From the NCBI GenBank assembly GCA_963796055.1, contig CAWCKH010000004.1:416001-480000 (forward strand): a DNA stretch of 64,000 bases. Reading direction: 5' to 3'. The translations under genes were made by a program, and so were the position numbers. Origin of the DNA: an uncultured delta proteobacterium (GTDB lineage: Bacteria; Myxococcota; Myxococcia; Myxococcales; Myxococcaceae). Below are positions 1 through 64,000 of the stretch, one piece after another. A model generated the notes under the pieces. The model was not told the origin of the DNA and did not search any database. It saw nothing but the letters and a program-made list of their open reading frames with translations. The number at the start of each line of letters is the position of its first letter. Position 1 is the stretch's first letter.

Positions 1-1
1 G

Positions 2-172
2 CCGACGCTGATCCTGGTGGGCGACCACGACCAGTCCGACCCGGCGATGTCTCGCGAGATGAACGCCAAGATTCCGGGGTCCAAGCTGGTCGTGCTTCCG
101 AACTCGGGGCACATGACCTTCGTCGACCAGCCGGACCTGTTCGTGAAGGCGATCACCGACTTCGTCCGCTGA
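2..172 (+). CDS. alpha/beta hydrolase, C-terminal part (runs off the left edge)
   Basis: Reads PTLILVGDHDQSDP...IPGSKLVVLPNSGHMTFVDQPDLF...*, the catalytic Asp and His region of an alpha/beta hydrolase. Confidence 0.85.
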   Translation, partial: PTLILVGDHDQSDPAMSREMNAKIPGSKLVVLPNSGHMTFVDQPDLFVKAITDFVR

Positions 173-178
173 GCGCGT

Positions 179-976
179 CTACGAGGGCAGGACCAGCTTC
201 CGGGTGCGGTTGCCGAGAATGCCGACCGCCGTCCCTCGGGGGAGGATCCGCCGCATCAGGAAGGAGGCGAAACGGTTGAAGCGCCCGGGGATCATCAGCC
301 CGGAGTGGCCGAGCCGTCCGAGCGCCTCTTCCACGGCCTGAGCCGGCTCGATCATCCCGGGCTCTCCCTGGGGCGAGGCGCGCAGAAAGCCCGGGGTCCG
401 GGTCGCTCCCGCGGCGCAGGCGAGCACGTCTACCCCGCGCGCGCGCAGCTCGAACCACAGGCCTTCCCCGAGCACCAGGTTGAACGCCTTGGTCGCGCCG
501 TAGGCGGCGATGAACGGGCTGCCCTGGAACCCGGTGAGTGACGACATCAGGACCAGCCCGCCCCGTCCGCGCGCCGCCATCCGCCTGCCCAGCACGTGCG
601 CCATCGTCAGAGGTCCGCGGCAGTTCACGTCCACGCTGCGCAGCTGGTCGTCGAGCGCCAGATCCAGGAACTGCCCGCGCGGCGCATGCGCGGCGTTGAA
701 GAGCCCGAAGCCCACCTCCAGCTCCTGGCTCAGCCGCTCGACCTCGACGCCGAAGTCCGGGCTGGCGAGATCCAGGCAGACGGTGCGCACCTCGACGGCG
801 CGCCGGGCGCGGATCGAGGCGGCCGTGGCCTCGAGCACCTCGCGGCGGCGGGCGATGAGCACCAGATGCAGCCCCCGCGCGGCGAGCGCCTCGGCCCACG
901 CCGCCCCGAGCCCCTCGGAGGCGCCAGCCACGATCGCCCAGCGTCCGTACCTGCGCACGAAGCTCTCGTCGCTCAC
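179..976 (-). CDS. SDR family oxidoreductase (HSD17B/ketoacyl reductase-like)
   Basis: AGASEGLG Rossmann motif, FNAA, YGATK catalytic YxxxK. Confidence 0.9.
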   Translation of the reverse strand: MSDESFVRRYGRWAIVAGASEGLGAAWAEALAARGLHLVLIARRREVLEATAASIRARRAVEVRTVCLDLASPDFGVEVERLSQELEVGFGLFNAAHAPRGQFLDLALDDQLRSVDVNCRGPLTMAHVLGRRMAARGRGGLVLMSSLTGFQGSPFIAAYGATKAFNLVLGEGLWFELRARGVDVLACAAGATRTPGFLRASPQGEPGMIEPAQAVEEALGRLGHSGLMIPGRFNRFASFLMRRILPRGTAVGILGNRTRKLVLPS

Positions 977-986
977 CGGGGTGTCC

Positions 987-2054
987 TCAATAGATGAAGG
1001 GAACGATGCGCCACCGCACCCGCTCCCGGTAGGTGTTCCACAGCGGGCCGTACTTCTCGGCGCAGCGGCGGTCGTCGTCCAGCTGCCGCGGCACCAGGAG
1101 CGCGAGGTAGTAGAGCGGGTACAGCCAGGGGCCGAGCACGTCCGGATGACCGAGGCTCAAGCTCAGAGCGGACGCCATCAACAGCTCTCCGAGGTAGTTG
1201 ATGTGGCGCGAGAGGCCCCAGAAGCCACTCACCAGCACCCGACCCTCGAGCGCCTCGGGAGAGAGCACCCCGAACGCTTTCCGGGATGGGTCGCGCTTGA
1301 ACCAGTACTTCTGGAGGTTCGCGCCACGGGCGAGCACCCACCCGATGAAGAAGAGAACCGCGATCGGCGCGTACGCCCACCCGGGCCACTGCGGGTTGGG
1401 AAGCTCGGCGGTCGTCCACAGACCGACGGCGTAGAAGAACGGGTAGAAGCAGAAGCAGCCCCAACCGAGCTTGAAACCGACGCGTTCGGCGACGAAGTCG
1501 TAGGTGTAGAGGTGCACCTGCTCGAAGAGGAGGTACTCGACGAGAAAGAAGCCGAAGAGCACCAGGTACAGGATCACGCCGGGCGACGGGTCTGCCGCCT
1601 GCACCAGGAAGTGGTGCGCTCCGAACGACATGAGATTTAGCTCGAGCATCACCGCCCCGAGCAGGTAGAGGAACATCTTGACGTCGACCCGTCCCCCGAG
1701 CCACCGCGGCTGCTCGAGCCGACCGAGGTAGAGCTGTTTGCCGAGACTCCAGCCGGGCACCTTCGGGGCCGGCAGCACGACGAACAGGGTGAAGAGCACT
1801 CCCAGAGCGCTGGCGCCGGCGGCCATCTCCCAGCGGTGGACGTAGAACGCGTCCCACGCCAGCCACCCTGCGCGGCAGACGCCCACCCAGGCTGCGACGC
1901 TCACCGCGAACACCAGCGGGCCGTTGAGTCGGTAGCCGAGCGGAACGCCACGCGCATCACGCACGTAGCCTTCGACCCGGCGCGCCGGCAACAACGCGTG
2001 GAGCGCGAAGATGCCGCCGGCGATGACCAGAGGCCAGGCGAACGCGAACGACAC
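987..2054 (-). CDS. ERG4/ERG24-family sterol reductase (delta14-sterol reductase-like)
   Basis: Multi-TM; YRLNG, ERVGFKLGWG, ANLQKY, GFWGLSRHINYLGE, DDRRCAEKYG...YRERVRWRIVPFIY family motifs. Confidence 0.85.
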   Translation of the reverse strand: MSFAFAWPLVIAGGIFALHALLPARRVEGYVRDARGVPLGYRLNGPLVFAVSVAAWVGVCRAGWLAWDAFYVHRWEMAAGASALGVLFTLFVVLPAPKVPGWSLGKQLYLGRLEQPRWLGGRVDVKMFLYLLGAVMLELNLMSFGAHHFLVQAADPSPGVILYLVLFGFFLVEYLLFEQVHLYTYDFVAERVGFKLGWGCFCFYPFFYAVGLWTTAELPNPQWPGWAYAPIAVLFFIGWVLARGANLQKYWFKRDPSRKAFGVLSPEALEGRVLVSGFWGLSRHINYLGELLMASALSLSLGHPDVLGPWLYPLYYLALLVPRQLDDDRRCAEKYGPLWNTYRERVRWRIVPFIY

Positions 2055-2203
2055 GGGAGCACCCTAGCAGCCCGCCCCCCGCCCGCCCGAGACCCCGTGG
2101 CGGGCGACACCGCGCCTCCGAGGGTCGGCCGCTGCGTCAACCGGAGTGCTGTTCAAGGCCGCGGAACGGGCCTGGGCCTCGTCACCTGTGGCAGGGTTCA
2201 CCC

Positions 2204-3992
2204 GTGGCCAGCCCCGACGACGTCATTCCAGAGCTCCCGAAACTGCCGCCGGGTTCGGAGTTCGCGTACCTCGAAGCCAGGCGCCACGAGATTTTCGCCC
2301 CACTCGACGAGGCCGACATTCCCCGCGTCGCCCGTTTCGGGGAGCGCCGCTCCTATCCAGATGGAGCCATGCTGTTCGAGGTGGGGAAGCCCGGACCGGG
2401 GATGTACATGCTCCTCTCCGGGCGGGTGGTCTTCGGCCGCCGCGATGCCCTCGGGCGAAGGATCCCCGTCTGGGAGCGCCGGGGGCCGGGCCACGTTCTC
2501 GCCGAGGTCGGACAGCTTTCGGGGGCCGATGCCCTGCTGGATGTCCAGGCCTGCGGCCCGGTGGAGGTGGTGCTCATTCCTCCGGAGGGCCTCCGGACCC
2601 TGCTCGTCACCGAGGTCGACCTGGGTGGGCGCATCCTCCGCACCCTCACCCTCCGGCGGCTCGGCTTGCTGGCGCTCGGCTTCGGTGGGCCGGTTCTGAT
2701 GGGCTCTCCCGGTGATTCCCGGCTGCGAGCGCTCCAGGAATTCCTCGTGCGCAGCGGCCACCCCCATTCGGTCCTCGACCCCCAGACCGACGGTGATGCC
2801 GCGGACGTGGTCTCCCGCCATGCGTCGGGGCCGGAGGATCTGCCTCTGGTCGTCTGCCCCGGCGGATCGGTTCTCAAGAACCCGGGGGACATCGCCCTGG
2901 GCAGGTACCTGAACGTCCTGCCCAACTCCATCCGGGAGCGCGGCTACGACGTCGCCGTGGTTGGGGCGGGGCCGTCCGGCCTCGCGACCGCGGTCTACGC
3001 GGCCTCGGAGGGTCTCTCGATCCTGGTCATCGACGCCCGGGGATTCGGGGGGCAGGCCGGCGCCAGCGCACGGATCGAGAACTTCTTCGGCTTCACCACC
3101 GGGATCACCGGCCAGGAGCTCGTCGGGCGAGGCTTCACCCAGGCTCAGAAGTTCGGGGCCGAGTTCGCCATGCCAGCGGTGGTGACCGGGCTCTTGTGCC
3201 ATCCACGAGAGGCCTCGACCACGCCGCTCTCCCTCTCTCTCGACGATGGGCGGACGGTCTCCAGCCGCGCCGTCGTCATCGCCTCCGGTGCGCGCTACCG
3301 CCGCCCGTCGATCCCCGACCTTCAAGAATTCGAGGGGCGCGGGGTCTCCTACTGGGCCTCTCCCATCGAAGCCCGCGGTTGCCGGGGACGAGACGTGGTG
3401 CTGATCGGCGGTGGGAACTCCGCGGGACAGGCCGCGGTCTTTCTCTCCGGCCATGCAGCCCGGGTTCTGCTGCTGGTCCGGGGCCCGTCGCTGTCCCAGA
3501 CGATGTCGCGCTACCTCGTGGAGCGGATTGGCGCCACCTCCAACATCCAAGTCCAGCCCTTCACCGAGCTCACCGGGTTGAAGGGGAACGAGCAAGGAGA
3601 GCTGGAGAGGATCCGGTGGAAGAACCATCGGACCGGGTCCGAGACCGAGGCAGACATCGGTCACGTCTTCGTGTTCGTCGGCGCCGAACCGGCGACCGAA
3701 TGGCTCCGGGGCTGCGACGTCGCGCTCGACACGAAGGGTTTCGTGAAGACCGGGGTCGATTCTCAGCCTTCAGGAGCTGGTTCGCGCCGGGCGGAGAGAG
3801 GTTCCCCGCCCGCTGGAGACCAACGTGCCAGGTGTCTTCGCCATCGGCGACGTGCGGTCCGGTTCGGTGAAACGCGTCGGGGGCGCGATCGGCGAAGGAG
3901 CGGCCGTGGTCGCCCAGCTTCACACCTACCTGGCCGATCTGGCCGAGCGGAGGCAGGGGCCTTCCGACGAGCTGGCGGACCGTCAGCGCTGA
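2204..3992 (+). CDS. cNMP-binding domain + thioredoxin-reductase-like FAD oxidoreductase, with an apparent +1 frameshift near 3760
   Basis: N-terminal cNMP domain; GAGPSG, GGQAGASARIEN, GGGNSAGQAA motifs; conserved tail LETNVPGVFAIGDVRSGSVKRV lies in another frame from 3813 and stops at 3990-3992. Confidence 0.8.
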
Positions 3993-4138
3993 CGCCGCAA
4001 GATGCGAAACGCGAGCCCATGGGTGAGAAGCAAGAGCGGCACCAGGGCGGTCGGAATGAAGTACGCAGCGCCTTGAAGCCCGGGGTCGAGGTCCACGCCG
4101 GTGCGATTGCCCTGGTAGTAGGCGTTGAGCAGGTGCCG
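3983..4138 (-). pseudogene. C-terminal remnant of a membrane protein
   Basis: RHLLNAYYQGNRTGVDLDPGLQGAAYFIPTALVPLLLLTHGLAFRILRRQR*; no start codon; begins directly after the stop of the upstream gene. Confidence 0.55.
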
Positions 4139-5056
4139 TCAGAGCAGGGCCTCGGCCTGCTTGACCAGCTCGTCGTCGTCGAAGCGTTTTGCAAGCGCCA
4201 GGGCCTCCTCCGCATGCTTGCGCCGTTCCAGAGGATTCTTCGCCGTTCGCGCCAGCCGCAGTTGGACCTGGATCGCCACGAGGTTGCTCCCGCAGCGCGT
4301 CGCCGTCGCCAGCGCCTCCCCCAGCAGCCCCGGGATCTTCTCCCGGGACCGGTTCGCCTTCTCGTAGAAGTCGGCCAGGGTGATCTGCGCGAACGCCGAC
4401 AGCACGCAGGCGTTTCCCTCCAGCCGCAGCCGCGCCGACTCCACGAAGCCCTTCTCCGCCTGATCGAGGTGGCCCCGGTCCTCCTCACTGGCGGCCAGAT
4501 GCCGGTGGAAGAACGATTCGAGGACTCCATCCTTCAGCGAGCGCGCCTGGGCCAGGCCCTTGCGGAATCGCTCGTCCCCGGCGTCCAGGCGGTTCTGCTG
4601 CTGCTCGACCAGGCCGAGGTAGAACCAGGCCTCGGCCTCGCCTCGGGTGTCTTTCACCTCTGCGTAGAGCTTCTGGGCGCGCTCGAAGAGCTCTTGCGAC
4701 ACACCCCACTGCTTGTTCTTGAACGCCCGCCAGTAGAAGAGCCGGCCTCGGCTCATCAGGGCATCGGCCAGCAGCCCGGAGTCCTTTCCATGCTCCGCGA
4801 GCGCGAGCGCCTCGGCCGACGTCTGGTCGGCGAGCTGCTCGTCCTGGAGATGGTAGGAATTGCTGGTCACCTGCGCCCGGGCCAGCAGCACGGAAGTACG
4901 GACCCGTGCCCCGGCGTCGGCGCCGCCGTCGGTCGCAGCGAGCTGGTGTCTCAGCCCGCCGAGCACCTGTTCCCACTCCCCGCGGTAGAGACGGCCGTCG
5001 AGCTCCTCCGCCGGGGTGCCGGAGAGCACGGCGAGGACGATCAGAGCAGGATTCAC
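4139..5056 (-). CDS. exported TPR-like helical repeat protein
   Basis: Hydrophobic N-terminus; Ala/Leu/Glu-rich TPR-like repeats (AEAWFYLGLVEQQQNRLDA). Confidence 0.75.
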   Translation of the reverse strand: MNPALIVLAVLSGTPAEELDGRLYRGEWEQVLGGLRHQLAATDGGADAGARVRTSVLLARAQVTSNSYHLQDEQLADQTSAEALALAEHGKDSGLLADALMSRGRLFYWRAFKNKQWGVSQELFERAQKLYAEVKDTRGEAEAWFYLGLVEQQQNRLDAGDERFRKGLAQARSLKDGVLESFFHRHLAASEEDRGHLDQAEKGFVESARLRLEGNACVLSAFAQITLADFYEKANRSREKIPGLLGEALATATRCGSNLVAIQVQLRLARTAKNPLERRKHAEEALALAKRFDDDELVKQAEALL

Positions 5057-5190
5057 CCGCCGACCCTAACCAGACCAAGCCCCCCGGCCCTCGCTTTGCA
5101 GCCGGCCGTCTAGGGGAGCCTGCGAAGCCAGCCACGCCGGATTCTGAGGCTCCCGACATCCGCGACGAACACGAGCCTCGACCGCCCTGA

Positions 5191-5215
5191 CCGGCGCACC
5201 GTCGCCGTGCGCCGG
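5191..5215. terminator. GC-rich hairpin, possible terminator
   Basis: CCGGCGCAC-7nt-GTGCGCCGG perfect 9-bp stem just downstream of the VOC remnant stop; no U-tract. Confidence 0.3.
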
Positions 5216-5228
5216 CGCGTGGCACGCC

Positions 5229-5381
5229 TCAGGCTGGTCCCTCGGCCTCCAGCACCGAGAGGATGTTGCCCCCCGGGTCCGTGAACCAGGCGATGGTGGG
5301 GCCCTCGCCGCGGAAGATCCCCTGGTCGTCCGTCTGGTAGGGCCCTTCCCGGTAGACCTGGAAGCGGACGCCGCGCTCGCC
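5229..5381 (-). pseudogene. VOC/glyoxalase family, C-terminal remnant
   Basis: [10 protein letters not shown]...[29 protein letters not shown]; upstream in-frame sequence is not protein-like. Confidence 0.7.
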
Positions 5382-5404
5382 CCGAGAATCGGTCCGGTGG
5401 CCCC

Positions 5405-5479
5405 TCAGGCGCGTCGCCGCCTCAGTGCCCGCAGCATCAACATGAGCAGCACCGCCCCGACGAAGGCGATGACCACGCA
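5405..5479 (-). pseudogene. last TM helix of a GlsB/YeaQ/YmgE-like small membrane protein (remnant)
   Basis: [24 protein letters not shown]. Confidence 0.4.
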
Positions 5480-5661
5480 AGCACGGGGACGACCGGGACG
5501 GGCAGCACGGGAACCACCGGCACGACGGGCTCCGGCTCGACCACCGAGACGCCCCGGCGCTAGCGGCAGTCTGGCGTGAGGGCCGGGACCGGGCACCCCG
5601 GCCCTCACCGTTCCAGGGCACGCAACACGGCCTTCATCACCCTCGGGGCCGCGAGCCTCGG

Positions 5662-6399
5662 CTACCAGACCAGCGGGATGACCCTCCAGCGGACCTTCCG
5701 GACGTAGTCGGAGTAGCCCGGCAGCTCCTCGCGCAGAAAGCGCTCCTCGATGCGCACGCGAAGCACGAGGATCGCGATGGGGACGAGGGCCAGGAGCGCT
5801 CCGGCGTAAGAGCCGAGCCACAGCGGCATCCCCGCCATCAGCAGGATCGCACCCGCGTACATCGGATGGCGGACGACGCGATAGACGCCGGTCTGGACGA
5901 CGAACTGCCCGCGCTCCACCTGATGCTTGACCACCGGGGCGGCGAAGGCATTCTCGCGCAAGGTCAGGGCAATCACCGTCCAGCCTGCGACGAACATCAG
6001 GAGCCCGAATGTCGCGAGGCCGGGCCCCGGTCCCCCGAGCATCCGGAACCGGAAGACGTCGAGCGGGATGAAGGCCACCAGCGCCACGAACGAGAGCAGC
6101 AGTGCCGTGACCAGGATCCGGTCGGCGAGCGGCTGACCTCGCTGCAAGGGCGGCTTGTATCGCTCGTCGAGGAGATCGGGCCGGGTCCGGAAGATGCCGA
6201 ACATCGTGATCGCGGAGGCGAGGACCACCACGCCCAGGAACACCCACGCGCGCGGCCAGTCGAGCGTCCCGGTGGGAACGAGGAGCAAGACTCCGAAGAT
6301 GGCCGCCGGATAGACGACTCCTCCGACCAGCTTGAGGATGAAAGGAAGCGTCGAGCGACCGGGTGAACCCGGCGACGCCGCGTCGGAGGATCGCCCCAT
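5662..6399 (-). CDS. isoprenylcysteine carboxyl methyltransferase (ICMT/PEMT) family protein
   Basis: ENAFAAPVV, TGVYRVVRHPMYAG, RIEERFLREELPGYSDY motifs. Confidence 0.9.
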   Translation of the reverse strand: MGRSSDAASPGSPGRSTLPFILKLVGGVVYPAAIFGVLLLVPTGTLDWPRAWVFLGVVVLASAITMFGIFRTRPDLLDERYKPPLQRGQPLADRILVTALLLSFVALVAFIPLDVFRFRMLGGPGPGLATFGLLMFVAGWTVIALTLRENAFAAPVVKHQVERGQFVVQTGVYRVVRHPMYAGAILLMAGMPLWLGSYAGALLALVPIAILVLRVRIEERFLREELPGYSDYVRKVRWRVIPLVW

Positions 6400-6519
6400 G
6401 TCGCCCGGGATCTAACTGCGGCGAGGTCCGATTCACGATCCCAGCAGCGTTCGTGACCAGACGGCGGGGAGCCTGGAATACCAGCCTGCGCCCTCGCGTC
6501 GAACATCCATGAGGATGCA

Positions 6520-7146
6520 ATGATCAACAGACTGCTCGCAATCGCCTTGGTTTCCTTCCCTTTTCTGGCCGCCGCACAGGTGGGGGCTCCCGACTCCGCC
6601 CCGCCCTCGGCCGCGGTCGAGCCTCCCGCTCCGCCGCCCGAGTCGGCTCCTCCGCCTCCGCCGGCCACCTTCGCGCCGCCCCCGCAGGCCGCTCGCGCCG
6701 CTCCGCCGCAGGCCGAGAGCGTGACTCTGCCGCCGACCGACGGGCAGTGGGTCTACACCAGCCAGTACGGCTGGGTCTGGATGCCCTACGGTGCCCGGTA
6801 CACTTACCTTCCGGTGGGCGGCGCCGTCCCGGACATGTACGTCTACTACCCTGCCTTCGGATGGCGGTGGGTGGTCGCGCCGTGGGTCTGGGGGCTCGGA
6901 CCGCAACCCTACTTCGGCGTCCACGGCGTGGTTCGCTTCACCTGGTGGGGCCGCGGCTTCGGCCGCTGGTACGGCTTCGCGCCGCGCTACGTCGGCTGGG
7001 GCGGGCGCGGGTACTGGGGTGGAGGGCGCTGGGTTGCTCCCCACCGCGTCTACGTCGCCCCGCACGTCGTCGCCCGGGCACCCGCGCGACTCGGGGTCCG
7101 CGGCTGGCATGGCGAGCGGGCCGCGCACGGACACGAGCATCGCTGA
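6520..7146 (+). CDS. secreted protein, Pro-rich then Trp/Gly/Tyr-rich
   Basis: Signal peptide; Pro-rich linker; GQWVYTSQYGWVWMPYG and YYPAFGWRWVVAPWVWG; GAGGA before the ATG. Confidence 0.75.
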   Translation: MINRLLAIALVSFPFLAAAQVGAPDSAPPSAAVEPPAPPPESAPPPPPATFAPPPQAARAAPPQAESVTLPPTDGQWVYTSQYGWVWMPYGARYTYLPVGGAVPDMYVYYPAFGWRWVVAPWVWGLGPQPYFGVHGVVRFTWWGRGFGRWYGFAPRYVGWGGRGYWGGGRWVAPHRVYVAPHVVARAPARLGVRGWHGERAAHGHEHR

Positions 7147-7257
7147 GGCTGCAGCCCCGCGTCCGTCGTTTCCGTGCGCGCGCGCCGAGCACTGGTAAGG
7201 TGACGGCCTGACGCCGGCGGCTCGGTTCGGTCGTCGGTGGAGGAGGGCTAGGCCGCG

Positions 7258-8547
7258 ATGCTCCACAGGCGGGAGATCTCGCTCGTCGTCGCGCTCTCGT
7301 GCTCTGGCTGCGCCCTGATCTCCACCGCCGCACGGGCGGCCGGCTTCCTCTTCTACGAGACCGGAACCGCGGAGGTCGGCGCCGCCTCTGCCGGTCACGC
7401 CGCACGGGCCATCGATCCCTCGACCCTGCTCACCAACCCCGCGGGGATGACGCAGCTGCAGGGCACGCAGGTCCAGCTCGGAACACTGCTGGTCTACGGG
7501 CATCTCCACTTCGCTCCCGATTCGCAGACCGACGCCCGGCTGGGAGCGAACGACGGAGGCAATGCCGTCGGCGCGCTTCCCACCATCGGTGCCTTCGCCA
7601 CCTTCGCGCCGAACGAAGATCTGCGCTTCGGGGTGGGACTGTTCAACAACTTCGGCGCTCCCCAGTCCTGGGACCCGCCGTGGGTGGGCCGCTACTACAC
7701 GACCAAGACGACGCTCCTCGGATTCTCGCTCATGCCGGGCGTCGCCTGGCACATCGCCGACCGGCTCTCGGTGGGCGCGGCAGTCAACGTCATGTACGGC
7801 TACCTCAAGCAGGTGGCGGCAGTGCAGAACCTCGAGCCGCAGGCGACCGACGGGAGCATCGAGGTCTCCTCGAGCACCTGGGGATTCGGCGCCAACGCCG
7901 GCATCCTCTACGCCCTGTCTCCTGCGACGCGTTTCGGCCTCACCTACACCTCGCCGGTGAAGCTGAACTTCACCTCCACGCCGAGCTTCAGCGGCCTCGG
8001 CCCGGGGATCGGGGCCGCCCTTCGTGCCACCGGGCTGGACACCGCGGTGATCGATCTCGGGATGAAGGTTCCCCAGACGGTGATGCTCGGCTTCTCCCAG
8101 GCGATCGACGACCGCTGGACCGTCATGGGGGACGTGGGGTGGCAAAACTGGGCGGCGTTCGGGGCGGTCGAGATCGGGGTCACCATCTCCGACCCCAGGA
8201 GCCTGGTGACACAGATCAGCTATCGCGACACCTGGCACGCGGCGTTCGGGGCTCAGGTGCGGCTCTCCGAGCCCTGGCTGCTGAACTTCGGGATCGCCTA
8301 CGACTCCTCGATGACCAGCGACGACAACCGGAGCCTCTCGCTCTCGCTCGCCAGCCAGCTCCGACTCGGCGTTGGTGCACAGGTGGCGATCGACAAACAC
8401 TGGGACCTCGGGATGGCGTCCGAGCTCCTCTGGGGTGGAAGCCCGACGATCGATCGAGAGAACGGACCATTCTCCGGGCATGTCTCCGGGAGCTACGCCA
8501 GCACCTGGATTCTCTTCTTCGCCTTCAGCTTCACCTGGAAGGCATGA
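7258..8547 (+). CDS. fadL: OmpP1/FadL family outer-membrane long-chain fatty acid/hydrophobic compound channel
   Basis: Signal peptide, then AGFLFYE...ASAGHAA...TNPAGMTQL hatch motif; beta-barrel pattern; aromatic C-terminus. Confidence 0.85.
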   Translation: MLHRREISLVVALSCSGCALISTAARAAGFLFYETGTAEVGAASAGHAARAIDPSTLLTNPAGMTQLQGTQVQLGTLLVYGHLHFAPDSQTDARLGANDGGNAVGALPTIGAFATFAPNEDLRFGVGLFNNFGAPQSWDPPWVGRYYTTKTTLLGFSLMPGVAWHIADRLSVGAAVNVMYGYLKQVAAVQNLEPQATDGSIEVSSSTWGFGANAGILYALSPATRFGLTYTSPVKLNFTSTPSFSGLGPGIGAALRATGLDTAVIDLGMKVPQTVMLGFSQAIDDRWTVMGDVGWQNWAAFGAVEIGVTISDPRSLVTQISYRDTWHAAFGAQVRLSEPWLLNFGIAYDSSMTSDDNRSLSLSLASQLRLGVGAQVAIDKHWDLGMASELLWGGSPTIDRENGPFSGHVSGSYASTWILFFAFSFTWKA

Positions 8548-8566
8548 GCGAGGGAGCCCCTCGCCC

Positions 8567-9844
8567 TCACCACCCGTCGAGGGCGTCCTCGAACAGGTGC
8601 GCGAGGTCCGCCTCGTCAACCGGTCGGGGGGAGAGCTTGGTCACCCGGGCCTGCGGGAGCGTTCCCTTCACCAGGGCCGGGATGTCCGACTTTCCATAGC
8701 CGACGGACCGCAGCCCGTTGGGCATCTTCAGCCGCTGCATGATGCCCACCAGTCGGTCGGAGAGGATCTTTCCCGCGTCCTCCGGTTTGGCCCTCGACAC
8801 GTCGGCACCGAGGATCTCCGCGGCGATCAGGTGCCGGTCCGGACAGGCCTGGGCGGTGAAGCGGAAGACCGCCGGGGCATTGAGGATGACAGACATCCCG
8901 TGGGGGACGATCGGGTGATCAGCCGGGAATCCCTCCGGTCGGAAATCGCGGACCATCCCCGAGACCGGATAGGACATCCCGTGCGGAAGGTGGACCCCGG
9001 CGTTCCCGAACCCGACGCCGGCGAAGGCGGCTGCGAGCTGCATCTTCTCCCGCGCCTCGTCGTCGTCCGGGTTCTCCACCGCCCGGACGAAGTACTTCGA
9101 CACCATGCGCATCGCCTCCAGTGACCAGACGTCGGAGATGGGATTGGAGCCCTGGTACGCGGGCCGCACCACCGGCCGGTCCGGCCTGGGGCGCTGGTGG
9201 TACGGCAGCGCGGTGAAGGACTCGATGGCGTGGCTCAGCACGTCGAAGCCGCTGGTCGCCGCGACCTGGGGCGGCATGCTCCGCGTGTTCTCCGGGTCGA
9301 GGATTCCCAGCAGCGGCTTCAGCCTCCGGTGGGCGATGCCGGTCTTCGCGTGGAGCGGCGTGTAGTCGAAGATGGCAACCCCGGTGGTCTCGCTCCCGGT
9401 TCCGGCGGTGGTGGGGACCGCGATCAGCGGCTTGAGGGGCCCAGGCACGGGCTTGCCCTTCCCGATGGGCGCGTTGACGTAGTCGAGGAACTCCGCCGGG
9501 TAGGTGGCGTAGAGGTCGGCCGCCTTCGCAGTGTCGATGGTGGATCCCCCTCCCACCGCGACGAAGGCGTCGAAACCACCCTGGGTGGCGAACTCGATCG
9601 CGTCGCGGAACGAGGCGTCGTTTGGCTCGACCCGCACCCGATCGAACAGGGCATGGGTGATCCCGTTGTCCCGCAGGGACTGCAAGACCGTGGCCACCGG
9701 CTGGAGCCTGGTCAGGGTGGGATCGGTGAGGACCATGACCTTCTGCGCCTTCATCTCCGCCAGGTCCATCCCCACCTCGCGGGTGACGCCTCGCCCGAAG
9801 CGGATGCTCGAGGCAGCCATCTCGAACGCGTACTCGAGAGCCAT
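8567..9844 (-). CDS. hydroxyacid-oxoacid transhydrogenase (ADHFE1-like iron-containing alcohol dehydrogenase)
   Basis: AFEMAASSIRFG, GGGSTIDTAK, PTTAGTGSETT, RPAYQGSNPISD, GVHLPHGMSYP; GGAGG RBS. Confidence 0.9.
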   Translation of the reverse strand: MALEYAFEMAASSIRFGRGVTREVGMDLAEMKAQKVMVLTDPTLTRLQPVATVLQSLRDNGITHALFDRVRVEPNDASFRDAIEFATQGGFDAFVAVGGGSTIDTAKAADLYATYPAEFLDYVNAPIGKGKPVPGPLKPLIAVPTTAGTGSETTGVAIFDYTPLHAKTGIAHRRLKPLLGILDPENTRSMPPQVAATSGFDVLSHAIESFTALPYHQRPRPDRPVVRPAYQGSNPISDVWSLEAMRMVSKYFVRAVENPDDDEAREKMQLAAAFAGVGFGNAGVHLPHGMSYPVSGMVRDFRPEGFPADHPIVPHGMSVILNAPAVFRFTAQACPDRHLIAAEILGADVSRAKPEDAGKILSDRLVGIMQRLKMPNGLRSVGYGKSDIPALVKGTLPQARVTKLSPRPVDEADLAHLFEDALDGW

Positions 9845-10080
9845 GGATCCTCCTCGGAAACGGTCCGTCGGCCGGCGACTGTACCTTCTCGCGCCCGCGT
9901 GGGTAGCGCCGACCGGACAGGCAGGCGGCGATGGTCGAACGATCAGTCGGGCGCCGGGGAGCGTCGGATCCTCAACCGATCGCTGACACCGCAGCCGCCC
10001 GGCTCCGCAACGCCCCTCGAGGACCGTGTCCCTCCGGCTGGGTGCGAAGGTTCGTTCTCGACGTGCCCGGGAGGCGGAAA

Positions 10081-10563
10081 ATGAAGAACGTCCTGCTCGT
10101 CGTGATGCTGATTTCGGCCGTGATGGCGATGACTGTGGCTTGCAGCGATGACGAATCACAGCCTCAGCCGAAGGTGTTCAACATCACGCTCTCGCCCGCG
10201 AACGAGACGCCCCCCTGTCCTGACGCGGGGCCCAATGCGACGGGAACGGCCAAGGTGACGATTCCCACCGACAACGCATCGGTGGTCGTCGACGTGACCT
10301 ACTCGGGCCTCTCGGGGCCGGTGACCATAGCTCACATCCACGCCGGGACCTCGGCAGCGCCCGGCCCGGTGGTTCTCCCCTTCAGCTCTCCGCTCGATTC
10401 GCCGTTCAGCAAGACCCTCACCGCGGCGGACTACCTCGCCGCGACGGGCGCTCCGGCGGACTTCGCGACCTTCGTCACAGCCCTCAAGGGCGGTGGGGCT
10501 GGCTACGTGAACCTCCACACCAACGATTGCAAGCCCGGGGAAATCCGCGCCGAGGTCCAGTGA
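10081..10563 (+). CDS. CHRD-domain lipoprotein
   Basis: Lipobox TVAC; YSGLSGPVTIAHIH, GPVV, YVNLHT...GEIR. Confidence 0.85.
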   Translation: MKNVLLVVMLISAVMAMTVACSDDESQPQPKVFNITLSPANETPPCPDAGPNATGTAKVTIPTDNASVVVDVTYSGLSGPVTIAHIHAGTSAAPGPVVLPFSSPLDSPFSKTLTAADYLAATGAPADFATFVTALKGGGAGYVNLHTNDCKPGEIRAEVQ

Positions 10564-10587
10564 GTACGGCGCGCCTGGAGCCAGCGC

Positions 10588-11112
10588 TCACTTCTTGCGC
10601 TTCTCGTACGTCCCGACCAGCTCGGCGCTGCCCACCACGTGCCCCTGCATCGCCTTCAGCAGATCCGCCTTGGTGGGCTTGCCGAGATCGGGCAGCACGG
10701 TGTCCAGCGCGTACAGCTTGAAGAAGTACCGATGGCGTCCGATGGGTGGGCACGGGCCTCCGTAGCCGGGCTTCTTCCAGTCGTTCAGCCCGTCCCTGGC
10801 TCCCTGCGGAGGCGTCCTCGACGCGCCTTCGGCGAGGGCGGTGGTCTGGGGCGGCACGTCGTAGAGGACCCAGTGCACCCAGGTCATCTTCGGTGCGCTC
10901 GGATCGGGCGCGTCGGGGTCGTCGACGATCAGCGCCAGACTCTTCGCCGAGGGAGGAACCCCGCTCCAGGCGAGGGGAGGCGAGGTGTCGTTCCCCTCGC
11001 AGGTGTACTTCTCCGGGATCGACCCCTGAGAGGTGAAGCTCGGTGACGAGAGTTGCATTCGCGCCTCCGCGATCAGCAGGCCAAGAATGAGGAGCATCCC
11101 ACGCGTTGGCAT
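10588..11112 (-). CDS. YbhB/YbcL family PEBP (Raf kinase inhibitor-like) protein
   Basis: SPPLAW, DDPDAP, WVHWVLY, GYGGPCPPIGRHRYFFKLYALD. Confidence 0.92.
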   Translation of the reverse strand: MPTRGMLLILGLLIAEARMQLSSPSFTSQGSIPEKYTCEGNDTSPPLAWSGVPPSAKSLALIVDDPDAPDPSAPKMTWVHWVLYDVPPQTTALAEGASRTPPQGARDGLNDWKKPGYGGPCPPIGRHRYFFKLYALDTVLPDLGKPTKADLLKAMQGHVVGSAELVGTYEKRKK

Positions 11113-11186
11113 GCCCGGAACTCTAGGCCTCCGGGAACGAGGAGGCGATGGCTCGGGGGACGTCCGCGTGCTATGGAAAACTGACC

Positions 11187-11693
11187 ATGTCGGAGTCACG
11201 CGAGGTTCGCTGCTACGACTACGTGACCGTGCCCTACGGTCGGGTCCGCGACCTTCTGCACTCCGACGCCGCCGGCATCTTCGCCCGCGCCACCGCCACT
11301 GCGAATGACCGCGCGCGCGAGCTCGTGGCCACCCTGCGCCTGAATGTGGGGCCGGCGGAGGTCGGGGTCGACGTCCGTCTGGAAATCACGGGCATCACCG
11401 ACGAGGTCACGGCGGTGGGCGACCCGCGGACGCGCCTCGACTTCAGCTGGCAAGCGACCCGGAGCGCCGGGTGGTTTCCCACGATGGAAGCCACGCTCAG
11501 CGCGTATCCGCTCTCGGCGCAGGAGACGCAGCTCGACCTGCACGGCCGGTATCGCCCCCCGCTGGGGACCCTGGGGACGGCGGTGGATGCCACTGTGGGG
11601 CATCGGGTCGCCGAGGCCACGGTGCTGCGCCTGCTCCGCGATCTCCGGACGGCGATCATCACCGAGCTCGGGGCAGGAGCCGGTTCGGCGTAA
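11187..11693 (+). CDS. hypothetical protein (possible SRPBCC-like fold)
   Basis: Coding-like composition; WFPTMEATL...LHGRYRPPLG...GHRVAEA. Confidence 0.7.
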   Translation: MSESREVRCYDYVTVPYGRVRDLLHSDAAGIFARATATANDRARELVATLRLNVGPAEVGVDVRLEITGITDEVTAVGDPRTRLDFSWQATRSAGWFPTMEATLSAYPLSAQETQLDLHGRYRPPLGTLGTAVDATVGHRVAEATVLRLLRDLRTAIITELGAGAGSA

Positions 11694-11889
11694 CCACTCC
11701 GCTGCGCCCGGCTGACCGCCGTCGAGCGTTCGGCACTGGTCCCCTTCCCGACAGACGGGTGTGTCGACACGCGACGGTGTGTCGGTGCGCAGGGTCGAGG
11801 AGCTCGATCGGCAAGAGGTCCCGCGGACTTGCTGGGCGAACCGCCGCCGCCGACGGTGGCACACCGGTTGCTCCAGGGGTCGTCCGGCC

Positions 11890-12222
11890 ATGGATGCCGG
11901 GAAGCAGCCTCGCGGAGCCAGCGATCGTCGCCGTACCCCCTCGCGACGCCAGGTCGCCGTGCTGGGAGTCACCGTCTGCGTGTTCGCCGCCGTGGCGCTG
12001 GCCGAGCAGGGCGACGCTCCGGTCACGCCGCTTCACGAGGCGGTCCAACGCGCCACAGCCACAGGAGAGTCTCTCGCCGGCCGCGGCGAACGGTGCCTGG
12101 CCGGCGGGGCAGGAGACCTCGCGCGCCACCCTCCTGCCCGAACCGATTGCCCCAGCCACGACCTGCCCCGTGAAGCCGGTATCGCCCGGCCGCCACGATG
12201 GAGCGCCGGCTGGGCACGCTGA
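11890..12222 (+). CDS. possible small hypothetical protein
   Basis: ATG start, one hydrophobic stretch, ends 3 nt before the next gene; weak support. Confidence 0.25.
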   Translation: MDAGKQPRGASDRRRTPSRRQVAVLGVTVCVFAAVALAEQGDAPVTPLHEAVQRATATGESLAGRGERCLAGGAGDLARHPPARTDCPSHDLPREAGIARPPRWSAGWAR

Positions 12223-12225
12223 GCG

Positions 12226-13215
12226 GTGGGAGTCGGCGTCTGCGCAGCACTCCTCGCGGCGACGACGGCCGCCGCGCCGATTCCGCTCCAGCCGATTCCC
12301 TGGCGTGACCCGGCCCCACTGGGCCGCCTGTTCCTCCAGCAACCGTTCGAGGCCCCACGACCCGAGGGTTCCGGCCTGAGCGTTCAGATGCTCTCCGCCA
12401 ACCTCCTCATGAAGGGCGGTCGCGCCGGTGGATTCGAGTACACCGTGGACGAGGAGATCGCCTCCTTCTCGGTGACCGGGCAGCTGGTCCTCGCAGAGCG
12501 GTGGGGCCTGAGCGTCAGCGTGCCGCTGGTGCTGCAGTACGGAGGCTGGCTGGATCCGGTCATCGACGGAGTGGAGAAGCTGGTCGGCGCGAGCTCCGCG
12601 CGGCGGGGCACCACCTCGTTCCAGACCGTCGTCCGCTTTGCCACCCCGGGCGGCCGGGTGGTCGAACGGGACGGGCCTTCGGCCTCCATCGGGGACCTCA
12701 CACTCGGGGCACAGGGGTGGCTGGTGAAGCAGGACGGGTTCCGCCCTGCCCTGGCGCTCCGCGTGGCGCTGAAGGCCCCCACGGGGGGACCGCTGGTGGG
12801 GAGCGGCACCTGGGACGTCGGTGGCGGCCTGCTGGCCGGCTGGGAGGCGGGGTTCTTCGCGGCCCATCTGGCGTTCGACGTCGCCGTGCCGACCGGGAGG
12901 CTCCGCGTGCTGGACCTGCCCACCCGTCCGTACGCCTCGGTCCAGGTGGGCTTCGCCTTCCGGGTCGACGAGGCGGTCGCGCTTCACCTCCAGCTGAGCG
13001 GCCACACGCCTCCCCTCCGGGTGGACGACGCGCCGGGCTTGTCGGAGTCGACCTTCTACATCCTGGCTGGCGCGGACTGGCAGCTGGCTCCCGGCACCAG
13101 CATTGCCCTCTCGATGGCGGAGAATTTCCTCAGCCCCGGCCGAGGTGCCGACTTCTCGGTGCTTCTCGGGTTCCGCCTGACCCCCGGGGCGGCGGGCGGC
13201 GGGGGGTCGTGGTAA
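12226..13215 (+). CDS. DUF3187-like outer-membrane beta-barrel protein
   Basis: Signal peptide; GGWLDPVID, GDLTL, LKAPTG..GSG pattern; alternating beta-strands. Confidence 0.7.
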   Translation: MGVGVCAALLAATTAAAPIPLQPIPWRDPAPLGRLFLQQPFEAPRPEGSGLSVQMLSANLLMKGGRAGGFEYTVDEEIASFSVTGQLVLAERWGLSVSVPLVLQYGGWLDPVIDGVEKLVGASSARRGTTSFQTVVRFATPGGRVVERDGPSASIGDLTLGAQGWLVKQDGFRPALALRVALKAPTGGPLVGSGTWDVGGGLLAGWEAGFFAAHLAFDVAVPTGRLRVLDLPTRPYASVQVGFAFRVDEAVALHLQLSGHTPPLRVDDAPGLSESTFYILAGADWQLAPGTSIALSMAENFLSPGRGADFSVLLGFRLTPGAAGGGGSW

Positions 13216-13255
13216 GAACCGGGGAGCTCACTCCGTCACCGTCGAGGAGGCGCCC

Positions 13256-13756
13256 GTGTTCGAGCTCAAGCCGCTGCGCGCCGAGGCCATCCCCGCTGCG
13301 CTCGCCAAGGCCGAGCGATATCGCCTGCTGAACGAGCCCGAGCAGGCCGAGAGCATCTGCCAGGACGTGCTCCGCACCGAGCCCGAGAACCAGCAGGCCA
13401 TCACCTTGTACTTGCTGGCGGTGACCGACAGCTTCCGCACCACCCAAACGCCGGACGTTCGACGGGCGCGGGCGCTCCTCGACCACTTCGCGTCCGAGTA
13501 CGACCGTTGCTACTACGCCGGCATCGTCGAGGAGCGCCTCGCCCGCGCCAGGCTCGAGTCCGGCGGCCCGCTCGGCCCCCAGGAGGCCTACGCCGGGTTT
13601 CGCAGCGCGATGCGCTGGTACGCGCAGGCCGAGGCGCTCCGCCCGCCCGGGAACGACGATGCCATCCTCCGCTGGAACACCTGCGCGCGGGTGCTGATGG
13701 AGAACGCGCACCTCCGTCCCTCGATCGACGAGCCCGCCGAGCTGCGTCTCGAGTAG
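13256..13756 (+). CDS. TPR-like hypothetical protein upstream of the SDH operon
   Basis: GAGGAGG RBS; AERYRLLNEPEQAESIC, GNDDAILRWNTCAR. Confidence 0.8.
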   Translation: MFELKPLRAEAIPAALAKAERYRLLNEPEQAESICQDVLRTEPENQQAITLYLLAVTDSFRTTQTPDVRRARALLDHFASEYDRCYYAGIVEERLARARLESGGPLGPQEAYAGFRSAMRWYAQAEALRPPGNDDAILRWNTCARVLMENAHLRPSIDEPAELRLE

Positions 13757-13853
13757 TCGCTGCGGCGCGAATCGTCATTGACACCCCGGGGCTGTCCCCG
13801 GAGACTTTCGCGCCATCGTCGGCGAGGCTCCTCGCCCCTGGACGGAGGTCCGG

Positions 13854-14633
13854 ATGTCGGCCGTTGCCCCGCAGGCGCCGCCCACCTCGATGGCCATGCG
13901 TGCGCCCCTGCGAGAGGACGCCTGGTGGGTGAAGCCGACCCTGACCGCGATCGTCCTCCTCGGGTTCGTCGTCTACGCCACCTGGGCCGGGCTCCAGAAC
14001 GCGAACTACTACGTTGCGCCCTACCTCTCCCCCTTCTACTCGCCCTGCCTGAGCGCGAACTGCGTGCACACCGACCTGCCCTTGCTCGGGGACTGGTGGA
14101 GATGGTCGCCGGCCATCCTCATCCTCTGGGCGCCCGGCGGCTTCCGGCTGACCTGCTACTACTACCGCAAGGCATACTACCGCTCCCTGGTCTGGGCCCC
14201 GCCGGCATGCGCGGTGCCGGACGCCCGCGCCAGGTACTTCGGCGAGCGCCGCTTCCCCCTCATCCTCCAGAACCTCCACCGCTACTTCTTCTATCTCTCC
14301 ATCCCCATCCTGGTGTTCCTGTGGTGGGACGCGATCCGGGCCTTCCGCTTCGCCGATGGCGTCGGCGTCGGGGTGGGGACGCTGGTCCTGGTGGCCAACG
14401 CCTCGCTGCTCAGCCTGTACACGCTCTCCTGTCACTCCTGCCGGCACGTCTGCGGAGGGAATCTGAAGGTCTTCTCGACGCACCCCACCCGCTACCGGCT
14501 GTGGAAGAGGTTGACCGTCCTCAACGCACGGCATGCGGAGATCGCCTGGGTCAGCCTCTTCGGAGTGGCGCTGACCGACCTCTACGTCCGCCTCCTCGCC
14601 ACGGGCGCGATCCGTGACCTGAGGCTCTTCTGA
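13854..14633 (+). CDS. sdhC: succinate dehydrogenase membrane anchor, mycobacterial Sdh1 (Rv0249c)-like
   Basis: YLSPFYSP, FRLTCYYYRKAYYR, QNLHRYF, SCHSCRH; TGATG overlap with sdhA. Confidence 0.85.
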   Translation: MSAVAPQAPPTSMAMRAPLREDAWWVKPTLTAIVLLGFVVYATWAGLQNANYYVAPYLSPFYSPCLSANCVHTDLPLLGDWWRWSPAILILWAPGGFRLTCYYYRKAYYRSLVWAPPACAVPDARARYFGERRFPLILQNLHRYFFYLSIPILVFLWWDAIRAFRFADGVGVGVGTLVLVANASLLSLYTLSCHSCRHVCGGNLKVFSTHPTRYRLWKRLTVLNARHAEIAWVSLFGVALTDLYVRLLATGAIRDLRLF

Positions 14634-16423
14634 TGGCCGAGTACGAGACGCACGAGCACGACGTCGTCGTCATCGGCGCCGGCGGAGCGGGCCTGCGTGC
14701 CGCCATCGAGGCCTCGGCCCAGGGTGCCGACACCGCGCTGATCTGCAAGTCGCTCCTGGGCAAGGCCCACACGGTCATGGCCGAGGGAGGCATCGCCGCC
14801 GCCCTGGGCAACGTCTGGCCCGAGGACAACTGGAAGGTCCACTTCCGCGACACCATGCGCGGGGGGAAGCTGCTCAACAACTGGCGCATGGCGCAGCTCC
14901 ATGCCCAGGAGGCGCCGGCCCGGGTGCTGGAGCTGGAGGAGTGGGGCGCGCTCTTCGACCGGACGAAGGATGGGCTCATCCTCCAGCGCGACTTCGGCGG
15001 GCACCGCTACGCGCGGCTGGCCCACGTGGGCGACCGGACCGGGCTGGAGATGATCCGCACCCTCCAGCAGCACGCGGTGCACAAGGGAATCACCGTCTAC
15101 ATGGAGTGCACGCTGGTGAGCCTCCTCAAGGACGGCGACCGGGTGTGCGGAGCGTTCGGCTACTGGCGCGAGTCGGGGAAGTTCGTGGTCTTCAAGGCGA
15201 AGGCGGTGGTGCTGGCCACCGGCGGCATCGGCAAGGCGTGGGAGTTCACCTCCAACTCCTGGGAGTACACCGGAGACGGGGTGGCGATGGCCCTGGAGGC
15301 GGGAGCCGAGCTGATCGACATGGAGTGTTACCAGTTCCATCCCACCGGGATGGTCTGGCCGCACAGCGTGCGGGGAATCCTGGTCACCGAGGGCGTGCGC
15401 GGCGACGGAGGCGTGCTCCGGAACTCGCAGGGACGCCGCTTCATGTTCGACTACATCCCCGAGTTCTTCAGGAAGGAGACCGCCGACTCCGAGGCCGAGG
15501 CCGACCGCTGGTACACCGACAAGAAGAACAACCGCCGTCCACCCGAGCTGCTGCCCCGTGACGAGGTGGCCCGGGCGATCAACGCCGAGGTGAAGGCGGG
15601 CCGCGGCAGCCCACACGGCGGCGTCTTCCTCGACATCGCCACCCGCCGGGACGCGGAGACCATCAAGCGTCGCCTGCCGTCGATGTACCACCAGTTCAAG
15701 GAGCTGGCGGACGTGGACATCACCACCACCCCGATGGAGGTCGGGCCGACCGCCCACTACATGAACGGCGGCGTGCGGGTGGATGCGGAGACCGAGGCCA
15801 CCGCGGTTTCCGGACTGTACGCCGCGGGGGAGGTCGCCGGCGGGCTACACGGCGCCAACCGGCTGGGGGGCAATTCCCTCTCGGACCTCGTGGTCTTCGG
15901 CCGGCGCGCCGGAGCGGCCGCGGCGGCGTACGCGAAATCGGTCAGCAGGACACTCTCCATCGATGCCGGTCGCCTTGAAGCGCTGGCCCGGGAGGCCCTG
16001 GCCCCGTTCGATCCCGGTGGCACCGAGAACCCGTACACCCTTCACCACGAGCTGCAGAAGACGATGCAGTCGGACGTGGGCATCATCCGGGTCCAGCAAG
16101 AGCTCGAGCGGGCGGTGAAGAAGATCGGCGAGCTGCGTGCCCGGCTGAAGCACGTCCGGGTCGAGGGACATCGCCAGTACAACCCCGGGTGGCACCTGGC
16201 GCTGGATCTTCGCTCGCTCTTCCTCTGCGCCGAGGCCGTGGCCCGGTCGGCGATCGAGCGGAAGGAGAGCCGCGGCGGACATGCCCGCGACGACTACCCG
16301 AAGCCCGATCCGGCCTTCGCCAGGGTGAACATGGTGGTGCGCAAGCGGGGCGACGGCTTGGTGGTGACACCTGAGCCCATCCCCCCGATGCCCGAGGAGT
16401 TGAAGGCTCTGCTCGAGGGGTGA
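14633..16423 (+). CDS. sdhA: succinate dehydrogenase/fumarate reductase flavoprotein
   Basis: GAGGAG, AHTVMAEGG covalent-FAD His, QFHPTG, TEGVRG, HGANRLGGNSL, ESRGGH. Confidence 0.97.
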   Translation: MAEYETHEHDVVVIGAGGAGLRAAIEASAQGADTALICKSLLGKAHTVMAEGGIAAALGNVWPEDNWKVHFRDTMRGGKLLNNWRMAQLHAQEAPARVLELEEWGALFDRTKDGLILQRDFGGHRYARLAHVGDRTGLEMIRTLQQHAVHKGITVYMECTLVSLLKDGDRVCGAFGYWRESGKFVVFKAKAVVLATGGIGKAWEFTSNSWEYTGDGVAMALEAGAELIDMECYQFHPTGMVWPHSVRGILVTEGVRGDGGVLRNSQGRRFMFDYIPEFFRKETADSEAEADRWYTDKKNNRRPPELLPRDEVARAINAEVKAGRGSPHGGVFLDIATRRDAETIKRRLPSMYHQFKELADVDITTTPMEVGPTAHYMNGGVRVDAETEATAVSGLYAAGEVAGGLHGANRLGGNSLSDLVVFGRRAGAAAAAYAKSVSRTLSIDAGRLEALAREALAPFDPGGTENPYTLHHELQKTMQSDVGIIRVQQELERAVKKIGELRARLKHVRVEGHRQYNPGWHLALDLRSLFLCAEAVARSAIERKESRGGHARDDYPKPDPAFARVNMVVRKRGDGLVVTPEPIPPMPEELKALLEG

Positions 16424-16426
16424 CGG

Positions 16427-17188
16427 ATGGCGCAGGTGGCGAAGCTCCGGATCTGGAGAGGTGACGCCTCGGGAGGGCAGCTGCGCGACTACGACGTCCC
16501 CTGGGAGGAAGGCATGGTCCTCCTCGACGTCCTGCACGTGCTCCAGGCCACGCAGGCCGGCGACCTGGCGGTCCGCTGGAATTGCAAGGCCGGAAAGTGC
16601 GGCTCGTGCAGCGCGGAGGTGAACGGAAAGCCGCGGCTGATGTGCATGACCCGGATGAGCGGGCTGGACACCTCCCAGCCCATCACCGTTGCGCCGCTGA
16701 AGACCTTCCCGGTACTGCGGGATCTGGTGACCGACGTCTCGTTCAACTTCGAGATGGCGAAGAAGGTGCCGGCGTTCAAGCCCCGGCCCCGGGAGCCCGA
16801 CGGAACCTACCGGATGATGCAGGAGGACATCGACCGGGTGCAGGAGTTCCACAAGTGCATCGAGTGCTTCCTCTGCCAGAACGTCTGCCACGTCATCCGT
16901 GACCACCCGGAGAACCAGCCGCAGTTCGCGGGTCCCCGGCTGTTTGTGCGCCTCGCGGCGCTGGAGATGCACCCGCTGGACACCGTCGACCGGCGGCCGT
17001 TCCTCAAGGAGCAGCTGGGCCTGGGAATGTGCAACATCACTAAGTGCTGCACCGAGGTCTGTCCGGAGAGCATCCGCATCACCGACAACGCGATCATTCC
17101 CCTCAAGGAACGGGTGGCCGACGCGTTCTACGACCCTCTCCGCTGGGCGTGGCAGAAGCTGACCGGAGCGGGCTCGGGCTCGAAGTGA
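16427..17188 (+). CDS. sdhB: succinate dehydrogenase iron-sulfur subunit
   Basis: CKAGKCGSC...C, CIECFLCQNVC, CNITKCCTEVC. Confidence 0.97.
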   Translation: MAQVAKLRIWRGDASGGQLRDYDVPWEEGMVLLDVLHVLQATQAGDLAVRWNCKAGKCGSCSAEVNGKPRLMCMTRMSGLDTSQPITVAPLKTFPVLRDLVTDVSFNFEMAKKVPAFKPRPREPDGTYRMMQEDIDRVQEFHKCIECFLCQNVCHVIRDHPENQPQFAGPRLFVRLAALEMHPLDTVDRRPFLKEQLGLGMCNITKCCTEVCPESIRITDNAIIPLKERVADAFYDPLRWAWQKLTGAGSGSK

Positions 17189-17276
17189 GCGCGGCGCGGT
17201 GGGCCTCGGACGTGCAGCCGGTGGTCATCCACGACGCCGGTCACTGGAGCATGGAGAGCAGCCGGCGGCGATGTGA
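17185..17276 (+). pseudogene. alpha/beta (epoxide-hydrolase-like) hydrolase, C-terminal remnant
   Basis: ASDVQPVVIHDAGHWSME followed, one base out of frame, by (E)QPAA: a broken GHWxMEEQP motif. Confidence 0.55.
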
Positions 17277-17324
17277 AAGCCGCCCGGACTCGAAGCACGT
17301 GCGAGCGTGCCCTCGGCGCGATCG

Positions 17325-18362
17325 TCACCCGCCGAGGTGCGACCGGAGGAACGCGACGACCTCGTCGTACGCAGCGGCAACCGCCGGATCGGCGAGTCCG
17401 AACGGCTCGGCATCGGGCCAGCCGCCGGGGAAGACGTCGAACAGGTGGTCGTAGCCCTTCATCCGTATCAGGCGATGCGGGACCCGCGCGCTGTCGAGTG
17501 CCGCAGCCATCCGCTCCGAGGCCTCGAACGGGACGTCGCGGTCCCGATCGCCGTGCAGGAGGAGCGTTGGCGGGTAGTCCGGACCGAGGTGGTGGATGGG
17601 AGACAGCCCCTCGAGCTCACGGCGCTGTGTGACCGGGTCAAGGCCGGCGACCCGCAGGGGCCAGAGGCCATGCTGTTTGCAGTAGTTGTAGTAGACGACA
17701 CGAGGGAAGATTGGGCTCTCCGAGACCGGCTCGTCGCCGACGACGGACTCGGCCTCCGCTTCGAGAACGGGCTTCAAGCCGAGGTAGTCGGGATTCGGTC
17801 GCGTGGTCCAGTCTCCGGCGATGTCGCCGTAGCCGTAGAACGAGACGATCGCCTTCGGCCGAGGACTGAGCGCGTATCCGGCGGTCAGCGCTAGAAATCC
17901 GCCGGCCGAGTTTCCGACGATGGCGATCCGGTCGGGATCGATCGAATACAGACTCGGCCCCTTCTCCCGCACCCACCGGTAGGCGTCTCGCAGATCGCTG
18001 AGGATCGCAGGTAACTTGGTCTCCGGCGCCAGGCGGTAGTCGATCGAGATCAGCACGAACCCTGCGTCCAGGTAGCGCTGGAGCTGATCCGGCCGGACCG
18101 TGTCACGACTTCCGAAGATAAGGGCTCCACCGTGGATCCACATCACCGCCGGCCGAATGCCCTTGCCGGCGCGGCGATAGACATCGGCCTTGATCGCGCA
18201 CTCGCCAACGCGCTTGTAGGTCATCGTGACCTTGGAGTAGTTCCTGCGCGCGGTGACCCCGGACTGCTCCGCAGCTCGCGAGTCGAGCCCCAGGGTGAGG
18301 GTGAGCGCGGCGCAAAGTAGCCGCCCCGCTCCTCGGTTGATCAGGCGACCGCGGCACCCCAT
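17325..18362 (-). CDS. alpha/beta hydrolase (HSL/BD-FAE-like esterase)
   Basis: HGGALIFG, DYRLAPE, GNSAGG, HGDRDRDVP, HLFD; start codon uncertain. Confidence 0.88.
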   Translation of the reverse strand: MGCRGRLINRGAGRLLCAALTLTLGLDSRAAEQSGVTARRNYSKVTMTYKRVGECAIKADVYRRAGKGIRPAVMWIHGGALIFGSRDTVRPDQLQRYLDAGFVLISIDYRLAPETKLPAILSDLRDAYRWVREKGPSLYSIDPDRIAIVGNSAGGFLALTAGYALSPRPKAIVSFYGYGDIAGDWTTRPNPDYLGLKPVLEAEAESVVGDEPVSESPIFPRVVYYNYCKQHGLWPLRVAGLDPVTQRRELEGLSPIHHLGPDYPPTLLLHGDRDRDVPFEASERMAAALDSARVPHRLIRMKGYDHLFDVFPGGWPDAEPFGLADPAVAAAYDEVVAFLRSHLGG

Positions 18363-18476
18363 CTCGGAAGCGGCCTCCAATCGTTCAGCTCCCGGTGCAA
18401 CGCTGGTTTCGACCGGGGTCTCATCTCCGCAGATGCTACCCCAGCGAACCTCCATCGCTCGTCTTGCCTGCCTCGA

Positions 18477-19658
18477 ATGACAATCGGCGAGACCTGCTGG
18501 CTGGCCGTGGCGGTGGTCGGGCTCGCCTACGCCTGTACCTCCACCTGGGGCACCGCTCGCATCGTGCGCGGAATCCCCGTGTTGCGTGATGACGCCTCCC
18601 CTGCGCCGGAGCACCGGGCACGGGTCTCTCTCATCGTCGCCGCGCGCGACGAGGCCGAGACGCTCGGCCCGGCGGTCCGGAGCCGCCTCGCCGAGGGATA
18701 CCCGGTGCTGGAGGTGGTCCTGGTCGACGATCAATCGACGGACGGGACCGGCGCGGTGGTGGACGCGCTCGCGTCCGAGGATGCGCGGATCCGGGCGGTC
18801 CACCTCACGACGCTTCCTCCCGGATGGCTGGGGAAGCTCCACGCCCTCCGCGAGGGATTGGGCCTGGCCACTGGCGAGTGGCTGCTCTTCAGCGACGCCG
18901 ACGTCCACCTCGCACCGGGGACTCTGCAGCGCGCGGTGGCCTTCGCCGAGGCGCGGGGGCTGGACCATCTCGCGATCCTTCCCCAGCTGCTCCCGGTGAG
19001 CTGGCTGGTCGACGCCGCCCTCGCCTCCTTCTCCCGCTCCGGACTCGTGCTCGGCCGGGTGTGGCTGGTTTCCGATCCACGGTCGACTGTGGGCGGGAGC
19101 GTGGGGGCGTTCGGCCTCGTTCGCCGCTCCGCGCTGGAAGGAACTCCGGGGATCGAGCACCTCCGGCTCGAGGTGGTCGACGACCTGGCGCTCGGCCAGA
19201 TGCTCAAGGCCTCGGGCGCGCGGAGCGCGGTGGTGAACGGGCGGGGCCTGGTGACCCTCACCTACCACCGCTCGCTCGGCGAGATGGCCCGCAGCTCGGA
19301 GAAGGCGGCGGCGCTCTTCGACTACCGCCTCTGGCCGGCACTGTGCTGGACGGCGTCGCTCACCGCGCTGGAGCTCGGGCCGTTCCTCTCAGCGGTCCTC
19401 GCCCCGAGCCCTCTTGCGCGCGGGCTGGGCCTCCTCGGCGGGGCACTTCTGCTCGGGAGCACCGCCTGGATGAGCCGCTTCGCGGGTCAGCGACTCCTCC
19501 CCGCCTTCCTCTCGCCGCTGGGAGTGGTGGTCAACGCCGTGCTGCTGCTCCGGGCAGCGCTGCTCGCCAGGGCGCGGGGAGGCCTGTTATGGCGGTCGAC
19601 CTTGTACCGGCCGGAGGAGCTGCGGCCCGGGCGCCGCGTCAGGGCCCCGTGGAACTGA
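18477..19658 (+). CDS. family 2 glycosyltransferase (HpnB/carotenoid GT-like)
   Basis: AARDEA, VDDQSTDGT, GWLGKLHAL, FSDADV, VDDLALG; N- and C-terminal TM helices. Confidence 0.88.
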   Translation: MTIGETCWLAVAVVGLAYACTSTWGTARIVRGIPVLRDDASPAPEHRARVSLIVAARDEAETLGPAVRSRLAEGYPVLEVVLVDDQSTDGTGAVVDALASEDARIRAVHLTTLPPGWLGKLHALREGLGLATGEWLLFSDADVHLAPGTLQRAVAFAEARGLDHLAILPQLLPVSWLVDAALASFSRSGLVLGRVWLVSDPRSTVGGSVGAFGLVRRSALEGTPGIEHLRLEVVDDLALGQMLKASGARSAVVNGRGLVTLTYHRSLGEMARSSEKAAALFDYRLWPALCWTASLTALELGPFLSAVLAPSPLARGLGLLGGALLLGSTAWMSRFAGQRLLPAFLSPLGVVVNAVLLLRAALLARARGGLLWRSTLYRPEELRPGRRVRAPWN

Positions 19659-19669
19659 CTGTGTCCAAG

Positions 19670-19714
19670 CAGGTGCCCAACGAGGTGCCCCAACGAGGTG
19701 CCAGACACCTCGTT
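19670..19714. terminator. short tandem repeat ending in a hairpin between convergent genes
   Basis: Three imperfect (CAAC)GAGGTGCC copies; AACGAGGTG-CCAGA-CACCTCGTT 9-bp stem at 19692-19714. Confidence 0.4.
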
Positions 19715-19739
19715 ACCCAACCCGGTGGACGCCCGTCAC

Positions 19740-20069
19740 TCAGTGGTGATGGTGGTGAACCGCGTGATGCGGCCAGAACGTCTCGTCGCTGTTCGGGACG
19801 AAGGAGAGGATGAAGAGCAGCGTCGCGGCGAGCACCGTCACGTGAAAGTGGTCGATGTTGGGCAGCACCGCTCCCGACCAGAAGAGCCAGACGGCCACGG
19901 CCACGTTGAGGAACCGCAGCCGCGGAGCCCAGATGGCCATCACCGAGATCACCGCGATCAGTCCTCCCAGAAGCAGGTCGTGCCAGAACACGGCCGATCC
20001 GCTGGGTAGCAGGAAGGCGCTGGCGAACACCGCAGCGCCGAGGAGAACGCTGAGGACTCGAGCGATCAT
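19740..20069 (-). CDS. SPW-repeat-like small membrane protein with a His-rich tail
   Basis: Four short TM helices, WAPRLRFLNVAVAVWLF; ends HHAVHHHHH; GGAGG RBS. Confidence 0.75.
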   Translation of the reverse strand: MIARVLSVLLGAAVFASAFLLPSGSAVFWHDLLLGGLIAVISVMAIWAPRLRFLNVAVAVWLFWSGAVLPNIDHFHVTVLAATLLFILSFVPNSDETFWPHHAVHHHHH

Positions 20070-20193
20070 GACGCACCTCCGCCGCCCACGATCCGTCTCC
20101 GGCGCTCGGGCCACAAGGGGCGCTACACCCAGTACGAGTGGCAGCCGCACACCCAGGCTTGCTCAGTCTCCGTGCCGCCCGCCCAACGACCGC

Positions 20194-21510
20194 TCAGGAG
20201 AGCGGCAACGGCCCGGTGCAGAAGCTCGGGTCTCCGAAGGTGGTGATGCTCGACCCCATGCTCCGGGCCAGCGCAAGCAGGAGATCGTTGTGGCTCGGGT
20301 TGCCGCTGAAACGGAGGAAGCGCCCCATGGTGAGCGCCCCGCCCGCGCCACCGGCGAGCAGATACGGCATCGGCTGGTGGGAATGGACGTTCCCCCGGGC
20401 CAGCTCGTTGACGCAGAACACCAGGGTGTTGTCCAGGACGCTGCCGGTCCCCTCGGGGATCGCCGCCAGCTTGCCTAGGAAGTACGCCAGCTGCTCCATG
20501 TACCAGACGTTGATGCGGGTGAGGTTCTCCACCGTGTCCGCCGCCGAGTCCGCATCGTGCGACATGTCGTGGTGCCCGCGGGCGATGCCCAGCCAGGTGA
20601 AGCGGACCCCGCTGACCGACACCGACCACTGGAGCGTGCCCACCCGGGTGAGGTCACAGGCCAGCGCCTGGGCCATCAGGTCCATCTGCAGCTTGCCCAC
20701 CGCAGGGTAGTTGTCGTTGCTCCAGACGTCGAGCGCCGGCGGAGCCGCGGGCCTGGTGCAGATCCCGGCGGTGGAGAGAACCCGGGTCTCCAGATCCCGC
20801 ACGGTGTCGAAGTGGGACTGGACCTTCTGCCGGTCGGCCGCACCCAGCCTGGGCGCCAGCGCCGAGTACTGGCCGAGCACCGCGTCGAGCACGCTCCTGC
20901 GCTCGGCCTGGAGCCGGGCCAGGGCCGCGGGGTCCGCCGCGTCGGCGAAGAGCCGGGTGAAGACTTGCTTCGGGTCGTTGGCCGGAGGCAGCGGGACGCC
21001 TGCCGAGGCGTAGTTGGCGTAGGACCAGACCTCGGACCCGCCGGACTGCACACCGAGCTCGAGCGAGCGGAACTTGGTGTCCGCGCCCACGGTGCCGGCG
21101 ATCAGCTGGTCGATGGACTGGTTCCCGGCCAGCCCGGCACCGTTGATGTTCCCGGGGAGGAGGTGCGTCCCGGTGAGCATGCACCCCATGCCCTTCTGAT
21201 GGTCGTCCCCTGGTCGCTGCTCGTAGTTCCCCACCTTGACCATCACCCCATCCAGGACCAGCAACCTCGACTGCAACGGCTGCAGCGGGGCGAGGATGCG
21301 GGAGAGGGTGAAGGAGGAGGTGCTGCCGGTGGGCACCCAGTTCTCGTGGATGCTCCCGTTGGGGGTGAACCAGACCACGAACCGGCGAGGCGGGCCGCTC
21401 GGCGCCGCCCGGGCCACCCTGCCCCGAGGAAGCAGCGACTCGAGGAACGGCAGGGCCAGGGTCACCCCTGTGCCCCGGAGCAGCGTCCGTCGGCCGAACC
21501 GGGCGCTCAC
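20194..21510 (-). CDS. DUF1552 family protein (Tat-like signal)
   Basis: GRRTLLRGTGVTLALPFLESL, SIDQLIA, RSVLDAV, ALACDLTRV, VLDNTLV. Confidence 0.9.
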   Translation of the reverse strand: MSARFGRRTLLRGTGVTLALPFLESLLPRGRVARAAPSGPPRRFVVWFTPNGSIHENWVPTGSTSSFTLSRILAPLQPLQSRLLVLDGVMVKVGNYEQRPGDDHQKGMGCMLTGTHLLPGNINGAGLAGNQSIDQLIAGTVGADTKFRSLELGVQSGGSEVWSYANYASAGVPLPPANDPKQVFTRLFADAADPAALARLQAERRSVLDAVLGQYSALAPRLGAADRQKVQSHFDTVRDLETRVLSTAGICTRPAAPPALDVWSNDNYPAVGKLQMDLMAQALACDLTRVGTLQWSVSVSGVRFTWLGIARGHHDMSHDADSAADTVENLTRINVWYMEQLAYFLGKLAAIPEGTGSVLDNTLVFCVNELARGNVHSHQPMPYLLAGGAGGALTMGRFLRFSGNPSHNDLLLALARSMGSSITTFGDPSFCTGPLPLS

Positions 21511-23177
21511 GGGCCACCCCCCTCGCTCACCCGGTAACGGAAGGCATCGGTCTCCACCAGCGAGAGGAACACGTCGCGCATCGTCCAGCCTCGTCCGGCG
21601 AAGCGCGACTCGAGGAGGGCCGTGCTCCCGGTGTCCTCCGGCCCGGGCACCCTCCCGAAGGCGAAGCGGAACCACTGCTGGACCACGCAGTCACGCACTT
21701 GCTGGCTCCGGGACAGGCTCTCTTCAAGCTGGAGGACGCCCTGGAACGGCGCGGAGACGTCGGTGTCCAGCGCCTGGCCGGAGTCGTCGACCGGCTTGCC
21801 GTTCTCCATGGTGCGCGCCTGGCCGATCCCGTCGAACTTCTCGAAGCCGAGTCCGATGGGGTCCATCAACCGGTGGCACACCGAGCAGGCCGGATCGGTG
21901 GAATGCTGCGAGAATCGCTCCCGGGTGGTGAGGTTCGGGTCGAGATCGGGAACCTTGATGCTCACGTTGGCCGGGGGAGGCGGCATCACCGCGCAGAAGA
22001 GCTGTTCTCGGACGAACTTCCCCCGCTGGACGGGGTTGGTCTGGTTGGGCTTGGAGAGCATCGCCAGGATGCTGCCCTGGGTGAGCAGCCCGGCCCGCAC
22101 CGTTCCGGTGGTGTCCACCTTCTGGAAGCCGCTGCCCGTCGGCGCCGGAAGCCCGTAGAAGCCGGCCAGCGTGGCGTCGACCCACGTCGAACGGGCGGAG
22201 AACAGGGAGGAGAGATCTCCCGGCCCGTTCCAGAACACGTCGTCGACGTAGCGGGCGGTCTCCTCGCGCCAGAGCGGGACCAGCGCGGGGCTGAAGGCCG
22301 GGTAGATGGCGGTGTCCTTCTCCAGGGCATCCAGCTTGGAGAGCTTCAGCCATTGCTCGTGGAAGTGGGCCACCGCGGCGTGGGCGCGGGGATCCGCTGC
22401 GAGCCGCTCGGCCTCGGTCCGGATCTGCTCGGCGGTCCGGAGCTGGTCGGCCTCGGCCTTGGCCAGCAGCGCATCGTCGGGCATCGACCCCCAGAGCAGA
22501 TACGAGAGCCGCGAGGCCATCTCCCAGGAGGTGAGCGGCACCACGGATCCGCTGGCCGCGCCCGGCGCCCCGAGCTCCGGGCGGTACAGAAACCCTGGCG
22601 ACATCAGCATCGCCTCGACGACCAGCCGGATCCCGTTCGAAACGTCCTTCTGCTGTCTGCCCACCTGGAACACGCCGAGCAGGGCGGTGGTCTCCTCGGC
22701 GGTCACCGTCCGGCGGAAGGCGCGGCGGCCGAATCCCTGGATGAAGCTCCGGGCACAGCTCTCCTCGGCGGCGGAGTCGGCCAGCGTCCCGGCGGCACAG
22801 GGGGCCAAGGTGGAGAGCTTCTGGACCGCGCGTCCGGCGAGCGTCTCGGCCGCCGCGAGGTACTGCTCGGCGAGCAGCGGGGAGAGCCCGAAGACCTCTC
22901 CGCTGTCGAAGCCCACAGTCTGGTCCTCCACCGGGAAGGCCCGCGCCGGACGGCTGGTGTCGCCCAGGAGGTCGGCGACGGTGTTGTCGTACTCGAAGCG
23001 GGTCAGCCGCCGGAGGAAGCTCGCTCCCGGGTTTGGCGGGGATGGTGCACCGCCGCCGGGGCCGCCCCCACCACCTGGTCCGCTCCCGGAGCCATCCCCG
23101 GCCGAGGTGATCGATCCGGTGCACGACAAGAGGAGCCCGGCGAACAGCACCGGGAGAAGAGGGGAGGAGCGCGTCAT
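21507..23177 (-). CDS. DUF1592/DUF1588/DUF1595/DUF1587/DUF1585 lipoprotein
   Basis: Lipobox LLSC; LRRLTRFEYDNTVADL, ASRLSYLLWGSMPD, TNPVQRG, CSVCH; GTGA overlap with the DUF1552 gene. Confidence 0.9.
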   Translation of the reverse strand: MTRSSPLLPVLFAGLLLSCTGSITSAGDGSGSGPGGGGGPGGGAPSPPNPGASFLRRLTRFEYDNTVADLLGDTSRPARAFPVEDQTVGFDSGEVFGLSPLLAEQYLAAAETLAGRAVQKLSTLAPCAAGTLADSAAEESCARSFIQGFGRRAFRRTVTAEETTALLGVFQVGRQQKDVSNGIRLVVEAMLMSPGFLYRPELGAPGAASGSVVPLTSWEMASRLSYLLWGSMPDDALLAKAEADQLRTAEQIRTEAERLAADPRAHAAVAHFHEQWLKLSKLDALEKDTAIYPAFSPALVPLWREETARYVDDVFWNGPGDLSSLFSARSTWVDATLAGFYGLPAPTGSGFQKVDTTGTVRAGLLTQGSILAMLSKPNQTNPVQRGKFVREQLFCAVMPPPPANVSIKVPDLDPNLTTRERFSQHSTDPACSVCHRLMDPIGLGFEKFDGIGQARTMENGKPVDDSGQALDTDVSAPFQGVLQLEESLSRSQQVRDCVVQQWFRFAFGRVPGPEDTGSTALLESRFAGRGWTMRDVFLSLVETDAFRYRVSEGGGP

Positions 23178-23423
23178 CGGACCGCGCGAAATCCCAGCAA
23201 CGTCGGGGCCATCCGCAGCGCCGGGGCCCGGGGCGGGAGTTCCGGAGGCGTGAGCGCTCGCCGAGTCGACGAGGCGGGGGGTGCTCCCCGCAGCGTGATG
23301 GGGACACCCCGCACCACGCGCCGTCTCCGCGCGAAACACAGGGCGGTCCTGTCGGAATGATGCGCCAGGAACGGTCGCAGCGCGTCCCGACCCCGCTGGG
23401 CTTGGGTTTCGAGGACGCCCCGG

Positions 23424-24287
23424 TCAGCCGGCCGAGATGAGCGCGACGGCCACGCCGGCCAGCGCCAGCCCGGCGCCCTGACGCCTGGCAATGGGCTCCG
23501 CGAGGATCCAGTGCGCGAGCGCCACCGTCACCGCCGGGTACAGCGAGGTGAGCACCGCGACGACGCTCAGCAGCCCGATCCGCGTCGCCAGGAAGTAGCA
23601 GATGAGCGCCACCGCCACCAGGACGCCGATGGCAATTGGCCAGACCCAGGTGAACATCGCACCCGGACGCTCTTCTTCACCGCGGTTCACGGGTCCTGTT
23701 CCGATGAACGGCTGGGCGGCGACCATGACCAGTGTCGACAGCAGCTGGGAGGCCGCCGAGGGCCAGAGTCCCACATCACGCCCCGCGCGCTGGAGCGCGA
23801 TGAAGAGCACGGCGAAGCCCACCCCCGCCAGCACGCCATCGATCACGCTCCCGAGCTCCAGCCCGGGGCGGTGCTTCTCCGACGGCCCACTGGAGACGAG
23901 CCAGACCGCGGGCATCGACAGGACGAGCCCGGAGGCGGCGGCAAGCGACGGACGCTCGCCCGTCGCCAGCCCGAACAGCGCCGGCAACCCTGCGGCGAGC
24001 ACCCCGGAGAGCGGCGCCACCACGCTCATCCGACCGCGAGCGAGCCCGCGGTAGAGGGCCAGCGTTCCCAGTCCACCACCCACACCGGAAATGGCTCCCC
24101 AGCGGAGCGCGGACGCGCTCGCGCCGCCTCCGACCACCCACGCTGCGAGCACCGCCCCCACCGCGGCCGTCAGCTGGGAGATGAGCCCCACCCGCGCGTA
24201 GTGTGTCCGGCGGGACACCCACCCAGCCAGAAAGTCCCCGACGCCGTACGCAATGGCCGCGCCCAGCGCGAGGAGGACGGCGAGCAT
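23424..24287 (-). CDS. EamA/DMT family transporter
   Basis: About 10 TM; YGVGDFLAG, GRMSVVAPL, SLYPAVTVALA..LAE. Confidence 0.9.
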   Translation of the reverse strand: MLAVLLALGAAIAYGVGDFLAGWVSRRTHYARVGLISQLTAAVGAVLAAWVVGGGASASALRWGAISGVGGGLGTLALYRGLARGRMSVVAPLSGVLAAGLPALFGLATGERPSLAAASGLVLSMPAVWLVSSGPSEKHRPGLELGSVIDGVLAGVGFAVLFIALQRAGRDVGLWPSAASQLLSTLVMVAAQPFIGTGPVNRGEEERPGAMFTWVWPIAIGVLVAVALICYFLATRIGLLSVVAVLTSLYPAVTVALAHWILAEPIARRQGAGLALAGVAVALISAG

Positions 24288-24405
24288 CCCCTGTGTCTAG
24301 CTGGCTTCGGGCGAGCCCGCCTGCTCAGCCGTCCCTCTAGTAGGGCGGCCTCGACGGCGAGGGCTAGAGCTCTGCTCCTCCGCGCGCGTGGAGGAGATAC
24401 AAGGC

Positions 24406-24900
24406 TCAGGGGACGGGCTTCTCGTATCGCCGGCAGGGAACGGAGACCGGTCCGCTGCTGGTCTCAGCGCCGTAGTCGAGGTACCCGGCGTCGACCCAGC
24501 CCTGCCGGGCGTAGAACCGGCGCGCCCGGGCGTTGCCCACTGCCACCGCCAGCCAGGCGAGTGGGTGGTGGGCGGCGATCAGCTTCTCCCCGTGCCGGAG
24601 CAAGGTGGCGGCCACGCCGGTGCCCCGCGCCAATCCGTCGACGTACAGCTGCTCGATCTCGTCGACGTGCACCGTGACGAAGCCGACCACCCGGGAGTCG
24701 AGCGTGGCAACCGTGGTCGTCGGTAGCCGCGGGGGCACCCGCTTGCGGAAGTCGCTCAGCTGGCGATGGGCGTGGAGCGCTTCGGGCACGTGCCCGAGGT
24801 GGCCGTCAATCCACCCACGATGCCAGACGGTGGCGATCTCCTCCACATCCTCCGGGGTCGCCGGCCGCAGCGTGAAGCGCGAAGCGTCGGGAGCCGTCAT
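24406..24900 (-). CDS. GNAT N-acetyltransferase
   Basis: LYVDGLARGTGVA, GNARARRFYARQGW; GGAGG RBS. Confidence 0.9.
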   Translation of the reverse strand: MTAPDASRFTLRPATPEDVEEIATVWHRGWIDGHLGHVPEALHAHRQLSDFRKRVPPRLPTTTVATLDSRVVGFVTVHVDEIEQLYVDGLARGTGVAATLLRHGEKLIAAHHPLAWLAVAVGNARARRFYARQGWVDAGYLDYGAETSSGPVSVPCRRYEKPVP

Positions 24901-24937
24901 CGACTTCCTCCTGCAAGAACGACGGGGCCGGACGGGT

Positions 24938-25702
24938 TCAGCAGTACTCGGCAGAGGAGAGTAGCGTGCCCGGAGACGACCGGGTGATGAAGCGGAACTC
25001 GCGGGTGAAGTGCGCCTGGTCGTAGTAGCCGGCTTCCAGCGCCAGCTCCCCCAGCGAGGCGCGCGGCCGATGGAGCGCCACTGCCCTCCGGAAACGGAGG
25101 ATGGACGCGAGCTGCTTGGGGGTGGCGCCCACGCGCCGCCGAAAGCGCCTCTCCAGCAGGTCCTGGCTGACGCCGAGGGTGTGGGCAATCCCGCCGATCC
25201 GCGCGGTCCCGTGCGAGGCGCGGAGCAGCCGGACCGCCCCGGCGACCAGCGGGTCGGCCTCCGGACGGAGACGCGCGGTCAGGAAGCGCTCCAGTGCCGC
25301 GGCCCGCTCCCGGTCGTCCGAGGCACGTCCGACCTCGTCGACGAGCCGTGCGACCTGCGCCGCCGGCAGAACGTCGTCCAGAGGGAGGATGGCGCCGAAC
25401 AGAGGGTGAAGAGGGACGCCGAGCAGCGCCGCCGCCCCGGTCTCGGTGAACTTGGCCACCACCACGCCCCCGCCGGCGGCGGTCCGCATGAGGCGGGCGG
25501 TCGATCGGAAGCCGGTGAGCGCTGCGGGAGCGAGCGGCTTCGAGGACCCCTCCACCGCCGACTCTCCGGCGTAGCGAACCCCGAGGATGAGCCCGGGTTC
25601 CGGCAGGAGAGTCCGGGTGATTGGGGCGGAGGTCTCGACGACCTCGAGGCGGTGGAGGTAGGGCGCGAGCGCCGCGGGAGGAGCGACCGTCCTGACGGTC
25701 AC
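24938..25702 (-). CDS. AraC family transcriptional regulator
   Basis: LERRFRRRVGATPK and GYYDQAHFTREF HTH motifs; GTG start inferred. Confidence 0.88.
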   Translation of the reverse strand: MTVRTVAPPAALAPYLHRLEVVETSAPITRTLLPEPGLILGVRYAGESAVEGSSKPLAPAALTGFRSTARLMRTAAGGGVVVAKFTETGAAALLGVPLHPLFGAILPLDDVLPAAQVARLVDEVGRASDDRERAAALERFLTARLRPEADPLVAGAVRLLRASHGTARIGGIAHTLGVSQDLLERRFRRRVGATPKQLASILRFRRAVALHRPRASLGELALEAGYYDQAHFTREFRFITRSSPGTLLSSAEYC

Positions 25703-25798
25703 CGCCGGGCTCGATCCGGGTTCCTGGCTGGCCGGAAGCGCGCGCACCCCGAATTCGTACAAGGCGGCCGGCTGCGGCGCCGGCAAAACGTCCTCGCG

Positions 25799-26245
25799 AT
25801 GCGAATCCTTCACCAGCTCACCGCCATCGCCGCGCTGTCGGTCTGCCTCGGCTGGACCGACGCTCGGCAACCCACGAGGACCGACCCCATGAATCGCTTC
25901 GATGCACTCTTCGACGACCATCCCGATGCCCAGGTGCTGGTCGACCGCTTCGTCGTTCCGCTCGCCGCGCGGGGCGAGCTCGAGGCGGCCATGCGCCGGA
26001 ACACCACCTTCCTCGCGACCCTGCCAGGATTCCTCGGCCATCTCGTCCTGGAGCGGGACCGGGACGCGACCCACCGAGAGCTGATCACGGTGGTCGCCTG
26101 GCGGGACGCCCCCTCGATCGAGCATGCGCGCCAGGAGGTCCGTGCCTACTACCAGCAGATCGGCTTCGACATGCCGGCGGCGTTGGGCCGCTGGGGGGTG
26201 ACGCTCGAACGAGGCACCTACTCCGCGCCGCGGTCGGAGCGCTGA
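25799..26245 (+). CDS. antibiotic biosynthesis monooxygenase (ABM)-like protein with a signal peptide
   Basis: VDRFVVP, FLATLPGFLG, ITVVAW; divergent from the AraC gene. Confidence 0.75.
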   Translation: MRILHQLTAIAALSVCLGWTDARQPTRTDPMNRFDALFDDHPDAQVLVDRFVVPLAARGELEAAMRRNTTFLATLPGFLGHLVLERDRDATHRELITVVAWRDAPSIEHARQEVRAYYQQIGFDMPAALGRWGVTLERGTYSAPRSER

Positions 26246-26249
26246 GTCG

Positions 26250-26558
26250 CCGGCAGGCGAAGGTCTTCTTCCTCAAGCTGTTCGGGGTCTACCGCGCCTG
26301 GGTGTATCCCTCCCCTTCCCGGGCCCGCTCGAGTCGGTGGCGAAGATGAGCGTGCTCGGCCTGGCCGGACCGTGCCTGGTCCTCGGGGTCCAGGCGGCGA
26401 CGTACATCCTCGAGGCCAAGCAGGCGCTCGCCCGGGCCGAGGCACGCGCCGCATCGCTCGCGCTGCAGGCACAGCTCCAGCCCCACACCATCTTCAACGC
26501 CCTCAACGGGATCATCGCCCTGATCGGAACCGATCCGCGGGCGGCCGAGGCGGCCATG
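26250..26558 (+). pseudogene. LytS/YesM-type sensor histidine kinase remnant
   Basis: TM segment then ALQAQLQPHTIFNALNGIIALIGTDPRAAEAAM (H-box); no HATPase domain follows. Confidence 0.75.
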
Positions 26559-26600
26559 CCCGTGCGACCGTTGCTCCTCATCCCGCTGGTTGCTCCGTGG

Positions 26601-27080
26601 CTACTTTGGCGCCGGGCCCGGCGGCCGCAGGTTGACCTCGCGGATGTACGAGGTGCCGATGAACTTTCGCATGGCCAGCCTTGGCCGGCTCAGTTCGCGC
26701 TGCTTGTCCTCGTCGGAGGTCTTGTAGTGCTTGGCGGCAATGGCCTTGAACTTGTCGTCGTCGCCCTTGTCGTAGTCCATCGCCTTGCCGAAGCTCGGAT
26801 ACAGGGAGCAGATCAACACGTCCCAGTCGGTGGGCTCCCGCGGCGTCTGCAGGAAGATCTTGGTGTCCAGCACCAACCCCTGCTTCTTCGCTTCCTGGGT
26901 GGTCGGAAGGAACTGACCGCGCAGCCACTTCATGTAGGCATCGAACTGGCCCGGCTCCGTCCGGTACGCCGAGCACTCCCAGACTGGCCCCTCGGTGTAG
27001 TGCTCCTGCGCCCTCGCGCTTCCTGCCGCGAGGAGAAGGACGCCGGTCACTGCGCTGGCAACGACCCGTACGACGTTCAT
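26601..27080 (-). CDS. secreted hypothetical protein (dimeric alpha-beta barrel-like)
   Basis: Signal peptide ending ARA-Q; strong GC3 coding pattern; GGAGGGGAG RBS. Confidence 0.85.
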   Translation of the reverse strand: MNVVRVVASAVTGVLLLAAGSARAQEHYTEGPVWECSAYRTEPGQFDAYMKWLRGQFLPTTQEAKKQGLVLDTKIFLQTPREPTDWDVLICSLYPSFGKAMDYDKGDDDKFKAIAAKHYKTSDEDKQRELSRPRLAMRKFIGTSYIREVNLRPPGPAPK

Positions 27081-27267
27081 CGAGCTCTCCCCTCCAGATG
27101 CCGGACATCGGTATCCGGCATGGTCCGCACCCAGTCCCGGAGCCGACCGGCGCTTTAGGGCCCCTGAACGGGCGGCGTTGACCTCATTTCGAGCCCATGG
27201 AGCCTCCGCTGGCACTACGCTCGCCGGCCGCCTGTGCTAGGTCCGCATCCTCTTCGGGGAGGGGTGC

Positions 27268-28674
27268 GTGCGAGCTGAAGCGGCGATGCCGGTGAGCGCG
27301 GCGCCACCCGCGCGAGACGTCCTGGGGCACCCGCGCGGGCTCTGGTACCTCTGCTTCGCCGAGGCCTGGGAGCGCTTCTCCTACTACGGGATGAACGGGC
27401 TCCTGGTGCTCTACCTCACCCAATATCTCTTGTTCCCGGGGCACGTGGAGCAGGTCGCCGGCTTCACCGCGTTCAAGTCGGCGCTCGAGCTGGGATACGG
27501 GACGCTGGCGACACCGATCGCCCTCGCCGCCGCGATCACTGGCGTGTACACCAGCGGGATCTACATCACCCCGATCGTCGGTGGCTTCATCGCCGACCGA
27601 TGGCTCGGCCGCACCGCAACGGTGACGCTGGGCGCGTTGCTGATGGTCCTCGGACACTTCCTGATGGCCTTCGAGGTCTCCTTCGTCGTCGCCCTCCTCT
27701 GCCTCTTCGTCGGCGTGGGCTGCTTCAAGGGAAACATCGCCAGCCAGGTCGGCGAGCTCTACGGGCCGGCCGACCTGCGCCGCGCCGACGCCTACCAGGC
27801 CTTCATGCTGGGCATCCAGCTGGCGGTCATCGTTTCCCCGCTGGTGTGCGGCACGCTGGGGCAGAAGGTGGCGTGGCACTGGGGCTTCGGCGCGGCCGGG
27901 ATCGGCATGCTCCTGGGCCTGGTGGTTTATCTCTCCGGCCGGAGATACCTCCCGGCGGAGGCCCCGCGCGGGACGCGAGCCAGAGCCGAGCGCCCGAAGC
28001 TCGGGAGGAAGGAATGGGTGGCGATCATGGTGCTGATCGCAATGCTGCCCGCGCTTGCGCTGTGCACCATCGCCAACCAGGAGATCTTCAACGCCTACGA
28101 GGTGTGGGGCCACGCCCACTACGACCGCAACCTGTTCGGCTTCGACCTGCCGGTGACCTGGCTACTCTCGCTGGACGCGACGTTCTCCACCTTCACCATG
28201 GCCGGTACCTTGCTGTTCTGGCGCTGGTACAGCCGTCGCCGGAGAGAGCCGGACGAGATCATCAAGATCATCATCGGCGCGGTGATCGGCGCATGCGGGC
28301 CGTTGTTACTGGCGGCGGGCGCGGCGGAAGAAGCGGCGACCGGCCAGAAAGTCTCGCTGCTCTGGGGCCTGGCCTTCCACCTGGTCAACAACATCAGCTT
28401 CGCGATGATCTACCCCGTGGGGCTGGCGCTCTTCTCCCGCGCCTCGCCGAGGGGCATCGGGGGCATGATCATCGGCATCTACTATCTCCACCTCGCCATG
28501 GGGAACCTGGCCACCGGATATCTCGGCGGCCTGCTGGAGAAGATGAGCGGGTTCGCCTTCTGGCTGCTGCACTCCGGTCTGGTGGCGGTGGGAGCGGTGG
28601 CGATGATGCTGTTCGCGCTGCTGTTCCGGAAGATCCTCGCCCCCACCGTGGAACCGGCGCCGATCGCTCGCTGA
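27268..28674 (+). CDS. POT/PTR family proton-dependent oligopeptide transporter
   Basis: GHPRGL, EAWERFSYYGM, GGFIADRWLG, GCFKGNI. Confidence 0.93.
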   Translation: MRAEAAMPVSAAPPARDVLGHPRGLWYLCFAEAWERFSYYGMNGLLVLYLTQYLLFPGHVEQVAGFTAFKSALELGYGTLATPIALAAAITGVYTSGIYITPIVGGFIADRWLGRTATVTLGALLMVLGHFLMAFEVSFVVALLCLFVGVGCFKGNIASQVGELYGPADLRRADAYQAFMLGIQLAVIVSPLVCGTLGQKVAWHWGFGAAGIGMLLGLVVYLSGRRYLPAEAPRGTRARAERPKLGRKEWVAIMVLIAMLPALALCTIANQEIFNAYEVWGHAHYDRNLFGFDLPVTWLLSLDATFSTFTMAGTLLFWRWYSRRRREPDEIIKIIIGAVIGACGPLLLAAGAAEEAATGQKVSLLWGLAFHLVNNISFAMIYPVGLALFSRASPRGIGGMIIGIYYLHLAMGNLATGYLGGLLEKMSGFAFWLLHSGLVAVGAVAMMLFALLFRKILAPTVEPAPIAR

Positions 28675-28735
28675 CGGCAGGCCTCACGCACGGCGGCCTG
28701 CCACCTTCGGGACCCAGCGCGAGAGACGTCCACCG

Positions 28736-29167
28736 CTACTTCTGGAGGGTGGCCTTCACCGACATCGGGATCTTCAACGCTGCCGAGATGGGGCAGCCGT
28801 TCTTCGCGCCCTCGGCGGCCGTCTCGAACCCCGACGCGTCGATGCCGGGCACCCACCCCTTCACCTCGAGCGCCGACGACTTGACCTCGAACCCGCCTCC
28901 CGCCTTCGGCCCGAACTCGACCACCGCGCTGGTCTCCAGCCGCGTGGCCGGGTGACCTCCCTGCGCCAGGGCGTGCGAGAGGGCCATGGAGAAGCAGCTG
29001 GCGTGTGCCGCGGCCAGCAGCTCCTCCGGGGTTGTCGACCGCGCCGCTCCCTCGGTCCGCGCCTTCCAGCTCAGGTTCGCTCCCTGGAAAGTCCCGCTCG
29101 CGGCGCTGACCTTCCCCTGGCCGCCCATCAGATCGCCTTGCCACTCCGCGGTCGCCTTGCTCTGCAT
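28736..29167 (-). CDS. osmC: OsmC family peroxiredoxin
   Basis: ATAEWQGDL, PEELLAAAHASCFSMAL, AKNGCPISAAL. Confidence 0.95.
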   Translation of the reverse strand: MQSKATAEWQGDLMGGQGKVSAASGTFQGANLSWKARTEGAARSTTPEELLAAAHASCFSMALSHALAQGGHPATRLETSAVVEFGPKAGGGFEVKSSALEVKGWVPGIDASGFETAAEGAKNGCPISAALKIPMSVKATLQK

Positions 29168-29246
29168 GGCACACCTCCCTCCTGCGCTTTCTGCCGCGGG
29201 CCGAGGTCCGGCGCAACCCGGAGTGGCGGCCACGCCGCGCCGCGGC

Positions 29247-29654
29247 TCAGAGCGCCGGGCGTGGCTGGGCGACGGCGGCCCGGCTCCGCTGCACGGCCTT
29301 GACACCCAGGGTGATGAACACTGCCAGCAACCCGAGCTGGGCGATGCCGAAGGGTGGCTCGGACTGGGTGGGGGCCAGGGCATGCAGCGCGGGGACCTTG
29401 GCGAAGAGCTGGGCCACGAGCACGAACACGTTCAACCACAGGGCAACCAGCGCGCCGATGACGAAGACCTGCGCCCACCGGCCCTGCATCGCGCGCCCGT
29501 GACGGGCCCAGAGCACCACGGCGAGAACGACCAGCCAGCCCGGGAGGTCCTGCCCTCGCAGCGTGGCGGCGAGCCAGACGAATCCGGAAGCAATGCCCAC
29601 CAGGCTGATTGCCGTGTGGATCGCCGTCAACAGGGTCAGTCCGCTCATCGCCAC
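29247..29654 (-). CDS. membrane protein, probably with an internal in-frame deletion
   Basis: HTAISLVGIASG...GW joined directly to LVVLAV...LNVFVLVAQLFAKVPALHALAPTQSEPPF. Confidence 0.65.
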   Translation of the reverse strand: MAMSGLTLLTAIHTAISLVGIASGFVWLAATLRGQDLPGWLVVLAVVLWARHGRAMQGRWAQVFVIGALVALWLNVFVLVAQLFAKVPALHALAPTQSEPPFGIAQLGLLAVFITLGVKAVQRSRAAVAQPRPAL

Positions 29655-29751
29655 CTCCGGTGCCGGGTCTTCCGCTCTCTATGCGGCCCCGGTCAGAGAT
29701 GCGAGCGCGGACACCAGCGACCATTCACTCGAAGTGAATCGAGGCGTGGGG

Positions 29752-30531
29752 TCACTTGCCGGGTGCGTTCATCGCCGCGGCGATGGAGCGCACCAGCGCG
29801 CGCGGGCCGAGGCGAACGCTGAACGCCATCGCCTTGTTCGTCCACCCGTGAACGACGAACGGCGTTCCCCGGAGCATGGCGCGATATGCCTCCCTCGCCA
29901 CCGCCTCCGACGACATGACGCCGGAGCGAAACAGCCGGGTTCTTCCGCTCCCCGCCACCGACGCGAACTCGGTCGCGGTGGCCCCGGGGAGGCTTGCCGT
30001 GGCCGTCACCCCGGAGCCCTTCAGCTCGTGGGACAGGGCCTCGGTGAACGAGTTCACGAACGCCTTGGTGGCGTAATAGACGGCTCCGTACGGCCCGGGC
30101 TGGAGACCGGCGGTCGAGCCGATGTTCAGCACCCGGCCGCGCCGCCGGGCCAGCATGGGCGGAAGAAAGGCGTGGGTGAGCCGGACCAGCGCCCGGACAT
30201 TGACGTCCACCATCACCAGCTGCGTCGCCAGGTCGCTCGTGGCGAACGGGCCGACGTTGCCCAGCCCGGCGTTGTTGACCAGGTACTCGATCTCCATCCT
30301 CTGGCGCTGCACCTCGGCGATGACCCGCTCCACGTCGTCGGGGACCGCCAGGTCGGCGGCGATGACCTGGACCGACACCTTCCCCGCCGCGCGCAGCTCG
30401 GTGGCCAGCGCCTCCAGCCGCTCCCGGCGTCGCGCCACCAGGACGAGATCGACGCCATCGGCGGCGAAAAGCCGCGCGAACTCTTCACCCAGTCCTGAAG
30501 ACGCCCCGGTCACCAGCGCAGTCGTGCCCAT
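29752..30531 (-). CDS. SDR family oxidoreductase (DltE-like)
   Basis: TGASSGLG, NNAG, YYATK. Confidence 0.93.
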   Translation of the reverse strand: MGTTALVTGASSGLGEEFARLFAADGVDLVLVARRRERLEALATELRAAGKVSVQVIAADLAVPDDVERVIAEVQRQRMEIEYLVNNAGLGNVGPFATSDLATQLVMVDVNVRALVRLTHAFLPPMLARRRGRVLNIGSTAGLQPGPYGAVYYATKAFVNSFTEALSHELKGSGVTATASLPGATATEFASVAGSGRTRLFRSGVMSSEAVAREAYRAMLRGTPFVVHGWTNKAMAFSVRLGPRALVRSIAAAMNAPGK

Positions 30532-30559
30532 GGAGTGAGGCCTAGCCGCTGGCGAGCCT

Positions 30560-30712
30560 TCACGTCCAGACGCGGAGAACCCGGTCGATGACCCACGCCA
30601 TCCCCGCGCGCGAGGAGACCGCGGACTGCAGGCCGAGGAGCGCCGGGCCGCGCACCAGGAGGTGGAGCAGCGGCTCACGGACGATGCGGGACCGACGTTC
30701 GCGGATCGACAT
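30560..30712 (-). pseudogene. 50-aa chimeric remnant ORF
   Basis: MSIRERRSRIVREPLLHLLV...GMAWVIDRVLRVWT*. Confidence 0.35.
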
Positions 30713-30802
30713 CGGGTCCGCATTGGTACCACGCCCCGCGGGCGGTTCGTCCGGACAAGAGGGCGCAGGTGGCGTAAGACCACTGCCCCCGACCAGCCCA
30801 GC

Positions 30803-31471
30803 ATGCCGGACACCATCGACCTTCCGCGCCCCTCCAGCTCCACTCTCCGCGCCTGGATCGATCTCTGGGCCGAGCAGCGCTTCCGACGCGAGCTGGTGCT
30901 CACCATGGCGGGGCTACCGCTGGTACTCGCCGTGATGGCCCGGTTCCTGAACTGGGTCGAGCGCCGGCCCGGAGTCGTGCTGCCCGATGCAGTGCTGGCC
31001 GTCATCCCCCCGCGCGACGTCACCTGGGTCACCTTCGCGCTCGTCTACGCCGGGATCCTCACCGCGGTGGCGGTGCTGCTGCCCTACCCGCGCCGGCTAT
31101 TGCTGGGGCTCCAGGCCTACACGGTGATGGTGCTGCTCCGCATGGCAGTGATGTCGGTGACGCCGCTCGACCCTCCCCCGGGCATGGTGCCGCTGCAGGA
31201 CCCCTTCGTACAGATTCTCGGGACTGGCCATGTCCTCACCAGGGACCTCTTCTTCTCCGGCCACACCTCGACGCTCTTCCTCCTGGCGCTGATGGCGCCG
31301 GGACGCGTGGCGCGGGCCTTCTTCCTCGCCTGCACCGCCGCGGTCGCAGCGTGCGTCCTCTGGCAACACGTGCACTACACGGTGGACGTGCTGGTCGCCC
31401 CCTTCTTCGCCTTTGCCAGCCGCGACCTCGCCCTGAGGCTCCACGGCGGAGCTCGCTCGTCGGTCCGCTGA
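30803..31471 (+). CDS. sphingomyelin-synthase-like PAP2 superfamily membrane protein
   Basis: About 6 TM; LPD, DLFFSGHT and HVHYTVDV motifs. Confidence 0.85.
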   Translation: MPDTIDLPRPSSSTLRAWIDLWAEQRFRRELVLTMAGLPLVLAVMARFLNWVERRPGVVLPDAVLAVIPPRDVTWVTFALVYAGILTAVAVLLPYPRRLLLGLQAYTVMVLLRMAVMSVTPLDPPPGMVPLQDPFVQILGTGHVLTRDLFFSGHTSTLFLLALMAPGRVARAFFLACTAAVAACVLWQHVHYTVDVLVAPFFAFASRDLALRLHGGARSSVR

Positions 31472-31643
31472 GACGGTCATCAGGCGGAGCCGATCCATCG
31501 CATGATTCGCACTTGTTCCTCGGCCCGGGACACATCTCGGCCGGGAGAGCTCCCTTATCGTCGCGTTGCTTGCGTCGACAACGATGTGGACGCACCGTTT
31601 GCGGTGGGGCCCCATCCTTGACTCCAAAATCAGCCCGGATGCG

Positions 31644-31659
31644 GGGCACGTTCCATGCA
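31644..31659 (+). promoter_or_regulatory. candidate sigma54 (-24/-12) promoter
   Basis: GGGCACGTTCCATGCA with exact GG-N10-GC spacing, about 40 nt before the ATG at 31700. Confidence 0.5.
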
Positions 31660-31699
31660 TTTCCGTAGGGGGCGCAGAACCAACCGCGGGAGCGACATC

Positions 31700-31924
31700 A
31701 TGAAGACCAAGGACATCAACCGGAAGATCGACGTGGTCGCAGCCAGGGCGAAGGCGCTGAACATCAAGGCCACCGACAAGCTGCACCTGGCGGTCGCCAG
31801 GGCCGGATACGCGCTCCAGGGGACCGCGGAGAAGCTGGCCGAGAGCGCGGAGGAGCTGGCGATCCGCGCACAGCACCTGGCGAAGCAGGTCACGCCCAAG
31901 CCGGTCCGCAAGCAGGTCCGCTAG
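31700..31924 (+). CDS. small basic helical hypothetical protein (74 aa)
   Basis: GGGAG RBS; strong GC3 bias; Lys/Ala-rich. Confidence 0.75.
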   Translation: MKTKDINRKIDVVAARAKALNIKATDKLHLAVARAGYALQGTAEKLAESAEELAIRAQHLAKQVTPKPVRKQVR

Positions 31925-31946
31925 CTCCGGCTCCGGGCACCCGGGG

Positions 31947-32426
31947 CTACAGCTCCCGAGTCATGAACCGACTGAACGGATCCTCCCAGTAGTCACCGAA
32001 GGGACCGCAGAACCGGAATCCCGCGCTCTGGTAGAGCTGGAGCGCGGGGACGAACGCCGGCGTCGAGCCCGTCTCCAGCCAGACGCTGCGCAGGCCTCGG
32101 GCCCTCGCCTCGGCGAGCAGATGCTCGAGGATTGCCCGCCCGATTCCCCTTCCGAGGAACGCATCCGCCACCCGCATCGACTTCAGCTCACCGCGTTCGG
32201 AGTCCAGGACCTTGAGCGCGCCACAGCCGGCGATCTCCTCGCCCACCCAGGCGGACCAGAAGGTCACCCCCGACTGCCGGAGCCGGTCCACGTCGAAGGC
32301 GTGCACGCTCTCGGGCGGCGAGCTGGCGTGCATCCCCGCCAGGTGCCGGGAGATGAGGGCGCGCGTCGGCGCACCTGAGAGGTCATCGAGCAGGAAGCGC
32401 AGCGGAGGGCTCACCCGAGGGCGCAC
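31947..32426 (-). CDS. GNAT N-acetyltransferase (YedL-like)
   Basis: SPPESVHA, GELKSMR, GRGIG, LETGS. Confidence 0.92.
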   Translation of the reverse strand: MRPRVSPPLRFLLDDLSGAPTRALISRHLAGMHASSPPESVHAFDVDRLRQSGVTFWSAWVGEEIAGCGALKVLDSERGELKSMRVADAFLGRGIGRAILEHLLAEARARGLRSVWLETGSTPAFVPALQLYQSAGFRFCGPFGDYWEDPFSRFMTREL

Positions 32427-32474
32427 GGTAACATCGGTGCCCGGAGCCCGCCGCCTGGCGAGGCGAGGATGCGG

Positions 32475-32555
32475 TCAGGCTTCGCCGAAGGTCATGGTCC
32501 CCGGCGCCATCTCGGAGACCCGGAGCCCACTCCTGCCCGGAAGACGGTAGTTCAT
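32475..32555 (-). pseudogene. N-terminal remnant of a second aldo/keto reductase
   Basis: [29 protein letters not shown] overlaps the stop of the intact AKR (ATGA). Confidence 0.7.
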
Positions 32556-33544
32556 CGGTTCACCGCCGCCATGCCCTGCGCGGTGTAGCGATCGCCCCGG
32601 GCGGCTCCGAGGGGGAAGATCTCGTCGAGCGCCTGGAGGTCTGCGGGCGAGAGCTTCACCCTGGCCGCGCCGAGGTTCTCGTCGAGCGTGGCCTCACGCT
32701 TGGTCCCCGGGATGGGCACGATGTCCTCGCCGCGGGCCAGCACCCACGCCAGCGCCAGCTGGGCCGGGGTGACGCGCTTGCTCCGCGCCAGCTCCTCCAC
32801 GCGGGCGACCAGGTCCAGGTTGCGCCGGAAGTTCTCCCCCTGGAACCGCGGGTTGTTTCGCCGGAAGTCGTCCGCCGGCAGGTCCTCGAAGCGCTTGAAG
32901 CGGCCAGTGAGGAAGCCGCGCCCCAGCGGGGAATAGGCGACGAACCCGATGCCCAGCGCCCGCACCGTGGGCAGGATGGACTCATCGACCTCGCGGGTCC
33001 ACAGCGAGTACTCGCTCTGGAGGGCGGCGATGGGATGCACCGCCGCGGCCCTCCGGATGGTCGCCGGGCTCGCCTCGCTCAGGCCCAGGTGGCGGACCTT
33101 GCCGGCGCGGACCAGCTCGGCCATCGCGCCCACGGTCTCCTCGATGGGAACGGTGGGGTCGACCCGGTGCTGGTAGTAGAGGTCGATGACGTCCACCTTC
33201 AGCCGGCGGAGACTGGCCTCGGCGGCCTCGCGGACGTAGGCCGCGTCTCCGCGGACGCCGGCGAACTCCCCGTTCGGGCCGCGAACGTTGCCGAACTTGG
33301 TCGCGAGGACGACGTTCTGCCGGCGGCCGGCGATGGCGCGGCCGACCAGCTCCTCGTTGCGGCCCACCCCGTACATGTCCGCGGTGTCGAGGAAGTTCCC
33401 CCCCGCATCGAGGTAGCGGTGGATGACGCGGATGGACGCGGCGTCGTCCTGCTGACGCGGGTCGTAAAACTCGCTCATTCCCATGCACCCGAGGCCGATG
33501 GCCGATACCGAGAGGCCCGAGCTGCCCAGAGTTCTTCGTTCCAT
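32552..33544 (-). CDS. aldo/keto reductase
   Basis: [38 protein letters not shown]. Confidence 0.96.
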
Positions 33545-33608
33545 GGTTGACTCCTTCGAGAGTGCGTTCCGGCGGAGCGTGATCTCTCCCAAGGCCGAGG
33601 TCGCCACC

Positions 33609-34577
33609 ATGCCGACTCCTCCGTCTCTCTTGCCCAATCCACCGGGCACGCCGCCCCCACCGCAGGGCGCTCCGGTTCCCGCCGCCACCGCGCGCATGGC
33701 CGAGCTGCTGCGCACGCAGGCCGACCCTTCCGCCGGAGCGCGCTGCCCGCTCCCGGGGGTGCACTACCTCTGGGCCGACCGGCCGTCGCCGACCCATCCG
33801 CTGGTGTACGAGTCGGGCATCTGCATCCTCGCCGCGGGTCGGAAGGTGGTCCGGCTCGAAGACCAGCAGTTCACGTACGACGCGGACAATTTCCTGGTGC
33901 TCTCGGTGCCGCTGCCGCTGGAGTGCGAGGTCTTCGCCTCTCCCGAGGAGCCAGTCCTGGGATTCCGGCTGGACCTGGACCCGGTGGCGCTTGCCGAGCT
34001 CATCCTGGAGGCGGGCCCGCTCGAGGCCCCCGCGGAGACGGCGAGCGCCCCACCGCAGGGCATCTTCGCCTCTCGCTTCACCGACGGGCTGCGCGACGCC
34101 TGCCTGCGCCTGGTGGAGTGCCTGGGGCGGCCGACCGACGCCCGCATCCTCGGCCCGGGAATCATCCGGGAGATCACCTACCGGGTGCTCTCCACCGATC
34201 AGGCGCACGCCCTCCGCGCCGTGGCGGTGCGACACGCGCGCTTCACACAGATCAGCCGGGTGCTCCAGCGGATCCACCGGGACTTCGGCTCGGTGCTTTC
34301 CGTGGAGTCGCTCGCCGCCGAGGCCGCGATGTCGATGAGCACCTTCCACGAGAGCTTCCGCGCGGTGACCCGGACCTCGCCGCTGCAGTACTTGAAGGCC
34401 GTCCGGCTCCACAAGGCACGGACGCTGATGGTCCACGAGGGGCTCACCGCCGCCGAGGCGGCAGTCCGGGTGGGTTACGAGTCCCCGTCGCAGTTCAGCC
34501 GCGAGTTCAAGCGGCTCTTCGGGCGACCACCGGCGCAGGACGCGGCGGCCTCCCGGGCCTCGCTGATGTCCGGCTGA
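33609..34577 (+). CDS. AraC family regulator (YqhC-like), divergent from the AKR
   Basis: AraC_N region [34 protein letters not shown]; start codon uncertain. Confidence 0.92.
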
Positions 34578-34665
34578 CCGACCCGTCAAGCAACGCCGGG
34601 ACCGGCGGGTGTCCCCGGGGGAAGGCACCGCGACGGCAGACACCCCCCGACCAGGAGCTCGAGAC

Positions 34666-36039
34666 GTGCATCCTCCCCCAACCCCTTGCCGGGTCCTTCC
34701 GGTCCTCCTGTGGGTGATGGCGCTGTGCGGCTGCGGAGGACAGGCAGTCCCCCCGGAGGCCGAGCTCACGGCGAGGGACGTGACGCTCCCCGGAGTCGCG
34801 GCGGTCAAGGTCGAGGCGTGGGAGCACCGGAAGTGGGTGGTCCTCGTCGAGACCCTGCAAGAACAGCTGCTGGTGACGGCGCCCGCGCGCAAGCTGGTCT
34901 GGCTCGACGCGGACCTCCAGGTGGTCAGGGAGCACGTCCCACCCGAAGGCCGCTTCCTGATCGACTTCGCCGTGCATCCCTCGGGCGCGGCGACCCTGGT
35001 GGAGCTCGAGCCGGCCCCCGGGGCCGATCTCTTCCTGAAGCCGATCAAGGCCTGGCTGGTTCGCGTTCTCCCCGACGGCTCGGAGCTCACCTTCGCGCTC
35101 GACTCGGGAATTCCAGAGACCGGGGAGATACCTCCCTTCCTCTTCTCGCTCGACCGGGCGCGGATCTCTGCCGTGGGAGAGGGGGTGCTGGTGGCCATGC
35201 GCTGGTCCGACAACTCCGTCCGGGCCCACCGCCTGGAGTTCGGGGACGGTGGGTTCCATCCGTCGTGGACCACGGTGGTCGAGCCTCAGGCGCAGCTCCT
35301 GGCGATCGGAATCATCGGAGGTGGGTTCGACAACTTTCACCAGGGCGACCGATCGGCCTTCCTCCACCTCGAGATCGATCCAGCCGGAGCTGCGTACGTC
35401 GTCGTCCCGAGCACACCGGAAGTCCTGACCGCCCACGACGCGTTCTTTCGCGAGCACCTGCTCGAGGGCGCGGACCAGCCGCACTTCGACTACGGAGTGG
35501 CGATCATCACCAGGCTCTCGGCCGACGGGCAGCGCACCTACGCCACCCTCTCGGGTCTGGGTACTGGCAAGCGCCTGCTGAGCATCCGGGCGACGGCGGA
35601 GGCGCTCTGGCTGACAGGGCGGGCCCGGACGGGAGGGGAGCCCGAGGACTGGGATGGCTGGATGCAATCCTTCGACCCCGCGACCGGCCATCCGCTCTCC
35701 GAACGACTCGTCGACGTCCAGGGCGGCGACATGTTCTGGGAGCTGGCGCCGCTGGGCCAGGGCTCGGTCCTGGGCGTCGGCTCCACGAACTACACGCAGA
35801 ATCCCGCCGGGTTGAGCGTGAGCGATGCGCGGGACGACCTCGCGGTCGTCCTCGGGCCCGACGGAACGGTGCGGAAGCAGATCGCGCTGCCGCCCGGCCC
35901 GGTGGGTCGTGGAAACGAAGTCACGTCGGTCCGGGTGATCGAGGGCCGCTGGGGGATATTCGCCGGGGTGAAGAACGCACCCGGCACGCACGCACAGGTC
36001 TTCTCGGACGCGTTCCTGAGTCTGCGGGGGTTCCAGTAG
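34666..36039 (+). CDS. putative lipoprotein, beta-rich (propeller-like)
   Basis: Lipobox-like LCGC after a hydrophobic stretch; coding GC3 pattern. Confidence 0.7.
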   Translation: MHPPPTPCRVLPVLLWVMALCGCGGQAVPPEAELTARDVTLPGVAAVKVEAWEHRKWVVLVETLQEQLLVTAPARKLVWLDADLQVVREHVPPEGRFLIDFAVHPSGAATLVELEPAPGADLFLKPIKAWLVRVLPDGSELTFALDSGIPETGEIPPFLFSLDRARISAVGEGVLVAMRWSDNSVRAHRLEFGDGGFHPSWTTVVEPQAQLLAIGIIGGGFDNFHQGDRSAFLHLEIDPAGAAYVVVPSTPEVLTAHDAFFREHLLEGADQPHFDYGVAIITRLSADGQRTYATLSGLGTGKRLLSIRATAEALWLTGRARTGGEPEDWDGWMQSFDPATGHPLSERLVDVQGGDMFWELAPLGQGSVLGVGSTNYTQNPAGLSVSDARDDLAVVLGPDGTVRKQIALPPGPVGRGNEVTSVRVIEGRWGIFAGVKNAPGTHAQVFSDAFLSLRGFQ

Positions 36040-36104
36040 GACCCTCCCTACCCCGGGACCGGCGGTCCGGCACCGAGCGGCTGGCCTCGCCGCCTGCCGG
36101 CGGT

Positions 36105-39100
36105 ATGGTGCGCGCGGTGGACGCGGCGGCGACCCTGCACATCCGTCTGCTCGGCGGGCTGAGCCTGGTGCACGGCGACCAGGCGGTGAACGCGATCCAC
36201 TCGCCGCGTCTGCACTCGCTCCTCGCGTACCTCCTGGTGCACCGCGACGCGCCCCAGCTGCGACAGCACCTCGCGTTCACCTTCTGGCCGGATTCCAGCG
36301 AGGCCCAGGCGCGCAACAACCTGCGGCAGCTCCTCCACGAGCTTCGGCACGCGCTGCCCGAGGCAGACCGCTTCCTCGTCGCCGACAACCGGACCGCGGG
36401 CTGGCGGGCCGACGCGGCGTTCGAGCTGGACCTGGCCTCCTTCGAGAAGGCGCTCGCCGAGGCCGCTGCCTCCCGGGGTGACGAGCGCGAGCGGGCGGCC
36501 CTGGAGCGCGCGGCGGAGCTCTATCGGGGCGACCTCTTGCCTGGCTGTTACGACGGGTGGATCGCGGAGGAGCGCGAGCGGCTGCGACAGCTCCACCGAC
36601 GCGCGCTGGGCCGCCTCGCGGAGCTGCTGGAGGCGGGGCGGGACTACCACGACGCCGTACGCGCCCTCCAGCGGCTGCTGCACGACGAGCCGACCGACGA
36701 GGAGTCCTGTCGCGCCCTGATGCGGGTGCTGGCGCTCTCCGGGGACCGAGCCGGGGCGCTGCGCCTCTACCGCGACCACGCCGCGACTCTCCGGCGCGAG
36801 CTGGGCGTCGAGCCGGGCACGGAGCTGCGGCAGGCCCACGAGGCGCTCCAGCGCGACCTGGCCACACCGGTGCGCGAGCCGCCGCTCGACGCCGGGTCTC
36901 CCCTGGTGGGTCGCGACCACGAGTGGCAGGTGCTCCTCGAGGCCTGGCGCGTCGCCAGCGGCGGAAGCCCGAGCTTCGCGCTCATCACCGGCGAGCCGGG
37001 GATCGGCAAGTCGCGACTCGCCGAGGAGCTCCTCGCCTGGGGACGCCGGCAGGGAGTCACCGTGGCGGCCACCCGCTCCTACGCCACCGAGGGCCAGCTC
37101 TCCCTGGCGCCGGTGAGCGAGTGGCTGCGGACCACACCGGTGCGGCGGGCGCTCCTCCGGCTGGACCCGATGTGGCTCACCGAGGTCTCGCGCGTGCTGC
37201 CCGAGCTGCGCGCCGAGCGCCCCGAGCTGCCGCAGCCGGAGCCGATGACCGAGTATGGCCAGCGGCAGCGCTTCTTCGAGGCCCTGGCCCGCTCGGTGCT
37301 CGCGGCGGCGCAGCCCATCGTCCTGCTGGTGGACGACCTGCAGTGGTGCGACCGCGAGACGATCGAGTGGCTGCACTTCCTGCTCCGGTTCGACCCGCAC
37401 GCACGGATGCTGGCGCTGGGAACGGCGCGCGACGAGGAGGTGCCGGTCGACCACCCCTTGCGGGCTCTGCTCCTGCACCTCCGGGCCGGCCGGATCCCGG
37501 TGACCGAGATCGCGCTCGACCCGCTGGACGCGGCGGAGACCGCGATGCTGGCGGCGCACATCGAGCGTCGCGAGCTGGACGAGAACGTGGCGCTCCGGCT
37601 GTTCCACGAGACGGAGGGGAACCCCCTGTTCGTGGTGGAGATGGCACGGGCCGGTCTGGGCAGGGGGCCGATCCTTCCCTCCAAGATGCAAGCGGTCATC
37701 GAGTCGCGCCTGGCGCAGCTCTCGCCGCCTGCGCGCGACCTGGCCCGGCTCGCCGCCGCGATCGGCCGCGGCTTCGGGCTGGATCTGCTCCTGGAGGCCG
37801 GCCAGACCGCCGAGGATGGGGTGGTCAGGGCCCTGGACGAGCTGTGGCAGCGCCGCATCGTCCACGAGCTCGGCGCCAACCACTACGACTTCACCCACGA
37901 CAAGCTGCGCGAGGTGGCGTACGCCGAGATCGGACCTCCGCAGTGCCGGTTCCTCCACCGCCGGATCGCCCAGGCCCTGGAGAAGCTGCACGCCGGGGCG
38001 CTGGATCCGCTGAGCGGCAGAATCGCCGCCCACTACGAGCGGGCTGGGCTGGATGCGCAGGCGATCGAGCACTACCAGCGGGCGGCGAGCGTGGCGCAAC
38101 GCACCTATGCCAACGAGGATGCGATCGATCTGCTCCGTCGCGCCCTCGCCCTGGTCGAGCGCCAGCCCCAGGGTCTGGCGCGCGACTCGAGCGAGCTCCG
38201 GATCCAGCTGGGCCTGGCGCGGCTCTACCGGATGACCAAGGGCTGGACCTCGCCGGAGGTCGAGCGCAGCCTCGACCGGGCGGTGGGCCTCTGCGACACC
38301 GTGGGCGATGACGTGCAGCGGGCCCAGGTCTTCTACGGACTGCAGTCGCTCTACGTGGTCCAGGCGCGACTGGAGAAGGTGCAGCTGGTCTCGGACGAGC
38401 TGCAGCAGCTCTACCAGCGCACGCAGCATTCGTCGTCGCCGCTGGAGAGCATGATGATGCTGGCCGGCTCCCGGATGCACCTGGGCCGCATCGCGCAGGC
38501 GAGCGAGGAGTTCGAGCGGGTCCTGGCAACGACCGACCCCTCGCAGGTCCAGCGCATCGCCGAGGAGCAAGGCTGGAACTCCGCCGTCCACGGCCGCGCC
38601 TGGTACGCGCATGTCCTCTGGCTGCAAGGGCGGGCGGACACGGCCCTGGCCAACGGGCTCGATGCGGTGCGGATCGCGGACGAGCTGGGGCAGCCCTTCA
38701 ACCAGGCCGTGGCCGCGACCTACCTGGCGCTGCTGCAGCAGCTGCGGGGAGACCTCGAGACGGCGCGGACGTACGCGGCGAGGGCGCTGGCGATCACCAC
38801 CGAATCCCGGGCTCCGTACTATCGGGCCTGGTCCGAGATCCTGGTGCGCCACGCCGAGGCGACGAGCCAGCCAGACGAGAGCAGGCTCGGCGCGCTGCGC
38901 TCATCGATCGAGGTATTCCGGGCCAGCGGAGCGCGGCTCCGGCTCCCCTACTACCTGGGGCTGCTCGCCGGGGTCTGTGGCCGTTCAGGACGTGCTGCCG
39001 AGGGCCTGTCGGTGGTGGACGAGGCGCTGGCCGAGGCCCGGAGCAACAACGAGCGCTGGTGGGATGCCGAGTTGCATCGGCTGCGCGGCGATCTCCGCCT

Positions 39101-39329
39101 CGCCGAGGGTGGCGCCCCGGAGGAGGCCGCCGCCGCCTACCGGCGCTCGGTGGAGATCGCCCGGAGCCTCGGGGCAAGGGCCCTGGAGCTGCGGGCCGCC
39201 ACCAGCCTGGCCCGCCTCCAGCGCCGGCCCGGACCGCTCGCGGAGCTGATCCGCACGTTCCGTGAGGGCGCCGGCACCCCCGACCACGCCGCGGCCCGGG
39301 CGCTCCTGAACGAGCTAACGGCCGACTAA
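36105..39329 (+). CDS. SARP-family regulator (wHTH-BTAD-AAA ATPase-TPR)
   Basis: IRLLGG...LLAYL wHTH; LYRGDLLPG BTAD; GEPGIGKS Walker A; LLVDDLQW Walker B; TEGNPLF; FTHDKLRE; TPRs. Confidence 0.93.
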   Translation: MVRAVDAAATLHIRLLGGLSLVHGDQAVNAIHSPRLHSLLAYLLVHRDAPQLRQHLAFTFWPDSSEAQARNNLRQLLHELRHALPEADRFLVADNRTAGWRADAAFELDLASFEKALAEAAASRGDERERAALERAAELYRGDLLPGCYDGWIAEERERLRQLHRRALGRLAELLEAGRDYHDAVRALQRLLHDEPTDEESCRALMRVLALSGDRAGALRLYRDHAATLRRELGVEPGTELRQAHEALQRDLATPVREPPLDAGSPLVGRDHEWQVLLEAWRVASGGSPSFALITGEPGIGKSRLAEELLAWGRRQGVTVAATRSYATEGQLSLAPVSEWLRTTPVRRALLRLDPMWLTEVSRVLPELRAERPELPQPEPMTEYGQRQRFFEALARSVLAAAQPIVLLVDDLQWCDRETIEWLHFLLRFDPHARMLALGTARDEEVPVDHPLRALLLHLRAGRIPVTEIALDPLDAAETAMLAAHIERRELDENVALRLFHETEGNPLFVVEMARAGLGRGPILPSKMQAVIESRLAQLSPPARDLARLAAAIGRGFGLDLLLEAGQTAEDGVVRALDELWQRRIVHELGANHYDFTHDKLREVAYAEIGPPQCRFLHRRIAQALEKLHAGALDPLSGRIAAHYERAGLDAQAIEHYQRAASVAQRTYANEDAIDLLRRALALVERQPQGLARDSSELRIQLGLARLYRMTKGWTSPEVERSLDRAVGLCDTVGDDVQRAQVFYGLQSLYVVQARLEKVQLVSDELQQLYQRTQHSSSPLESMMMLAGSRMHLGRIAQASEEFERVLATTDPSQVQRIAEEQGWNSAVHGRAWYAHVLWLQGRADTALANGLDAVRIADELGQPFNQAVAATYLALLQQLRGDLETARTYAARALAITTESRAPYYRAWSEILVRHAEATSQPDESRLGALRSSIEVFRASGARLRLPYYLGLLAGVCGRSGRAAEGLSVVDEALAEARSNNERWWDAELHRLRGDLRLAEGGAPEEAAAAYRRSVEIARSLGARALELRAATSLARLQRRPGPLAELIRTFREGAGTPDHAAARALLNELTAD

Positions 39330-39385
39330 CGCTCCGGGCAGTCTGCTGGTCCAGGACCGAGTTTGGCGCGAACGCTCCGCTCACG
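39315..39385 (+). promoter_or_regulatory. 11-bp-phased direct repeats, candidate SARP binding site
   Basis: CTAACG at 39315 and 39326; CGAACG at 39369 and CTCACG at 39380; AACGCTCCG exact at 39328 and 39371. Confidence 0.55.
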
Positions 39386-39434
39386 GTGGGTGCGTCAGCC
39401 TCGCGGCAACACGCTGGACCCAAAGGAGCAAACG

Positions 39435-40820
39435 ATGAGCAAGCTGAACGAGACGGCGGTGCAGGATTTCAGATCCCGGATGCGGGGCGAGGTCATCCGG
39501 CCGGGAGACGGCGCCTACGACGAGGCGCGGAAGGTCTACAACGGGATGATCGACCGGCGACCGGAGATGGTCGCCCGCTGCGTGGACGTGGCCGATGTCA
39601 TGGCCTGCGTCAACTTCGCCCGGGAGCAGAAGCTGGTGCTCGCGGTGCGGGGCGGCGGGCACAGCGGACCGGGCCTCGGGGTGTGCGACGGCGGCCTGGT
39701 GATCGATCTCTCTCGGATGCGCAGCATCCGCGTCGACCCCACGGCCCGCACCGTGCGCGTCGAGGGCGGGGCGAAGTGGGCGGACGTCGATCACGCGACG
39801 CATCCGTTCGGGCTCGCCACCCCCAGCGGATTCATCTCCAGCACCGGAGTCGGGGGGCTCACCCTCGGCGGAGGCATCGGCTACCTGTCGCGCACCCATG
39901 GCCTCACCATCGACAACCTCCTGAGCGTGGACATGGTGCTCGCCGATGGCCGCTTCGTCGTCGCCAGCGCCACGGAGAACAAGGACTTGTTCTGGGCGGT
40001 GCGCGGGGGCGGCGGCAACTTCGGGGTGGTGACCTCCTTCGAGTACCGGCTGCATCCCATCAGCCAGGTCTATGGCGGCCCGATGATCTGGCCGCTCGAG
40101 CGGAGCGGCGAGCTGCTCAAGTGGTGGCGCAACTTCATCCTCGAGGCGCCGGAGGACATCAACGGCTGGTTCGGGTTCATCACCGTCCCACCTGCGGCCC
40201 CCTTCCCCGAGCAGTACCAGGGCAAGAAGGCCTGCGTGGTGGTCTGGTGCTACTCCGGGCCGCTGGAGAAGGCCGAGGAGCGCTTCAAGCCCATCCGTGC
40301 GTTCGGTCCGCCGGCAATCGACTTCGTCGGTCCGATCCCCTGGCCGGCGCTGCAAGGCATGTTCGACGCGCTCTATCCGGCCGGGCACCAGTGGTACTGG
40401 AAGGCGGACTTCTTCAAGGAGCTGTCCGACAAGGCGATCGACCTGCACGTGAAGTACGGCGCGCAGCTCCCGACCGGGCAGTCCACCATGCACCTGTACC
40501 CGATCAACGGCGCCGCGCATCGCCCAGCCCCGGGCGACACCGCCTTCAGCTTCCGCGACGCCAGCTTCGCCGAGGTGATCGTCGGCGTGGACCCGGATCC
40601 GGCGAACAACGCGAAGATGACCGAGTGGGCGCGGAATTACTGGCTGGCGCTGCACCCACACTCGGCCGGCGGCGCCTACGTGAACATGATCATGGACGAG
40701 GGCGAGGACACGGTGAAGGCCGCCTACCGCGACAACTATCCCCGGCTGGCGGAAGTCAAGGCCAAGTACGACCCGGGCAACCTCTTCCGGAACAACCAGA
40801 ACATCAAGCCGGCGAAGTGA
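39435..40820 (+). CDS. FAD-binding oxidoreductase (PCMH/berberine-bridge type)
   Basis: AVRGGGHS covalent-FAD His, GVGGLTLGGG, DLFWAVRGGGGNFGVVT, YVN, KAKYDPGNLF; AAGGAG RBS. Confidence 0.95.
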   Translation: MSKLNETAVQDFRSRMRGEVIRPGDGAYDEARKVYNGMIDRRPEMVARCVDVADVMACVNFAREQKLVLAVRGGGHSGPGLGVCDGGLVIDLSRMRSIRVDPTARTVRVEGGAKWADVDHATHPFGLATPSGFISSTGVGGLTLGGGIGYLSRTHGLTIDNLLSVDMVLADGRFVVASATENKDLFWAVRGGGGNFGVVTSFEYRLHPISQVYGGPMIWPLERSGELLKWWRNFILEAPEDINGWFGFITVPPAAPFPEQYQGKKACVVVWCYSGPLEKAEERFKPIRAFGPPAIDFVGPIPWPALQGMFDALYPAGHQWYWKADFFKELSDKAIDLHVKYGAQLPTGQSTMHLYPINGAAHRPAPGDTAFSFRDASFAEVIVGVDPDPANNAKMTEWARNYWLALHPHSAGGAYVNMIMDEGEDTVKAAYRDNYPRLAEVKAKYDPGNLFRNNQNIKPAK

Positions 40821-40914
40821 ACCCGCCGCCGGCGGCATTTCCGCGCAACGATGGCCCGGGATCGGGTTCCCCGGGGAGGCCAGCGCCCTTCTGCGCTGCC
40901 CTGGAGGAGAACCC

Positions 40915-41427
40915 ATGCGGAAGTGGATGCTCGGCGCGTCGTTGCTCTTGCTCGGAGGGACCGCGCTCGGCGCGTCCGACCTGCTCCTCGCGTTCCGGGG
41001 AGGGATTGGCGTGGAGCCGGTCTCGGCCGTCGACCCGGTCACCGGAGCGGCGACCCCCAACGTGGTCCGAGGGGTGAGCCCCGGCGGGGTTCCCTGGGTG
41101 ATCTCGAAGCTGGAGGCGACGGTCCTTGCCAGCGGCCGCATCGACGTCCGGGGCCGCGGGCTGCTCCTGGCGGGTGGCAACGGGATCGGCACCAACGGCA
41201 ACCAGAGCGTGCACGCGACGCTCTTCTGCGGACCGGCGGCCACCGCCACCGCACACTCCACCGCCGCCGCCGGCGTGCCGCTCGCCTCCAGCGGCGACTT
41301 CCGCATCGAGGACACCCTCAGCCCCGCCCCGCCGAACCCCTGCACCAGCCCGGTCCTGCTGATCGAGAACACCGGCGGCCGCTGGTTCGCCGCGGGGATT
41401 CTGGCCAACGAGCACGGGGACGACTAG
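40915..41427 (+). CDS. secreted hypothetical protein with two Cys
   Basis: GGAGGAG RBS; signal peptide; VRGVSPGGVPW. Confidence 0.8.
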   Translation: MRKWMLGASLLLLGGTALGASDLLLAFRGGIGVEPVSAVDPVTGAATPNVVRGVSPGGVPWVISKLEATVLASGRIDVRGRGLLLAGGNGIGTNGNQSVHATLFCGPAATATAHSTAAAGVPLASSGDFRIEDTLSPAPPNPCTSPVLLIENTGGRWFAAGILANEHGDD

Positions 41428-41442
41428 GGCCGGTGCGGTCGG

Positions 41443-41793
41443 TCAGCGGACCAGCCCGTTGACCGGCCCGCCGTGGAAGAACGCTCCCGGGGTCATCACC
41501 CCCTTCTGCTTGAACACCGGGAGCGCGGTGAGGCCCGAGAGGTCGATCACCTCCGCTCCCTCGGGGATGGCGACCTTCGAGCCGACCGCCTCGAACTTCC
41601 GGTCCTTGATCAGGATGATCTGATCGGTGGTGACGGTGCCCGTCGCCGGATCGACCAGCCGCCCCACGCGGACCGCTGTGAACCTAGGCGGGGCCGGGGT
41701 GGCCGGGGCGGGCTGCGCGGAAGCCGAGGTCCCGAGCAGCACGAGGGTGAACAGCAAGCGCAGTCGGGGAACGGCTCGGCTCATCCTCACCAT
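41443..41793 (-). pseudogene. amidohydrolase with the catalytic core deleted
   Basis: Signal peptide, GRLVDP..G, IPEGAEVIDLSGLTALP, then directly VFKQKGVMTPGAFFHGG; no GLIDxHxH metal motif. Confidence 0.75.
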
Positions 41794-41824
41794 GCGGTCG
41801 GTCTCCTGGAGGCGACGGGCTTTT

Positions 41825-42886
41825 TCAGGGCGCCGGTGGCGAGCCCCGCTGGGCGCGTCGGGAGAAGCGAAGAATGGCCCGGAAGAGCTCGTCGATCGCC
41901 TCGGGGTCGAGCTGAAGCGATTCCGCCCAGGCACGGCGTTCCACGAGGAGGCGGGCCTCGCGCTCGGGGTCCACGATGGGGTGACCGAGCTCGGCCTTGG
42001 CCTTCCCGGCGCGCTGGGCCAGGGTGGCGCGACGGGCGAGGAGCGCGACCAGCTCACGGTCCAGGGCGTCGATCAGCTCCCGTGCCTCCTGGAGCTCGGG
42101 AGAGCGGGCGCCGAGGTCCGGGATGGCGAACCGCGCGGACTCGAGACCGGCCTCCGCCGGGGTGGCGTCCAGCGCCCGATCGATCTCGCCGAGCGCCTGG
42201 AGCAGCTGGCGGCGAGCCTCGTGGGCGAAGGGGTTCTCGCGCTGGATGGCGGCGAAGAGGTGTCCGGCGTCCGAGCGCACCGTCTCGATGGTGCGGGAGA
42301 TGGCCTGGAACGAGGGCGGCGCGAAGGGAACGTCCATTCCGGCTCCGGCGTCCAGCATGCCCTTGGCCACGAAGAAGGTCAGCGCGTGGGTGTGGGCCAT
42401 CACCCGGTCGTGTCCCTCGGGCGTCTGCTCGATGACCTCGCAGCCAATCCGTCGGTAGAGCTCGCCGGCGCGCACCGCCGCCCCGGGGTGGCGCGGGGAG
42501 GGACAGACCACCACCCGCAAGGGTCGCTCGGCGAGCGCCAGGCTCACCGGGCCGAAGAGCGGATGGGTGGCCACCCAGGGGATGGCGTCGCCGAGCACCG
42601 CTTCCAGATCTGCGTAGGGGTGCACCTTCACGCTGCCGACGTCCAGGACCACCTGGTCCGGGGTGAGGTGTGGCCGCAGGGAGTCCAGCGCCTCGCGGGT
42701 CCGAGGCACCGGGACCGCCAGCACCACCAGGCTCGCCCCGGACACCAGCCCCTGGAGCCCGGGCGCCCGCACCGGCTCGGGGACGTCGACGCCGGAGTCG
42801 AGCGCGCGGTAGGGGATCTGCGCCTCCTCGAGGAGCGAGCCCAGCGCCCTCCCGAAGCGTCCGAACCCCAGCAGCGCGACCACCAT
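41825..42886 (-). CDS. tyrA: prephenate dehydrogenase with a C-terminal chorismate mutase domain
   Basis: GFGRFG, DVGSVK, THPLFGP, HDRVMA; C-terminal ARELIDALDRELVALLARR...K...DPERE AroQ motif. Confidence 0.92.
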   Translation of the reverse strand: MVVALLGFGRFGRALGSLLEEAQIPYRALDSGVDVPEPVRAPGLQGLVSGASLVVLAVPVPRTREALDSLRPHLTPDQVVLDVGSVKVHPYADLEAVLGDAIPWVATHPLFGPVSLALAERPLRVVVCPSPRHPGAAVRAGELYRRIGCEVIEQTPEGHDRVMAHTHALTFFVAKGMLDAGAGMDVPFAPPSFQAISRTIETVRSDAGHLFAAIQRENPFAHEARRQLLQALGEIDRALDATPAEAGLESARFAIPDLGARSPELQEARELIDALDRELVALLARRATLAQRAGKAKAELGHPIVDPEREARLLVERRAWAESLQLDPEAIDELFRAILRFSRRAQRGSPPAP

Positions 42887-42905
42887 GCCCGGGACTGTAG
42901 CTCCC

Positions 42906-44273
42906 CTACAGCTTGGCGTGCGCTCCGGCCTCGAGCGCCTTCAGCTCCTGCTCGATCTTCTGCTCCGACTCCGGATTGCGCTGTGTGGCGGGCAGCGTCC
43001 TGATCAGGGCGAGCTGCTCGCGGAGGACCGGCGCCTTGTCCTTCCCCTGTACCTCGAGGATACGAGCCTTCAGCCCCAGGACGCCCACCTTCCGCGGTCC
43101 CTGCGTCATCAGCGCCAGCGCGCGGTTCACGGCGGCCTCGGCCTCGTGGGCACGCTTCTCCTCGAGGAGCACGCGGGCGAGGCGCGCCGGCGGGTTGTAG
43201 TCGGTGGGCATCTCCTTCTCGCGGGTGGCGAGCAGGGCCTCGGCCTTCGCCGGCTCGCCGAGGTAGAGGTAGGTGTCGGTCCGGTGGGCGTCGAACGTCG
43301 CGGCGGTGGTGGCGTCGGGAGCGGCGGCCGCGGCGGTCTCCAGCATCGCCGAGCGCTTGCGCATCACCGCCACCGCCTCCTCGTGCCGACCGAGCTCATC
43401 GAGCCGGTCTGCGAGATAGGCGTAGAGGTCGCTCCGGTCGTCTACCGAGAGCGCGGCCTTCGCATCCCCGGCCAGCGTCTCGATCCGCTTCAGCGCCGCG
43501 GCCAATAGCTCCTTCGCCCCGGGTACGTCCTTGGCCTTCGCCGCACACTCCGCGGCGTGCTCGCTGACGTCCCCGCCGGGAGGAGTCGCCGGCGCCCTCG
43601 GCAGCTCCGAGCTCGCCAGCGCCAGGCATTCTCTGAGTCCCTCGGGAGTGCTCAGCCGGCCGAGCGTGGCGAGGAGCAGGCTGACGCGCTCGGGGCGGTG
43701 GGGGTCGTTCCTGGCCGAGAGCGCCACGGACCGCCGGTATGCCGCGGCCGCTGCGGCGTAGTCCCTCCTCTGCTGTGCCGCGTGGCCCTCCTGCTCCGCC
43801 CGCGCCGCCTCCGGGACCTTCCCGCCCTTCCGGGCCGCCTGCCAGGCCCCGGTGGTGTCGAGGACGAACTGGCGCATCTCGTTGACCGAGGACGTCCCCA
43901 GCCAGCGCCCGATGACCTGCTCGGTGTACGGATCGATGAGCAGGAATGTCGGCAGGCCGTCGGCCGGGAACTTCTCCACCACTTCACGGTTCTTCTCCGC
44001 CTCCGTCTCCACCGAGAGCCAGACCACGGCGTCCTTCGCCGGCCGCAGCCCCGCGTCGGGGAAGACGAACGACCGCATCGACAGGCACGAGTGGCACCAG
44101 GTGGCCCAGCTGTCGAGGAACAGCGGCTTCTTCTCCGCCCTCGCCTTCGCCAGGGCCCCCCGGTAGTCGTCCTCGAGGAAGACGATGCCCGACGCGGGTG
44201 GCTTGCCGGAGGCATGGGGCGTCGCAGTGGCCGGTGCGGCGAGAACGGACAGGGTCAGCAGGGCGGAGAGCAT
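42906..44273 (-). CDS. exported thioredoxin-fold + TPR protein
   Basis: Signal peptide; WATWCHSC CxxC; LPTF; helical C-terminus. Confidence 0.88.
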   Translation of the reverse strand: MLSALLTLSVLAAPATATPHASGKPPASGIVFLEDDYRGALAKARAEKKPLFLDSWATWCHSCLSMRSFVFPDAGLRPAKDAVVWLSVETEAEKNREVVEKFPADGLPTFLLIDPYTEQVIGRWLGTSSVNEMRQFVLDTTGAWQAARKGGKVPEAARAEQEGHAAQQRRDYAAAAAAYRRSVALSARNDPHRPERVSLLLATLGRLSTPEGLRECLALASSELPRAPATPPGGDVSEHAAECAAKAKDVPGAKELLAAALKRIETLAGDAKAALSVDDRSDLYAYLADRLDELGRHEEAVAVMRKRSAMLETAAAAAPDATTAATFDAHRTDTYLYLGEPAKAEALLATREKEMPTDYNPPARLARVLLEEKRAHEAEAAVNRALALMTQGPRKVGVLGLKARILEVQGKDKAPVLREQLALIRTLPATQRNPESEQKIEQELKALEAGAHAKL

Positions 44274-44448
44274 GTGGACGGGGGTGGAACCTAACCCCTC
44301 GGACGGGCCGAGGCTCCGTCGATTGCAGCGAACCGCCCGGGGTTCCGGCAGTCTCGGGGCGTCTCTCGCTCTGACCCGTCCGGGCTACGCCTGGCCCCCT
44401 TGCAAGACGCGGCGTGGTAGATCGCCTCGCTCTGCCCAGGGGAGAACC

Positions 44449-45606
44449 ATGAACAGAACGGCCGTCCTCTTCCGTCTCGCCTCTCTCGTCCTCCTGATCG
44501 CATTGCCCGCCCCGGCGAAGGAATCGGTGAAGCTCGCCTTCATCGGTCCCCTCACCGGCGGGAACTCGGCCATCGGGCTCGGCGGCCGCAACTCGGCCGA
44601 CCTTGCGGTGAAGCTGAAGAACGCCGACCCCAAGTCGAAGTACCTCTACGAGCTTGTGGTGCTCGACGACGAGTGCAAGCCCGACACCGGGGTCCAGGTC
44701 GCCACCAAGGCCGGAGCCGACCGGTCGATCGTCGCCGGAGTCACCCACTACTGCTCGGTGGTGGCGATCGCGACGGTGGACACCTTCCACCGTCTCGGGC
44801 TCCCCACCATCGTCTGGGGCGCGGTGCTGCCCGACATCACGTATGCGAACAAGTACCCGGAGATCCACCGGGTGAACGGGACGATGATCAACCAGAACGA
44901 GACCGCGGCAAAGCTCATGCTGAAGCAGGGCTTCCGGCGGTGGGTGATCATCCACGACACCACGGATTACGGGAAGGGCCACGACAAGTACTTCACCCAG
45001 TTCGCCACCGCGGGCGGCGGGAAGATCCTCGGCGACTTCGGCGTCACCGCGGACCAGCAGGACTTCACCGCCGAGCTCACCCAGGCCAAGGGGCTCAATC
45101 CGGAGGCCATCTTCTTCGGCGGGCTCACCCCGATCGGCGTCCGCATCCGCGCGCAGATGGACAAGCTCGGCATCAACGCCCAGTTCCAGGGCACCTCGGG
45201 CATCGTCAACGACGACTTCATCAAGGCCCTGGGACCGCTGGCCGAGGGGGTGGTTGCCTTCCGCGAGGGCGCGCCGGCAGAGAAGCTGCCCGGGGGCAAG
45301 TTCTTCCTCGAGAAGTACGCCGAGCAGAAGTACTCCAATCCGCCCGAGGCCTACGGCCCGTTCGCCTATGCCGCGGCGAAGCTCCTGATGGACACCATCG
45401 ACAAGGTGGGGCCAGACCGGAAGAAGGTCATCACCGCGCTCGCCGGGGTGAAGAACGTGGACTCCATCGTCGGCCCCATCACCTTCGACGACCACGGCCA
45501 GAACACGGTCGCGGTCATCACCGCGCTGGTGGTCCAGGACGGGAAGTGGGTGGTCTGGGAGGACAGCGAGTACGCCAGCGGGAAGCGCAAGCTGAAGGGG
45601 CGCTGA
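44449..45606 (+). CDS. livK: branched-chain amino acid ABC transporter substrate-binding protein
   Basis: FIGPLTG, DDECKP, HYCSVVA, HDTTDYGKG, DFTAELT. Confidence 0.92.
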   Translation: MNRTAVLFRLASLVLLIALPAPAKESVKLAFIGPLTGGNSAIGLGGRNSADLAVKLKNADPKSKYLYELVVLDDECKPDTGVQVATKAGADRSIVAGVTHYCSVVAIATVDTFHRLGLPTIVWGAVLPDITYANKYPEIHRVNGTMINQNETAAKLMLKQGFRRWVIIHDTTDYGKGHDKYFTQFATAGGGKILGDFGVTADQQDFTAELTQAKGLNPEAIFFGGLTPIGVRIRAQMDKLGINAQFQGTSGIVNDDFIKALGPLAEGVVAFREGAPAEKLPGGKFFLEKYAEQKYSNPPEAYGPFAYAAAKLLMDTIDKVGPDRKKVITALAGVKNVDSIVGPITFDDHGQNTVAVITALVVQDGKWVVWEDSEYASGKRKLKGR

Positions 45607-45625
45607 GCGCCGGGCCGGCCGGGCC

Positions 45626-46540
45626 GTGGATCTCCTCGCCCAGTACGTGATGAACGGCGTGATGCTGGGGCTCATGTACGCCCTGGTCGCGCTGGGGTTC
45701 ACGCTCTTCTTTGGCGTGCTGGACGTGGTGCAGTTTGCCCACGGAGACGTGCTCACCGCCGGTGCCTTCGCCGGTCTCGCCGCTTACGCCGCGCTGGTCC
45801 ACGCGGGCGTGCAGTCGGCGGTCCCCCAGCTGCTCGCGGTGGTGCTCGCCGCCACGCTGTCCATGGCGGTGCTCGGCGCGGTCCTGGGCCGAATGCTGGT
45901 GCTCCCGCTCAGGGGCGCACCGGCGCTGAACGTGCTCCTCGCCACGCTGATGGGCGGCACCGCGCTCCGCGAGTGCATCCGCCTCTTCTACCCCGGTGGC
46001 TCGCAGCCGCAGCGCTTCCCCGCACTGCTCCCCAGCGCCTCGTGGTCGGTGGGGCGCTTCACCCTTCGTCTGGACAACGTGCTGATGATCGTCGCCGGGG
46101 TGCTGCTCGTCGTCGGGCTGTCGCTGGTGCTGCGGCGGACCAGGCTCGGCCTGGCCATCCGCGCGGTCGCCCAGGACGAGGAGACCGCTCGCACCATGGG
46201 GATCGACTTCCGCCAGGTGGTGCTCCTCACCTTCGCAATCGGCTCGGCGCTGGCGGCGTTCGCCGGGGTGATGAACGGGCTCTACTACAACGAGATCAAC
46301 TTCGGCTCCGGGCTGCTCCTCGGGGTGATCGGGTTCAGCGCCGCGGTGCTCGGAGGGCTGGGAAGCTTCGAGGGCGCGGTGCTCGGTGGATTCCTCTTCG
46401 CCGGGCTGCAGACGCTGGGCGCGGTCGCCCTGCCCTTCGCCTCCGCGTACAAGGACGTGTTCGCCTTCACCGTGGTCATCCTCCTCATGACCTGGAGGCC
46501 CACCGGTCTCATCGGGGAGCAGCTGGGCGAACGGGTATGA
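45626..46540 (+). CDS. livH: Liv-type ABC permease
   Basis: YALVALGFTLFFG, FAHGD, GLAIRAVAQD, AAVLGGLGS. Confidence 0.93.
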   Translation: MDLLAQYVMNGVMLGLMYALVALGFTLFFGVLDVVQFAHGDVLTAGAFAGLAAYAALVHAGVQSAVPQLLAVVLAATLSMAVLGAVLGRMLVLPLRGAPALNVLLATLMGGTALRECIRLFYPGGSQPQRFPALLPSASWSVGRFTLRLDNVLMIVAGVLLVVGLSLVLRRTRLGLAIRAVAQDEETARTMGIDFRQVVLLTFAIGSALAAFAGVMNGLYYNEINFGSGLLLGVIGFSAAVLGGLGSFEGAVLGGFLFAGLQTLGAVALPFASAYKDVFAFTVVILLMTWRPTGLIGEQLGERV

Positions 46541-47685
46541 GCGTTCCGCGTGCCGGGGCAAGGGCGCTGTCGGCAGCGGGGATCGCTGCGGTGACCGGGC
46601 TGCTCCTGTACGCCTTCCTCTCCGCCGAATCGGAGCGGACGGTGGGTCTGGTGGTCGCTGGCGCCCTGGTCGCCGTGGCAGCTGGGCTCAGGAGCCGTGT
46701 GCTCCCGAGGCTGGTCGAGGCTGCAGGACCGACGGGAGTGCTCGCCGGACTGGGAGCCGCGGCGCTGGTGCTGATCGGCGTTTTCCACGACGACCCCTTC
46801 GTGCTGCTGCTCATGGCCCGCGCGCTCCTGGTGCTGGTGGCGTGCCTGGGCCTCCACGTCCAGCTGGCCGACGCCGGCGTCCCCAACTTCGCGGGCGCAG
46901 CCTTCTTCGGCGTGGGCGGCTACACGGCGGCGGTGCTCGGCCGGGGAGCCCTCCCCCATCCGCTGGTGCTGCTCGCCAGCGCGGCCGCGGCGGCCGCGGT
47001 CGGCTCGCTGCTGCTCCTGCCACTGCTCCGGACGCGAGGCCACTACGCCGCGCTGATCACCATCGCCTTCGGGCTCCTCTTCCGGACGTTCCTCGAGGTC
47101 AACGAGACGCTCGGTGGGCCCCAGGGACTCAAGCTCGGAGGACTCCGGCTCTTCGGCTGGAGCTTCAACGACGACCGGCAGCTGCTGGGCGTCGAGTTCT
47201 CCGGATATGCGTTCTACTGTCTGGCGGCGGTCGCCCTGGCGCTGGCCGCGGTGTGGCTGGTGCGGCGGCTGGAACGCTCGTGGATCGGCGTGGCGCTCGA
47301 CGCGGTCCGACTCGACGAGACCGCGGCGGCCTGCTTCGGCATCTCCATCGGACGGTGGAAGATCGCCGCCTTCACCATCGGGAACGCCCTGATCGGTGTC
47401 GCCGGAGGGCTGTCGGCGATGATGGTGGGGTTCATCGCCCCCAACAACTTCACCTTCCAGGAATCGCTGGTCCTGGTCTCCATCCTGCTCCTTGGCGGGC
47501 TGGGCAACCTCGCCGGGCTGGCTGCGGCCGCGCTCATCGTCCTCTGGCTCCCGGAGAAGCTGCAGCCCATCCAGGAGTACCGGTATCTCCTGTTCTCGGT
47601 CCTGGTGGTGCTGGTGCTGGTGCTCCGCCCCACGGGGCTGATCCGGCGAAGCGTCCGCCGGCCTTTTGGGAGCGTGGCCGCGTGA
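46537..47685 (+). CDS. livM: Liv-type ABC permease
   Basis: AAFFGVGGY, RGHYAALITIAFG, AVRLDETAA; ATGA overlap. Confidence 0.9.
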   Translation: MSVPRAGARALSAAGIAAVTGLLLYAFLSAESERTVGLVVAGALVAVAAGLRSRVLPRLVEAAGPTGVLAGLGAAALVLIGVFHDDPFVLLLMARALLVLVACLGLHVQLADAGVPNFAGAAFFGVGGYTAAVLGRGALPHPLVLLASAAAAAAVGSLLLLPLLRTRGHYAALITIAFGLLFRTFLEVNETLGGPQGLKLGGLRLFGWSFNDDRQLLGVEFSGYAFYCLAAVALALAAVWLVRRLERSWIGVALDAVRLDETAAACFGISIGRWKIAAFTIGNALIGVAGGLSAMMVGFIAPNNFTFQESLVLVSILLLGGLGNLAGLAAAALIVLWLPEKLQPIQEYRYLLFSVLVVLVLVLRPTGLIRRSVRRPFGSVAA

Positions 47686-48464
47686 GCTCGCCCGAGGCCC
47701 TCCTGGTGACCCGCGGGCTCACGCGCCAGTTCGGCGGGCTGGTGGCGCTCGCCGGGCTGGACCTGGAGGTCCGGCGGGGGGAGCTCCTCGGGCTCATCGG
47801 ACCCAACGGCTCGGGGAAGACCACCTTCTTCAACGTCCTCACCGGACTGTTTCCGGCGAGCCGGGGCGAGGTGCTCTTCGCCGGAGCCTCGCTCGGCCGC
47901 GCCACCCCCCAGGCCATCTGCCGCGCCGGCATCACCCGCACCTTCCAGCGCTCGCGGTTGTGTCTCGACCTGTCGATCTTCGACAATCTGGCCATCGGAG
48001 CGCACCAGCGGCTCGATCACCGGCTGTGGTTCAACGTGCTCCGCCGCACCGCTCTGGCGAGGCAGGCTGACGCGACCAGGACGGCGGCGACGGTGCTGCT
48101 GGAGATCTTCGACCCTCCGCTGGCGCGACGACTGTTCGAGCCGATGACGGGCGTGGCGATGATCGACCGTCGCCGGGTGGAGATCTGCCGGGCGCTCATG
48201 AGCCATCCCCGGCTCCTGCTCCTCGACGAGCCTTCGGCGGGGATGACCGGGGAGGAGACCACCCGCCTGATGGACGACATCCTCGAGGTGCGCCGGCGGT
48301 TCGGAGACCTGACCATCGTGCTCATCGAGCACGAGATGTCAGTGATCGAGCGGGTCACCGACCGGTGCGTGGTGCTGAACTACGGGAAGAAGCTCTGCGA
48401 GGGCACCTTCGCCGAGGTATCCAGCGACCCCGAGGTCCGCCGGGCGTACCTGGGGGTGACATGA
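47682..48464 (+). CDS. livG: Liv-type ABC ATPase
   Basis: GPNGSGKTT, RTFQ, LLLDEP, IEHEM, VRRAYLG. Confidence 0.93.
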   Translation: MSSPEALLVTRGLTRQFGGLVALAGLDLEVRRGELLGLIGPNGSGKTTFFNVLTGLFPASRGEVLFAGASLGRATPQAICRAGITRTFQRSRLCLDLSIFDNLAIGAHQRLDHRLWFNVLRRTALARQADATRTAATVLLEIFDPPLARRLFEPMTGVAMIDRRRVEICRALMSHPRLLLLDEPSAGMTGEETTRLMDDILEVRRRFGDLTIVLIEHEMSVIERVTDRCVVLNYGKKLCEGTFAEVSSDPEVRRAYLGVT

Positions 48465-49204
48465 CGGGTCCGGACGACGCGCTGGTCATCGAGCACGTGT
48501 TCACCGGCTACGACCGGGCGGACGTGCTGCAGGACGTCTCGCTCCGGATCGAGCCCGGGTCCATCACCTGCCTGCTCGGATCGAACGGTTCGGGGAAGAC
48601 CACCCTCATCCGCTCCATCCTCGGGCTCACCCCCCCAAGGAGCGGGCGCATTGCGTTCGCCGGGGCCGAGCTCACCCGTCTGCCAACCCACCGCATCGTC
48701 CGCCTGGGCATCGGTTGCATTCCGGAGGGACGTCGGGTCTTCCCCCGGCTCTCCGTTCTGGAGAATCTCCTGGTCGCCGCCCACGGCGAGCGAAGGCCCG
48801 AGGTCGTGGGCCGGAGGCTCGAACGCGTGTTCGCCACCTTCCCCGCGCTGGCCGACCGACGGACGCAGCTCGCGGGCACGATGTCCGGTGGCGAGCAAGC
48901 CATGGTGTCCATCGGGCGCGGTCTGATGTCGGAGCCCCGGCTGCTCCTGGTGGACGAGCCGTCGCTCGGCCTATCTCCCCGGCTGGTGCAGGAGACCTTC
49001 GCCGTGCTCAGGCAGATCCACCAGGCCGGAGTGACCATCTTCCTGGTCGAGCAGAATGTGCACCAGACCCTCGGCATCGCCACCCGCGGGTATGTCCTGG
49101 CCAAGGGGCGAGTGATGACGTCCGGCACCGCCGCCGAGCTGCGCGCCGACCCGCAGATGCACGCGGCTTACTTCGGAGCCGGCGGAACGGAGGCGAGGCG
49201 ATGA
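48461..49204 (+). CDS. livF: Liv-type ABC ATPase
   Basis: GSNGSGKTT, PEGRRVF, MSGGEQ, DEPSLGLSP, VEQN. Confidence 0.95.
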   Translation: MTGPDDALVIEHVFTGYDRADVLQDVSLRIEPGSITCLLGSNGSGKTTLIRSILGLTPPRSGRIAFAGAELTRLPTHRIVRLGIGCIPEGRRVFPRLSVLENLLVAAHGERRPEVVGRRLERVFATFPALADRRTQLAGTMSGGEQAMVSIGRGLMSEPRLLLVDEPSLGLSPRLVQETFAVLRQIHQAGVTIFLVEQNVHQTLGIATRGYVLAKGRVMTSGTAAELRADPQMHAAYFGAGGTEARR

Positions 49205-50325
49205 GCGTCGATCCAGTAGCCCTCACCCAGCAGCTCGTGCGGTTCGACACCATCAACCCCACCAGCCCGGAGCTCGACTGTGCGCGCTTCCTCGCCGAGC
49301 TGCTCGAGGACGGCGGCTTTCGGGTGCGGCTCCACGAGTTCGCCCCGGGCCGGGCGAGCCTGGTGGCGACCGCGCCGGGAGGGAGCAAGCCCCCGTTGTG
49401 CTTCGCCGGGCACATCGACACGGTGCCGCTCGGGGCCGCGCCCTGGAGGCGGAACCCGTTCGCCGGCGAGACCGACGGCGGCCGCCTCTACGGCCGCGGC
49501 TCGAGCGACATGAAGAGCGGCATCGCCGCCCTGGCCTGCGCGGCGCTCGACCTGGTGCGGTCGAGCGCGCTGCGTGACGCCGGGCTCACGCTGGTCTTCG
49601 TCGCCGGGGAGGAGACGGGCTGCGAGGGCGCCGCCCATCTGGCGCGGACCACCGGCGCGCTCGGGACCGCCGGAGCGATGGTGGTGGGAGAGCCGACCGG
49701 AGGCGCTCCGCTGGTCGGGCACAAGGGCGCGCTGTGGCTGGAGGCGCGGACGCGGGGAGTGACCGCGCACGGCTCGATGCCCGAGCGTGGGGTGAACGCC
49801 GTGTACCGGGCGGCCCGTGCGGTGTCGACGCTCGAGGCGTTCCGGTTCGACGTGTCGCCAGACCCTCTACTCGGGCGTCCCACCCTGAACGTGGGCACCA
49901 TCCGGGGCGGGCTGAACGTCAACTCGGTCCCGGACGAGGCGGTCATCGGGATCGACATTCGCACCGTGCCGGCACAGCGGCACGCGCAGGTGCGTGAGGA
50001 CCTCGCCCGGGTGCTCGGCCCCGACGTCGAGCTGAGCGCCCGGGTGGACGTGCCCGGGGTGCGCACCGACGAGCAGGACCCGTTCATCCGCCTGGTGTAC
50101 GAGCTCACCGAGCGACGGCAGGGGAAGTGGCCGGAGCCGGCCAGCGCACCCTACTTCACCGACGCGAGCATTCTGACGCCTGCGTTCGGCGGCATCCCCA
50201 CCGTCATCCTTGGACCCGGGGAGCTGGTCCAGGCGCACCAGACCGACGAGTACGCCGTGGTTCGCTGCATCGAGGAGACCACCGACCTCTACCGCGAGCT
50301 GGGCCGCCGCTGGTGCGGCGCCTGA
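49201..50325 (+). CDS. M20 metallopeptidase (DapE/ArgE-like)
   Basis: GHIDTVP, GRGSSDMKSG, GEE, GEPT, AHQTDE; ATGA overlap with livF. Confidence 0.93.
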   Translation: MSVDPVALTQQLVRFDTINPTSPELDCARFLAELLEDGGFRVRLHEFAPGRASLVATAPGGSKPPLCFAGHIDTVPLGAAPWRRNPFAGETDGGRLYGRGSSDMKSGIAALACAALDLVRSSALRDAGLTLVFVAGEETGCEGAAHLARTTGALGTAGAMVVGEPTGGAPLVGHKGALWLEARTRGVTAHGSMPERGVNAVYRAARAVSTLEAFRFDVSPDPLLGRPTLNVGTIRGGLNVNSVPDEAVIGIDIRTVPAQRHAQVREDLARVLGPDVELSARVDVPGVRTDEQDPFIRLVYELTERRQGKWPEPASAPYFTDASILTPAFGGIPTVILGPGELVQAHQTDEYAVVRCIEETTDLYRELGRRWCGA

Positions 50326-50409
50326 GGCGAGCGCTCAAGGAGTCCTGGGCATGGACCGCAGCAGCGACCGGAGGTCGCCAGTGGCTGCTCCGGGCCACCA
50401 CCGTCACGC

Positions 50410-50712
50410 TCACGCCAGCCTGGGCGTGGACGGTCCTGCGTATCTGGGGTGTCGGCCCATGATCGCGCGCCGGCACCGTGGGCAGTAGAACGTCGCGTCG
50501 CTGCCGGCCACGCGCCCGTCGTACTCCTCGAATCGGATGTAGTCGGCGAGCCCGAGCCGCGCGCGCAGCGAGCCGGCATCGAAGGTGCAGTCCACCGGAG
50601 CCCACAGCCCCCACTCCGGTCCGTAGGGGCTGGGCACGGGCTCGCCGATCTGCACGCCGTGTCTCTCCAGCTCCGTCTCCAGAGGCTCGAGGTGTGCGCA
50701 GGTCCTGGGCAT
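50410..50712 (-). CDS. small hypothetical protein with Cys/His motifs
   Basis: CAH, VDC, CPRC; 100 aa; coding GC3 pattern. Confidence 0.65.
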   Translation of the reverse strand: MPRTCAHLEPLETELERHGVQIGEPVPSPYGPEWGLWAPVDCTFDAGSLRARLGLADYIRFEEYDGRVAGSDATFYCPRCRRAIMGRHPRYAGPSTPRLA

Positions 50713-50731
50713 GGGAGGCTCCGCTCCCATC

Positions 50732-51549
50732 ATGCCACGGGTGGAGATCAGCGACGGCGGCCGGGCCGGATCGGTCACCTATTGCGAGGGAGTCCACAGC
50801 GCCGACTTCTACTGGGAGTTCGCGCTCTCCCCTGCCCTGGCGATCATCACCGGGCCGAAGGCGGGCGAGTGGGAGCGCGCCTGCCCCTGGGCCACTGGAC
50901 GTCAGGCGGAGGTCTTCGCCCACGTCGCTGGCGAGGTCGTCCGGCAGAAGGCGCCCGGAACCACCCCGGAGATCGATCTCGCCGCCGGGACCATCACCCT
51001 CCTCGAGCCCACGCGCACCCCAGGACGGAAGCGACGTGGCAAGTCGCCGGCCGGACCCCTCGACGCGGTGGGTGAGCTCGAGGATGACGAGCTCGAGGCG
51101 CTCATCGACCTCATCCTCGCCGAGGGCATGAGCGGACGCGCCGTCGATGCGCTCGCCCAGATCGATCGCCCCCGGGCAAGGGCGGCGGTCGAGGAGGCCG
51201 CGCGCGACCACCTCTCGGTGGACATCCGGCTCGCCGCGGCCGAGGCGCTGCACGCCCGCGGTCAGCTCGACCTCGAGCCGGTCCTCACCCGGGAGCTCCG
51301 GGCCCTGAACCTCCCATCGGACGGGCTCGCACGGGCGCTGCGGCTCGCCGAGGCCCATCCGACCGAGGCGGTGAAGCAGGCGCTCCTCTGGGCGAGCTGG
51401 AACCAGACCGGCTGGTGTGCGGGTCGGAGGCGGTCGGCGCGATGTCGGCCGTGCTCCTCGGTCTCGGGCTGCACCGGAGCTACTTCGAGCGGAAGTCCGC
51501 CTTCGACGCGCTCTGCCAGCGCGTGGAGATGACCCTCGACCCCGGGTAG
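50732..51549 (+). CDS. hypothetical HEAT-repeat-like protein, apparent frameshift near 51420
   Basis: Helical repeats (DIRLAAAEAL); protein-like tail LGLHRSYFERKSAFDALCQRVEMTLDPG* is in another frame. Confidence 0.6.
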
Positions 51550-51569
51550 GGTCGGCTTCAGGAGGACCG

Positions 51570-52220
51570 ATGACTCGCCTGCGAGTCCAGAGCTTTGGCA
51601 TCTCACTCGACGGATTCGGCGCCGGGCCCGGCCAGGACCTCGAGCACCCTCTGGGCGCCGGAGGGGAAGCGCTGCACGAATGGGTCTTCCCCACCCGGAC
51701 CTTCAAGCGGATGTTCGGAAGCGGCGAGGGTACGACGGGAATCGACGACGACTTCGCCGCCCGGGGCTTCGAGAACGTCGGCGCGTGGATCCTCGGGCGG
51801 AACATGTTCGGCCCGATCCGCGGTCCCTGGCCCGACGACACATGGAAGGGGTGGTGGGGCGACGAGCCGCCGTACCACGTCCCGGTATTCGTGCTCACCC
51901 ATCAGTCGCGGCCCTCGATCCCGATGAAGGGCGGGACGACCTTTCACTTCGTCACCGGCGGGATCCACGAGGCGCTCGACCGCGCGCGCGAGGCCGCTGG
52001 AGGGAGGGACGTCCGACTTGGAGGGGGCGTGTCGATGGTCCGGCAGTACCTGCGCGCCGGGCTGGTCGACGAATTGCACCTGGTAGTCTCGCCGGTCGTG
52101 CTCGGAAGCGGGGAGCATCTCCTGTCCGGAATCAATCTCCTCGAGCTCGGCTTACGGCCCACCGAGCACGTCGCATCGGAGAAGGCGCTCCACGTCGTGC
52201 TGACCCGTTCGTCGACCTGA
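51570..52220 (+). CDS. dihydrofolate reductase family (RibD C-terminal-like) protein
   Basis: ISLDGFGAG, ILGRNMF, PVFVLTH, GGG, AGLVDELHL; AGGAGG RBS. Confidence 0.93.
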   Translation: MTRLRVQSFGISLDGFGAGPGQDLEHPLGAGGEALHEWVFPTRTFKRMFGSGEGTTGIDDDFAARGFENVGAWILGRNMFGPIRGPWPDDTWKGWWGDEPPYHVPVFVLTHQSRPSIPMKGGTTFHFVTGGIHEALDRAREAAGGRDVRLGGGVSMVRQYLRAGLVDELHLVVSPVVLGSGEHLLSGINLLELGLRPTEHVASEKALHVVLTRSST

Positions 52221-52253
52221 AGTCCGCTGGCGGTCCGCAGGACACCGCTCGCT

Positions 52254-53888
52254 TCAGAAGCGGTGCCGGAACAGCGACGCATACGAGGGCAGCGCGTCGC
52301 GCCAGAACCGGATCTTCTTCCCCTCGGCGAAGCCGCGCGCCACGTAGTTGACCGGCACCTCCATCGGCGAGTGGCCGTTCCTGGCCAGCTTGCAGGCCAG
52401 CTCGATGTCCAGCTCGAAGCCGTTGGACTTCAGATCCAGCCCGTCGAGGCACTCGGCGCGGAACACCTTGAACATGGTGTTCACGTCGGTGACGCGCTGC
52501 TGGTAGAGCACGCTGTAGGTGCGGGCGAACACCAGCTGGGCGAAGTTGAGGAGTAGCCCGCGCACCGGCGTCGCCTCGAACTTGCGCACCTTCCAGTCGT
52601 CGAGGCCGAGACTGCGCGAGCCGAGCACGAAGGTGGCCTTGTGCTGGAGCAGCGGCTCGAGGAGAGCGTCGTAGTCGTCGATGTCGTACTCGAAGTCGGC
52701 GTCCTGGATGAGCACGATGGTGCCGGTGACGTGGGCCAGGCCGGTCCGCACCGCATGGCCCTTGCCACGCGGCCGGTCCTCGAGCACCAGGCGCACCCCG
52801 CGCCGGCCGGCGTAGCCCTCGACGATCGCCCGGGTCCCGTCGGTGGAATTGCTCTCCACGATGATCAGCTCGCGGTCGATCTTCAGCGGCTTGGCGAGCA
52901 CCGCGTCGATGACCTCGGCCACGTAGCGGGCCTCGTTGTAGACCGGCAGCACGATCGACAGCTTCTCGCCGACATTCGCCTCGCCGGAGCGCCGGCCGAA
53001 CACCGCCACCCGGTTGCCGGAGCGCACCGGCATCTCCACGTCCCCGAGCGGCGTGGAACGCAGCACGGTCGAGAGCGCCGGCTGGACCACGATGCGGGAG
53101 ACGATGTCCCCGGCGTAGCGCGCGGTGCGCCTGACAGGAAGCGCATACTGAGTCTTGAGGACCAGCCCCATGCGCCCGGCCAGAGCGGTGAGGTTGCCGG
53201 TGCTGAGGAAGGTCGCCTTGTGGTCGAAGAACTGCGACCAGTACTTGCGCATCATCCGCGCCGGGATCGAGTCCGCGTTGGTATAGGTGACCACGAACAG
53301 CGTCTCCGGCGGCAGCGCCCCCACGAGGTGTGAGAGGACGGCGTGCGGAGCGGCCAGGGACTCCAAGAGCTCGGCCAGGATGACGACCTGTGGTTCCCGT
53401 GCCAGGTAGGGAGCGGCCCACTCCATGTCGGAGTCGAGCGCCAGGCGGGTGAAACGCGCGTCGTCGAAGCCGGCGACCTCCAGGCCGACCCGCGCCGCCG
53501 ACGGCACCCGCGCGAACTCCGGCAAGTACCTTCCGAGGAGCAGCGTGCGCCGGAGCGGCGTTCCCCCGATGTGCTGGTGATCGCGCTCCACGCGCTGGAG
53601 CAGGCGCTCGAAGTCCTCGGACATGAGCTCCCGGTCACGCGGGTGCGAGAAGTTCTGGATTCGCTCGATGTCGAGGTCGTTGAACGGCCTCTCGCGCGTC
53701 GGGTTGACGTAGACCGCGCCGCAGGCGGTGCAGCGCACGAACCGGACGCCGGCGCGATGGAAGAGATAGCTCGCCCGGTCGGCCTGGCAGGCCGGGCAGT
53801 CCACGAAGCGGCTGTGGGCGCGGGCGGTTCGCACCGCCGAGGTGGGGGCGAACTGGAACGAGCGCGCCGGGTTGTCCGTCCGGGTCAC
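52254..53888 (-). CDS. fusion: Zn-ribbon + degenerate SAM-methyltransferase-like domain + DPM-synthase-like GT2
   Basis: CPAC...CTAC; C-terminal LSIVLPVYNE, STDGT, GKGHAVRTG, IQDADFEYD, GSR, EVPVNYVAR...GKK. Confidence 0.85.
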   Translation of the reverse strand: MTRTDNPARSFQFAPTSAVRTARAHSRFVDCPACQADRASYLFHRAGVRFVRCTACGAVYVNPTRERPFNDLDIERIQNFSHPRDRELMSEDFERLLQRVERDHQHIGGTPLRRTLLLGRYLPEFARVPSAARVGLEVAGFDDARFTRLALDSDMEWAAPYLAREPQVVILAELLESLAAPHAVLSHLVGALPPETLFVVTYTNADSIPARMMRKYWSQFFDHKATFLSTGNLTALAGRMGLVLKTQYALPVRRTARYAGDIVSRIVVQPALSTVLRSTPLGDVEMPVRSGNRVAVFGRRSGEANVGEKLSIVLPVYNEARYVAEVIDAVLAKPLKIDRELIIVESNSTDGTRAIVEGYAGRRGVRLVLEDRPRGKGHAVRTGLAHVTGTIVLIQDADFEYDIDDYDALLEPLLQHKATFVLGSRSLGLDDWKVRKFEATPVRGLLLNFAQLVFARTYSVLYQQRVTDVNTMFKVFRAECLDGLDLKSNGFELDIELACKLARNGHSPMEVPVNYVARGFAEGKKIRFWRDALPSYASLFRHRF

Positions 53889-54883
53889 GGCGAGAGGACC
53901 TCCGCAGGCCGCTGGCGGTGGTCCACGAAGGGGTGGGCCTCGAGGAACGCCAGCGTCTCGACGATGCTCTCCTCGATGCTGCGGGTGGGGGCCCAGCCGA
54001 GCGCGCGCAGGCGCCCGGTGTCGAGGAGGATGCGGGGCGAGTCCCCCACCCAGCCGCGCTCTCCGCCGAGGTGCACGATCCGCGGGTTCACGCCCAGGGT
54101 GGCGGTGATGACGGCGACGCTCTCATCGACCTCGATCCACTCCTGGTGCCCGAGGTTGAAGAGGTTGATCGGCTCCCGCGCCTGCTCGATGGCCAGCAGC
54201 ATGCCGTTCACGCAGTCGCCGACGTGGAGGTAGCTCTTCCTCTGGCGGCCGTTGCCCAGCACCTCGAGGCGGGTGGGGTCGCGCCGCAGCCGGCGCCAGA
54301 AGTCGATGACGTGCCCGTGGGTGTAGCGGGCGCCGAGCAGCGAGACGAAGCGGAAGATCCACACCCGGAAGCCGTAGCCCAGCGCGTACGAGGTGAGGAG
54401 CCCCTCGGCGGCCAGCTTCGAGGTGGCGTAGATCGACGTCTGGATGGGGAACGGCGCGTCCTCGGGGGTGGGCACCACCGTGGCCTCGCCGTAGACCGAG
54501 CCGGTCGAGGCGAAGGCCACCTCGCGCACCCCCGCCGCGCGCATCGCCTCGAGCAGGTTCTGGGTGGCCACCACGTTCTGGTCGATGCACCTGCGCGGCT
54601 CGAGGAGGTTGTCCTTGATGTCGGCGTTGGCCGCCAGGTGGAACACGAAGTCGCAGCCCTCCAGGGCGCGCCCCGCGGCCACCGGATCGAGAAGGTCGGC
54701 CTCGACCAGGCGAGCACCCGCGGGCACGAACTGCCGCCAGCCGGTGGAGAAGTTGTCGAGGATGGTGACCTCGGCTCCCTGCGCCAGGAGCCGATCGGCG
54801 ACATGGCTGCCGACGAAGCCGGCGCCTCCGGTCACCAGCACCCGCCGCCCCGCGAAGCTCGCCATCGACGCCGGTACGGCCAT
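53885..54883 (-). CDS. NAD-dependent epimerase/dehydratase (extended SDR)
   Basis: TGGAGFVG, HLAANAD, STGSVYG, YATSK; TGATG overlap with the transaldolase. Confidence 0.92.
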   Translation of the reverse strand: MAVPASMASFAGRRVLVTGGAGFVGSHVADRLLAQGAEVTILDNFSTGWRQFVPAGARLVEADLLDPVAAGRALEGCDFVFHLAANADIKDNLLEPRRCIDQNVVATQNLLEAMRAAGVREVAFASTGSVYGEATVVPTPEDAPFPIQTSIYATSKLAAEGLLTSYALGYGFRVWIFRFVSLLGARYTHGHVIDFWRRLRRDPTRLEVLGNGRQRKSYLHVGDCVNGMLLAIEQAREPINLFNLGHQEWIEVDESVAVITATLGVNPRIVHLGGERGWVGDSPRILLDTGRLRALGWAPTRSIEESIVETLAFLEAHPFVDHRQRPAEVLSP

Positions 54884-55542
54884 CAGCGTGGGCCGGAGCG
54901 CTTTCGCCAGGCCTCGTTGAACTCGGCGATGGTCTCGACGGTGCGCGGGTTCCACACCATCTTGCGCAGGATGTCCGGGGGCACGGTGACCACGTGGGCG
55001 CCCGCGTCGAGGGCCTCGTTCACGTCCATCAGGTGGCGGATGGAGCCGACGATGATCCGCGACCCCAGTCCCTCGCGGTCGAGGGTCCTGCGGGTGGCCT
55101 CGATCACCGGGCGCGCGTCGTAGCCCATGTCCCGGATGCGCCCCGAGAACAGGCTGACGTAGGTGGCCCCCGAGAGGGCCGCCAGGTAGGCCTGGTTGAA
55201 GGCCATCAGGCAGGTGACGTTGGTCTTCACCTCGCGCCGCCGCAGCCCGTGGAGGACCCGCAGCCCCACCTCCGAGAACGGCACCTTGACGGTGATCCGC
55301 TGCGGATCCCAGGCGTGATAGCCGACCGCCTCGGCCATCATCTCCTCCTCGGACTCGGTGGTGAGCTCGACCGAGACGTCGCCGGTCGACGCCGAGAGCA
55401 CCTCGCGGATCACCTCTGCGAGGTCGGCCCCCGGTGACTCACGGGAGATGATCAGGGGATTGGTGGTCACCCCGGAGAACGAGCCCCAGGAGAAGAGCGC
55501 CTTGATTTCCTTCGGATCGGAGCTGTCTACGAACAGGGCCAC
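54883..55542 (-). CDS. tal: transaldolase (short TalC/FSA type)
   Basis: FVDS, GVTTNP, VKVP Schiff-base Lys, NVT, YVSLFSGRI, GSIR, VTVPP. Confidence 0.88.
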   Translation of the reverse strand: MALFVDSSDPKEIKALFSWGSFSGVTTNPLIISRESPGADLAEVIREVLSASTGDVSVELTTESEEEMMAEAVGYHAWDPQRITVKVPFSEVGLRVLHGLRRREVKTNVTCLMAFNQAYLAALSGATYVSLFSGRIRDMGYDARPVIEATRRTLDREGLGSRIIVGSIRHLMDVNEALDAGAHVVTVPPDILRKMVWNPRTVETIAEFNEAWRKRSGPR

Positions 55543-55554
55543 GGTCTCCTCCTA

Positions 55555-56164
55555 CTACATCCGCCCGGCGATCGCCGTGGCGATCTCCAGCAGCGTCGGC
55601 CCATGCACGTCGGCACCGAGGTCGGGGCGCTCGCGCAGGGGGCAGAGCTCGCAGCGCGACGTCGGCACGAGCAGCGCCGTGCGCAGCCCCGCGGCCCGCC
55701 CCGCCTCGACGTCGGCAGGCGAATCCCCAATGGCCCAGGAGCGGGCCGCGTCGCCCCGCAGACGCGCGAGCAGAGACCGGAGCATCCCCGGCCGCGGCTT
55801 CCGGCAATCGCAGGTCCGCACCAGAGCTCGGATCACCCCCCGGGCCGCCCTGCGGGTGGTGCTCGCACACCTCCACGGCGGCGATGGACACGCCCTGCGC
55901 GTCGAGCAGCGCGAGGAGGGCAGCGTTGGTGCGGGCCACCGCGGCGCGGGAGATCTGCCCCTTGGCCGGACCCGGCTGGTTGGTGGCCATGGCCAGCACG
56001 AAGCCCGCGCCGGCGAGCGCCCGCAGTCCCTCCACCGCGCCGGGGAGGAGGCGCAGCTGGGCGGGGTGGAACGCGGTCACGATTGTGCCCGTCTCCTCGT
56101 CACGCACCAGGTCGATGAGCGTGCCGTCGCGGTCGAGGATGGCCAGCGGCAAAAGCCCGCTCAC
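55555..56164 (-). CDS. gmhB: heptose 1,7-bisphosphate phosphatase, apparent frameshift at about 55825-55841
   Basis: LDRDGTL, TNQ, CEHHP in one frame; CDCRKPRPGM and IGDS..DVEAG in the adjacent frame. Confidence 0.85.
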
Positions 56165-56757
56165 CGGAGGCTCTCCCACTTGGTCGGCGTGCGCTGCAGC
56201 TCGGGGTGACTCACCAGCAGGTGCCACACCACCGCGCACATCCCCTCGGTGTGCGGGGTGACCCGCTCGGCGGCCACGGTGGGGATGAGCACGCAGGCCT
56301 CCGCCAGCGCGCGGGTGCTGCCTCCGTCCCGCCCGACGATGCCGAAGATGTGGGCGCCCACCTCGCGCGCGTGCTCCAGGGCGCGAACCAGGGCCACGCT
56401 CACGTTCCGCTCGCGGCTCCCACCGCCCACCGAGAACACCAGCACCCCGTCGCCCTGGCGCAGGCGCGAACCGCGCAGCCACTCGACGAAGCAGGAGTCC
56501 CAGCCGTCGTCGTTGATGCGCGCGGTGAGCTCGCTCACGTTGTCGGTCGGGGCGTAGGCCTCGAATCCGCAGAGCTTCCGGAAGTCGTTGACCGCGTGGC
56601 TGGCGTGGCCGGCGCTCCCCCCCACGCCGAGCACGAAGAGGCGCCCGCCGTCGGCACGGACGCGGGACAGGCCGGTGGCCACTGCCTCGATGGCGGCAGG
56701 GTCGAGCCTGGCGAGGATCTCGGCGCTCTCGGCGAGGTAACTGGCAGTGAAGCTCAC
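56161..56757 (-). CDS. gmhA: phosphoheptose isomerase (SIS domain)
   Basis: GVGGSAGHASH, TARINDDG, FSVGGG, GRDGG. Confidence 0.85.
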   Translation of the reverse strand: MSFTASYLAESAEILARLDPAAIEAVATGLSRVRADGGRLFVLGVGGSAGHASHAVNDFRKLCGFEAYAPTDNVSELTARINDDGWDSCFVEWLRGSRLRQGDGVLVFSVGGGSRERNVSVALVRALEHAREVGAHIFGIVGRDGGSTRALAEACVLIPTVAAERVTPHTEGMCAVVWHLLVSHPELQRTPTKWESLR

Positions 56758-56766
56758 GGGAGGTCC

Positions 56767-57762
56767 CTAGGAACGGTGGAAGTTGGCCATGATGCGGGCG
56801 CCGTCGAAGTCGAAGCGGAAGCGCATCGGGCGCAGCCCGCGGGCGGTGAGCGCCTCGTGGACCCGGCGGCGCTCCGCGGGGCGGACGTAGAACATGAAGA
56901 AGCCCCCGCCCCCGGCGCCCATCAGCTTGCCGCCGATGGCGCCCGCCTTGCGGGCGGCCTGGTAGTGCTCGTCGATCACTCCGTCGGTCATCGCCTCGGT
57001 CAGGCGGCGCTTCTGCGTCCAGTGCTCATGCAGCATCTCGCCGTAGGAGTCGAGCTCGCCGGCGAGGAGGATGCGCCGGGTCTCGTGGCCCAGCGCCTTG
57101 ATCCGATGCATGCGCTCGATGGCGGCGTCGCGGTTCTCGACGATGGCGCTGGCCTGCTGCGCCAGCACCGACGAGGCGGCCCGCTCCACCCCGGAGTAGA
57201 AGATGACCAGCTTGGTCTCCAGCTCGTCGATCACCTCGTCGCGGAGATCGAGCCGCTCCACCTCGACGCGGCCGTCGGGGTGGAAGGTCATCGCGCTGAT
57301 GCCGCCGTACGCGGCGATGTACTGGTCCTGCTTGCCGATGGGCTCCCCGAGGACGTCGATCTCGAGATGGCAGGCCTCCCGCGCCAGCTGCTCGGCCGGC
57401 ACCGACTCGCGCCGGAAGGCATGGAGGCCGTTGAGGAGCGCCACGGTGAAGCTCGAGGAGCTGCCCAGGCCGGTGTTGGCCGGTACGTCGGCCAGACTGT
57501 GGAGCTCGAGGCCGCCGGTGAAGCCCATCCCCTCGAGCGCGGCGCGGAAGATCCGGTGGCGGATCTTGTCCACCGAGTCCACGGTCTCGGTCTCCGAGTA
57601 AGCCAGGCGGATGGTGTCGTAGAAGCGCCGGGCGACGCAGACGAACACGAACTTGTCCACGGCGGCGGAGACGACGAAGCCGCCGTGCTCGCGGGAATAG
57701 GAGGGGAGGTCGCTGCCTCCGCCCCCCAGCGAGAAGCGGACCGGCGCGCGGGAGACGATCAT
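56767..57762 (-). CDS. hddA: GHMP kinase, D-glycero-alpha-D-manno-heptose-7-phosphate kinase-like
   Basis: SRAPVRFSLGGGGSD, GLGSSS, IGKQDQY, GGKLMGAGGGGF. Confidence 0.88.
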   Translation of the reverse strand: MIVSRAPVRFSLGGGGSDLPSYSREHGGFVVSAAVDKFVFVCVARRFYDTIRLAYSETETVDSVDKIRHRIFRAALEGMGFTGGLELHSLADVPANTGLGSSSSFTVALLNGLHAFRRESVPAEQLAREACHLEIDVLGEPIGKQDQYIAAYGGISAMTFHPDGRVEVERLDLRDEVIDELETKLVIFYSGVERAASSVLAQQASAIVENRDAAIERMHRIKALGHETRRILLAGELDSYGEMLHEHWTQKRRLTEAMTDGVIDEHYQAARKAGAIGGKLMGAGGGGFFMFYVRPAERRRVHEALTARGLRPMRFRFDFDGARIMANFHRS

Positions 57763-58460
57763 CGGGAGCTTCGCAAGTGGTGGTCGAGGTCGGCCCAGCC
57801 GGCCGGGGAGCCGATCTGGAAAAACCTCTCACGGACCACGAGGGCGCGCAAGCGCCCCCGCCCCGCCAGATCTTCTTGTAGCCGGTCGAGGCCGAGCGGC
57901 ACGCCCGGGGGCAGCACCTCGACCACCTCGCGCCGCAGGGCGGTGGCGCCATAGTCGATGTGATCGAACTCCGGGCCAGCGGGGTGCTTCCGGTAGCGGA
58001 GCACCCACGCCCCGTCGGTCACCACGTTGGAAGGCTCGAAGCGCCCGGCGTTCCGGTAGACCGCCATCACCCCCTCGCAATCGGCGTGACCCTCCAGGAG
58101 CCGGAGCGGCTCTCCGTAGTCGAAGGGCAGATAGCTGTCGCCGTAGGTCACCAGGAATCGGGGCGAGAGCAGCGGCAACGCCGCCCGCAGCGCGCCCGCG
58201 GTCCCGAGCAGCCGGCCGGGCTCCTCCACCGCGTAGCGCACCGAGAGGCCGTGTCGCGCGCCATCGCCTACGTGGTCGCGGATGGCCTGGCCGAGGTGGG
58301 CGATGCACAGGACCACCTCGCCGATGCCCGAGCCCGCGAGCAGCTCCAGCTGCCAGTCGATGAAGGGGCGGCCGCCGACCTCGAGCATCGACTTGGGGAC
58401 CCGCTCGGTGTGTGGATGCATCCGCGTGGCCAGGCCGCCGGCGAGCACCACCGCTTGCAT
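57759..58460 (-). CDS. hddC: sugar-1-phosphate nucleotidyltransferase, heptose-1-P guanylyltransferase-like
   Basis: LAGGLATRM, PKSM, LGTAGAL, YGDSYL; short protein without a hexapeptide domain. Confidence 0.8.
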   Translation of the reverse strand: MQAVVLAGGLATRMHPHTERVPKSMLEVGGRPFIDWQLELLAGSGIGEVVLCIAHLGQAIRDHVGDGARHGLSVRYAVEEPGRLLGTAGALRAALPLLSPRFLVTYGDSYLPFDYGEPLRLLEGHADCEGVMAVYRNAGRFEPSNVVTDGAWVLRYRKHPAGPEFDHIDYGATALRREVVEVLPPGVPLGLDRLQEDLAGRGRLRALVVRERFFQIGSPAGWADLDHHLRSSR

Positions 58461-58474
58461 CGGGGACCCGTTGC

Positions 58475-60031
58475 TCACTGCACCCGCCGGATGACCCAGG
58501 GATGTTTCCACGGATTGGCGCCGTGGGGCTCGAAGGCCTCGTGGACCTCCTGCCCCGGGAACCGGGCCGCCACCTCCGCGGCCGACACCCTCGCCGGCAC
58601 CGAGAGCAGCAGCGGCGAACGGTCGAAGAACATGCCGTTCCGGGCATAGCGCGTGGGCCACTCGGCGCGGAGGATCACCACTCCGGAGCGGACGCCCTGC
58701 CGGGCCAGCTCCTCGGACAGGCCGGTATGCACCTTCACCTCGGGGATGCGCCGCTCGAGGTACGAGGCGATCAGGAACAGCGGCGCGATCCAGATGCCCA
58801 CCCCCACCACCCAGCCCATGCGCCGTCCGAGCTGCCGCCTGACGAAGGCGGCGGCGGTGCTCCAGCCGGCGGCGGCCAGGAAGGCCAGCGGCAGCAGCAG
58901 CATCGAGAGATAGCGGGGGCGGGGGCTGTCGTCGGGCTCGTTGAAGGTCAGCAGGACGGCGGCCACGAACAGGGCGATGAGCACCCCGAAGAAGCGCTGC
59001 AGCGGCGCCGTTCGCCCCTCGCCGGCCGCCTGCTCCCGCCGGAGCGCCACCCACCCCAGGCAGGCCAGGAGCGCCGCGCCGGGGACCGTCCACTGGAAGA
59101 AGAACGTCTCCAGCTCGGCCAGGTGGTGGAAGATCTGGAGGGGCTCGACCACGTGCAGCGGGTGGATGTTGCTGACCGAGCCGCTCTCTCCGTAGATGGC
59201 CACGAAGCCCGGGATGTCGGCCTTGTACCCGTCGGTGAAGGGCGAGCCGAACTGAAGCTTGTTGTACCAGAGGTCGAGCGCGACGAAGGGCAAGGAGCTT
59301 CCGCCGGCGATCAGCAGTGGCCGGAGGCTGCCGAAGGCGATCAGCGACAGCCCCAGGAGCGCGCCATCCACCGGCCGGATGAGGAACACACACCCGACGC
59401 ACAGTCCGAACAACACCAGATATCCGTCGCGCCGCGACCGCGCCCACAGGGCCACCGCCAGCGTCGCCAGCGCGCCGAAGAGCAAGGTGGGGGTGTGGGA
59501 GAGGAAGGTCGCTGCCTGGTAGGCGAAGAGCGGCGCCGCCGCCAGGAACGCCACCGCCAGGAAGGCGCGCCGGGCGTCGAGCACCGCCCGGGTGGCGAAC
59601 CAGAACGCCACCAGGGCCAGCACGCCCTCGAGCGGCGTCACCAGCCAGGGGACTCCGGCCCGCACGCCGAGGGAGAGGAGCGTGGCCGTGCCCGGCGGGT
59701 ACTTGCTGCGGACGTAGGCGTCGATGACCACGTGGTCCACGGCGGCCCAGTCGGCGTAGGGCGGCGCCCGGGCCTTGAGCGCGCCGCGCGCGAACCCCTC
59801 GGCCTGGAGCAGCATCGAGTACTCGTCGCCGGCGTAGGGGTAGCCCTGCAGGGCGACCCGCGCCAGCAGCGCGTAGAAGACGCCGGCGACGACGATGAGC
59901 AGCGCCGCGCGCCGCCCGTAGCGGGGAACGCCCTTTCGAGGCTCGATCGGATCGCGCCTCTCCGCTCGCACCTCGGGTTCGGCGGGAGCGAGCTCGGTGG
60001 CAGACGAATCCGTACCGGACGTTGGGTTCAC
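58475..60031 (-). CDS. GT-C-type polytopic membrane glycosyltransferase (PMT/ArnT-like)
   Basis: First TM followed by GDEYS (DE motif), SKYPPG, about 11 TM; 14 nt upstream of hddC. Confidence 0.7.
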   Translation of the reverse strand: MNPTSGTDSSATELAPAEPEVRAERRDPIEPRKGVPRYGRRAALLIVVAGVFYALLARVALQGYPYAGDEYSMLLQAEGFARGALKARAPPYADWAAVDHVVIDAYVRSKYPPGTATLLSLGVRAGVPWLVTPLEGVLALVAFWFATRAVLDARRAFLAVAFLAAAPLFAYQAATFLSHTPTLLFGALATLAVALWARSRRDGYLVLFGLCVGCVFLIRPVDGALLGLSLIAFGSLRPLLIAGGSSLPFVALDLWYNKLQFGSPFTDGYKADIPGFVAIYGESGSVSNIHPLHVVEPLQIFHHLAELETFFFQWTVPGAALLACLGWVALRREQAAGEGRTAPLQRFFGVLIALFVAAVLLTFNEPDDSPRPRYLSMLLLPLAFLAAAGWSTAAAFVRRQLGRRMGWVVGVGIWIAPLFLIASYLERRIPEVKVHTGLSEELARQGVRSGVVILRAEWPTRYARNGMFFDRSPLLLSVPARVSAAEVAARFPGQEVHEAFEPHGANPWKHPWVIRRVQ

Positions 60032-60175
60032 GGATTTCTTTTGACCCCGCTCGCGGGCCACGGTCAACGCCGTCTCGACGAAACCAGGGGGCTTGCGCTC
60101 CCGCTCTCCCTGCGGGTACTCCACCGACCGCGCTCGTGCGGAGGCCGCGCCCGATGGTGTCTCGACGATGAGCCG

Positions 60176-61711
60176 ATGAGCCTGCCCTCTCCGGAGCGCC
60201 CGCGCGGGCCGAGCGCCCCTGCCGCCGAGGACGGCGGCGCCGCCCGGCCATTCACCCCGGCGGCGAAGCGGCTGTGGCCGTGGGTCGGCTGGCTCCTGCT
60301 CTCCTTCGGGCTGTGGAACAGCTGCGCTTCCCACGCGGACGCCCGCCGGAGCGATGCGCAGCTCGCCCGGGGCGACCATCGACTCACCCCGGCCTTCGCG
60401 CTGGCCGCTCTGCGCGGCGCGGGCACCGACGATGGCGACATCAGCCGCTACCTGGCGTACGCCAACGCCACCCTGGGGCGGCCCTACCAGCCCTTCTACC
60501 TGCGGCCGCTCGAGGGCTGGACCGGGCCCCAGCCCGACAAGGCCGCCGGCCCCGATCCCGACGATCCGCGCCAGACGCCGCCTCGGCGTCCCGACCGACC
60601 GCTCGTGCCCTATCGGGACTTCTCGGTCGAGTACCCGCCGGGCCTCTTCCTCCTGGTGCTGCCGCCGGCGCTGCTGGGTCTCGACCTCGACGGCTACCGC
60701 CTGGTGTTCTCGTGCTGGATGGCGCTGCTCCTGACGGTGGCGCTGCTGGCTGCCATCCGCATCGGACGGGTGCTGCGGCCGCTGGCGGCTCCGTCGCCGG
60801 TGGCGGTGGCGACGCTCCTGGGGCTGGCGCTGGGGACCGTCGCCGTGCGGCGGTTCGACGCCATCGTCTCCCTCTCGCTGTGCCTGCTCCTCGACGGCTG
60901 CCTGCGGCGCAAGCCGGTGCTCTCCGGGCTCGCGCTCGGGGTGGGGCTGGTCGCCAAGGTCGTGCCCGTCCTCGTGCTCCCGGTGGCGCTCGTCCACTGG
61001 GGTGCCCAGCGGCGCTGGCGGGAGCTGGCGGTGGCAGCGGGGGTGACCGGCGCCGTCGTCCTGGGGGTGGGAGCACCGTTCCTCCTGGCGGCCGGCAGCC
61101 ACCTCCTGGATCTGTTGCGCTATCACGCCGGGCGGCCGCTGGAGGTGGAGAGCACCGGTGCGGCGCTGCTCACCATCGGGCGCTTCTTCGATCCAGCCTC
61201 GGCATGGCGGGTGGAAGCCTTCGGCTTCGACAACGTGGTGGGCCCGGCGGATCGCTTCCTGCTGCCGCTGGCGGACGTCGCGCCGCTCGTGGCCACGGCA
61301 GGCATCGCCGCCTGGAGCCTGGTGCAGACGCGGGCGGCGCTGCGGGGAGCGGACGGGGAGCGGGTCTCCGGCGAGATCCTGGTGCGCGCCGCGTGCGCGA
61401 CCCTGGCGGCGACCATGACCCTGGGGAAGGTGTTCAGCGCGCAATACCTGACCTGGCTGCTACCGGCGGGCGCGCTGGTGTCGGTCCTCGACGCCGGCAG
61501 CCGGCGGCGGACGGCCATCTACTTGCTGGCGGCGGCCATGCTGCTGACCCAGCTCAACCAGCACGTCTTCTACGGGCTCCTGGGGCGCGGGCCAGAGCCG
61601 TTGCTGGGGGTGCTTGTCCTGGCAAGGAACGCGCTGGTGATGGCCTGGGCGGTGTGGATCCTCGTGCCACGACCGGGCTCGCGTTCCTCCGCCGGGAGCT
61701 CGACCCCCTAG
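60176..61711 (+). CDS. GT87/DUF2029-like membrane glycosyltransferase
   Basis: DISRYLAYA, VEYPPG, RRFD, AKVVP, RPLEVES, KVFSAQYLTWLLP. Confidence 0.8.
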   Translation: MSLPSPERPRGPSAPAAEDGGAARPFTPAAKRLWPWVGWLLLSFGLWNSCASHADARRSDAQLARGDHRLTPAFALAALRGAGTDDGDISRYLAYANATLGRPYQPFYLRPLEGWTGPQPDKAAGPDPDDPRQTPPRRPDRPLVPYRDFSVEYPPGLFLLVLPPALLGLDLDGYRLVFSCWMALLLTVALLAAIRIGRVLRPLAAPSPVAVATLLGLALGTVAVRRFDAIVSLSLCLLLDGCLRRKPVLSGLALGVGLVAKVVPVLVLPVALVHWGAQRRWRELAVAAGVTGAVVLGVGAPFLLAAGSHLLDLLRYHAGRPLEVESTGAALLTIGRFFDPASAWRVEAFGFDNVVGPADRFLLPLADVAPLVATAGIAAWSLVQTRAALRGADGERVSGEILVRAACATLAATMTLGKVFSAQYLTWLLPAGALVSVLDAGSRRRTAIYLLAAAMLLTQLNQHVFYGLLGRGPEPLLGVLVLARNALVMAWAVWILVPRPGSRSSAGSSTP

Positions 61712-62130
61712 CTGACTGCGGCCGCCCGGACCTCACCGACTGCAGCCCCGTCGACACCCTGACCCGGACCTCGACTGCGGCCGCGGCCTGACCAAGCTGA
61801 CTGCGGCCGCCCGGACCTCACCGACTGCAGCCCCGTCGACACCCTGACCCGGATCTCGACTGCGGCCGCGCCCTGACCAAGCTGACTGCGGCGGCCCGGA
61901 CCTCACCGACTGCAGCCCCGTCGACACCCTGACCCGGATCTCGACTGCGGCCGCCGCCTGACCAAGCTGACTGCGGCCGCCCGGACCTCACCGACTGCAG
62001 CCCCGTCGACACCCTGACCCGGACCTCGACTGCGGCCGCCCTGACCAAGCTGACTGCGGCCGCCCGGACCTCACCGACTGCAGCCCCGTCGACACCCTGA
62101 CCCGGATCTCGACTGCGGCCGCCCTGACCT
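61710..62130. repeat. tandem array, 5 copies of an 83-85 bp unit
   Basis: Units start at 61710, 61795, 61880, 61965, 62048 (85, 85, 85, 83, 83 bp); consensus AGCTGACTGCGGCCGCCCGGACCTCACCGACTGCAGCCCCGTCGACACCCTGACCCGGAYCTCGACTGCGGCCGC(SS)CCTGACCA. Confidence 0.98.
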
Positions 62131-63787
62131 AGCGGTCTCTCCGCCTGAGCTGCTCCACGGCATGATCGCAGGCGCGAACGGTGACCGCCATCTCGGTGAG
62201 GGTCGGGTTCTGCCATCCGGACGTCGGCCAGCACGCCCCGTCGGTGACGAACAGGTTCTGCACGTCCCAGCTGCGACAGCTCGGGTCGACGACCGAGCTG
62301 CGCGGGTCGGTGCCCATCCGGGCGCCGCCCACCTCGTGGACGAACATCCCCGGCGTGGAGAGAGTCCATTCCTTCTGCATCTTCCGGATGTGGCCAGTGA
62401 CGAAGGGGGTGTGGAACAGCTCGGTCACCTCGGCGCACCGTCCCCCGCCCGCCTCGACGATCTCCCGCGCCGCGGCCCGGGCTGCGCGCGCGAGGACCAG
62501 GTCCTCGTCCTTCCACTCGCAGACGATGTGCGCCGCGGGGATGCCCCAGGCGTCCTTCAAGATGGGATCGATCTCGATCCGGTTGTCGCGGTGGGGCAGC
62601 GTCTCGGAGCGCGCGCAGAGGAACCCGAAGGCCGCCTCCTTGTGCCTCCGGAGGAAGCTCGGCACCGGCAGCCGCTGGATGCCGCCCCACAGACCGAAGC
62701 CGCGGAGATAGGGCTCCCGCCTCGCTCCGAGGTTCTGGTACCGGGGAATCATGATGCTGTCGCTGCCCAGCAGCTCGAACGGGCCGCCGGTGTCCGGCAC
62801 GCCGGGCAGGTAGAAGTAGACGTTGCCCGCGCTGTGGTCCATCACGTGGCGCCCGAGCACCCCGGAGGCGGCACCGATGCCCGCGGGGTGGGCGTTGCTC
62901 CGCGAGTTCATGAGAATCCGCACGCTCTCCAGGGACGACGCGCAGAGGAAGACCAGCTTGCCCTGCGCCTCCTCGGTGCGGCCGGTCTCGAGGTCCACGA
63001 ACTCCACCCCGGTGGCGCGCGTGCCGTCCGGGGTCACCAGGACGTGGGCGACGACCGCGCCACTTCGCAGGGTCAGCCGGCCGGTCTCCTCCGCGGCCCG
63101 GAGCGTCGTCGCCGGGCTCGAGATGCGCGAGAGCGCCTCGCCCTTCTCCGGCGGCCGCCGGGCGAACAGCCCCCGGGAGATGATGACCCGCCGCTCGGGA
63201 AACACCCGCTCCACCCGCTCCTTGAACAGGCGCTCCGCCGGGGTCATCGGTCGTGGCTCGAGGAACTCCCCGTCGGGCAGCTGGGGGAGCCCCTCGCGCG
63301 AGCCGTGCACCCCGAGCAGCCGCTCCAGCTCGGAGTAGTGCGGCGCGAGGTCGGCGTGGGAGATGGGCCAGTCGGGGCCGAATCCGTCACGGCTCGCCGC
63401 CTTGAAGTCGAAGTCCGAGAAGCGGGGCGTCACCGCGTCCCACACCAGGGTGCGGCCGCCCACGCGGCGCGAGCGGATCCACCGGAACGGCTTGTCCGGT
63501 GGGGTGGAGTACGGGTTCTCCACGTCGTCCACGAAGAAGTCGGGGTTGGTGGCCCAGTAGGTGGGGTGGCTCTTCTGCACCTCCTGCCGGTGCGAGACGA
63601 GATGCCGGTAGAGCTGCTTCACCCCATTGGTGAGGAACGAGCCGTGGTCGCTCCGGCGCGTGACCGGCGTCCCGGCCTCCAGCACCAGGACGCGCAGCCC
63701 CGCCCGGGTGAGTTTCCATGCTGCTGCGCCACCGGTGGCGCCCGAGCCGACCACGATGGCGTCCCATTCCTCCACGGACCCGTTCAT
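62129..63787 (-). CDS. GMC family oxidoreductase (gluconate/glycoside dehydrogenase flavoprotein-like)
   Basis: GSGATGG, VLEAG, GGRTLVW, DWPI, HEVGGARMG, NLFVTDG, QNPTLT. Confidence 0.93.
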   Translation of the reverse strand: MNGSVEEWDAIVVGSGATGGAAAWKLTRAGLRVLVLEAGTPVTRRSDHGSFLTNGVKQLYRHLVSHRQEVQKSHPTYWATNPDFFVDDVENPYSTPPDKPFRWIRSRRVGGRTLVWDAVTPRFSDFDFKAASRDGFGPDWPISHADLAPHYSELERLLGVHGSREGLPQLPDGEFLEPRPMTPAERLFKERVERVFPERRVIISRGLFARRPPEKGEALSRISSPATTLRAAEETGRLTLRSGAVVAHVLVTPDGTRATGVEFVDLETGRTEEAQGKLVFLCASSLESVRILMNSRSNAHPAGIGAASGVLGRHVMDHSAGNVYFYLPGVPDTGGPFELLGSDSIMIPRYQNLGARREPYLRGFGLWGGIQRLPVPSFLRRHKEAAFGFLCARSETLPHRDNRIEIDPILKDAWGIPAAHIVCEWKDEDLVLARAARAAAREIVEAGGGRCAEVTELFHTPFVTGHIRKMQKEWTLSTPGMFVHEVGGARMGTDPRSSVVDPSCRSWDVQNLFVTDGACWPTSGWQNPTLTEMAVTVRACDHAVEQLRRRDR

Positions 63788-64000
63788 CCCTCGAGCGCCC
63801 GGGCCTCGCCGGGGGACAGGCGCAGCTCGGCGGCGGCGAGATTCTCGCGCATCTTCTCCACGGTGCCCGCGGCGACCACCGCGGACACCGGGAACGGCTG
63901 GGAGAAGAGGTAGGCCAGCGCGACCTGCGCCGCCGTCCAGCCGCGCTCCCGCGCCAGCGCCCGCGCCCGCTCCCGCCGGGCGACGTTCGCCGGGCTGCCG
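63784..64000 (-). CDS. aldo/keto reductase, C-terminal part (runs off the right edge)
   Basis: ARALARERGWTAAQVALAYLFSQPFPV...MRENLAAAELRLS; ATGA overlap with the GMC gene. Confidence 0.85.
   Translation of the reverse strand, partial: GSPANVARRERARALARERGWTAAQVALAYLFSQPFPVSAVVAAGTVEKMRENLAAAELRLSPGEARALEG

Follow-up and report, generated by a model that had tools for sequence, protein, structure and literature searches.

Single sugars are carried on lipid donors as hexoses, amino sugars and pentofuranoses. In three-component glycosylation (GtrA/GtrB/Gtr* or ArnC/ArnT), a GT2 enzyme of the polyprenyl-phosphate-synthase type is paired with a GT-C glycosyltransferase, and the pentofuranose GT136 system is likewise a three-component extracytoplasmic glycosylation system (PMC11127046). 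Longer sugars are activated by GmhA, HddA, GmhB and HddC in the GDP-heptose pathway and, in the GDP-octose sub-pathway of the lincosamides, by LmbR/N/P/K/O/M of Streptomyces lincolnensis and CcbR/N/P/K/O/M of S. caelestis, enzymes whose functions are documented (PMC4351081, Table 2; PMC5854111). In the literature that we searched, most of it from outside subscription journals, we found no report of a polyprenyl-phosphate heptose or octose, nor of a pathway for unbranched octose in surface glycans.

We analyzed a window of 64,000 nucleotides of DNA from an uncultured delta proteobacterium of the Myxococcota, in which a sequence-only reading had proposed that heptose from a GDP-heptose operon is loaded on a lipid carrier and transferred by two GT-C enzymes. 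All nine genes were located and span 52254..61711 of the window. The layout proved correct: eight genes lie on the minus strand in the order described, with gaps between neighbors of 14, -4, 9, -4, 12, -1 and -4 nt, and a GT87-like gene diverges from this operon at a distance of 144 nt. The claim that the locus holds no GT9, GT4 or HldE gene was also borne out; elsewhere the genome encodes HldE as split halves, along with two genes each for GT9 and GtrA. The genes are:

58475..60031, minus strand: GT-C membrane glycosyltransferase, PMT_2-like, about 518 aa (Pfam PF13231, E 1.6e-6; fold match).
57759..58460, minus strand: sugar-1-phosphate nucleotidyltransferase, LmbO/CcbO- or HddC-like (Pfam NTP_transferase), probably specific for guanylyl transfer.
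56767..57762, minus strand: GHMP anomeric sugar kinase of the HddA/LmbP family (bit scores to CcbP, 3K85 and 4USM).
56161..56757, minus strand: SIS-domain phosphosugar isomerase of the Asp/Glu class, LmbN/CcbN-like (residue signature, bit scores, trees).
55555..56164, minus strand: HAD-IIIA bisphosphate phosphatase, GmhB/LmbK-like, frameshifted near 55,826 (matches to GmhB-type models).
54883..55542, minus strand: small dedicated transaldolase with a putative LmbR/CcbR role (Pfam TAL_FSA).
53885..54883, minus strand: NAD-dependent epimerase of the GDP-sugar 4-epimerase subgroup, CcbM/LmbM-like (PDB matches; identity to CcbM).
52254..53888, minus strand: zinc ribbon and degenerate methyltransferase-like domain fused to a soluble DPM1/ArnC-type GT2 (Pfam, NCBIfam, Foldseek).
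60176..61711, plus strand: GT87-family GT-C membrane protein, of uncertain membership in the system (Pfam GT87, E 1.7e-9; Atlas GT87 clusters).

The operon has six enzyme families in common with the lincosamide octose sub-pathway. Transaldolase, isomerase, kinase, phosphatase, nucleotidyltransferase and epimerase are encoded together, and the operon proteins are only 30-40% identical to the Ccb proteins, for which the reference cluster was the one whose CcbD is identical to the CcbD of the PDB. In contrast to that sub-pathway, it is joined by a DPM1-like GT2 with a GT-C enzyme, the pairing of the three-component systems, and its transaldolase has Glu60 instead of Gln. With confidence that is evenly poised, we propose that the operon makes GDP-octose, that the GT2 loads the sugar onto polyprenyl phosphate and that the GT-C enzyme transfers it outside the cytoplasm, as a three-component system would. 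The gene content, folds, residue signatures and co-occurrence described below are what the analysis shows. A look at the locus and its flanking genes found no homologues of LmbC/D/E/T/V/S/L/Z, and because LmbL/Z/S, LmbT and LmbC/D are absent from the locus, neither an amino-dideoxy sugar nor an antibiotic is expected.

Four of the enzyme families are also those of the GDP-heptose pathway, and the kinase reaches 164-172 bits against the reference model and structure. The names hddC, hddA, gmhA and gmhB given to these genes found no support at the level of curated models, with scores of 66 bits against a cut-off of 300, 164 against 600, 45 against 209 and 54+44 against 178, respectively; the HddA (600) and HddC (300) models are narrow, and failing them is weak evidence on function. 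Genuine Ccb enzymes likewise score as ‘heptose’ enzymes below cut-off. Unlike the GDP-heptose pathway, the operon combines an isomerase lacking E65 and Q172 with a dedicated transaldolase and a GDP-sugar 4-epimerase, and GDP-D-glycero-D-manno-heptose, the product originally suggested, is for these reasons probably not what it makes.

The zinc ligands of GmhA are H61, E65, Q172(175) and H180(183) (PMC5387315). At these sites the window isomerase carries H, D, E and H, and the Asp and Glu that stand in place of E65 and Q172 of E. coli GmhA are common to it and CcbN. It scores 59 bits against CcbN versus 34 against E. coli GmhA, while TIGR00441 (GmhA, cut-off 209) gives it 45 bits and CcbN 86. 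Phylogenetically, 47 sequences with the Asp/Glu signature (D/E) split from 29 with Glu/Gln (E/Q) with an SH-aLRT of 100, and with 100/99 in a second tree, where the window isomerase falls on the D/E side; the grouping of the window isomerase with CcbN has a support of 87/84, and its grouping with E/Q GmhA is not rejected by the AU test (p 0.29). The protein is a SIS-domain isomerase of the Asp/Glu class of CcbN and not a canonical Glu/Gln GmhA. A homologue search returned close relatives only, all with automatic names.

A tie of this gene, the sole GmhA-like gene of the genome, to LPS core heptose was considered and rejected. Relatives such as G007 (98% complete), G013 and G023 keep the HldE kinase half in the absence of any SIS_2 match, so HldE is independent of the window isomerase gene.

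The remaining sugar enzymes are all soluble, like the isomerase and the GT2. The kinase scores 166 bits to CcbP, 172 to 3K85 and 163 to 4USM, values that do not discriminate octose from heptose. A kinase tree splits the kinases by the class of the adjoining isomerase; it contains no characterized HddA, drew long-branch warnings and was not used as evidence. The nucleotidyltransferase reaches 84 bits to CcbO, 88 to 4Y7T and 50-52 to the heptose-pathway nucleotidyltransferase structures 5XHW/6JQ8. For the epimerase, the best PDB matches are 3EHE, 8RDG/8RDI, 3ICP and 3AW9 (199-279 bits; next 134), and 3EHE, 3AW9 and 8RDH have been named as a GDP-sugar 4-epimerase subgroup (PMC12171764). Together with 40% identity and 205 bits to CcbM, these matches place the epimerase, by sequence, with the GDP-sugar 4-epimerases and CcbM. 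We rejected the idea that the operon transaldolase is the housekeeping copy, as a long housekeeping transaldolase is encoded separately (G000:C4:2170291); it is a dedicated second copy. Like CcbR it has lost P131/D137, which are absent from all 31 cluster transaldolases and kept in 18/18 housekeeping ones. The operon enzyme scores 138 bits to a housekeeping structure versus 114 to CcbR and retains the ordinary E60/F132/R135/S167/R169 set. The isomerase clusters draw on two or more divergent subtypes of transaldolase.

A single additional base near 55,826 breaks the HAD/gmhB-like gene, either through misassembly or as a genuine lesion. Its halves match positions 3-97 and 97-147 of the GmhB-type model. 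GC3 is 0.93 upstream of the break and, downstream, 0.62 in the original and 0.91 in the shifted frame. A DNA-level alignment shows that five relatives lack the extra base and have intact genes of 202-208 aa. No second GmhB-type gene was found genome-wide. Owing to the frameshift, the octose pathway may be broken in this assembly, while being intact in relatives.

The GT2 domain (residues ~308-544, with the motifs VESNSTDGT and QDADFEYD, a DxD motif) has AglJ and PpgS as its best NCBIfam matches and DPMS/ArnC at Foldseek ranks 1-7, which supports the original DPM1-like assignment. The AglJ, PpgS and DPhHx models span the entire domain, all with scores below cut-off. Two enzymes with non-lipid acceptors, GpgS and TarP, lie within ~10-50-fold of the top Foldseek E-values. 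From sequence and model comparison, we predict that the GT2 acts as a polyprenyl-phosphate sugar synthase. The N-terminal part (residues ~30-300) comprises a zinc ribbon, whose four Cys are invariant in 30/30 sequences, and a methyltransferase-like domain (Pfam Methyltransf_23, 32 bits) that is probably inactive, judging by a SAM-binding motif I of LLLGR with one conserved Gly. No transmembrane segment was found in the fusion protein. In contrast to the known three-component systems, the operon would combine a predicted C7/C8 donor sugar having its own supply operon with a GT2 that lacks TM helices and carries the zinc-ribbon/methyltransferase-like domain, and with a flippase encoded outside the operon.

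For the operon GT-C enzyme, the top 20 structure matches are all GT-C-fold proteins, as expected from the sequence-only reading. The model (mean pLDDT 68) aligns with OST-B (Z 17.1, rmsd 5.5, 404 residues aligned), AglB (Z 16.6) and ArnT (Z 16.1, rmsd 4.5, 381 aligned); searching PDB sequences with the GT-C profile gave no match, whereas the fold search did. The first external loop holds an invariant acidic motif, GDEYS after TM1 (D40/E41 in 15/15 relatives), and the protein carries a small C-terminal alpha/beta domain. Of the proposed lipid-carried heptose, the lipid carrier is retained as a prediction, with a GT2 nearest to DPMS/ArnC and a GT-C fold, whereas the manno-heptose identity is probably wrong. 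None of the three outcomes that the sequence-only reading had named as refuting it was observed. The second GT-C enzyme belongs to GT87 by sequence (38 bits, gathering score 25), but its role is doubtful, since it adjoins the GT2 in only 6/65 loci, all from close relatives; we do not count it as a fixed part of the system. A GT87 paralogue lies on contig C1. No flippase gene was found within the operon. Genome-wide candidates are two GtrA and four LPG_synthase_TM genes. One LPG_synthase_TM gene lies ~3 kb past the GT87 gene, outside the window.

A neighborhood survey confirmed that GT2 genes stay linked to the sugar genes and to genes of the GT-C type. Counted within the DNA stretch retrieved around each isomerase, a transaldolase is present in 26/31 core D/E loci, a CcbM-type epimerase in 25/31, a DPM1-like GT2 in 19/31 (absent from 12/31), CcbZ-like genes in 11/31 and CcbL-like genes in 8/31, versus 0/27 each in canonical E/Q loci, these controls being mostly of actinomycete kin.

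These counts bear on a reading that keeps the lipid carrier and makes the sugar a gluco- or galacto-heptose. The transaldolase would top up sedoheptulose-7-P, the D/E isomerase would set a gluco configuration at C2, and the 4-epimerase would yield D-glycero-D-galacto-heptose. LmbN's route leads to a gluco and GmhA to a manno sugar, so that D/E may fix C2 stereochemistry and not length. A transaldolase is missing from nine outer D/E loci, of which four have a kinase, and the signature alone is thus no proof of a C8 sugar; D/E isomerases also occur in complete modules lacking transaldolase (L134, L135, L146 and L169), and the ordinary residue set of the operon transaldolase fits a heptose as well. 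However, sedoheptulose-7-P is already an ordinary pentose-phosphate intermediate, E/Q loci make do without a transaldolase, and the D/E cassettes repeatedly contain CcbZ- and CcbL-like genes. Nor does a survey covering 33 C. jejuni serotypes mention a transaldolase anywhere (PMC10680097). We consider this heptose unlikely.

The GT2 and GT-C enzymes might instead be mere neighbors of the sugar module, or the GT2 acceptor soluble or polymeric, with other transferases using the higher sugar and the GT-C enzyme an ordinary Und-P-hexose. Ten PMT_2 matches and several further DPM1-like GT2s occur in the genome, other genomes place the module within Wzy- or GT4-type loci, and two relatives (L026 and L050) have adjacent GT-C, epimerase and GT2 genes but not the five sugar genes. 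Yet both carry another module copy elsewhere, the operon genes overlap, and an isomerase-based search retrieves adjoining VESxS-type GT2s in Lawsonia and actinomycetes. In Myxococcota, in Actinomycetota and on a plasmid of Lawsonia, the sugar genes are accompanied by the same GT2. All 8/8 genomes with the GT2 clade, from two lineages, are among the 26/355 with the isomerase clade; within the genus, 9/13 genomes have both and 4 neither. Where a GT2 locus lacks the isomerase, it is found elsewhere in 10/10 such genomes (one copy broken). GT2 loci contain a Pfam-supported GT-C gene in 23/65 cases, or 53/65 counting multi-TM orphans, which are candidates only, as profile comparison with GT-C families gave at best 75-80% probability, for 2/7 orphan families; 20/65 have a GtrA or LPG_synthase_TM gene. 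Across genomes the GT2 is constant and its GT-C partner variable. Uncoupled enzymes are quite improbable on this evidence.

A manno-heptose, to which the kinase's equal nearness to characterized heptose kinases and CcbP and the presence of a lone GmhA-like gene alongside split HldE and GT9 genes would be suited, is the least probable sugar, as 2/4 GmhA zinc ligands are changed, the scores all fall far under curated cut-offs, and G007, G013 and G023 retain the HldE half but no SIS_2 match.

In the octose reading, the transaldolase would join the C3 unit of fructose-6-P or sedoheptulose-7-P to ribose-5-P, giving D-glycero-D-altro-octulose-8-P, which the Asp/Glu isomerase would convert to D-erythro-D-gluco-octose-8-P. 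Kinase, phosphatase and nucleotidyltransferase would then form GDP-gluco-octose, and the 4-epimerase would interconvert this sugar and its galacto counterpart. The soluble GT2, working at the inner face of the membrane, would produce Und-P-octose, which an unlinked GtrA or LPG_synthase_TM protein may flip, and the GT-C enzyme would place single octose residues on a periplasmic glycan or glycoprotein. Each reaction, like the chain length, nucleotide, flippase and acceptor, is one that we infer by analogy.

Even under the heptose alternatives, the lipid-linked donor would be one undescribed within the literature searched. More broadly, and with our confidence again in the balance, we suggest that a polyprenyl-phospho-octose donor exists and that the C8 pathway known from lincosamides only is a widespread surface glycosylation module, in which a VESxS GT2 clade and exchangeable GT-C enzymes place octose on envelope glycans or proteins of Myxococcota, monoderm Actinomycetota and Desulfovibrionaceae. 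The D/E SIS signature would then divide gluco-forming isomerases from manno-forming GmhA, many gmhA genes being misannotated. If true, GT-C enzymes would gain a new class of donor, ‘GDP-heptose’ operons could be re-annotated by a two-residue rule, and the module would be the likely origin of the lincosamide sugar pathway.

The features under study are the following.

52254..60031, minus strand: operon of eight genes, encoding a GT-C membrane protein, an NTase, a GHMP kinase, an SIS isomerase, a HAD phosphatase, a transaldolase, an epimerase and a GT2 fusion protein
60176..61711, plus strand: divergent GT87-like gene
61710-62133: five copies of an 85-bp GC-rich unit (95% matches) in the space between the GT87 and GMC oxidoreductase genes, which are convergent
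62129-63787, together with locus L221 (G000:C4:478132-494113): neighbouring operon

All nine genes lie as the sequence-only reading had described them; the gaps within the minus-strand operon are 14, -4, 9, -4, 12, -1 and -4 nt. Pfam assigned the nine products to PMT_2, NTP_transferase, GHMP kinase, SIS_2, HAD, TAL_FSA, Epimerase, Methyltransf_23 plus Glycos_transf_2 (same gene) and GT87. In this assembly the phosphatase gene carries one extra base near 55,826 relative to five relatives, and no second phosphatase copy was found in the genome searched. The source genome, with the window on its contig C4, is 5.5 Mb in size and 98.5% complete, and has MAGs labelled Myxococcaceae as its nearest relatives. 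The neighbouring operon encodes an inositol-1-phosphate synthase-like protein, a DegT aminotransferase, LPG_synthase_TM, an aldo-keto reductase and a GMC oxidoreductase, adjoins GH3, aldehyde dehydrogenase, ArnT-like PMT_2 and MMPL genes, and may represent a second envelope-modification pathway with an aminocyclitol.

We wondered which sugar the operon makes. Its genes had been named hddC, hddA, gmhA and gmhB, names without support at curated level: all of the 'heptose' genes scored far under curated cut-offs. As tabulated for the lincosamides, six enzymes make up the GDP-octose set: transaldolase, isomerase, kinase, phosphatase, NTase and epimerase. The tables list LmbR, N, K and O as confirmed and give 71% identity between CcbN and LmbN (PMC4351081, Table 2; PMC12945683, Table 1). 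The LmbR reaction is described as using ribose-5-P (PMC5854111). Reference Ccb sequences were obtained by searching 401 genomes of a large actinomycete genus; CcbD of the chosen cluster is identical to the PDB CcbD, and the other Ccb names were assigned by homology and gene content. Because these octose enzymes likewise give weak scores on the heptose models (GmhA 86 bits, HddA 119, HddC 41), similarity labels do not decide on the sugar. In four actinomycete genomes (L113, L114, L115 and L116), similarity and the N-terminal sequences point to a lincosamide-like sugar set (R, S, O, P, Z, N, M, L, K) plus a T-like transferase; the 20 kb fetched from each contain no LmbC/D, and the genes may serve an uncharacterised C8-sugar natural product.

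The zinc ligands of GmhA are given as H61, E65, Q175 and H183 in gonococcal numbering (PMC5387315). The window isomerase and CcbN alike have Asp at position 65 and Glu replacing Gln. After removal of six SIS rows (three with frameshift or truncation, three duplicates), one branch separated 47 D/E from 29 E/Q sequences among 80 rows, four of which fit neither class. A tree built with care from 29 selected rows supported the E/Q branch at 100/99 and the grouping of the window isomerase's clade with CcbN at only 87/84, with an alternative to this grouping not rejected (p-AU 0.29). The window isomerase scored 59 bits against CcbN, 34 against E. coli GmhA and at most 40 against any solved GmhA. Since the lincosamide intermediate is described as a gluco sugar (PMC4351081) and the GmhA product as a manno sugar (PMC5387315), the D/E signature may set C2 stereochemistry, in addition to or in place of chain length. 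A gluco- or galacto-heptose is therefore a rival product, albeit an unlikely one. At four loci (L134, L135, L146 and L169) a D/E isomerase is part of a full nucleotide-sugar module that lacks a transaldolase; two of these modules have RmlC-type epimerases. The four are candidate gluco-heptose pathways.

Of the 31 core D/E loci, 26 contain a small transaldolase, but none of 27 E/Q loci and none of nine outer D/E loci does; the respective counts were 25, 0 and 1 for a CcbM-type epimerase and 19, 0 and 0 for a DPM1-like GT2, in stretches with a median of 19.9 kb for core D/E and of 16 kb for E/Q loci, with three core loci stemming from GT2-selected genomes and the E/Q controls being largely actinomycete kin. 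P131 and D137, which 18 myxobacterial housekeeping transaldolases possess, are missing from all 31 cluster transaldolases, CcbR among them; this is no proof, because staphylococcal housekeeping enzymes share part of the motif. The window transaldolase keeps Glu60 and matched a housekeeping structure (138 bits) better than CcbR (114 bits); a separate long transaldolase is encoded elsewhere in the genome. In the available text of PMC10680097, which covers 33 C. jejuni serotypes, the word 'transaldolase' does not occur. The same paper puts GDP-heptose at a mass of 634.08; a GDP-octose would be 30 Da heavier. The epimerase is 40% identical to CcbM and has five PDB matches far ahead of the remainder; 8RDH, 3EHE and 3AW9 are described as GDP-sugar 4-epimerases (PMC12171764). 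The kinase comparison was neutral between heptose and octose. The NTase scored higher against CcbO (84 bits) than against the heptose-pathway structures (50-52), but highest against 4Y7T (MurU, 88 bits), so its use of GTP is only predicted. Weighing these data, we give an octose an even chance of being the product.

The lipid-carrier half of the earlier proposal fared better. The best NCBIfam profiles of the GT2 domain are polyprenyl-phosphate transferases (AglJ 99 bits, PpgS 45; all under cut-off), and DPMS and ArnC took ranks 1-7 in a structure search with its model (pLDDT 79), with TarP, GtrB and GpgS little lower. Use of a polyprenyl-phosphate acceptor is predicted, as had been proposed; no TM segment was found in the domain. 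The first membrane protein (model pLDDT 68) has the GT-C fold ascribed to it: its top 20 matches were all GT-C-fold proteins (OST-B Z 17.1, AglB 16.6, ArnT 16.1), unrelated folds began at Z 6.6, and the Asp-Glu following the first helix is invariant in 15/15 aligned relatives. A three-component system comprises, by definition, a synthase of the lipid donor, a flippase and a GT-C enzyme (PMC11127046). The operon itself holds no flippase gene; genome-wide there are two GtrA and four LPG_synthase_TM candidates, one of the latter ~3 kb past the GT87 gene. Members of the LPG_synthase_TM family may flip lipid-linked sugars, a role supported here only by the NCBIfam name 'flippase-like domain' of one relative's protein.

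Searching with the GT2 yielded 65 loci (both domains in 63) from Myxococcaceae, Kofleriaceae, Polyangiaceae and monoderm Solirubrobacterales. In the stretches retrieved, the isomerase accompanied it in 21, the transaldolase in 22 and the kinase in 23, in support of linkage of GT2 and sugar genes in other genomes. Two GT-C enzymes had been placed beside these genes; the first recurs by family in 16 of 65 loci, but GT87 in only six. Pfam supports a GT-C protein in 23/65 loci (53/65 counting multi-TM orphan families), and GtrA or LPG_synthase_TM is present in 20/65. Of the 44 genomes without an isomerase at the GT2 locus, all ten that were tested encode it elsewhere (one copy broken). Among 355 unselected genomes of the phylum the isomerase clade occurs in 26 and the GT2 clade in eight, all within the 26 and from two lineages only. 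Of the 13 genomes of the genus, nine have all three of kinase, cluster transaldolase and GT2; the remaining four, which are 66-98% complete, lack all of them. We consider it improbable that the GT2 is uncoupled from the sugar module or serves a non-lipid use. A second, AglJ-like GT2 clade (~410 aa, four TM segments) lies beside the same module in eight loci (L118, L124, L126, L128, L205, L206, L207 and L217), and lipid-carrier GT2s may therefore have joined the module at least twice. On plasmid NC_008014.1 of the pig pathogen Lawsonia intracellularis (L095), a complete R/N/K/P/O/M/L/Z-like set lies together with genes for a dehydrogenase, LPG_synthase_TM, a Gfo/Idh/MocA oxidoreductase, several large proteins that lack annotation, and an unfused GT2 from the VESxS clade of the window enzyme.

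Manno-heptose is the least probable product: on the features tested the operon falls outside the GmhA/HddA pathway. Split HldE halves and GT9 genes occur in the source genome, the HldE halves and one GT9 in the lipid A cluster (L087, L090; G000:C3:425850-429810), although canonical GmhA was found neither there nor in several near-complete relatives. In four of the five relatives examined the HldE kinase half is present, with no SIS_2 match in three of these (G007, G013, G023); the kinase does not depend on the operon.

Identity as an antibiotic cluster was rejected, with no LmbC/D/E/T/V/S/L/Z homologues in the locus and its flanks. No lipid-linked heptose or octose donor was found in the literature searched, mostly at listing level. 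We propose that the operon works like a three-component system supplied by a lincosamide-type sugar module. Its presence in monoderm actinomycetes shows that the acceptor need not be LPS.
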